Positions 1-32,829 of a stretch of 32,829 nucleotides of DNA are shown here, piece after piece. Positions within the stretch are counted from its first letter, which is position 1; every line of letters begins with the position of its first letter. Source of the DNA: a virus (taxonomy: Duplodnaviria > Caudoviricetes). The stretch lies in the IMG/VR virus record IMGVR_UViG_3300020042_006108, positions 1 through 32,829 of that record. One strand, written 5' to 3'. Below the pieces are notes generated by a model, which saw only the letters and a list, made by a program, of their open reading frames with translations, was not told where the DNA came from and made no database searches. A program made the translations under genes and the position numbers.

Positions 1-590
1 TTTGTCGCTGATTTTTTCAAAATTATTTGCCTTTAATTTTAGAAAATCTGCATAAGGTTGCTTTTCGCCAAATAGCTCAAAATTTCGCCTTAATTCGTTT
101 TCGTGTACTCTTACCGCCCTACTATAATAATCCGCTTTTAAATCGTCTGTAATAGCGTGTAGGGAGTATTTTAAAAGCCAATCGTACAAGTACAAAGGTA
201 AAATTTTAAAATCGTAATCTTTTTTGCGCCATTCTTCGATTTCATTTAACCGTTCTTCGTCGCTCATCTGGTAAGCGATTTCTTTTAATTTCGGTGGTGG
301 CGTTGCAAGTATGCGCTCATTGTTAAAAATTCGGTAAGCGTCCATTATTTTGCAAAAGTAAGGTAGCGTAAATTGATCGTAGTGTTTGACATCCACGTCA
401 AGTTTTCCCGTAACTGCCAACTCAAACGCTTCGATTATTTCGTTTGTGGTTTTATGCCCATAATTTTTTTTAATAAAATTTGAGTTGAAAACATCTTCTT
501 CGGGTGTTGGATATTGTACTTTGCGCAACCCGATTAAAAGAAAAATCCTGTGAAATATTGGCAATAAATCAACGTTGGATAAGGTTGTAG
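1..590. repeat. Left copy of imperfect direct terminal repeat / circular overlap
   Basis: Aligns without gaps to 32240..32829 with 31 substitutions by manual count (~95% identity). Confidence 0.97.
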
Positions 591-669
591 TTTTCGTCGA
601 GTTCTGGGATTCCGTTAGGCCAGCGGTTTGCGTATTCGTTTTGTAGTTGTTGGTTAGTTGGTTTTGCAT
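1..669 (-). CDS. 5' part of a hypothetical protein directly downstream of the replication initiator (same gene as 32171..32829); runs off the window edge
   Basis: The frame is open from ATG 669 (MQNQLTNNYKTNTQTAGLTESQNSTKTTTLSNVDLLPIFHRIF...) after an A-rich leader. Differences between the two copies are almost all synonymous in this frame. Confidence 0.8.
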   Translation of the reverse strand, partial: MQNQLTNNYKTNTQTAGLTESQNSTKTTTLSNVDLLPIFHRIFLLIGLRKVQYPTPEEDVFNSNFIKKNYGHKTTNEIIEAFELAVTGKLDVDVKHYDQFTLPYFCKIMDAYRIFNNERILATPPPKLKEIAYQMSDEERLNEIEEWRKKDYDFKILPLYLYDWLLKYSLHAITDDLKADYYSRAVRVHENELRRNFELFGEKQPYADFLKLKANNFEKISDK

Positions 670-1342
670 TTTGATTTTGTTTTAGTTCAAATAATCCTTT
701 GTAGCCGTTTGCGATTGATTGATGTATAATTTCGCGCGCGGTATTCTGATTTTCGTTTGATAATTTGTAAAGTTGGTTAAACGCGATTTGTTCAGATTTA
801 GTTGTTTTGTATTCAAATTTAAAATTTGTTTTTTTAAAATCTAACCAATCATTCCAATCATTTAAAAATTCATCACTAAAATTATTAGTATTAATAATTT
901 TATTTTCTTTACTTTCCTTTCCTTTACTTTGTTGAGCAGGTTGTTCAACAGGCTGTTCAACACCCTGTTCAACAGTCTGTTGAATTTTAGTTGATTTTCT
1001 TTTGCTTGCGCTTAACTTTCCGCGTTCAGATGCGCTAATTTTTATTTGATTTACTTTTTCTAAATGCTCATTCAAACGAATGCTAAAAAATTGATCGTCT
1101 GTTATTTCAAACAGATTAAAAGAATAAACAACCGCGTTTACTTTTGCCTCAGTAGTGTGCATTTGCATGGCTAAAACAGGAATTAATTGTAAAGGCAAAG
1201 TGCCTCCAGATTCGGCAAGCGATTCGATTAAGTACCAATAAATACCGTAGCCTTCCATTCCTAATTGCATACGCAAAAACAAAACTTTAGTATCGTTTCT
1301 CGCGTTGTAATCGTGTGAAAAATAATAAGTATTTTTTTTCAT
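569..1342 (-). CDS. Phage replication initiator / replisome organiser (DUF4373, Lin1244/Lin1753-like N-terminus)
   Basis: N-terminus MKKNTYYFSHDYNARNDTK..LRMQLGMEGYGIYWYLIE, central VEQ repeat linker, C-terminal WNDWLDFKK..QSIANGYKGLF. Start moved to ATG 1342 because the upstream region is a structured non-coding leader. Confidence 0.8.
   Translation of the reverse strand: MKKNTYYFSHDYNARNDTKVLFLRMQLGMEGYGIYWYLIESLAESGGTLPLQLIPVLAMQMHTTEAKVNAVVYSFNLFEITDDQFFSIRLNEHLEKVNQIKISASERGKLSASKRKSTKIQQTVEQGVEQPVEQPAQQSKGKESKENKIINTNNFSDEFLNDWNDWLDFKKTNFKFEYKTTKSEQIAFNQLYKLSNENQNTAREIIHQSIANGYKGLFELKQNQNAKPTNQQLQNEYANRWPNGIPELDENYNLIQR
880..986. repeat. Probable replication origin: iterons with 12-bp period plus adjacent AT-rich, strand-asymmetric tract
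   Basis: TGTTCAACA at 942, 954 and 966, degenerate copies at 930 and 978, and a pyrimidine/AT-rich tract at 880-929. The layout resembles lambda ori inside gene O. Confidence 0.65.
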
Positions 1343-1436
1343 AAAAATAAAAAAGGGTTCGCGTTGGTAGAAGCAACACAAACCCTTTACAAAGTAAAAA
1401 AAAATCTCGTTTCGGCTTCTACTTCGTAACGAAATT
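1343..1436 (-). promoter_or_regulatory. Structured 5' leader of the initiator gene: two hairpins with complementary loops, each followed by a U-tract
   Basis: Hairpin 1 at 1403-1436 (loop AAGUAGAAGC) and hairpin 2 at 1352-1388 (15-bp stem, loop CUUCUAC). The stems close through G-U pairs only on the minus strand. Confidence 0.7.
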
Positions 1437-1441
1437 GTAAT

Positions 1442-1473
1442 TAAAGATACTACTTTTTTATAAGTATTGCATA
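1442..1473 (-). promoter_or_regulatory. Putative Bacteroidota-type promoter of the initiator gene
   Basis: TATG-N20-TATCTTTA, one mismatch in each box versus TTTG/TAnnTTTG. The predicted start falls at the base of hairpin 1. Confidence 0.45.
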
Positions 1474-1487
1474 TTTTTTTTCCATAA

Positions 1488-1853
1488 TTAAAATTTAAAA
1501 TAACGTAATGAATTAAAAACAAATAAATGAGCATTTTTTAAAATAGTTCGCATTGTTTCATCTGTCATAACCCAGTCGCGCAAAGCGTCCCGGCTATGTA
1601 TAACCGTAGTATGATCGCGCCCGCCCAGCATTTGCCCGATTTCTTTTAAACTATACTTAAACGATTGTTGATTTAACAAGCAATCAACTATTATAAATCT
1701 GGTCATTACCATTTTATACTCGCGTGATTTACTCAAAACCTTTGATTCGTTTACGTTCATGTAATTGCAAACCTTACGTATTATTTCAAAGTGGTTTAAA
1801 TCAAGCACAGGCGATTCTAAAGGGTGTTCAACACAGGGGTTGCATAATATCAT
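1488..1853 (-). CDS. Stand-alone DnaA C-terminal (domain IV) HTH-like protein
   Basis: SLKEIGQMLGGRDHTTVIHS matches the DnaA domain IV signature, preceded by SKSR..(R) as in DnaA. Confidence 0.85.
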   Translation of the reverse strand: MILCNPCVEHPLESPVLDLNHFEIIRKVCNYMNVNESKVLSKSREYKMVMTRFIIVDCLLNQQSFKYSLKEIGQMLGGRDHTTVIHSRDALRDWVMTDETMRTILKNAHLFVFNSLRYFKF

Positions 1854-2149
1854 AATAAATCAAAATTAAAGCCGTCCCAAATGCTTGGACGTAGTTTAAA
1901 AAAATTGTTGTACTTTTTATGTTTTGCCATCAGCATTCTAGCGTAAAAAGGTTTTATTGAATTTCTAATTTTAAACGAATCGTCCTTTGCTTCAATCATT
2001 GTTTGCCATCGCATACGGTTAATAATCATTTCAGCGGAAAAATATTTGTAACCAAGCCCATGAGCATTAGATGAAAATTGTTTAAACGCCTTGTATAAAT
2101 GCGGATTTTTTTCGTGATAATTTATTATCATTTGTTGTTGTTTAGTCAT
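1850..2149 (-). CDS. Hypothetical phage protein
   Basis: 99-aa ORF coupled to the next gene, with an A-rich leader. Confidence 0.75.
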   Translation of the reverse strand: MTKQQQMIINYHEKNPHLYKAFKQFSSNAHGLGYKYFSAEMIINRMRWQTMIEAKDDSFKIRNSIKPFYARMLMAKHKKYNNFFKLRPSIWDGFNFDLL

Positions 2150-2159
2150 TTTTTTGTTT

Positions 2160-2384
2160 TTAAAATTTCCAAATTTGTTTTTTTACATCAACCCAAAATA
2201 AAATTCTTTTCATCGAATAAGTCGAATCATTATTTTCATTTAATTCATCCATAATTTCATTTACTACATTTTCTGCACATTCCTTAACCATAGCATCTAA
2301 ATTTTCTATATCATAAGGCAATACACAATAAAATGATTGTAATAATTCTTCAACTGTTTTTTCTACTTTTTCTTTATGTGTCAT
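2160..2384 (-). CDS. Hypothetical phage protein
   Basis: 74-aa ORF with ATGA overlap to the upstream ORF. Confidence 0.7.
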   Translation of the reverse strand: MTHKEKVEKTVEELLQSFYCVLPYDIENLDAMVKECAENVVNEIMDELNENNDSTYSMKRILFWVDVKKQIWKF

Positions 2385-2548
2385 TTTTTTGTTTTTGAAA
2401 GGTTTGTAAATAGAGTGGGGAATCGTACACTCTTTGAGTTTTCAACTATTGCAACGTTTACAAAATTTGCAATAATCTTTACTTTTTCCCCACTCTTTGC
2501 GTAGATGGTTTTTCGGTTGTAGCTAACGACGTCTTTAATAATAAACAT
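2381..2548 (-). CDS. Small hypothetical protein (55 aa, not in ORF track)
   Basis: MFIIKDVVSYNRKTIYAKSGEKVKIIANFVNVAIVENSKSVRFPTLFTNLSKTKK; fills the gap and its TGA overlaps the next ATG. Confidence 0.7.
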   Translation of the reverse strand: MFIIKDVVSYNRKTIYAKSGEKVKIIANFVNVAIVENSKSVRFPTLFTNLSKTKK

Positions 2549-2564
2549 TATTTGCTTATATTTT

Positions 2565-2810
2565 TTATAATATTACGTTAGTCAATATTGGTTCTGTTGA
2601 TTTCTGAAGTTCATAATTAACAATATCAATTGTTTTCATTCCAGTTATTAATGTTTTATTTGTTATAAATACTTTTAAATCTTCTGAATAAGCAGCATTT
2701 TTTAGATATTTTAAATGCAATACTTGTTGTTCGTTCCATAATTCTGGTTTTCCATTTAGTGAAGAATACTTTTTTCTTCCATCTGATAATTTCCAAATTA
2801 CTCTATACAT
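2565..2810 (-). CDS. Hypothetical phage protein
   Basis: 81-aa ORF in an operon with an A-rich leader. Confidence 0.65.
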   Translation of the reverse strand: MYRVIWKLSDGRKKYSSLNGKPELWNEQQVLHLKYLKNAAYSEDLKVFITNKTLITGMKTIDIVNYELQKSTEPILTNVIL

Positions 2811-2826
2811 GTTTTTAAGTTTTAGT

Positions 2827-3285
2827 TTATTTTGAAATTGTGGTTTTAATGCTTGTTGTTGATGTTTTAGCGGGTGGGTATAAAGTAACTAGTTCATCCG
2901 AAAATAACACTTCCATAGGGTGTTTTAAAGCCTTTAAAAACGTTTGGCGCTCTTTAATCTTAAAATCAATAATCGTCTTTTGTTCTTCGAGTTCTTTTAA
3001 CTCTGGATCATTGGATAATGTGTAATCGTATTTAGTGCCAACTTCAGCAACTTCGAGTTTAGTACCAGATGCAGTTACGTGCGATTTCCCGTACTTTGAA
3101 ACCTCGTTTAAAATGTAATCTTTGTAATTGCTATTATCTTTTATTTCTTTTATTAGCAAATCCATTTTTGCAAGGTTTTCCGCGAGTTTAATAATATCGC
3201 CTGTTAAACATACATTATCAACTACTTTGGTTGCTAAATATTGAATATTTGCTTTGCTGATTTGTTCGTTAATTTCTGGTAACAT
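2827..3285 (-). CDS. Hypothetical protein adjacent to the ERF recombinase
   Basis: 152-aa ORF with a coiled-coil segment, overlapping the end of the ERF gene. Confidence 0.75.
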   Translation of the reverse strand: MLPEINEQISKANIQYLATKVVDNVCLTGDIIKLAENLAKMDLLIKEIKDNSNYKDYILNEVSKYGKSHVTASGTKLEVAEVGTKYDYTLSNDPELKELEEQKTIIDFKIKERQTFLKALKHPMEVLFSDELVTLYPPAKTSTTSIKTTISK

Positions 3286-3847
3286 TGGCTTCTTTATTAA
3301 TTGTTAAAAAATAGGTTTTCATTTCTTTACTTAATTTATACTTTTCTTCAATCTTCATAACTAAACCGCCACCTTTTAAATAATTAACCGCTTGTTGATA
3401 TTCTGGCATTGATTTATTTAACCAAGGTTTGCCGTCGTCTTTTACAGGCGCTTCTACTTTGCCACTTGCTTTGTTGCCGTCGTCGTCTGCTAAAATATCG
3501 TCGATTTGTAGGTTTAAAATACTACTAATGCAATAACGTCGAGCATAAGTAATACAACTGCCCTTATCCTGTGGCGTGTCCTTTACGGGCTTCATTGTGT
3601 AGGTTGCTTCAATCCATTGGCCAGATGTATGCATTAATAAGCAATAAAGCGAATTTTCGTCTATTGGAAACATTGTAAGCGCAAGGCCAGATTCAGCCAA
3701 TGGCTCGGTAATAGCTTCGATAATTTTAGGTAATGAAGCGTAGGTTGATTTAAAGAAAGGGTTTTTTGCATCCTTTTTAATCCCTTCGCATTTCACGTGG
3801 AACAAAATTAGGCCTTTGGCTAGTTCGTTGATTTCGTTTGATTTCAT
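3269..3847 (-). CDS. erf: ERF-family single-strand annealing protein
   Basis: KNPFFKSTYASL, PQDKGSCITYARRY and DDDGN motifs typical of the ERF family. Confidence 0.9.
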   Translation of the reverse strand: MKSNEINELAKGLILFHVKCEGIKKDAKNPFFKSTYASLPKIIEAITEPLAESGLALTMFPIDENSLYCLLMHTSGQWIEATYTMKPVKDTPQDKGSCITYARRYCISSILNLQIDDILADDDGNKASGKVEAPVKDDGKPWLNKSMPEYQQAVNYLKGGGLVMKIEEKYKLSKEMKTYFLTINKEANVTRN

Positions 3848-3875
3848 TTTTGTTTAGTTTTAATATTTGATGTAA

Positions 3876-4055
3876 TTAATTTGCGGATGTTGTTTTAAAA
3901 TCTTCGATAGCTGGCGTTCCTTTAATATTAACTCTATTATAGTACTCCATTTTTCTTTTGATTTCTTTACTTTCTTTTCGCGTTTGTTGGGTAAAAAAGA
4001 TTTTTCCATAAAATGTAATTGTTAAAAGTGCGGTTGATACAAATAAAACTACCAT
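3876..4055 (-). CDS. Small hypothetical protein with N-terminal hydrophobic segment (59 aa); an alternative frame is also open at 3860..4009
   Basis: MVVLFVSTALLTITFYGKIFF...; its start overlaps the stop of 4049..4396. Confidence 0.45.
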   Translation of the reverse strand: MVVLFVSTALLTITFYGKIFFTQQTRKESKEIKRKMEYYNRVNIKGTPAIEDFKTTSAN

Positions 4056-4396
4056 AAGTATTGAGTTAATTTTTGTCTTAAAATAATGTTATCAATAGCT
4101 TTTGTGAAGTCAAAGAAAGTAACAATTATAAAATCATACAAATCTTCTTCCCTATACTCGCGCTCCATTTCATCCCAATAGTTTTGGAAAGTTAAAGTAT
4201 AGGCGCGTGTTAATAATTGCCCTGTACTCATATCATTCGCCTCAAAATATAACTTATCGTGTCGCTTTAAATACTGATTAAATTGATCTACAGGAACTAC
4301 AATTGAATTATCGATGTAATTATTATCTACAATTTGCACGATAATATTGTTATCTTTTAAAACGAAATCAATGATTTCAAATAATCTTTTTTTCAT
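4049..4396 (-). CDS. Hypothetical phage protein
   Basis: 115-aa ORF preceded by a CTAAAACAAAATG leader. Confidence 0.75.
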   Translation of the reverse strand: MKKRLFEIIDFVLKDNNIIVQIVDNNYIDNSIVVPVDQFNQYLKRHDKLYFEANDMSTGQLLTRAYTLTFQNYWDEMEREYREEDLYDFIIVTFFDFTKAIDNIILRQKLTQYLW

Positions 4397-4550
4397 TTTG
4401 TTTTAGTTTGTTTAATGAATAATTTTGTAACATTTTTGAAGCGGTTAATTTGCCACCGAGCGCGTTAATTTGATTCTCGGATAGGTAAATAATTAATGCT
4501 TTCTTTTTTTCTAGTTCTGGGATTGGCTTGCGCCCTCGTTTTTGTGTCAT
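4377..4550 (-). CDS. Small putative DNA-binding protein with AT-hook-like motif (57 aa, not in ORF track)
   Basis: MTQKRGRKPIPELEKKKALIIYLSENQINALGGKLTASKMLQ...; RGRKP followed by a strand-helix-helix-like pattern. Confidence 0.65.
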   Translation of the reverse strand: MTQKRGRKPIPELEKKKALIIYLSENQINALGGKLTASKMLQNYSLNKLKQNEKKII

Positions 4551-4554
4551 GGTT

Positions 4555-4641
4555 TTATATTTGGTTAAAAATTGAATCGCCGAGTAAAGCGAGAATAATA
4601 ATAATTGTAACTGTGATTGCGTCTTTTGTAGATTGTTTCAT
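4555..4641 (-). CDS. 28-aa membrane peptide
   Basis: MKQSTKDAITVTIIIILALLGDSIFNQI after a TAAAAC leader; fits the gap exactly. Confidence 0.55.
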   Translation of the reverse strand: MKQSTKDAITVTIIIILALLGDSIFNQI

Positions 4642-4677
4642 GTTTTAAAAGTTTGTTGATTTATTTGTTTTAAAATT

Positions 4678-4698
4678 GTGCGTTGCAGTCGCACCCCT
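4678..4698 (-). repeat. 21-bp GC-rich hairpin repeat, copy 2
   Basis: AGGGGTGCGACTGCAACGCAC on minus; 20/21 identical to 4959..4979; GTGCG/CGCAC stem. Confidence 0.85.
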
Positions 4699-4705
4699 AA
4701 AAGTT

Positions 4706-4855
4706 TTATAATAATCCTTTTTCTTTTAAAAATTCTTTTACTACTATTTTAGATTCGTTAAAAGTTTTACCGCTTAAAAGCATTTCTATTTTTACCATAT
4801 TGATAAACATAGTTTCGATTTGTGTAGTTGCGTAGTTGTTAAATTCTTGAGTCAT
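4706..4855 (-). CDS. Early small protein (49 aa), cassette 2
   Basis: MTQEFNNYATTQIETMFINMVKIEMLLSGKTFNESKIVVKEFLKEKGLL; has its own promoter and leader. Confidence 0.7.
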   Translation of the reverse strand: MTQEFNNYATTQIETMFINMVKIEMLLSGKTFNESKIVVKEFLKEKGLL

Positions 4856-4955
4856 TTTGTTTAGTTTTTAGTTGTTTTTGTTTGTTTGATAAATCAAAGA
4901 TAATATCTTTATTTTAATTAACCAAATAAAAATAAAATATTTTTATTTATTTTTT
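4851..4955 (-). promoter_or_regulatory. Early promoter/leader repeat, copy 2
   Basis: TTTG (4926-4923), N20, TATCTTTG (4902-4895) is the Bacteroidota sigma70 consensus. Near-identical to 5162..5265. Confidence 0.85.
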
Positions 4956-4958
4956 AAA

Positions 4959-4979
4959 GTGCGTTACAGTCGCACCCCT
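4959..4979 (-). repeat. 21-bp GC-rich hairpin repeat, copy 1
   Basis: AGGGGTGCGACTGTAACGCAC on minus, 7 nt after the ORF stop. Confidence 0.85.
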
Positions 4980-4986
4980 GTATTTT

Positions 4987-5166
4987 TTACCAATTAGCTT
5001 TACACCATTTGGTTACTTGCATTTTTAAACTTTTTTCACTATGCGCATAAATGCTCCAAATATTAACTCCATTTTCTTTAATGGTTGCTAAGTTCATATC
5101 TCCAGCAAATGCAAATTCAACTTCAAATTTTCTAAGGTTTTCGTAAATCGCAAATTTTGTTGTCAT
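4987..5166 (-). CDS. Early small protein (59 aa), cassette 1
   Basis: MTTKFAIYENLRKFEVEFAFAGDMNLATIKENGVNIWSIYAHSEKSLKMQVTKWCKANW; has its own promoter and leader. Confidence 0.7.
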   Translation of the reverse strand: MTTKFAIYENLRKFEVEFAFAGDMNLATIKENGVNIWSIYAHSEKSLKMQVTKWCKANW

Positions 5167-5265
5167 TTTGTTTAGTTTTTAATTGTTTTTGTTTGTTTGA
5201 TAAATCAAAGATACAACTTTATTTTATTCTACCAAATAAAAATAAAATATTTTTTTATTTTTTTT
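5162..5265 (-). promoter_or_regulatory. Early promoter/leader repeat, copy 1
   Basis: TTTG (5236-5233), N19, TATCTTTG (5213-5206), then an A-rich leader AAAAACTAAACAAAATG. Confidence 0.85.
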
Positions 5266-5322
5266 ATGTTGTTTTGATAAAACTCAATGCAGTATTGAAT
5301 TACAGGCGAAAAAAAATTTTAT

Positions 5323-5354
5323 AAAAAAAACCCCGATATAGAAATATCAGGGTT
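5323..5354 (-). terminator. Intrinsic terminator ending the late/lysis transcript
   Basis: AACCCTGATAT-TTCT-ATATCGGGGTT followed by a T-run on minus. Confidence 0.8.
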
Positions 5355-5417
5355 AAAACCTTTGAACAAAGCCGTAACGTAGAAACGCTTAGCCGTTTAT
5401 TCACAAAACAAACAAAA

Positions 5418-5867
5418 CTATTTTTTAAAATATAATTCCGCTTCAGCGATTCGCCTTCGCGTTAATCCTTTTAACTCAATTAACTGCCCATTAACTCGCG
5501 CTTTATTCCATTTCATAAACTCCGCTTTTATCGTAGCGTCATTTGGGTTTGCAACAATCTTTTTTTTGAGCGTAGATTTATTAAACGCTCCGATGCCTAA
5601 ATTATAAATAAATGACAAACAGGAATCAAATTGATTTTGGTTTAAATTTAAACCGTGCAAAGCAATTGATTTATTTTTTAATTCCCACATTAATAACTCA
5701 TTACCCTGTTGCTCGTTGATCGTATCGCTTATTTTAATTTTTTTACCATCGGTGTACATGGTTGAGCCGAAGCCGATTGTAACTATTCCGGCCGGACATA
5801 AATACGCCTTCGCTTTATAGCCTTCAAATAACTTTATTAAATTAATGCAATTTTGGGATGCTGTCAT
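5418..5867 (-). CDS. Endolysin, GH24 lysozyme
   Basis: FEG..KAYLCPAGIVTIGFGST, QNQFD..SFIYNLG and GLTRRRIAEAELY. Confidence 0.95.
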   Translation of the reverse strand: MTASQNCINLIKLFEGYKAKAYLCPAGIVTIGFGSTMYTDGKKIKISDTINEQQGNELLMWELKNKSIALHGLNLNQNQFDSCLSFIYNLGIGAFNKSTLKKKIVANPNDATIKAEFMKWNKARVNGQLIELKGLTRRRIAEAELYFKK

Positions 5868-6364
5868 TTTTTAATGAGTATTACGTTACACAATATCGAG
5901 CATAAAAGTGCTATTATAAGCCACGTTATCCAACGATTTTTTGTAGTTACTTTATTCGATAAGATTCTATTATCTTCAATATACTGAGCACATTTTTTAT
6001 TTAAAGCAATTAATTCCAAATTACAATAAACTATTTCAGCACTATCGCGGACGGTTTTAATAATCGTGTTTGTTTTTCCAACGGTAGCAATATAAACAGG
6101 TTTATCGATTAATTGCGTTTTGCTATGTGTTAGCCAAATAGTATCTATAAAAGCGGAATCATAATTATATTCAGCGCAATTTATTTTTATAAAATTAGTA
6201 TCAAAACTTGTAAAAGTTTCAACTTTTGATGTAACGCAAGGGAATGTATCTTTGCAAAATTTGGCAAGGAGTTGGGGATGTTTTGCGTTTAATTTGTCAA
6301 GTTTTCGGCTCGGATTACACGACCAAATCATTATCGTCGCTAGGGCTAATATCAAAAATTTCAT
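5864..6364 (-). CDS. Probable unimolecular spanin
   Basis: Lipoprotein-like signal ending IWS-C16, C-terminal TM helix (WITWLIIALLCSILCNVILI), adjacent to the endolysin. Confidence 0.65.
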   Translation of the reverse strand: MKFLILALATIMIWSCNPSRKLDKLNAKHPQLLAKFCKDTFPCVTSKVETFTSFDTNFIKINCAEYNYDSAFIDTIWLTHSKTQLIDKPVYIATVGKTNTIIKTVRDSAEIVYCNLELIALNKKCAQYIEDNRILSNKVTTKNRWITWLIIALLCSILCNVILIKK

Positions 6365-6566
6365 GGTAAATATTGTTTATTGATTCGCTAATAATATTGA
6401 TTGCTTGAAATTGTATTGTTTTAATTGTTTGCCGTTCATCTTCATCCATTAAACCCATATCGAGCAAATCAATAGCACCCAAAGCATTATAAGCCGATGC
6501 GATATATTCGCTACTCCTATCTTCGTATTCAATTTCAATTTCATTATCTAAAATTTCTTTTAACAT
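6315..6566 (-). CDS. Acidic hypothetical protein
   Basis: 83-aa ORF overlapping both neighbours. Confidence 0.7.
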   Translation of the reverse strand: MLKEILDNEIEIEYEDRSSEYIASAYNALGAIDLLDMGLMDEDERQTIKTIQFQAINIISESINNIYHEIFDISPSDDNDLVV

Positions 6567-7561
6567 AATTTACCTTTTATTATTGAATAATTTTTTACCG
6601 TATAATCGCCATCGGATGCGATTTGTATGTGAGCAAAGCCGTGCATAGTATTACCCACCAAAGGCGAATAATCAGCTCGTAATTCACAAAGGCATCCAGT
6701 ACTCCAACAACTTATTATTTTGCCGTCTAAATCGGTTTCGGGGTGGTGGCTTGGCCTATGTAGGTGTCCAACAATTAAAGATTGCTTTGCCCTTAAAAAT
6801 GCGCCACGTGATGGATTAACAGGTGTAAACGCACCTTTGAAAATATGGTGTCCGTGTGTGATTGATAATTTACCCGCTTTGACTAAAACTTTATCGTCCA
6901 AAATCTTGACGCCTACGGAATTTAATTGTAATCTTTCCTCTAAAAAAAAGTAGTCGTCGTCCCAAATTTCTCGGACTTTAGAGTATAAAAACTTTTCCCA
7001 ACGAATACAATGATTGCCCTTTAACCAATAAATTATAGCCTTTGGAAATGCTTTACGTAGTTGAACTAAAAACTCTTTTGTCGCGTCAAATTCCTCTTTT
7101 ATGCTTCGTTTTTTTGGATCAGATTCAAACTTCGAAACAGCGTGGCAATCAATTAAATCTCCATTAATAAAAATTGTATTTACTTTTTCTTTTTTGCCAT
7201 AATCCAAAGCTATCGTTATCGCGTCAATATTGTGATAAGGGATATGCAAATCAGATATAAGCAAAATATTATTACAGCATACAGGCAATATAAACGGCTC
7301 GCGTTGTTCTTCATAGGATTCAGGTAAATTATACGGGTTTAAAGGACGTGATTCTTTCATAACACAATCTTTATTTTTTAACCATTTTAAATTTTGTTTT
7401 CCCGATTTTCCCTCAATGTATCTGAGTTTAGTTCTACAAACTTCTACATTGTTAAAAAGCAAATTGTTTTCCGCATACATAATCCTCGCTAGTTTTAGCG
7501 TAGGCATGTCTGGAAACCTTTTGCGATAATCTAACGCGATATTACTTTTGCTCTTTTGCAA
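6560..7561 (-). CDS. Calcineurin-like metallophosphoesterase
   Basis: SDLHIPYH, NGDLID, GNH, THGH and GHLH motifs. Confidence 0.9.
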   Translation of the reverse strand: MQKSKSNIALDYRKRFPDMPTLKLARIMYAENNLLFNNVEVCRTKLRYIEGKSGKQNLKWLKNKDCVMKESRPLNPYNLPESYEEQREPFILPVCCNNILLISDLHIPYHNIDAITIALDYGKKEKVNTIFINGDLIDCHAVSKFESDPKKRSIKEEFDATKEFLVQLRKAFPKAIIYWLKGNHCIRWEKFLYSKVREIWDDDYFFLEERLQLNSVGVKILDDKVLVKAGKLSITHGHHIFKGAFTPVNPSRGAFLRAKQSLIVGHLHRPSHHPETDLDGKIISCWSTGCLCELRADYSPLVGNTMHGFAHIQIASDGDYTVKNYSIIKGKLC

Positions 7562-7766
7562 ATAATTTACCTGTTGAATTAGTAAATAAATTCTTCATGA
7601 TGTAAGCCAAAGCCGATGTAAGCGCCATCGTGCCGATTGCTTTCCAATCAAATACTAAACTTCCAGCTTCAACGGTTTGATAAACAACGGTTATAACAGT
7701 TGTTAAAACCGCCATAATTAACCCCTTTAAAAAGTCGCTTGAATTAAGATTTAAAAATGTACTCAT
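7542..7766 (-). CDS. Putative holin
   Basis: 74 aa, two hydrophobic helices, basic C-terminus, in the lysis region. Confidence 0.65.
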   Translation of the reverse strand: MSTFLNLNSSDFLKGLIMAVLTTVITVVYQTVEAGSLVFDWKAIGTMALTSALAYIMKNLFTNSTGKLFAKEQK

Positions 7767-7918
7767 AATTTTTTTTTTGATTTTTTATAAATAGAATAAA
7801 CGCCACTAATAATTGCAATTAAAGACGCAACAAATGTTAAAACGGGTTGTATATCGGATATTGATACAACTGCACAAATTCCGCTTATTGCCGTTAATGG
7901 TGGGTTGTGTTGATTCAT
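7763..7918 (-). CDS. Second holin/antiholin-like membrane protein (51 aa, not in ORF track)
   Basis: MNQHNPPLTAISGICAVVSISDIQPVLTFVASLIAIISGVYSIYKKSKKKL; coupled by TAATG and ATGA overlaps. Confidence 0.7.
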   Translation of the reverse strand: MNQHNPPLTAISGICAVVSISDIQPVLTFVASLIAIISGVYSIYKKSKKKL

Positions 7919-8103
7919 TAATTGTATTTTAAAAATTGAGCGTTATCAGGTATTTCATCACTTGAAATTTCAAACAAATCCGGGTGCTCTACAATAGATG
8001 GATGTTGATTTAACGGCAACGTCCACCCCGTTGTAATTACAACCGTATAAGCTATTTCATTTGCTTTATTTGTTACGTCTATTTTTTGTCTTATGTGCTC
8101 CAT
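7918..8103 (-). CDS. Small protein after the fibre gene (possible fibre chaperone)
   Basis: 61-aa ORF; function inferred from position only. Confidence 0.6.
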   Translation of the reverse strand: MEHIRQKIDVTNKANEIAYTVVITTGWTLPLNQHPSIVEHPDLFEISSDEIPDNAQFLKYN

Positions 8104-8105
8104 AA

Positions 8106-9467
8106 TTAATTAGTCCAATATTGTAAGGTAACGCCCACTTGACCAGGCGCGATACTACCAAAATTTAATAAAATTTCATATCCATTAGCAGTTGCGTTAT
8201 ATCTTAAAAACCCCCTCGATGCGGCTGATAAAATAGAATTATTTGCCGAACTTGCAAATTGACCATTAACAGGGTACATATTAGCCGATGCTCCTGTTAA
8301 TCCTGTTGGCTGTACGGGTGTGGGTGCGCCACTTGGTAACGTAAGTGTAACAGCTGTTAATGCAGCACCATTTGAAGCATAAACCAAAGCAATATGAAGT
8401 GTAACACATTTGCCCACTTGTGTAAGCCTATAGGAGTGATTTGTAGCGCCTGAAGGCGCGGTTGTGCCTGTCCATGTAATTGTACCATTATAAACGCCTG
8501 ACGTGTCTCTAAATTGCTGAGCCGTTACATTTGCCGTTGCGCTGGTGTTGTTTGCTAAAATAGAATAAGATGAAATAGATTTGTGCTGTAATAGTGTTGT
8601 ATCACTTACATACGTTGTAGCATCAACACTACCATCAGCTTTTAAAAATTGTGATGAAGTGCCTCCATTCTTTACAATTGTAGTTGCGTTAAGTGTTCCA
8701 GTTATTGTTACTGCATTCCCACTACCTGAAGTTTTATTAACTACTAATCCTTCTCCACTACCAGCTTTTGTAATTTCTAAACCATGACCACTTCCCGAAG
8801 TATGATTGATATTAAAAGTGTTTGAACTTCCGTTGCTTGAGAAAGTTGCAGTAGTGCCATTAAGATTACCTGTTAATGTGCCACCTGTTAATGGCAAAAA
8901 ATTACCACCACCACCAACACTATCTTTGATTGCATAAGTAATATTATTCTTTTTATAAAAAATACTATCCTTACCAATAGTTCTGAAAATAGTATCTACA
9001 GCAACACCACTACCACCACTTACCCAAGATGTTAATGGTGCTATTTGACCATTACTATTGTTAATTCCTAATGGTTTGTATGTTGATGTATCAGTTGTAG
9101 AATTTAAACCAAATAAAGTTATTATGCCAGTTGTTGTAAATAGATTTACTTGTTGTGAACTTACTGAAAAGTTTATCATTTCATCATCTTTTCCTTGAAA
9201 TGCAATTCCAGAATCACTTTGAATATTCACATCATCTGTTAAACTTGTAATACCAGATATTTTCCAAAAGTTACCACCGCCACCGCCTACACTATCTTTA
9301 AATTGAAAAACTCTTGTTCCATTTCTATAAGCATAAACACTATCGTTGCTACGTTTTAACGAATCAATTTTTAGGTTAATTCTGTTGCTCAAACTTGTTG
9401 TATCAGCCGAACCGCTTGTTAAAGCCGTCCAAGTTAATGTTTTAGGATTGTAAGTATAAAACCGCAT
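8106..9467 (-). CDS. Tail-fibre-like / adhesin-like protein, C-terminal part (probably one gene with 9442..9672)
   Basis: G/S/T/N-rich, with fibre-type motifs FLPLTGGTLTG and GGTSSQFLKADGSVD and a C-terminal beta domain (YRLTQVGKCVTL). Confidence 0.75.
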   Translation of the reverse strand: MRFYTYNPKTLTWTALTSGSADTTSLSNRINLKIDSLKRSNDSVYAYRNGTRVFQFKDSVGGGGGNFWKISGITSLTDDVNIQSDSGIAFQGKDDEMINFSVSSQQVNLFTTTGIITLFGLNSTTDTSTYKPLGINNSNGQIAPLTSWVSGGSGVAVDTIFRTIGKDSIFYKKNNITYAIKDSVGGGGNFLPLTGGTLTGNLNGTTATFSSNGSSNTFNINHTSGSGHGLEITKAGSGEGLVVNKTSGSGNAVTITGTLNATTIVKNGGTSSQFLKADGSVDATTYVSDTTLLQHKSISSYSILANNTSATANVTAQQFRDTSGVYNGTITWTGTTAPSGATNHSYRLTQVGKCVTLHIALVYASNGAALTAVTLTLPSGAPTPVQPTGLTGASANMYPVNGQFASSANNSILSAASRGFLRYNATANGYEILLNFGSIAPGQVGVTLQYWTN

Positions 9468-9672
9468 TGCAACTATCGTAAGCAATCGCTCCGTTTTTAG
9501 TATATTTTACTACGCTTTTAATTGTAGGTACGCCACAAACCGTTGGGATTTGCAAAGTAGAATCAAAAGCCATGCGATTAGCACGGTAGCCATATTGTCG
9601 CATTTCATGATAAACTTGTGCGCTAACTTTCGCGCTTGCAAACACTAATAAAAATAAAATTAATTTTCTCAT
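9442..9672 (-). CDS. Signal-peptide-bearing N-terminal part of the fibre-like protein (frameshift near 9465)
   Basis: MRKLILFLLVFASAKVSA-Q is a Sec-type signal with V-S-A cleavage site. The downstream ORF is in the +1 frame and overlaps. Confidence 0.65.
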   Translation of the reverse strand: MRKLILFLLVFASAKVSAQVYHEMRQYGYRANRMAFDSTLQIPTVCGVPTIKSVVKYTKNGAIAYDSCNAVLYLQS

Positions 9673-10097
9673 ATTGGGAAATCACAATTGTTAAATTCAG
9701 ATACCGTTGTTAAATTAAATGTTACCGTAACGCCACTCAAATAATCCTCAAACTTTTCACTTATTGCCGTCCAACTTATTGAAGTGTCAATACTTATTTT
9801 TTGGTCTTGTCTCAATGCCATTACAATATCATTTGCCACGCTGTGCATATTGCCTACAACCTCTGTTTCAAATTCGCCCTCAACTCCCGATTTATCAATA
9901 AACCAAAATTGTATTTGGTAAATTAATTCGCGACCTACATTAAAATTTCCCGTGTCCATTACATAGGATGCAACAGGTAACAACGGTTGACTATTCCAAC
10001 CCAACCACTCTACGGGGCTTGCGAACCTGGTCTCTTTGATCATTGGATGGGTTTGCAACAGCGCTTGTATTTTTGTTACTATTTGGTTGTAAGTCAT
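9669..10097 (-). CDS. Probable tail terminator / head-tail joining protein
   Basis: 142 aa, alpha/beta pattern with acidic C-terminal strand, follows the adaptor. Confidence 0.55.
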   Translation of the reverse strand: MTYNQIVTKIQALLQTHPMIKETRFASPVEWLGWNSQPLLPVASYVMDTGNFNVGRELIYQIQFWFIDKSGVEGEFETEVVGNMHSVANDIVMALRQDQKISIDTSISWTAISEKFEDYLSGVTVTFNLTTVSEFNNCDFPI

Positions 10098-10146
10098 TTT
10101 TCTTTTTTACTTTTTCTATAAATTCTAATTTATATCCTTTACTCAT
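9991..10146 (-). CDS. Possible small basic protein (51 aa) overlapping the start of 9669..10097
   Basis: ATG 3 nt after the adaptor stop; MSKGYKLEFIEKVKKK... Confidence 0.3.
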   Translation of the reverse strand: MSKGYKLEFIEKVKKKNDLQPNSNKNTSAVANPSNDQRDQVRKPRRVVGLE

Positions 10147-10149
10147 ATT

Positions 10150-10941
10150 TTATCGGTATAAAAATGTAAATAATTCTCCAGCCATTGCAATATCGCCTGT
10201 TGGTAATCTTACTACGTTGCCGTTTATTTGAATAAATCCGCTATCCGTTGTAGGTGCGTTTGTAATTACTTTGCTCAATCCTGATCGTGTAGCTACTAAA
10301 GTAGTACGCCCGTAAAGGTCATTAACGTTAAATGTAGTTTCATTGCCTACGGCTGTATAATACGCAATTTGTGGCACTGCAAAAGAACTTGACCCATTTA
10401 CCCATCGTGGCGTATTTGGTATGTATTCGCGCCCTAAATAGATTGGTGATGTGTAAGCCTTCGCCTCTGGGAAAATAGTATCAAGTGCGCTACCGTGATT
10501 TAAATACTCATAATACAAAGTATAATTTTCTTGTAGGTATTTTATTAATCGAGTCTTATAAAATTCAGCCATTGATAAATATTTTTGCTCAATTAATTCC
10601 ATATCAGCTCGCGAAGGGGAGTTGCTTTCTTCAGCGGTCTTTTGTAAAAATCCTTTACTAAATAATTGAAACCCCATTATCATTGGAAGCAAAGACATTG
10701 TAAACCAAATCAAAGCATCGGTAACATAAACATCTAGCAAAGTTTTTTCATCATTTGTTAAATTATCCGCTACAACGCCATCCTGTAAACGTTGGTATAA
10801 TTTACTACCGAGCGCGGGTTGAATGTACATATCTCCCGCGACTTTAACCATTGGAAAAATTTGTTTTCCGTCTATGTTATTGCTCGCGCCTGTGCGGTCT
10901 TTAAAAAGTTGTTCGGTTATGAATAAAATGTTTTTGCTCAT
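10150..10941 (-). CDS. Probable head-tail adaptor with C-terminal beta-rich extension
   Basis: Directly after the portal (TAATG coupling at MSKNILFITE); helical N-terminal ~180 aa. Confidence 0.6.
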   Translation of the reverse strand: MSKNILFITEQLFKDRTGASNNIDGKQIFPMVKVAGDMYIQPALGSKLYQRLQDGVVADNLTNDEKTLLDVYVTDALIWFTMSLLPMIMGFQLFSKGFLQKTAEESNSPSRADMELIEQKYLSMAEFYKTRLIKYLQENYTLYYEYLNHGSALDTIFPEAKAYTSPIYLGREYIPNTPRWVNGSSSFAVPQIAYYTAVGNETTFNVNDLYGRTTLVATRSGLSKVITNAPTTDSGFIQINGNVVRLPTGDIAMAGELFTFLYR

Positions 10942-12911
10942 TATTTTGCTACCATTAATTTTGATGACCATTTATGCCTACACGAATAACTGTCCCCATA
11001 CCAACCACCGCGACGCTCCCAAACTGAATAACCCAAACGCTCGCTTAATGTTTCAATATCCGAACGACTCCAAGATTTACCAGCGTTTGACATTTCGCGC
11101 ATCTTTACACAAAATCTTCTACTCGTTACTAAATCGCTATCGTCAAATCCTGTTATCCAATCGTACTTATATCGTATAAATAATTTAGTTGTTTTTGGTT
11201 CGCCACCTAATTCGCTAACAGGTTTTAAAACTTTATACTTTGGCGTTTCATTTATTTTTGATTCGCTAACTGATATTATTTTTTTTTTTACAAAATCAGC
11301 AATTATTTCTTCAACTAAAGCCGTGTCAATTTTTAAAGTTTTACTAATAACGTCTGACGTTATGTTTTTATCCTTTGTAATTAAATCTAAAACGCTCGCT
11401 TGTGTTTGCGTTAAATCTTCAGCAAAATTAATTTTATCAAATCCAACTTCATCATAATCGTAACCCCCGCAACTTTCAAAATATTCAATCATTTTTTCAT
11501 CCTCGCTCATTGAAAATTTTTCTACTTCATCGTCGGTTAATGGGTTATCGTCTAATCCTAAAAAAACATTTACATCGGAATCGCTAAAACCAAAGCCATT
11601 TTTAAGCATTAACCCCGCTTGCTCTTTTGTTAGTTTGCCGTTTGCAAACTGCCTAACTATTCGCATAACGTTTTGATATTGTCGACCGCTTAAATTCTTT
11701 ATAGAATCATTTGAAACAGGTAATTCAACCGCTTGTTGTACGGGTTGCTCTATAACCGCCGTTTCGCCATCCGATGTAACTTGACCAACTTGTAAAGGCT
11801 CGCGCCCCATTAATTCGCGGATTTCATTTTGCGTTAAATTCGCCACCATAATAGCTTCAGTAAACTCAAATTTTAACGGCTCTAATGGTACAATATTAAA
11901 CTCTCCAACCTCGCCTTTTAAGTTTCTAAAATCAGTAAAAACTTGGTTAAATTCTTCTTGTCGTTCTTGAACGTATGTATTATTAAATATTTCGTAAGCA
12001 TCTCTAATTTCAGTACGTCCGCCTAATTGCCCCTCTGTTTTAATTCCAAAAAGTTGTGGGGACGTAATTTGATGGCTCGCGAAAATCTCTTGTTGTATTA
12101 AACTATTAATGTTTGTAAAATCCTCTTTAGTTAGCATTGTATTACCCAAATTTTGGATATCAGCGCTATTCTCTTTGGAACTATTAAACATTATTACAAC
12201 ACGCTTCCCGCTATCGCCTGTAAACTTTTTAAGTAACCCTTTTTCAACTTCGCCTTTGTGTTCTTCATTTGGCTGTCCGTTATTAAGATTTATAAGCGTG
12301 CTTCCTACAAAACCTTGCTTTGCATTCCCTAAAATATGCCTCGATACTTCTATATCCGATTCGATATAATTAAGCCCTTGAAAATAAGAGGGTAACGGAT
12401 AAATTTCGCTCGTTGGGTTATATTCACGCTTGTAATAAATTTGGCTTCCTGTTGGATTCTGTGTAGTAAATTGCGGGTATTCGCGTGGCTTTTCCTTCCA
12501 ATCTAACCAATCGTTTTTTATGTAAAAACAACTTAAATCTTTTGCTACTCTAACTTTACTAAAATCAATATGATAAACCTCGCTTATTTGCCCGATGCGA
12601 TTCCAAATAACTTGTAAATAATAACCTCTAAATAACTCATCGTCTTTAACACATTTCTTTAAAATATCGTTCCACGATTCGCCACGACTATTTGCTACGC
12701 CTTTATTTTCAAACGCTCGTCCGTAGATATACGTGGACTTTCCCTTAACAATTGCCCCGTGTTTTGGCGATTCGTTATAAAGTGAAAGCAAATATTCTGG
12801 ATAATTATTCAGCTCGCCGTATTCCACATAACCTTTATTTTTCTTTTCAGTAAATACAGGTTGCAAAGCGCGGTCAAATTGTAATACGATATGTTTATAC
12901 TGATTATCCAT
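10941..12911 (-). CDS. Portal protein with long C-terminal extension
   Basis: YGELNNYPEYL..LYNESPKHGAIV, YPLPSY, IFASHQITSPQLFGIKTEGQLGGRTE and LTQNEIRELMGREPL. Confidence 0.85.
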   Translation of the reverse strand: MDNQYKHIVLQFDRALQPVFTEKKNKGYVEYGELNNYPEYLLSLYNESPKHGAIVKGKSTYIYGRAFENKGVANSRGESWNDILKKCVKDDELFRGYYLQVIWNRIGQISEVYHIDFSKVRVAKDLSCFYIKNDWLDWKEKPREYPQFTTQNPTGSQIYYKREYNPTSEIYPLPSYFQGLNYIESDIEVSRHILGNAKQGFVGSTLINLNNGQPNEEHKGEVEKGLLKKFTGDSGKRVVIMFNSSKENSADIQNLGNTMLTKEDFTNINSLIQQEIFASHQITSPQLFGIKTEGQLGGRTEIRDAYEIFNNTYVQERQEEFNQVFTDFRNLKGEVGEFNIVPLEPLKFEFTEAIMVANLTQNEIRELMGREPLQVGQVTSDGETAVIEQPVQQAVELPVSNDSIKNLSGRQYQNVMRIVRQFANGKLTKEQAGLMLKNGFGFSDSDVNVFLGLDDNPLTDDEVEKFSMSEDEKMIEYFESCGGYDYDEVGFDKINFAEDLTQTQASVLDLITKDKNITSDVISKTLKIDTALVEEIIADFVKKKIISVSESKINETPKYKVLKPVSELGGEPKTTKLFIRYKYDWITGFDDSDLVTSRRFCVKMREMSNAGKSWSRSDIETLSERLGYSVWERRGGWYGDSYSCRHKWSSKLMVAK

Positions 12912-13275
12912 TGTACGTTACAAAATTATTTGATTGATCGTTATATTCCGTTGGTGCAAATGTTGTTGATGGATGTAAATACATGTAACCGTTTTCAACG
13001 TTATTTAAACCGCTTATATTCGTGTTTGAGCTACTCGCTTGCTCATACACTTGGTAAGTCCAAAAACCTTCTTCAGCGCCATTAAAACGCGTATTAGTAA
13101 CTAAAGAAAATTTATCGTAACGCAAAGTTAATGAAGTATTAGTTGCCACAAATTTAACAACATCTTGCGTAATTCTGTTTGTAAATACAAATAAAAAAAA
13201 GGGATTAGTTAAAACGCAATTTTGCGAAGCATTAAAAAAAACCGTTTGCGTTAATCCTTTTGTTAAATGTATCAT
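12904..13275 (-). CDS. Hypothetical structural protein (possible head closure)
   Basis: 123-aa beta-rich ORF overlapping the portal start. Confidence 0.65.
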   Translation of the reverse strand: MIHLTKGLTQTVFFNASQNCVLTNPFFLFVFTNRITQDVVKFVATNTSLTLRYDKFSLVTNTRFNGAEEGFWTYQVYEQASSSNTNISGLNNVENGYMYLHPSTTFAPTEYNDQSNNFVTYNG

Positions 13276-13307
13276 TTTTGTCAGGTTAAACCTTACGTTT
13301 AAGATAT

Positions 13308-13343
13308 AAAAAAACCCACCGAAACGCTCGGTAACGGTGGGCT
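13308..13343 (-). terminator. Intrinsic terminator after the major tail gene
   Basis: GCCCACCG...CGGTGGGT followed by a T-run on minus. Confidence 0.75.
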
Positions 13344-13364
13344 AGTTTTTCAATGGGTTAAATA

Positions 13365-13904
13365 TTATGTGCCTGGAGTTTCTAATGTAGCCGCTATGTT
13401 TGCTGGTACTATTAAATAATCTTCGGCCTCTTGTGAACTAAATGAAAGTTGGAATCCTGAACGATCGCCCAAAGCCGTACCCGTTCCACCTTCCGACGTA
13501 TCTAAGAATAATCCAAATCCTTGCCCGAACATATTGAACGTGCCATCCATATTTTTAGTTACAAACGTTACACGATTTTTGGCTAAAGTTGTAATTATAT
13601 TTCTAACCGTTGCACTACGTGAGTTGATTGGAAATGAAACCATGTGAGTAAAAAACAAAGTTCCGTTTTCTTGTGATGCAGTAATGTTGTTTGAAGCCAT
13701 TGCCGTAGCTCTTGGAACTTCAAACTTATAGAATTTCTTTCCTGTATCTTTTGTTAATGCTGTAACTGTACCCGAAGCATAGGTAACTCTACTAACTCCA
13801 GACGCATCGTATAGCGCTGAATTTTCAATTAAGTAGATGGCATCTATTCCGCCGATACTATCTCTACAATCTATGGCGTAACCCGCCGTAATTTCACATG
13901 GCAT
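13365..13904 (-). CDS. Probable major tail tube protein
   Basis: 179 aa, beta-rich, MPCEITAG..DCRDSIGGI and GTGTALGDRSGFQLSFSSQE; flanked by terminators. Confidence 0.7.
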   Translation of the reverse strand: MPCEITAGYAIDCRDSIGGIDAIYLIENSALYDASGVSRVTYASGTVTALTKDTGKKFYKFEVPRATAMASNNITASQENGTLFFTHMVSFPINSRSATVRNIITTLAKNRVTFVTKNMDGTFNMFGQGFGLFLDTSEGGTGTALGDRSGFQLSFSSQEAEDYLIVPANIAATLETPGT

Positions 13905-13916
13905 ATTTTAAGTTTT

Positions 13917-13952
13917 AAAAAAAATGGTGGTGTTTATTTCACCACCATTTTT
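13917..13952 (-). terminator. Intrinsic terminator after the major capsid gene
   Basis: Perfect stem AAAATGGTGGTG / CACCACCATTTT with a T-tail. Confidence 0.85.
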
Positions 13953-13968
13953 GTAAGTAATATTGTTA

Positions 13969-14937
13969 TTAGATTCCAGCTTTAAATTTCACCACTTCAT
14001 TCGTAAATGCTACATTGACTCCCACTTTGAAACTTACTTTTGTTCTAATCTCGTCGTTGTCTTCGCTATAAAATACACGGTAGTTACTTTCTTCGTTTTC
14101 AAGATCAACAGCCAAAACCATATTTGATAATGAAATTGCGTAAGCATCACCCGTTCCGTTTAATCCATTTACAGGTACAACCTCGATATTAGTTCCCGGT
14201 AAGATAAATGATTGTGCATTTACGTCCTGTGGATTGTAGCTAAACAAGTTTAATGCTCTGTAAGCTAAGATTAACAAACGATACCAATCATATCCGCAGA
14301 AAATCTTAACATCACCCTTTGCCATAACTTCAGCAGGAATTGCTTTGTAAATTCCTTCGGTTGATGCTATAACGTTTGTTGCAGTTACTGTTGAAATTGG
14401 CGAGCCACTAACACCCGTAAATCCTGAAACGTTAGCATCAATTGGACTTCCTAAATCAATCAATCTAATTAATCCGTCAAACTTATTTAAGTTTGCACCG
14501 CCACTTCCTGTAATATCGCCTTGCCAAATAGATGTTTCGATTTGCGCAGCAATACGTGCGTTTTTCTTTGCTAAATACGCCTCTAAAAATTGAGCGTTAC
14601 CAAAATCAGTATAATTCGACCCCGCTTTTAAAGCTTCTTGCGTAAAAAACGCCTCAAAGTTTTTAGGGCAAATTGTTTCGCTTACCTGAATTTTACCAAC
14701 GGTAACAGTTCTTTGTGTAAAAGTTGTTGTACCGCTTGGAGAATATCCACAGCCATCCGCTTGAAATACAGCGTCTGTATCCATTAAAGGAATTTGAACC
14801 GCTGATTTTGCTTTTGGAATAACGATACCGCCATCCAAAATCATTTGTTGAGTTTTTGCACCTATAACCGCACTCGTTAATAATGGTTCAACAAGTTGTT
14901 TAGTGTATGCTGATAAGGTACTTAATGATAATGCCAT
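13969..14937 (-). CDS. Major capsid protein
   Basis: 322 aa after protease and scaffold; IAAQIETSIWQGD..NKFDGL; followed by a strong terminator. Confidence 0.85.
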   Translation of the reverse strand: MALSLSTLSAYTKQLVEPLLTSAVIGAKTQQMILDGGIVIPKAKSAVQIPLMDTDAVFQADGCGYSPSGTTTFTQRTVTVGKIQVSETICPKNFEAFFTQEALKAGSNYTDFGNAQFLEAYLAKKNARIAAQIETSIWQGDITGSGGANLNKFDGLIRLIDLGSPIDANVSGFTGVSGSPISTVTATNVIASTEGIYKAIPAEVMAKGDVKIFCGYDWYRLLILAYRALNLFSYNPQDVNAQSFILPGTNIEVVPVNGLNGTGDAYAISLSNMVLAVDLENEESNYRVFYSEDNDEIRTKVSFKVGVNVAFTNEVVKFKAGI

Positions 14938-14956
14938 TTTATTTTAATTTAAATTT

Positions 14957-15505
14957 TTATGAAAATAATATTGAGTAATCCTTCTTTTTTGTTTCTGTAA
15001 AATTATTTTTAACCGCAACGTCTGGAGTTCCTGTTGGAGTTTCTGCAAGCGTTTTAGTTAGATTCATTAATCCCTCAATTAATTGAGTTGCCTTATTTAG
15101 TTTGCTTTCGTATTCAGCAAACTTTGTTTCGTACGATGCGAACTTTGTTTCGTATGTTGCAAACTTTTCGTTTGTTGCAGTTTCTAAAGTTGAAAATTTT
15201 GCGCTCATATCTTCAACCTTTGGCATCTTTGCCTCTACTTCTACTTCTTCAGTCATCGGCATAATTTCCATAATCGCGCCGTTTTCGCCTAACACTATAA
15301 CCGTTCCGTCGCTTAATTCGTGTTGACCTACTGGAGCGGGTACGCCTTCGATTGTTACAATACCGCCAACTTCAAGCGCGGTAACTTCTACAACCGTCCC
15401 GTCTTTTAAAGTTGCTTGCATCATTGCAACGGGTGTTTGCGTTGGCTGTGCTACCAATTCCGCAAATTGTTCTTTTAATTTTTGTAAAATTTCTGTTGCT
15501 TTCAT
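14957..15505 (-). CDS. Probable scaffolding protein
   Basis: Between protease and capsid; acidic; LKDGT/LSDGT repeats and a heptad coiled coil. Confidence 0.7.
   Translation of the reverse strand: MKATEILQKLKEQFAELVAQPTQTPVAMMQATLKDGTVVEVTALEVGGIVTIEGVPAPVGQHELSDGTVIVLGENGAIMEIMPMTEEVEVEAKMPKVEDMSAKFSTLETATNEKFATYETKFASYETKFAEYESKLNKATQLIEGLMNLTKTLAETPTGTPDVAVKNNFTETKKKDYSILFS
15106..15170. repeat. Three imperfect 21-bp in-frame tandem repeats
   Basis: Encode KFATYET-KFASYET-KFAEYES. Confidence 0.8.
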
Positions 15506-15519
15506 ATTTTATTATAGAA

Positions 15520-16749
15520 TTAATCTTCAACAATTGAGTTTAAAAGTTCTTCAATCTTTTTTAAGGCGTTTTCTTCGGCGCTAATCGGCTCGACATAGTC
15601 AAATAAACCCTCGACGCTAAAGCCTTTATAATCGCCTTTCTTTATGCTTTGCCATACCTTTTCATTTTCTACATAAAAACTACCAAACCAACTACCATCG
15701 GCAACGCCTTCAAACCCTTTCATTGGCATAATACCTCTCTCCTTATCTACTAACCAACTTTCAAACATTGTAACCCCTTTTACTTTTTGCTCTGGATCGT
15801 GCATTAAGTTTACATTGTTTTGATATTTCTTTTTTGCAAATTTTATAGCAATCATTTTTATCGTTTCCGCTGAAAACTTAACATAGTGTTCGCCCATCTT
15901 TTCATTGTTTCGATAAATCAATTCATCCGCTAACATTAACGCTCCCGATATAATTCTTTTTTCTTCGCTGATAATTGCAAAAGATAATTTTTCTTTGTCG
16001 ATTTGCGCGAGCTTTCTAGATGCCCATTCAACCCCAGCATCACCACCCCACGCCAACCACATCAAACGTCCGCAACCATCCCCTAATTCTTTTTCTGAGT
16101 TTTGACGATGGCGTTCAAACGCCGACATTTTTGCTATCGTGTCCCTTGAAATCGGAAGTCCTTTTGCGATTTGGTTTGCTCTTATTTTGCCAACAGGCGT
16201 TCCGCAATCGCCCCATCCGTTTTCCTCTGCATATCTCAAAGCTATCTTTGCATTTTCTTTGGCTTGTTTTGGATAGTCGTTGTAACTTTCCGCAAATGTA
16301 TTTTTAGGCAAATATTCTTTAATCTTGTTTATGTGGTTTTGCATAAAACTTACATCGTGTTGCATTCCTATTAACTTGTCGATTTCAGCCATTAAATCAA
16401 TAAAATCGTCTAACAATAAAACGGCTTCATTGTAATCTTCAACACTAACAAAGTTTTTTTCGATTGCGTTATATTCCGTTTCTAAAATATTATCGGCTAT
16501 TTGCCCCGCACTTCGTAACATTCCTTGCTCATTTATTCCAACATTCATATCGACTAAATGTTGAAATAATTCAGTAACCATAGGGCACAAATAAAAATAC
16601 TTTGGACTAAATCCGTAAATACTTAATTGGTCGTTAAACGCTAAAAAATCTTTTTTAATTGCTGGCGAATCAACAAGCGCTATGTAATCAACTTGCGCTT
16701 CATCTTGTAAGTTTTCACTTATTTTTAACTCGTAAATTGGTAATGTCAT
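15520..16749 (-). CDS. Prohead protease (XkdF-like) with inserted domains
   Basis: IALVDSPAI at the N-terminus; EKRIISGALM, NVNLMHD, FESW and GDYKGFSVEG at the C-terminus. Confidence 0.8.
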   Translation of the reverse strand: MTLPIYELKISENLQDEAQVDYIALVDSPAIKKDFLAFNDQLSIYGFSPKYFYLCPMVTELFQHLVDMNVGINEQGMLRSAGQIADNILETEYNAIEKNFVSVEDYNEAVLLLDDFIDLMAEIDKLIGMQHDVSFMQNHINKIKEYLPKNTFAESYNDYPKQAKENAKIALRYAEENGWGDCGTPVGKIRANQIAKGLPISRDTIAKMSAFERHRQNSEKELGDGCGRLMWLAWGGDAGVEWASRKLAQIDKEKLSFAIISEEKRIISGALMLADELIYRNNEKMGEHYVKFSAETIKMIAIKFAKKKYQNNVNLMHDPEQKVKGVTMFESWLVDKERGIMPMKGFEGVADGSWFGSFYVENEKVWQSIKKGDYKGFSVEGLFDYVEPISAEENALKKIEELLNSIVED

Positions 16750-16754
16750 AATTT

Positions 16755-18785
16755 TTAATTTATACGTGATGCTCTATTTAATCTATTTATTCGTTCTTGA
16801 TTTCCGCTAACATCGGATTCTACAACATAGGCGCGAGCCGTCGCTGATGCTAACTGATTTATTTGCCCCGCGTTAATTGTTTGCGTTTCTAATTGTGGGG
16901 GTAATGGTGGCGCAACAGTACCACCGCCACCGCCTAATGATGGAGCGCCACCACCTGAAGCGCCACCACCACTTTTTACGTTTGCACCTTTAATTGCTCT
17001 AATACCTTTTACAACCGCCGAAATAGATGAAGCTATTGATAATGCAGCACTAATTGTATTAATTGCAACAAATGGTTGCCCACCCGTCAAAGGCGATGCA
17101 GCAATAGATTTAGCATTAGCAACTTGTGTATTTGCTACAATTTTTGCTATTGCCATTGCTTGTTCTACAATTAATGATGCTATTGCAAAACCTTTTCCAG
17201 CCTCTGTATTTTTACCGACTAATTCGGATAGTATATTTAATGAGTTTCCTATGCTTTCAAACGCTGATATTTTAGCGTCGCGTTCCGCTTGCGCAATTGC
17301 TATCCTTTCTTCACTTTCTTTTTTTTCTTTTGCCGTTTGTTCTGCTTCTGCTTTTAATTTATCTTCATATTCTTTTTTTCTTTTTTCATTATTTGCTTTG
17401 TTATCCGCTTCTACTTTTAATATCGCAGCGTCGGCTTTCTTTTGTTCTTCTTCATCTCGCTTTGCGTTAATTGCGTCTAATTGAATTTGAAATTGTTTAC
17501 CTAATTCAATCCGCTTCGCGTTCTTTTGTTCTTCTTTAAATGCACTCGCGTTTAATTCCTTTATATCGTTAGTAAATTGCAAAGTCAATAAGGCTTCAGC
17601 TTTATCGTTTTCGTCTTTTATAGCGTCAATAAAATTCTTATCCTTTAACGCTTGCAATTCTTTTGCAAAATCTATATCAGCTTTTTTTCTATCCTCATTT
17701 GCTTTCTTTTGTTCTGCTATCCTTTCATCATTTGCTTGTTTATTTTTTTGAGCTGTTTCTTTATTCGCGTTGGTTTTTTCGGTGGCAATTTCAACATTAT
17801 GCTTGCGTTCTAATTCAACCCTATCGATTAAAGATTTGTTTAAAATTGCCGTTTGGTCATTTGCAAACTTTAATGATTCCTTTACTGTTTCGCCTTGCTT
17901 TTTTATTACTTCATCACTCGCTCCCGATTGCTTAAGTGAAGCCAAAGCGTTTTTATTTTTCTCAAGCGTATTTATAGCCGTTTCTCTAGATGCTTTTTCG
18001 GTTGCTATCTTTTCATCTATTAACTTTAATTCAAGCGCACGAATCGAAGCCGTTGTAGCTCCATTCGCTTTTGCCATTGCAAGTTGATAAGATTGCGCAC
18101 GTGCTAATTCTTCATTCGCTTTTGCCGTTGCTTTTTGTTGAGCCTCCAATGCTTTCGCGTTTGCTTTAACAGCCGCTTCATTTGTTTTAGCCGCTTTTGC
18201 GTTACTCATGAAATATGAAGTAAGCGCAACAACCGCTGCAATTAAAGCCGTGATTGCAATGATTAAAACCCCAATAGGATTAGCCGACATTACTAGATTA
18301 AAAATCCTTTGCGCTGCAGTTACAATTTTTTGCACAACGCTAAAACTTTTTAAAACAGCACCTAAGTTTTTAAAGGAATCGCGGGCTTCTAAAACTGAAT
18401 TAATCCCCTGGCTTAATGCCATTGCGGAATTTACTTTTAAAAGCATTTTTTCTACATCTTCGCTTTCACTACCAAATAAACCCATAGCACCCTGAACGGC
18501 TGCAAACCCACCCGCAACACCTTGTAAAGCACTCCCAAACGCTTTAAATTTAGCATCGGGATTAAAGGCGTCTGCCATTGCTTTTGCATCTCCAATACTA
18601 TCTTTTAAATTCGCGACTTTTTTAGCCGCTTGTACCGCTTCGTCCGATGTATCACCAAACTTTTCGCGCATGGCAATAAGTTCCGCTGTAGCCTCTTTTA
18701 ATTGCGATTTTATCGAGCCTACCGATTTCGTTGCTTCGCTACCGTCTACCGTTATTTTTACGCCTACTTCAGTTGTTGTTGCCAT
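16755..18785 (-). CDS. Tail tape measure protein
   Basis: 676 aa, Ala/Lys/Glu-rich and helical, ANPIG motif, C-terminal RAYVVESDV. Confidence 0.85.
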   Translation of the reverse strand: MATTTEVGVKITVDGSEATKSVGSIKSQLKEATAELIAMREKFGDTSDEAVQAAKKVANLKDSIGDAKAMADAFNPDAKFKAFGSALQGVAGGFAAVQGAMGLFGSESEDVEKMLLKVNSAMALSQGINSVLEARDSFKNLGAVLKSFSVVQKIVTAAQRIFNLVMSANPIGVLIIAITALIAAVVALTSYFMSNAKAAKTNEAAVKANAKALEAQQKATAKANEELARAQSYQLAMAKANGATTASIRALELKLIDEKIATEKASRETAINTLEKNKNALASLKQSGASDEVIKKQGETVKESLKFANDQTAILNKSLIDRVELERKHNVEIATEKTNANKETAQKNKQANDERIAEQKKANEDRKKADIDFAKELQALKDKNFIDAIKDENDKAEALLTLQFTNDIKELNASAFKEEQKNAKRIELGKQFQIQLDAINAKRDEEEQKKADAAILKVEADNKANNEKRKKEYEDKLKAEAEQTAKEKKESEERIAIAQAERDAKISAFESIGNSLNILSELVGKNTEAGKGFAIASLIVEQAMAIAKIVANTQVANAKSIAASPLTGGQPFVAINTISAALSIASSISAVVKGIRAIKGANVKSGGGASGGGAPSLGGGGGTVAPPLPPQLETQTINAGQINQLASATARAYVVESDVSGNQERINRLNRASRIN

Positions 18786-19207
18786 TAATATATTTTTATT
18801 TCAAAACTTGTATTACCTAAAATTTCATCTGTTAAACTCGCGCCTTGATATGTAAATAGGTCTAAACGTGTTGCCGTTCCATACTGCATTATAAAAGTAT
18901 AATCGCCATTTTTTAATTGGTTGTTGCCTATCGTTATAAACATTGTTGATGCAGTCCAAAGTGATATATTCGAATTAATTCTATAAATACCGTTCGTTGT
19001 TCTAGTTGTTGAAAGCGTCGCGCCTGTTGTGTTTTCAAATTCTACAATTGTTGGGTCGCTCGTTCCCGCTTGCGATATATTGCCCTTAATAACTTTGTTA
19101 GGAACGCCAACCCATCCGCTCGCGTCGTTAAATTGTAACGTCGTGCCTGTCGTTCCTGTAATGTCTAACCATTGACCTTCAAATTCATCAAAATATTTTA
19201 TAATCAT
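18785..19207 (-). CDS. Minor tail / structural protein
   Basis: 140 aa, T/G-rich beta composition, within the tail module. Confidence 0.6.
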   Translation of the reverse strand: MIIKYFDEFEGQWLDITGTTGTTLQFNDASGWVGVPNKVIKGNISQAGTSDPTIVEFENTTGATLSTTRTTNGIYRINSNISLWTASTMFITIGNNQLKNGDYTFIMQYGTATRLDLFTYQGASLTDEILGNTSFEIKIY

Positions 19208-19208
19208 T

Positions 19209-21323
19209 TTAGTATGTTGTATAGATTACTCGTAATAATTGCACCTCGCAAAGTTCATTTTCTGCATAATCCACAATTTTATAAAGACGATATAAAACGC
19301 CATCAATCCAAATAAACTTTGTAAAATCTAGCGTGTTAATATCGCGCTCTGTTAATTTCATTTTGCACGTTACTAACCTTGAATCTTTATCGGTAATTTC
19401 CGCAAAGTATGGCGAGTAATACGTATTAAATAAATTGTTTGATAATGTGCCTGTTGTTAATAAAAAATTTAATTGTTCTGGTATTCCAAAGTTTAAATCG
19501 GAACTTGGGTTAAATGGGTTGTCTAAATGTCCCGCATAACCATAAGCCGTATAAGTTCCATAAGAAACAGGCACATTAAAAATCCTAGCATTTGAATATA
19601 TTTTCCAACTTGTACGATCTGTTATTTTTTTTGCTTGCATAATACGAATATTATGCTCAATCATTTCTTCCGTACCATTATTTAGCTTATAAACTGCAGG
19701 GAATATTTTATCATTACCAGTATAACCAACCAAAGGCGATGCGCTAAATATAACTTCTGTTGTGCTGGTATCTTTGGCAAATTCCAACTCATTATCAAAA
19801 CGATAATCGCCGTAACCTACAACAAACTTTTTTCTATACTGCTCATTAAAATAGTCCGCATCTTGTTTAAACTTTATGTCATAATATCGAGCGTTTATTT
19901 CGCTCATAGGTTTAATTTTTATTACCTGGCTTCTATCTACTTTATCGCTCCAATCTTGGTAGGTTGTGCGGTCGGTATCGTAAAAATCAACATAAGGCTC
20001 AATTACTAATTTCTTTTCGGTAAATCTATCTTCGGTTACCATTAAATTGAACATCTTGAGTATTGATGCAAAGAAATCTTTTTGTAATATTCCCTTTGGT
20101 AAACTATCCGAAACAATTAAATTATCATTATAATTTGCAGGTGTTAATGTCGGGCTACCGTCTAACGTCATTGATATACCTGTTATGTTTACGCTTATTG
20201 CATCCGTACCAGATACGCTATCCATTGTTACCGAAAATGTATCGTTTGTTGCAAGTGTAAAGAATGAATTGAACGGGGCATAATTAACAGAAAAACTAAA
20301 TGGAACTAATGTAGTCGCATTGCCTAAACCCCCAATTTGTGAAGGTGGCATGCCAAAAAATGTGTTATCGTTACACAAAAAAACTCCATTTTTATACAGA
20401 TTAAATCTAACTACTTTATTCCCTAATATTGCTTGGTTTGATATTCGCCAAGTTCCAGCCAATTTTAAATTAACCGAGCCACTAAATGTTTGCGCACCTG
20501 TATAAGTCCAAGTTTTATTATCCGCACTTGTAAAATTTGCCTCTAATTGATTTATAATTGGTATGCCACCACTTCCAATAACTCCAGAAGGTACGCCGTT
20601 AAAAATTCTTGTTTTCTTATATGCCAATCTCGATTGATTGTTAGGTACAATTAAACGTTTAAAAAAGTTAGTATTGAAAAAGTCCGATTCCCAAGTATAA
20701 CCCGCACTCGTTATTATTTTATTTATGTATTCACGAACAAAGAAAGCGGGACGAAATGCTGTATAATAAAATGATTTTTTAAAAAAGTTAGCATCGTTTG
20801 TTGGCGATGTGTTTCCATAATCAATTAAAGGGTAATAATAACCAGTTCCTGATGCATCGTTATTCCAACTATTTTCAATATTTGTTACGTTGTATTGATG
20901 GTTGTATGCGCTAAAATCTAAATCGGTTAATTTACTCGCGCCTAACTTTGAAAAGAAACCGCCTAACTCTCCAAACAAAGCGATTTCATATTCTACAAAT
21001 TCGCCGTCAATAATTATTTCCAATAAACGCAAAGTGCCTTTTATAACCTGTAATCCATTTACCTCAATACGTGCTTTCGCTGATTTGCTTGCGTTGAAAT
21101 TATATTTAACATTTTGCCCATCTACAGTAAAATTTGAGTTAGCAAACTCAAATATATTACCGAGTAAACGATTATTTTTTGAAGTGCCCGGCAAAACAAT
21201 TGTTTTTGTAAAGGATGTTGTTTTGCTATCTAAATTGTTTAGATCGTCGATAGAATAATTTATCAACTGCGAAAAACCCGCATTAATATCCAACTCATTA
21301 TCTTCAATAAAAATCCTTGTCAT
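19209..21323 (-). CDS. Tail tip / hub-like structural protein
   Basis: 704 aa, SFTKTIVLPGTSKNN and YYYPLIDYG, with a central beta-rich region. Confidence 0.7.
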   Translation of the reverse strand: MTRIFIEDNELDINAGFSQLINYSIDDLNNLDSKTTSFTKTIVLPGTSKNNRLLGNIFEFANSNFTVDGQNVKYNFNASKSAKARIEVNGLQVIKGTLRLLEIIIDGEFVEYEIALFGELGGFFSKLGASKLTDLDFSAYNHQYNVTNIENSWNNDASGTGYYYPLIDYGNTSPTNDANFFKKSFYYTAFRPAFFVREYINKIITSAGYTWESDFFNTNFFKRLIVPNNQSRLAYKKTRIFNGVPSGVIGSGGIPIINQLEANFTSADNKTWTYTGAQTFSGSVNLKLAGTWRISNQAILGNKVVRFNLYKNGVFLCNDNTFFGMPPSQIGGLGNATTLVPFSFSVNYAPFNSFFTLATNDTFSVTMDSVSGTDAISVNITGISMTLDGSPTLTPANYNDNLIVSDSLPKGILQKDFFASILKMFNLMVTEDRFTEKKLVIEPYVDFYDTDRTTYQDWSDKVDRSQVIKIKPMSEINARYYDIKFKQDADYFNEQYRKKFVVGYGDYRFDNELEFAKDTSTTEVIFSASPLVGYTGNDKIFPAVYKLNNGTEEMIEHNIRIMQAKKITDRTSWKIYSNARIFNVPVSYGTYTAYGYAGHLDNPFNPSSDLNFGIPEQLNFLLTTGTLSNNLFNTYYSPYFAEITDKDSRLVTCKMKLTERDINTLDFTKFIWIDGVLYRLYKIVDYAENELCEVQLLRVIYTTY

Positions 21324-22498
21324 CGTTTAAAATTGTAGCGTGTTTGATTTAATTCAATGTCTATTTCCAAAGCTCTTAATCTGTTGTTTGTATAAGTTGA
21401 ATATTCGTAATTATTCGCTTTGATACTAACCGGGTAATAATTGCCGTCTATTTCCGCGTAAATCTGCGGACTTACAATTAATTCTGCAAGCCAGATATAT
21501 TCTGCATCGCTCGGGTAATTCATTGTTAATTTATACGAATGATTTGTTTTACTGCCGTAGTTTATTTTGCTTTCATTATAAACGTTATTAGCATCGTAAT
21601 AATCAACGCTTGAATTATTTAAGGTGTAATTACGTTGCTCAAATGTTTTGCGCTCCACGTCCATTGTAAGCCTCGAGGCTAAATCAAAACGAGCCGTATC
21701 GAACATTCCAAAGGCGTTAATAAAATAAAGGTTAATAGGCGTGTACATCGGGTTGCAATCAATATCCACTCTTATAATAGATGAAACCGTTGGAGTGTTT
21801 AGCATTTGAACAGTATAATAAGCGGTTGCATTAGTTATTATTTGCGGTACTGATAAAAATGTACAATATTTATTGATTGCTTCAACTCCAATATCCACTT
21901 GATTATATTTATAAACTTCAAAAAAGCTATCTGTAAATGTTCCTATTAAAGCATTACTTGCGTTATAACTTTTTACTTCAGGATAAAAATGTACACCAAC
22001 AATATCTAAAAAAGGAATTAATATTTTATCAGTACGTTTTGCCTTAATTCTTAATGGTCTATTTGTTAGCCAGTTGCCGTCTTTTTGCCCTATGTTAATT
22101 TGACGGCGTTTAAATAATGGTGCGCTGTAATTATAAGTAGTTACGTTTCCCGATACTAAATTTAAATAAGTCGTTCCGCTGTAATCTTCGCCAACTCTTA
22201 ATTGATATGTTTTTTGATTTAATGTATCGCTTTGAGTTAATGGTAAACCTTGAGTTGCATTTGCAGGATTAAACCAACCATAAGTAATTTCATTTGATAC
22301 TACAGGCATAGCGTCAAAGTAACCTCGACCGTTTGACGGCTCGGGGAATACTTTTGTTCGTACTAATTGCACGCTATCAACAAACACATCAAAAACATAT
22401 TTAAAATCTACTTGCCCTGAATTGCTAGAATAAGCAATCGACCAAAGATTATCCTGAGCGGATGGGTAACCTGAAGGGTTTATTAATGTTATACTCAT
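21320..22498 (-). CDS. Tail structural protein (possible distal tail)
   Basis: 392 aa, C-terminal FINAFGMFD..WLAELIVSPQIY; coupled to the 704-aa gene. Confidence 0.65.
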   Translation of the reverse strand: MSITLINPSGYPSAQDNLWSIAYSSNSGQVDFKYVFDVFVDSVQLVRTKVFPEPSNGRGYFDAMPVVSNEITYGWFNPANATQGLPLTQSDTLNQKTYQLRVGEDYSGTTYLNLVSGNVTTYNYSAPLFKRRQINIGQKDGNWLTNRPLRIKAKRTDKILIPFLDIVGVHFYPEVKSYNASNALIGTFTDSFFEVYKYNQVDIGVEAINKYCTFLSVPQIITNATAYYTVQMLNTPTVSSIIRVDIDCNPMYTPINLYFINAFGMFDTARFDLASRLTMDVERKTFEQRNYTLNNSSVDYYDANNVYNESKINYGSKTNHSYKLTMNYPSDAEYIWLAELIVSPQIYAEIDGNYYPVSIKANNYEYSTYTNNRLRALEIDIELNQTRYNFKR

Positions 22499-23121
22499 TT
22501 AAAAATATTAATTGTTATTGTTTTGCCTATTGCCTCGCCAAGTTCTTTTTCGAAGCCTTGTAAACTTTTCTTAATCGTTGGCTCGATAAAATTACGTGGT
22601 TTAATACCGTATGATTTTATGTTAAAAATCAACCTGTTTAAATTTCTATCAAACTCACTTATGCGCTTAAATTTCTTTTCAACCCCTTGCGCTCCGTACT
22701 TTTGAACGTCTGTTGTTCTAACCTTTGCCTTTGCGCTACGCAACCAATTTGATAAAGATTTGCGCCCTTCAGCGCTCATTGTATAACTGTTCTTAAACTT
22801 AAATCTACTTTGTGGCGATTTACTAATCCAACCCATAACCCCCTCATCTTGAAACTTTGCATAATACGGAAATCTAATATTTAAAGTTGCAGAACTACCC
22901 GCTTGCACTATTTCATAATTTACGTTTTCAATATTACCAGATGCAATAATCTTTTTACTATTTAATTGCTCTAGCCAAACATCCTTAAATAATTCAGCAC
23001 GCTCAATCAACAAGGAGTTTAATTCTTTTGCCACATCTTCGCTAAAATTAAAACTACCAACACTACCTACAAATCCGTTATTGATTTGGATATTTTGCGA
23101 TTCTGTTATATTAATGGGCAT
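22495..23121 (-). CDS. Probable tail completion / neck protein (HK97 gp10-like)
   Basis: ASGN, YAKFQDEGV and GIKPRNFIEP motifs. Confidence 0.6.
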   Translation of the reverse strand: MPINITESQNIQINNGFVGSVGSFNFSEDVAKELNSLLIERAELFKDVWLEQLNSKKIIASGNIENVNYEIVQAGSSATLNIRFPYYAKFQDEGVMGWISKSPQSRFKFKNSYTMSAEGRKSLSNWLRSAKAKVRTTDVQKYGAQGVEKKFKRISEFDRNLNRLIFNIKSYGIKPRNFIEPTIKKSLQGFEKELGEAIGKTITINIFK

Positions 23122-23393
23122 GTTTTTTTAATAGTTTTTTTTCTTGTTCGTTATCTATTTCGCGCTTCATCTTTAAATAACTCAAATCATTTAGGAATTG
23201 AAACACCGGCAAATCCCACGCCTCGTTTATGCTAATACCTTCAAATTCCGATACCATTTTGCAGTTATAAAGCCATCCGTAAACTCGGCTAAATTCGTCA
23301 ACACCTCCTCCACCTTCGCCGTGTCCGTTGCTATTGTTTTGAAATAAGTAACTGAAGCCTGAATTGATTTGCTGAAAACAGCGTAAAAAAAAA
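23111..23393 (-). CDS. -1 frameshift extension (GT-like) of the tail assembly chaperone
   Basis: The -1 frame opens at the T9 run (23385-23393) and encodes YGWLY...WDLPVFQFLNDLSYLK. Confidence 0.7.
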
Positions 23394-23862
23394 CACACGC
23401 TTGATACGCCACCTCAAAATCTATATCGAGCATATCCTCAGCTACTTGCCTATGATTCTTTTCTTTGCGCTTTAAACCCTTAATAGTAAATTTTAAAGGT
23501 GTGCACATTGTAGCCATGATCTTGTTAAGGTTGCATATTACATCTTCGCTGTATGTCGCTAGTTCAACATAACGCCCCGCGTTCATTGGTGGTTTTGCTA
23601 AATCGTATTCAAGTAAATACAAACGCCCTTTAACGGCTACATATTTTTGCGGTTTCTTATTATCTAATTCTACACCGTACGCTTCAAACTTTTTATTAAT
23701 TTTTGCGCATAATGTGTTAAACTTTTTTAAAGGCATTTTATTTACCTGTGCATTGCTTAAGCCTGTAAATTCTTGAACTAACAAAGCCGACTTTTCAGCC
23801 TCGTTAATATCCATTAAGCTAATCTTGTAAAGTTCTTGAAACTTTGAAATTGTAACCTTCAT
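23227..23862 (-). CDS. Probable tail assembly chaperone (G-like)
   Basis: Contains in-frame GTT TTT TTT TAC slippery sequence with an overlapping -1 ORF. Confidence 0.7.
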   Translation of the reverse strand: MKVTISKFQELYKISLMDINEAEKSALLVQEFTGLSNAQVNKMPLKKFNTLCAKINKKFEAYGVELDNKKPQKYVAVKGRLYLLEYDLAKPPMNAGRYVELATYSEDVICNLNKIMATMCTPLKFTIKGLKRKEKNHRQVAEDMLDIDFEVAYQACVFFYAVFSKSIQASVTYFKTIATDTAKVEEVLTNLAEFTDGFITAKWYRNLKVLA

Positions 23863-23889
23863 AATATAATATAGATTTTTTTGAGAAAA

Positions 23890-25044
23890 TTAGATGAAGC
23901 GATAAACTCCAGCGTGTTTATAATTGTTTTTGCATTTATTCGCTAAAGCCAAAGCATTTACACAATCGTCATGAAATCCCGTTGGAGCGTTATATCGTAC
24001 ACCCGTTGCCGTGTACTGATATTCAAATATCTCTAGTTCACTTTTAATTTCGTTATCTGGATAAAATATCTCGCGTTTGTGTATTGATGAAGCCAAAGCC
24101 TCCATTAATTGTTGCTTACTAGATGAAGTATATTTAAACCCGTGCATAGCGTTAAAATGGCGCTGTAAATCTTCCGTTATCGCATCACCTACGCCCGTAC
24201 TATCAATTACAACAGGTTTGCTTTTATCGAGCCTTAAAATCGTTTCTTTAGTTTGCGCCCAATCTTTTTGAAATCGGTCATAGTGTGCAACGTGTCCATT
24301 TGCATCTAGTCCAATTATAACCGTGTAATCAAATGACTTTGCCAAATCTATTCCATAATACGCCACAGGTAAAACGCTTAATGGTCGGATGCAGTCGATA
24401 ATGTGCTGGTTGCCAAACGGATTACTCGCGTTTTCCATAGCGTTAGCCATGTATTCCTGTTCAAATACTGCAGGTGGCAATTGTGTTTTTGCATCGTCTA
24501 TTTCGGTGCGATCAATGTAAGGGTTATCGTATGTGCTGAATTTAAATGATTGCCAGTCGTTGCCGTCCGATTTCATAAACAATGAGTAAAAGTAATTCTT
24601 ACCTTTGGGAGTTGAGACAAACAGCGCACGCCCTTTATAATCGGTTAAGGTAGGTCGGATTGAGTTAAGCCATCCATCTTCAAGATTAGGAATAAAAGAA
24701 GCCTCGTCTATAATTACTAAATGGAATTTTCGCCCTCTTAAATTGTCTAATCGTTCGCCTGTAAAAAACATTACATTGCCATCGTTGGGAAACGATATGG
24801 TTAAATCGGATTTGTTATTTTCGAAGGGTATTGTTTTTATTAGCTTGTTAAAAAAGGTTTTTGCTAGTTGGTAAGTAGGTGTGATGTAAGCAACGCTATT
24901 GCCTTTAATAGCTTCAAAGATTATTTCTAATTGTGCAAGTTCCGATTTGCCAAACCTTCGCCCGCACATAACAACCCTAAACCGCGATTCGCAATCAAAT
25001 ATTTTTTGTTGGTTTATGTGTAATTCCGGTATCGGTATTTTCAT
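23890..25044 (-). CDS. terL: Terminase large subunit
   Basis: Walker A GRRFGKS, Walker B VIIDEA, STPKGKN, GIDLA, DSTGVG and HDDCV. Confidence 0.95.
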   Translation of the reverse strand: MKIPIPELHINQQKIFDCESRFRVVMCGRRFGKSELAQLEIIFEAIKGNSVAYITPTYQLAKTFFNKLIKTIPFENNKSDLTISFPNDGNVMFFTGERLDNLRGRKFHLVIIDEASFIPNLEDGWLNSIRPTLTDYKGRALFVSTPKGKNYFYSLFMKSDGNDWQSFKFSTYDNPYIDRTEIDDAKTQLPPAVFEQEYMANAMENASNPFGNQHIIDCIRPLSVLPVAYYGIDLAKSFDYTVIIGLDANGHVAHYDRFQKDWAQTKETILRLDKSKPVVIDSTGVGDAITEDLQRHFNAMHGFKYTSSSKQQLMEALASSIHKREIFYPDNEIKSELEIFEYQYTATGVRYNAPTGFHDDCVNALALANKCKNNYKHAGVYRFI

Positions 25045-25062
25045 TAATTTTTACTATTTAAA

Positions 25063-25086
25063 CATTTTCCCGATGTCGGGAAAATG
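25063..25086. repeat. Perfect palindrome just upstream of terL
   Basis: CATTTTCCCGA-TG-TCGGGAAAATG (11-bp arms). Confidence 0.85.
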
Positions 25087-25099
25087 GTATGCAGTACGG

Positions 25100-25192
25100 T
25101 TACTTTTCGTTTTTGTGCTTATCAATAATATGTACCCACAATAAAGAAATAATTACTGTTACAATAAACATAAATAAATATACTCGCCACAT
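25100..25192 (-). CDS. 30-aa membrane peptide
   Basis: MWRVYLFMFIVTVIISLLWVHIIDKHKNEK, 4 nt after the upstream stop. Confidence 0.55.
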   Translation of the reverse strand: MWRVYLFMFIVTVIISLLWVHIIDKHKNEK

Positions 25193-25196
25193 TATT

Positions 25197-25859
25197 TTAA
25201 CTTTTATAGTCACTAAAATTTTTACCTTTCATTTTTTTTATAAAATGTGGTATGTTATTCCTATACAATCCAACCTTAAAATTTTCATTTATTGCAGCTT
25301 GCTTATCATCTTCGCCAATATCATTATAACCTTTTAAAATCATTTCATCGTAATTAGAAAAAACGTCGCTATGCCTATCTTTATTTTTGTCTATTAAACT
25401 ATCTTGCTTGCCCCCAAAAGAATATATTACAATAAAGTTTTTTGGTAAATCTATACCTTTAAACATTGCAACCTCTTTTGTATACGTGTAAAAAATACAT
25501 TGTGTATTATTATTTGCTATTTTAATCCAATCTAAAGCGTAATCCAAAGAAAAAAAATCTCCAGCGTCGTGTATTCTAATATATTTATTTATGTATTTCT
25601 TATTGCTTAACTCCTCATTCATTAATCTTTTCCATTCTATACGATTATTTAAAACTAATTCTAACTTTTCAATATGCGATTTTTTAACGTTACTAAAATT
25701 ATAAGTGCCATTTTTAGCGTAACAAAATGCAGCACAAACCCCAGCGTTTGGGCAAGTATTAAATTTAGTGCCGTCTGTTAAATTTACCCAATGAGCTGGT
25801 ATTGTCCAACCGAAAATACCGCTTTTTTTTAAATCGCTGTTTTGTGTTAATAGTTTCAT
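25197..25859 (-). CDS. Gp88-like protein (Cys cluster, degenerate radical-SAM-like)
   Basis: TCPNAGVCAAFCYA, IRIHDAGDFF and FYTYTK. Confidence 0.8.
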   Translation of the reverse strand: MKLLTQNSDLKKSGIFGWTIPAHWVNLTDGTKFNTCPNAGVCAAFCYAKNGTYNFSNVKKSHIEKLELVLNNRIEWKRLMNEELSNKKYINKYIRIHDAGDFFSLDYALDWIKIANNNTQCIFYTYTKEVAMFKGIDLPKNFIVIYSFGGKQDSLIDKNKDRHSDVFSNYDEMILKGYNDIGEDDKQAAINENFKVGLYRNNIPHFIKKMKGKNFSDYKS

Positions 25860-25861
25860 AT

Positions 25862-26224
25862 TTATAAGATTGTTTTTCCTTTGGTTACAATAAATTCTAT
25901 TTTGCCGTCAGTAGTTACTGCGCTCGTTTCTTTTGGCTTGCCATACACACGGGTTAATAATGTTTCAAGCGAATACAATGAGCCTTTCTCCAAACTTTTT
26001 CTCATAGCGTTTGCAATGGTCTTTTCTAATATCGTTCCCTTTGGATTCTTAAACACTTCGCCCAATTCGGTTAAATCCATCGCCATCATATTCTGTATGG
26101 TGTCGTTTATTTCGCTCAACTTATAACCGCTATCTTTTAAGATTGAAACATACTTACGCGGTCGCCCGTTCGGGTTTGCAACTTCGCCTTTTTTAAATGG
26201 TTTCAAGTTTTGATTATTTGCCAT
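25862..26224 (-). CDS. Probable terminase small subunit (DUF5681-like N-terminus)
   Basis: NLKPFKKGEVANPNGRPRK and LLTRVYGKPKE; upstream of terL. Confidence 0.75.
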   Translation of the reverse strand: MANNQNLKPFKKGEVANPNGRPRKYVSILKDSGYKLSEINDTIQNMMAMDLTELGEVFKNPKGTILEKTIANAMRKSLEKGSLYSLETLLTRVYGKPKETSAVTTDGKIEFIVTKGKTIL

Positions 26225-26242
26225 ATTCTCTCTTTTATTTCA

Positions 26243-26422
26243 CTATTTTTTATCCTGGATTAATTCGTCGGCTTTGTCTATAATCCAATTATTAATGCTT
26301 TCCTGTTGAAACGTTGCCGATATGAGCAAAGCGTTAAATTGGTCAAATACTTCGTCTAAAGATACATCGTTAGGCATATCAATAGTGGTTGTAATGTTAT
26401 AATGTTTTAACGTGAGTTGCAT
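26243..26422 (-). CDS. Small hypothetical protein (59 aa, not in ORF track)
   Basis: MQLTLKHYNITTTIDMPNDVSLDEVFDQFNALLISATF...; fills the gap. Confidence 0.65.
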   Translation of the reverse strand: MQLTLKHYNITTTIDMPNDVSLDEVFDQFNALLISATFQQESINNWIIDKADELIQDKK

Positions 26423-26661
26423 TTGTCTTTGTGTATTTGGGTTAAAAAATCAATGTGTTGTTTCTTATCGCCGTATTCGATATGGCAGTTTCTACAAAGC
26501 GCCATTAAGTTTTCAATGTTATCCGCTTTTTTTGTGCCACCCATTCCGCGAGCGTGTATGTGGTGGATATCAACCGCCTTTGATTCGCAAACTTCGCAAG
26601 GCGTAAAATCTGTTTGGTCAAAGCCGAAATGGTTTAGGTATGTTCTAACGTGTGGCTTCAT
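26407..26661 (-). CDS. HNH endonuclease (terminase-associated type)
   Basis: CEVC..DIHHI..NIENLMALCRNCH; start at ATG 26661 by ATGA coupling. Confidence 0.9.
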   Translation of the reverse strand: MKPHVRTYLNHFGFDQTDFTPCEVCESKAVDIHHIHARGMGGTKKADNIENLMALCRNCHIEYGDKKQHIDFLTQIHKDKCNSR

Positions 26662-27152
26662 AGTTTCCGACATTCATAATTTTCAATTAGCGCATTATAA
26701 CTCGTTTCCTGTTCTTCTAAATCTTTGCAAATAACTTCGATTTTAAAACTTTGTTTTTCTTCGCCTTCTACTTCATCATTTTCAAATGGTGCAAAATGTG
26801 GTATATCTAAACCCCACTCCGTTAATTGTTCTGCGTCCCAATTATTAGCTAAATCGTCCCAATCCCATTCGCCAAAACCTACGTTATCTTTTATAATAAA
26901 TTGTTTCTTTTCATCTTCGCTCAGGTCTGCGACTTGTTTAACCCATTCGTCTGGAATATCTTTAAACCCTATTTCTTGTAATGCTTTTAATCGCATATTG
27001 CCACCCTGAACAATAAAGTTTTCATCAACTACGATTGGACGCAAAGCCAACATTTTTGGAAAATCATTTATTGATTTAACGAGTTTTTTAAACTTATCGT
27101 CTTTAATTATTCTGGGGTTGTTCGGGTTTGGTTTTACTTTAGATAGTTTCAT
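26658..27152 (-). CDS. ParB/Srx N-terminal domain protein
   Basis: KPNPNNPR, RPIVVDE, GGNMRLKAL and KDNVGFGEWD. Confidence 0.88.
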   Translation of the reverse strand: MKLSKVKPNPNNPRIIKDDKFKKLVKSINDFPKMLALRPIVVDENFIVQGGNMRLKALQEIGFKDIPDEWVKQVADLSEDEKKQFIIKDNVGFGEWDWDDLANNWDAEQLTEWGLDIPHFAPFENDEVEGEEKQSFKIEVICKDLEEQETSYNALIENYECRKL

Positions 27153-27784
27153 ATCATTTGCTTTTCAAATATTGTATAGTTTTGAGTTTTATCATAATGT
27201 TCACACCAATAATTCCATTTGTTTTCCGATAACGCTAACCCTTCATCTTTCATCTTTCTATAATCAGTTCCATTTCCTACATCATGACCAATATGTTTAG
27301 ATTGTAAATTAGGGATGTAGTAATTAATATAATTTAGTTTATTTAAACGATAAGCAAAATCTGCATCCTGTCTGCCATAAGGGTCGTAATCCTCGTTAAA
27401 ATAACCTATTTCATCAATTACTTTACGTGGAATTAAAACGTTACCAAATGCAGTAAATGTTGGATGTATAGATAAGCCGTTAATTTCTATTAATTTATCT
27501 ATTGATTCTACGCAATGTATCCCACACATTCCAGTTTGTTCAATTGTAGTTGAATATTTAACCATTTGAGTTAACCAATTATCAGGCATTTCAATATCGT
27601 TTGCACAGGTAACAATTGCATCGTAATTTTTAGTTAAATCAATCCCTATATTAATTGCTTTTGCAATTCCTTTTTGTTGAATAGTAAATAAATCAAAAGG
27701 ATAACCAGCATTTGATATTGATTGCAAAGCTTGTTTTGTGTGTTCGTGTCTAAAGTAATCCAGAAATAATATTGCTACTTTCAT
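27149..27784 (-). CDS. Glycosyltransferase, GT2 (GT-A fold)
   Basis: GIAKAINIG, CANDI, EIGYFNEDYDPYGRQDADF and HIGH. Confidence 0.85.
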   Translation of the reverse strand: MKVAILFLDYFRHEHTKQALQSISNAGYPFDLFTIQQKGIAKAINIGIDLTKNYDAIVTCANDIEMPDNWLTQMVKYSTTIEQTGMCGIHCVESIDKLIEINGLSIHPTFTAFGNVLIPRKVIDEIGYFNEDYDPYGRQDADFAYRLNKLNYINYYIPNLQSKHIGHDVGNGTDYRKMKDEGLALSENKWNYWCEHYDKTQNYTIFEKQMI

Positions 27785-28263
27785 TTTATAAGATTATCGC
27801 CTATACATTTTGCTGGATTACCAGCGTATTTTTTATAAGGCGTTGTGATTAATTTTTTAGTAATTACCGCACCCATTCCAATCATACAACCCTCTGAAAT
27901 TATTTGACGTTGATGTATAACGGCGTTTAATCCTATGTTGCAATTTTTTGCGATTATAGTATGCCCGCCAATTTTAGCCCCACAACTTAAAGTAACGCCG
28001 TTACAAATTATTGCATCGTGTCCAACGTGGCTATGTTTCATTAAATAACAATTTTCGCCGATTTGCGTTTGATGTTCCGCGCCTGAATCAATTGTTACCA
28101 TTCCCGTTATTCGAGTTCCTTTGCCGATTAAAACACCTTTGTCAATATGTTCTTTGCCTTTCCATTCTGCAGGCATTCCTATAACACAATAAGCACCTAT
28201 GTAAACATCGTCTTCGATAATAACATTTTCTCCTATAACTGCGCTCGGGTGTATGTATTTCAT
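27781..28263 (-). CDS. Hexapeptide-repeat (left-handed beta-helix) acyltransferase, LpxA/NeuD-like
   Basis: IHPSAVIG hexapeptide repeats, HVGHD and YAGNPAK. Confidence 0.9.
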   Translation of the reverse strand: MKYIHPSAVIGENVIIEDDVYIGAYCVIGMPAEWKGKEHIDKGVLIGKGTRITGMVTIDSGAEHQTQIGENCYLMKHSHVGHDAIICNGVTLSCGAKIGGHTIIAKNCNIGLNAVIHQRQIISEGCMIGMGAVITKKLITTPYKKYAGNPAKCIGDNLIK

Positions 28264-28559
28264 ATTTTTGAGTTATAGTATTTGTAAACGTCTTTTAACA
28301 TATCGCAAACGCACGCTGGGCAATTACGATTATAATGATAATGCGGATTAACAACCCGATAAGACTCAATTACTTCGTTATGAATATCGGCGCTAAAATT
28401 AACCAATTCGCCTGTTTGAGCGTAAAGGTCGTAAATATGTTTATGCTTTTGTAATACTTTCAAATGTGGAGCGACGTCGGGGGTTAATGTCGAAAAGGTT
28501 GTATTTTCTTCGCCCCCATTCTCCGAGCGCTTCGCCGTAATCTTGTCTTGCTTTTTCAT
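28260..28559 (-). CDS. Hypothetical protein with CxxC
   Basis: 99 aa, NCPACVC; start uncertain; ATGA-coupled to the next gene. Confidence 0.65.
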   Translation of the reverse strand: MKKQDKITAKRSENGGEENTTFSTLTPDVAPHLKVLQKHKHIYDLYAQTGELVNFSADIHNEVIESYRVVNPHYHYNRNCPACVCDMLKDVYKYYNSKI

Positions 28560-29445
28560 TGTTTATTAAAAAATTTAAATGTTTATACCAATCGCTTTGT
28601 TTTTCAACCCATAATACAGGGGCGTCTGCATCCATACTATAAGGCTCAACCTTTGAGCAAATTACAGGAATACTTTTAACCGACGCTTCAATTAACTTTA
28701 AATTTGATTTGCAACGACTCCAATTATTTGCTACCAAAGGCACTAACATAATATCGGCGTTTTCGTAAATCTCCATGTATTCAGTTGGTCTCATTCCAGC
28801 GTAAGCGTCAAACGGTATTTTTTTATTTGCCGTAAAATAATTTAGCATTTTATTCCAAATTGGACGGCTCGCATCATCATCAGTATAACCGCCTAAAACC
28901 ATTTTAATTTTTTTATTCCCAACTAAACGCTGTAAAGGATATTGTAAAATTTGTAAATCGTGTTCGTGTGTGCAACCCCCCGCCCAAAATATTCGTATTA
29001 GTTCGCTTTCTTTTTTATCGGGTAAAAATTGCCCTTCGCCAAATGGTAAGGCGTTCGGGAATATCTCAACGCTTTTATTAAAAGGATAAATGCGCTCAGC
29101 TAAACGCTCATTTGTACAGGTTACTAAATCAGCCATTAAAAGATTATTTTCAATGCGCCCCATCATTTCTTTGTATTGATGGTAGTTTAAATGATTAGAT
29201 GGCAAAATCCAATCGTCATCCATATCGCACACAATCTTACAATTAATAGCTTCGCGAATAGCGTTTAGGTTATTATCCCAAAGTGAAATCCTATTAAATA
29301 AAAGTATATCGTAGTTTTGAGAAAGCATTTCTTCGTTTGGATAGTTTGATATAACGCCTGTAATATTATCCATATAACCCATCGGCAAACAAACTCTGTG
29401 ATAACCGCATCCGCTATTTGGGTGACTTATTCCTAAAATATTCAT
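28441..29445 (-). CDS. Glycosyltransferase, GT4-like (GT-B fold)
   Basis: SGCGYHRV, DMDDDW, WAGG..H..DL and CKSNLKLIEAS; start at MNILG by ATGA coupling. Confidence 0.85.
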   Translation of the reverse strand: MNILGISHPNSGCGYHRVCLPMGYMDNITGVISNYPNEEMLSQNYDILLFNRISLWDNNLNAIREAINCKIVCDMDDDWILPSNHLNYHQYKEMMGRIENNLLMADLVTCTNERLAERIYPFNKSVEIFPNALPFGEGQFLPDKKESELIRIFWAGGCTHEHDLQILQYPLQRLVGNKKIKMVLGGYTDDDASRPIWNKMLNYFTANKKIPFDAYAGMRPTEYMEIYENADIMLVPLVANNWSRCKSNLKLIEASVKSIPVICSKVEPYSMDADAPVLWVEKQSDWYKHLNFLINNEKARQDYGEALGEWGRRKYNLFDINPRRRSTFESITKA

Positions 29446-29687
29446 TTTATATAATTTGCGATTATGCCAGAAATAAAAATAGTTGCCAAAAATTGACTTG
29501 TCAAAATTGGGCAAAAAAATAAAAACACCGCAACCCAAACCGATAAACAAGTAAGGCAGTCCAACGGTTTTAATCTTTGAAAGCGTCCGTAGTTTAACTT
29601 TCTTTTAATCGCTTGCGGTATTCCTGCAATCTCAATAAAGTAAAAACTAAATGAAATAGATGCAACGATAATAATTAACTTATCCAT
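29442..29687 (-). CDS. Small membrane protein with CxxC (DUF1360-like)
   Basis: KPLDCLTCLSVW flanked by hydrophobic helices. Confidence 0.65.
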   Translation of the reverse strand: MDKLIIIVASISFSFYFIEIAGIPQAIKRKLNYGRFQRLKPLDCLTCLSVWVAVFLFFCPILTSQFLATIFISGIIANYIK

Positions 29688-30189
29688 TTATAGCCTTTTT
29701 TAATTCGTGTTTCATTTTCTTTACAACCGCAAATACATGATCCTTTGGAATATCAAAATACTTTGCCACATCAACACAACTTCGCAACTCCACATATTTA
29801 TTAAAAATTATGCTTTCGTGCGCCTCCATAGGATTCCCCGCAAGTTTTGTTTGTAAAATTTTTTCCGCAATTTGTACCGTGCGTAATGGTATCGAATTAC
29901 CATTTTGACTAGCAATGTAATTAAACGCTTTTTCAATTTCGTTTTTTCTATATTTGTTATAAAAAGGACTGCGGTTTGATGTGCCCATAGTCCAGATAAT
30001 CTGCATTGCAAAACCTATAATATTGCCTTCCTTTGATATTTTTTTTAGTTTGTTGCAATCGTATTCAAGCAACACAATTGCAAGTTCCTGTTTTAAATCC
30101 GCTTGAAGTTCAGCGGGTTGAATTTTACCGATAAGTTCGTTTATCTTGTCATTGTTATACAACTCTGTTATAATGTCGTTACAATTCAC
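29680..30189 (-). CDS. Sigma-70/ECF-like transcription factor
   Basis: ADLKQELAIVLLE (region-2-like) and C-terminal HTH SCVDVAKYFDIPKDHVFAVVKK. Confidence 0.6.
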   Translation of the reverse strand: MNCNDIITELYNNDKINELIGKIQPAELQADLKQELAIVLLEYDCNKLKKISKEGNIIGFAMQIIWTMGTSNRSPFYNKYRKNEIEKAFNYIASQNGNSIPLRTVQIAEKILQTKLAGNPMEAHESIIFNKYVELRSCVDVAKYFDIPKDHVFAVVKKMKHELKKAING

Positions 30190-30198
30190 AAATTAAAG

Positions 30199-30474
30199 TT
30201 ATAATATTATTTCTAATAATTCATCTAAATTTTTTATTATTGAAATTTGACCGCTCCATTCGTGGTGAAATTTTACCTCACAATCAGTAAGTTTACGGGC
30301 TGAAGGTGGTTTTTTTCCATCTTTAATCTCGATTAGATAGTTTATGCCTTTGTAACCTATTACAATATCTGGAAAGCCTTTGCCTACTTCGTGCGTACTG
30401 AATACACTTAAATTAGGTATTTTGCGAAGTGCTTTTATTATTTCCGCGTGGTTGCTATCCGTTCGTTTTATCAT
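30199..30474 (-). CDS. VRR-NUC-like PD-(D/E)xK nuclease / Holliday junction resolvase
   Basis: GKGFPDIVIG..LIEIKDG..LTDCEVKF. Confidence 0.8.
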   Translation of the reverse strand: MIKRTDSNHAEIIKALRKIPNLSVFSTHEVGKGFPDIVIGYKGINYLIEIKDGKKPPSARKLTDCEVKFHHEWSGQISIIKNLDELLEIIL

Positions 30475-30482
30475 TATAAAAT

Positions 30483-31151
30483 TTAAATAAATAATCCAAG
30501 TTTACTAATTATTTTGATTTCAGATAATTTTACATAATCAGCAATTAATTCAAAGCCAATATAATTTCTATTATTAAATTTACATACTACTGCAGTTGTT
30601 CCGCTACCCATAAAACAATCTAAAATAGTGTCGTTTTCATTTGTAAAGTTTATTATAAACCATTCCGCAACATCTTGTTTCATAATTGCCTTATGTTCGC
30701 TAGTCATATCGCCACAAACCGAAGTTGATATAATATTTTTTGTGTATGTTTTATTGCTTTTTAATTGTTTATCTCCAAAAATTATAAAAAATTCATAGGC
30801 ATTTGTTATATTTTTCCCGTTTGCTGGTAGTGGGTTTGTTTTTTCCCAAATTATTATATCAACAATTTCATCTGCATAATTCCCAATGATTTTAAAAACA
30901 TCTTGTTTATTATAATAATTTTTCATTATGTTAAAAAAAACAAAACCTTTTGAAACTCTTAATGATTCGTCAATTACATTGCAAAGCCAACTATAATAAT
31001 CTTCCACTTGGTCGTTATAATGTTGATACTTATCATTTCTTTTTCTATTGTATGGTGGGGATGTAAAAACGTGGTCAATACTTTTATTTTTAAGTTTTTT
31101 AAAACCTTCTAAACAGTCAATATTATAAATTTTATTATTTTCTAAAATCAT
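30483..31151 (-). CDS. Orphan DNA methyltransferase, beta class (N4-C or N6-A)
   Basis: TSPPY catalytic motif precedes the LDCFMGSGTT SAM-binding motif. Confidence 0.92.
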   Translation of the reverse strand: MILENNKIYNIDCLEGFKKLKNKSIDHVFTSPPYNRKRNDKYQHYNDQVEDYYSWLCNVIDESLRVSKGFVFFNIMKNYYNKQDVFKIIGNYADEIVDIIIWEKTNPLPANGKNITNAYEFFIIFGDKQLKSNKTYTKNIISTSVCGDMTSEHKAIMKQDVAEWFIINFTNENDTILDCFMGSGTTAVVCKFNNRNYIGFELIADYVKLSEIKIISKLGLFI

Positions 31152-31468
31152 TTTTTGTTTTGTTTTATAAAGTTATCAATAAAGTTTTCTACTTCGTTGC
31201 GCTGGTCTTCATTTAGATAAATTATTTTATCATTTATGCTTTCAATTATAAACGAATCAGCCAACTCTTTTTTTAATATCGCCCTGTTTTTATCCGTTAA
31301 TTTATGGTCAATTGAATTAATAATTATATCGCATTTTATAATGTACGAATTAAATAAATCCTTTGTTGATGAAGCGCAATCGCGTTTAACATCCTCGAAA
31401 TATATCTTGGCGTTATTGATGTGATGCAATGCTTTTGCAAGTGAAAAAGTGTTATCGCTGAAATTCAT
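31148..31468 (-). CDS. Hypothetical phage protein
   Basis: 106-aa helical ORF. Confidence 0.75.
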   Translation of the reverse strand: MNFSDNTFSLAKALHHINNAKIYFEDVKRDCASSTKDLFNSYIIKCDIIINSIDHKLTDKNRAILKKELADSFIIESINDKIIYLNEDQRNEVENFIDNFIKQNKK

Positions 31469-31478
31469 TGTTTAATTT

Positions 31479-32186
31479 TTATGAAGTACACGCGCAATCA
31501 AACGCTGGACTTAATTGTGTTAAATCTTGTTCTTTAAATAAATTATTTTGTGCAATCTGTTTCATTTGCAACATACTTATATTTTGAAAATATCTATAAG
31601 GTTTCATTTTTTCCTCGTCTGCTATCCATTCGTCCGCTAATTCTGGGTAAACTGATAAAATGTTAATTATTGCATTTTTCCCTTTCATAAAACACAAAGT
31701 ACAATTTCCTAAAATAGAAGGTATTTCAAGCGTATAAGGTTTGTTTTTCCAATATTCATTTATTTGATTTTTATCAATTTTACTTTCAAATAAAGGAAAT
31801 TTATCTGTTACATCAACCCACATTTTTTTACGTCGCGCAACTCTTAACGGCTCATCGTATCTAAAACCAATTAAATTTTCATATTTGCTAATTTTTAAAC
31901 TACGTAAATAACGCCTTGCGGTTTTTATTTTTAATTCAATAGTGCAAAATCTTTTAAAATTATTTGGGATTGCTTTTCTTTTTTCAATTAAATTTTCAAA
32001 CCCACCTTCATATTTTAAACGAATAATTGGTATATTTTCAAACGCTTCAAAATCATTTATAAACTTGTACGTCTTTGGGTGTTCGCGCCCAGTATCGCAA
32101 AAAATAACTAAATCGCCGTCTTTATATTCTTGAATAGTCATGTAAGCCGATGTTTTGCCACCACTGAAATTTATAACTCTTTGCAT
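31479..32186 (-). CDS. PAPS reductase-like PP-loop protein with Cys clusters
   Basis: NFSGGKTS, DTGREH, RFCTIELK, GNCTLCF and terminal CAC. Confidence 0.88.
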   Translation of the reverse strand: MQRVINFSGGKTSAYMTIQEYKDGDLVIFCDTGREHPKTYKFINDFEAFENIPIIRLKYEGGFENLIEKRKAIPNNFKRFCTIELKIKTARRYLRSLKISKYENLIGFRYDEPLRVARRKKMWVDVTDKFPLFESKIDKNQINEYWKNKPYTLEIPSILGNCTLCFMKGKNAIINILSVYPELADEWIADEEKMKPYRYFQNISMLQMKQIAQNNLFKEQDLTQLSPAFDCACTS

Positions 32187-32829
32187 AAGTATTCGTTTAT
32201 AAAAATTCGTTTAAAAATATTGTTTATTGTTGTCAAATCTTTGTCGCTGATTTTTTCAAAATTATTCGCCTTTAATTTTAGAAAATCCGCATAAGGTTGC
32301 TTTTCGCCAAATAGCTCGAAATTTCGCCTTAATTCGTTTTCGTGTACTCTTACCGCCCTTTGATAATAATCAGCCTTTAAATCGTCTGTAATTGCGTGTA
32401 GTGAGTATTTTAAAAGCCAATCATACAAGTACAAAGGTAAAATTTTAAAATCGTAATCTTTTTTGCGCCATTCTTCGATTTCGTTTAACCGCTCTTCGTC
32501 TGTCATCTGGTAAGCGATTTCTTTTAATTTTGGCGGTGGCGTTGCCAGGATGCGCTCATTATTAAAAATTCGGTAAGCGTCCATAATTTTACAAAAGTAA
32601 GGCAGCGTAAATTGATCGTAGTGTTTGACATCCACGTCAAGTTTTCCTGTTACTGCCAATTCAAAAGCTTCGATTATTTCGTTTGTCGTTTTATGCCCAT
32701 AATTTTTTTTAATAAAATTTGAGTTAAAAACATCCTCTTCGGGTGTTGGATATTGTACTTTGCGCAACCCGATTAAAAGAAAAATCCTGTGGAATATTGG
32801 CAATAAATCAACGTTGGATAAGGTTGTAG
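32171..32829 (-). CDS. Hypothetical protein downstream of the initiator (5' end lies at 669 in the left copy; ~245 aa in total)
   Basis: The frame is open to the window edge; same gene as 1..669. Confidence 0.8.
   Translation of the reverse strand, partial: TTLSNVDLLPIFHRIFLLIGLRKVQYPTPEEDVFNSNFIKKNYGHKTTNEIIEAFELAVTGKLDVDVKHYDQFTLPYFCKIMDAYRIFNNERILATPPPKLKEIAYQMTDEERLNEIEEWRKKDYDFKILPLYLYDWLLKYSLHAITDDLKADYYQRAVRVHENELRRNFELFGEKQPYADFLKLKANNFEKISDKDLTTINNIFKRIFINEYLCKEL
32240..32829. repeat. Right copy of imperfect terminal repeat
   Basis: Ungapped alignment to 1..590 at offset 32239. Confidence 0.97.

What the first reader, a model, noticed from the sequence alone, without database searches (positions are those of the whole stretch)
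1343..1449. Kissing-loop RNA leader in front of the replication initiator (candidate attenuator or replication-control switch)
Seen on the minus strand, right after a promoter-like TATCTTTA: hairpin 1 AAUUUCGUUACG[AAGUAGAAGC]CGAAACGAGAUU followed by a U-run, then hairpin 2 AAAGGGUUUGUGUUG[CUUCUAC]CAACGCGAACCCUUU followed by UUUAUUUUU and the AUG. Loop 1 GUAGAAGC (1415-1422) is the exact complement of GCUUCUAC in hairpin 2 (1367-1374). Three stem positions pair only as G-U on the minus strand, which points to selection at the RNA level. Knowledge: loop-loop pairing controls rep expression in IncI/IncB plasmids, and C4 RNA controls the antirepressor in P1/P7. Inference: a cis pseudoknot, or an antisense-sensitive switch, gates termination or translation of the initiator. 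I cannot assign it to a named Rfam family.
Basis: partly seen in the sequence, partly recalled or inferred. Interest (0 to 1): 0.75.

Follow-up and report, generated by a model that had tools for sequence, protein, structure and literature searches.

The report
Kissing-loop terminator gates phage replication genes
Many phages of Bacteroidota bacteria begin their DNA-replication genes with a short RNA leader whose first hairpin loop matches, base for base, the loop of a predicted transcription-stop hairpin; the match is kept through many paired mutations, no catalogued RNA family fits it, and it likely sets how much transcription passes into the replication genes.

Summary
On the minus strand a TAnnTTTG-type promoter, hairpin 1, a 14-nt linker, hairpin 2 and a U tract precede a Lin1244_N/phrog_2562 replication initiator. 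The loops are 8-nt complements.

The design is a family: 92 elements, 59 clusters, 20 loop pairs. In 13 close relatives the loop-loop helix pairs in 91 of 91 cells, 5 of 7 pairs with compensatory changes. It precedes several unrelated initiator families, HNH endonucleases and methylases, and occurs in cultured Flavobacterium and Cellulophaga phages. Rfam has no match; my literature searches found no description.

Hairpin 2 looks like an intrinsic terminator. Among 82 initiator leaders with a strong hairpin, U tract and kiss go together (45 both, 32 neither, 5 discordant), while the AUG lies 9 to over 50 nt away. I found no antisense promoter signal, third pairing site or leader peptide, so it is not an IncI/IncB or P4/c4 member.

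Best reading (inferred, untested): a cis attenuator whose kiss favours read-through. No RNA data were obtained. This scan has noted similar leaders in other genomes.

The parts
1488..1853 (-). Upstream gene, Bac_DnaA_C helix-turn-helix protein (121 aa); the upstream gene varies across the family
   Evidence: PF08299 E 1.9e-16; upstream ORFs of 45 of 59 clusters listed
1450..1485 (-). 11-codon micro-ORF whose stop abuts the promoter box; absent in the closest relatives, likely a recombination remnant and not a leader peptide
1442..1473 (-). Predicted Bacteroidota sigma-A promoter: TATG at 1473, -7 box TATCTTTA at 1449-1442; predicted start near 1437
   Evidence: box position -12 to -5 from PMC9723704 passage; TATATTTG in 31 of 59 clusters
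1403..1436 (-). Hairpin 1 at the predicted 5' end of the transcript (11 pairs, 10-nt loop)
   Evidence: 90.9% of cells paired, 3 pairs with changes on both sides
1415..1422 (-). Loop 1 pairing site (7-nt core 1422-1416 plus C1415)
1389..1402 (-). Single-stranded U/A-rich linker, 14 nt
1352..1388 (-). Hairpin 2, predicted intrinsic terminator stem (15 pairs); strongest terminator-like hairpin on the coding strand of the window
   Evidence: -16.2 kcal/mol for the G-C-bounded stem
1367..1374 (-). Loop 2 pairing site (7-nt loop 1373-1367 plus closing G1374)
1343..1354 (-). U tract between the last G-C pair and the AUG
569..1342 (-). Replication initiator, Lin1244_N domain, 257 aa
   Evidence: PF14297 E 3e-11; phrog_2562 E 1e-15 and phrog_678 O-like; close homologs of 249-261 aa
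930..974 (-). Four 9-bp repeats at 12-bp period inside the initiator gene, likely origin iterons
   Evidence: likeness to lambda O iterons is recalled
1..669 (-). Next ORF of the operon (phrog_26016, unknown function), cut by the window end and continued at 32171-32827

Best explanation
This is a conserved ~90-nt 5' leader in which the loop of hairpin 1 is predicted to pair in cis with the loop of a likely intrinsic terminator, and this kiss likely lets RNA polymerase read through into the replication genes. Shown here: the two hairpins, the strictly Watson-Crick covarying 7-bp loop match, the U tract, the promoter box, and the position before unrelated initiators and HNH endonucleases. Inferred: transcription starts at hairpin 1, and hairpin 2 plus the U tract terminates unless kissed. 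Loop 1 is already folded and exposed when loop 2 leaves the polymerase, so it can capture loop 2 and slow or strain closure of the terminator stem. The element would then set a fixed, gene-independent dose of read-through for dosage-sensitive DNA-acting proteins. A ~90-nt terminated RNA would be the by-product.
For: Covariation: kiss helix 91 of 91 cells paired with no G-U, 5 of 7 pairs changed on both sides, in 13 sequences; 96.9% and 4 of 7 in 23 sequences of a second class. With the central triplets left free in the search, 49 of 52 structure-first calls were complementary at all 7 positions; the other 3 were second registers of elements that also had a perfect partner. Terminator: mean 8.9 T in the 11 nt before the AUG in 30 protein-found clusters against 3.1 in 45 window ORFs. 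The AUG lies 24-52 nt past the U-tract start in several cultured phages, so termination, not start-site occlusion, is the constant. Link of kiss to termination: of 124 distinct initiator upstream regions, 82 had a strong hairpin; 45 had U tract and kiss, 32 neither, 2 U tract only, 3 kiss only. Cis geometry: loop-to-loop gap 38-46 nt in all 35 protein-found strict hits although 22-88 was allowed; arm lengths anticorrelate, rho -0.55 over 59 clusters. No extension beyond 7 bp in 47 of 59. Gene-independent use: Lin1244_N, DUF6291, DUF1376-like, HTH_36 and DnaD-like initiators, HNH/NUMOD4 and methylases.
Against: No RNA or reporter data: start site, termination and the kiss itself are predictions. 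The direction of the effect rests on co-occurrence, which related sequences inflate (the Fisher p is not corrected for phylogeny). L157 keeps promoter and terminator but lacks hairpin 1 (a 3.2-kb MAG contig, possibly an assembly error). L012 has a kiss without a U tract. A kiss is compatible with a fully formed terminator stem, so it need not block termination. The linker is near taut in the freshwater classes (estimated span/linker 0.82-0.92; linker long enough in only 66-76% of clusters under rough helix geometry) but loose in the cultured Flavobacterium phages (gap 48-49 nt). In 58 of 59 clusters the AUG is 9-13 nt from the stem (partly imposed by my search patterns), which leaves room for an added translational effect.
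Confidence: 0.45

Rival explanations
1. The kiss locks the terminator ON: the default is termination, and a phage or host factor, or temperature, opens the kiss at the right time.
For: Same covariation and U-tract linkage. The kissed state keeps hairpin 2 intact. L157, lacking hairpin 1, is easier to tolerate if the kiss is a brake. The genes behind it are dosage-sensitive.
Against: No conserved partner gene seen: upstream ORFs vary. In tooticki6-1 two elements lie in series within the early-replication region, so substantial read-through is needed. Terminators without a kiss partner are rare (2 of 47).
Confidence: 0.2
2. RNA-only timer of the P4 CI or IsrK type: the terminated or processed leader accumulates during infection and pairs in trans with loop 1 of new transcripts. 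It would displace the cis kiss and shut replication genes down in a loop-specific way.
For: Precedents for a leader acting in trans on its own locus (PMC4825925, abstract and passages). 20 loop pairs among 59 clusters. Co-occurring Flavobacterium phages of hosts LMO6/LMO9 carry three compensated loop variants. Where one genome has two elements their loops differ (tooticki6-1; three IMG/VR contigs).
Against: No third site (0 of 59). A cis kiss would occupy both loops of the free RNA. Loop changes are small compensatory steps, and stems vary as much. Muminvirus carriers are described as lytic only (PMC7077304 passage), so immunity is not needed. Different loops within a genome may reflect separate origin.
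Confidence: 0.13
3. The folded two-hairpin RNA is the product or acts on the polymerase: a stable small RNA or decoy, or a put-like element that makes transcription of the long downstream operon termination-resistant.
For: It sits at the predicted 5' end. All main genes of the window lie on one strand, with about 28 kb downstream and several terminator-like sites. A non-canonical internal loop and a linker motif are conserved in the compact class.
Against: Little sequence is shared between classes or with the cultured phages. The element also fronts single HNH genes. The put comparison is recalled, not tested.
Confidence: 0.1
4. Translational switch: the kiss holds hairpin 2 over, or away from, the ribosome loading region of a Shine-Dalgarno-less mRNA.
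For: AUG 9-13 nt from the stem in 30 of 30 protein-found clusters. Structure at -20 to +20 and loss of upstream adenines lower initiation in Flavobacterium (PMC6847099 abstract and passages). L012 has a kiss without a U tract.
Against: The AUG lies 24-52 nt past the U-tract start in mumin6-1, elemoA_7-9A, tooticki6-1, lillamy9-1 and morran9-1. Neither loop pairs with the start region better than foreign loops do.
Confidence: 0.08
5. Target of a countertranscript, as in I-complex plasmids or pT181: an antisense RNA blocks the kiss.
For: Loop-loop recognition before a rep gene is the hallmark of these systems (PMC10724649 passages).
Against: Antisense TAnnTTTG in 7 of 58 elements within -60..+200 of the AUG, at scattered positions, against about 12 expected. 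The sense strand folds better in 50 of 59. No leader peptide. Promoters for other sigma factors were not tested.
Confidence: 0.04

Closest known systems
I-complex plasmid rep leaders (ColIb-P9 repZ, IncB/IncK repA) with Inc/RNAI antisense RNA
   Same: RNA leader before a replication initiator, with loop-based pairing as the control step (PMC10724649, passages and reference titles).
   Different: There the pseudoknot switches translation, needs a leader peptide (recalled) and is blocked by a countertranscript. Here loop pairs with loop, the second hairpin is a predicted terminator, and no antisense promoter signal or leader peptide was found.
Satellite phage P4 immunity (seqA, CI RNA, seqC), P1/P7 c4 RNA, and Gifsy-1 IsrK
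   Same: Promoter-proximal leader with internal complementary sites and premature termination before replication or antirepressor genes (PMC4825925, abstract and passages).
   Different: P4 has three sites and a processed CI RNA. This element has two sites and only 7-9 bp of complementarity, shows no Rfam c4-type match, and occurs in phages described as lytic only.
ColE1 RNAI/RNAII kissing hairpins
   Same: Fully complementary hairpin loops forming a bent loop-loop helix in replication control (PMC2602780, passages).
   Different: Those are two separate RNAs from opposite strands that control primer formation. Here both loops lie in one sense transcript, and pairing mostly cannot extend beyond 7 bp.
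pT181 countertranscript-driven attenuator
   Same: Termination upstream of a rep gene controlled by RNA-RNA pairing (title seen in the reference list; mechanism recalled).
   Different: pT181 needs an antisense RNA and a competing antiterminator helix. Neither was found here.
Rfam BTnc201/MasB (best sub-threshold hit)
   Same: About 100 nt with two hairpins and a U tail.
   Different: 25.7 bits against a gathering score of 105. MasB is a narrowly conserved chromosomal sRNA (PMC10994844 passages).

Membership tests
Any Rfam 15 family | Score at or above the gathering threshold | tested here: not met
   0 matches in the window. None over the element in 40 related loci (only a tRNA and a DUF805b RNA elsewhere). 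Best sub-threshold hit 25.7 of 105 bits.
I-complex plasmid rep pseudoknot | Antisense RNA from a convergent promoter covering the stem-loop | tested here: not met
   7 of 58 against about 12 expected, scattered positions; sigma-A box only, no RNA data
I-complex plasmid rep pseudoknot | Translated leader peptide coupled to rep (recalled feature) | tested here: not met
   No AUG between the promoter box and the initiator AUG in the window or in the 13 and 23 aligned leaders
I-complex plasmid rep pseudoknot | Intramolecular loop pairing upstream of a rep gene | tested here: met
   Covarying 7-bp helix; physical formation not shown
P4 CI / P1 c4 antisense systems | Third complementary site downstream (seqC) besides the two leader sites | tested here: not met
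   0 of 59 with an extra exact 7-mer from promoter-150 to AUG+300, 1.4 expected
P4 CI / P1 c4 antisense systems | Processed small RNA acting in trans | not testable with these tools
   No sequencing reads could be examined
P4 CI / P1 c4 antisense systems | Temperate life style with immunity | tested here: inconclusive
   No integrase or repressor among the 38 and 42 of 98 listed ORFs scanned; Muminvirus described as lytic only; some carriers lie on MAG contigs
Intrinsic terminator / transcription attenuator | G+C-bounded hairpin followed by a U tract | tested here: met
Intrinsic terminator / transcription attenuator | RNA 3' ends in the U tract and regulated read-through | not testable with these tools
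   Needs Term-seq or a reporter
Intrinsic terminator / transcription attenuator | Conserved competing antiterminator helix | tested here: not met
   Loop 2 mostly unpaired in 55 of 59 nested ensembles; the fold hiding loop 1 in the linker is limited to the window and L005
HK022 put-type antiterminator RNA | Conserved sequence binding RNA polymerase and suppression of distant terminators (recalled) | not tested
   Only noted that sequence is not shared across classes

The most novel reading that the evidence does not exclude
A phylum-wide, protein-free transcription timer. A 5' hairpin kisses the loop of its own terminator to let the first transcripts through. The released leader RNA then accumulates and captures the same loop in trans, shutting off replication and homing-endonuclease genes. 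The three central loop bases would act as an address, so each phage and each element within a genome is controlled separately, and phages with matching loops would interfere with one another in co-infection.
Probability: 0.13. Interest if true: 0.88.

Novelty: new variant of a known kind. Interest (0 to 1): 0.68.

Why it matters
How phages of Bacteroidota time and dose their replication genes is, to my knowledge, largely unknown, and most of their genes have no assigned function. This element is a compact RNA module kept while the gene behind it is swapped among unrelated initiator families, and reused by HNH cassettes. I know no described case of a hairpin that controls termination by kissing the terminator's own loop (recalled, plus the searches listed). 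It is directly testable: cultured phages of environmental Flavobacterium and Cellulophaga carry natural compensated loop variants. It also marks replication operons in unannotated phage genomes, and it could supply orthogonal, tunable terminators for Bacteroidota genetics.

Tried and rejected
Rfam: no match at gathering level in the window or over the element in 40 relatives; 15 sub-threshold hits judged chance.

Antisense promoter: below background. Third pairing site or pairing with the start codon: none. Loop-1 copies elsewhere in the window (3457 inside erf, 17414) are at chance level and not mirrored in relatives with other loops. Hairpin 1 as a terminator: U run not conserved. Loop-1-hidden fold as a conserved switch: only the window and L005.

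The 321-aa open frame from 1534 through the leader: homologs match from the AUG at 1342. The 11-codon micro-ORF: absent in the closest relatives. T-box-like tRNA sensing, suggested by the xU-NNN-Ax loops: the triplets vary freely without a common amino acid; considered, not tested further. A conserved neighbouring regulator: upstream ORFs vary (judged by eye, not scanned against a library).

Flavobacterium phage 1/32 (whole genome) and a 12-kb Porphyromonas phage region gave no element. The descriptor missed several cultured-phage elements that searches then showed, so descriptor counts are lower bounds.

Literature searches for a description returned nothing that describes this element. The library holds only Creative-Commons PMC papers and bioRxiv. 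The supplement of the 224-motif paper PMC5737381 could not be read, so a motif listed only there, or in the large candidate sets of PMC8040213 (listing only), is not excluded. No sequencing reads were examined, which leaves expression open.

Full report
Setting. The window is a virus record of 32,829 bases. Its first 590 bases match its last 590 at 94.7%, so it is likely a circularly permuted ~32.2-kb phage genome. The identified genes lie on the minus strand: Erf, lysozyme, portal, terminase and methylases (38 and 42 of the 98 listed ORFs were scanned, with no integrase or repressor among them). Two early promoters at 5236 and 4926 read TTTG-N19/20-TATCTTTG, the Bacteroidota sigma-A type (PMC9723704, passages). 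The closest initiator relatives in GTDB genomes (55-58% identity) lie on Chitinophagaceae and Sediminibacterium MAG contigs, a weak host hint.

Observation. Positions 1415-1422 and 1367-1374 are exact complements and lie at the tips of two hairpins. The fold has z = -4.8. The 8-mer appears in 49 of 200,000 shuffles of the upstream 61 nt. A promoter + kiss + terminator descriptor hits once in the window and never in 40 shuffled windows. The gene behind it is a Lin1244_N protein matching phrog_2562 and the O-like phrog_678, with four 9-bp repeats at 12-bp period inside it.

A family. Loci found through the protein alone show the same layout with different loop letters. A strict descriptor gave 36 distinct hits in 3.3 Mb counted on both strands; 35 fit the family and one (L184) looks like chance. 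Among 479 such loci, 52 calls had promoter, both hairpins and tail by structure alone, and 49 were complementary at all seven positions. The other three were second registers of elements that also had a perfect partner. Over 12 distinct loop pairs, 11 had complementary triplets; 100,000 permutations gave a mean of 1.2 and a maximum of 8. A relaxed catalogue holds 92 elements in 59 clusters at 90% identity, with 20 loop pairs. In the window's own class (13 sequences) the loop-loop helix pairs in 91 of 91 cells, only Watson-Crick, with 5 of 7 pairs changed on both sides, while the stems tolerate G-U. In a compact class (23 sequences) it pairs in 96.9% of cells, the misses coming from one misaligned row. 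Related sequences are not independent, so these are counts of sequences, not of events.

Shared anatomy. Loop 2 has U at position 2 in 59 of 59 clusters and A at position 6 in 57; loop 1 mirrors this (partly imposed by my patterns, but also seen in protein-found loci). The loop-to-loop gap is 38-46 nt in all 35 protein-found strict hits although 22-88 was allowed. A long hairpin 1 goes with a short hairpin 2 (rho -0.55). This fits pairing within one molecule. Pairing cannot extend past 7 bp in 47 of 59 clusters, which fits a stable kiss and not a start for strand exchange. The sense strand folds better in 50 of 59.

What follows the element. Of 92 elements, sorted by N-terminal sequence, 43 precede Lin1244_N-like proteins, 15 DUF1376-like, 8 HTH_36, 4 DUF6291, 3 DnaD-like, 8 HNH, 4 methylases and 7 other ORFs (21 representatives checked). 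The leader is thus kept while the gene changes, which argues against autoregulation by the downstream protein.

Cultured carriers. All ten cultured phages whose DUF6291-linked or leader-similar regions I folded show a promoter box, a 7-8-nt complementary pair and a terminator-like hairpin. They are Cellulophaga phi19:3, phi13:2, phi46:3 and phi18:3, and Flavobacterium tooticki6-1, lillamy9-1, morran9-1, mumin6-1, elemoA_7-9A and 11b. Hairpin 1 is weak or not predicted in phi19:3, phi13:2 and phi46:3, and the pyrimidine-rich site comes first in those three and in phi18:3. The tooticki/lillamy, morran and mumin loops differ by compensated changes. The tooticki leader matches 46 INPHARED records. 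tooticki6-1 has two elements with different loops, one before a NUMOD4 endonuclease and one before the replication operon, and these were the only hits in its genome. Muminvirus phages are described as lytic only (PMC7077304, abstract and passages). Flavobacterium phage 1/32 and a Porphyromonas phage region gave no hit.

Terminator, not start-site cover. Hairpin 2 is the strongest terminator-like site on the window's coding strand. The 11 nt before the AUG hold 8.9 T on average in 30 protein-found clusters, against 3.1 T and 6.1 A in 45 window ORFs. Upstream adenines favour initiation in Flavobacterium (PMC6847099, abstract and passages), so the U tract likely costs translation and is kept for another reason. 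In five cultured phages the AUG lies 24-52 nt past the start of the U tract. Of 124 distinct initiator upstream regions, 42 had no strong hairpin and were set aside. Of the other 82, 45 had U tract and kiss, 32 neither, 2 U tract only and 3 kiss only. Against this reading: L157 has lost hairpin 1 but keeps promoter and terminator, and L012 has a kiss without a U tract. The AUG is 9-13 nt from the stem in all 30 protein-found clusters, so a translational side effect is possible.

What is absent. An antisense sigma-A box occurs in 7 of 58 elements against about 12 expected. No third copy of either loop lies nearby (0 of 59, 1.4 expected), and the loops pair with the start region no better than foreign loops do. 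This class therefore differs from the three-site leaders that earlier notes of this scan describe in other genomes. No leader peptide fits between promoter and AUG. A fold hiding loop 1 in the linker is slightly favoured in this window but is not general.

Mechanism. Shown: structure, covariation, U tract, context. Inferred: transcription from the internal promoter or from upstream meets an intrinsic terminator, and loop 1 captures loop 2 as it emerges and changes the outcome. I put about 0.65 on a cis attenuator of either direction. I commit to the kiss favouring read-through (0.45) because terminators almost never stand before these essential genes without a kiss partner, and because two elements in series must pass polymerase. 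The rivals are a locked terminator (0.2), a trans-acting timer (0.13), an RNA product or put-like element (0.1), translation control (0.08) and a countertranscript (0.04). The geometry estimate used recalled helix dimensions and bend angles and is rough.

Comparison and novelty. It works like the RNA-pairing controls of I-complex plasmids (PMC10724649, passages), P4 CI and IsrK (PMC4825925, abstract and passages), and its loops resemble the fully complementary ColE1 kissing loops (PMC2602780, passages). It fails their membership tests. Rfam has no matching family. Searches found no description. Passages of PMC2864571 and PMC5737381 name none, but the latter's supplement was unreadable and subscription papers are not covered. 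Eight earlier AI notes of this scan report similar leaders in other genomes; none matched this sequence or this genome. They are leads, not support. Verdict: a real, widespread, apparently uncatalogued RNA family and a new variant of RNA-based attenuation; function untested. Interest 0.68.

Noticed in passing
window 930-974 (-): Four 9-bp repeats at 12-bp period inside the initiator gene, followed by an A+T-rich stretch; likely the replication origin.
   Followed up: partly
window 1-590 and 32240-32829: The ends overlap at only 94.7% identity, suggesting a circular genome assembled from two related strains.
   Followed up: partly
window 4860-4945 and 5165-5260 (-): Two near-identical early promoter cassettes in tandem right after the terminator that follows the lysozyme gene; each drives a very short ORF, and two of these ORFs are followed by a shared short G+C-rich palindrome (about 4977-4959 and 4696-4678).
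   Followed up: no
L003 2702-2811, L016 2691-2800, L010, L112, L130-L137: Small ORFs, methylases or HNH genes are inserted between the leader and the initiator, so the leader marks the operon start and not the initiator itself.
   Followed up: partly
L716 11590-11690 (tooticki6-1); L093 about 3270-3370; L476, L481, L497: A second element with its own loop sequence precedes NUMOD4/HNH endonuclease genes in genomes that already carry one before the replication genes.
   Followed up: partly
alignment A3 (for example L103 1403-1503): The compact class conserves a non-canonical internal loop in hairpin 2 (U-U, G-A, A-A type) and an AAACUUAUU-like linker end; possible protein site, bend or cleavage site, unexplained.
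   Followed up: no
L157 about 1255-1350: Promoter and terminator kept but hairpin 1 deleted: a natural mutant or an assembly error.
   Followed up: partly
L013-L015, L089-L091, L108, L128 (upstream of the initiator): These initiators have one strong hairpin 4-11 nt before the AUG with no U tract and no kiss, and in all but L128 no promoter box: a different, likely translational, control.
   Followed up: no
L717 1315-1349 (lillamy9-1): Rfam DUF805b RNA (52 bits) before a ParB-like gene, where tooticki6-1 has its endonuclease cassette.
   Followed up: no
window 27152-29550 and 31479-32186 (-): Glycosyltransferases, a hexapeptide acyltransferase and a PAPS-reductase-domain gene beside DNA methylases; possible DNA or surface modification cluster.
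   Followed up: no
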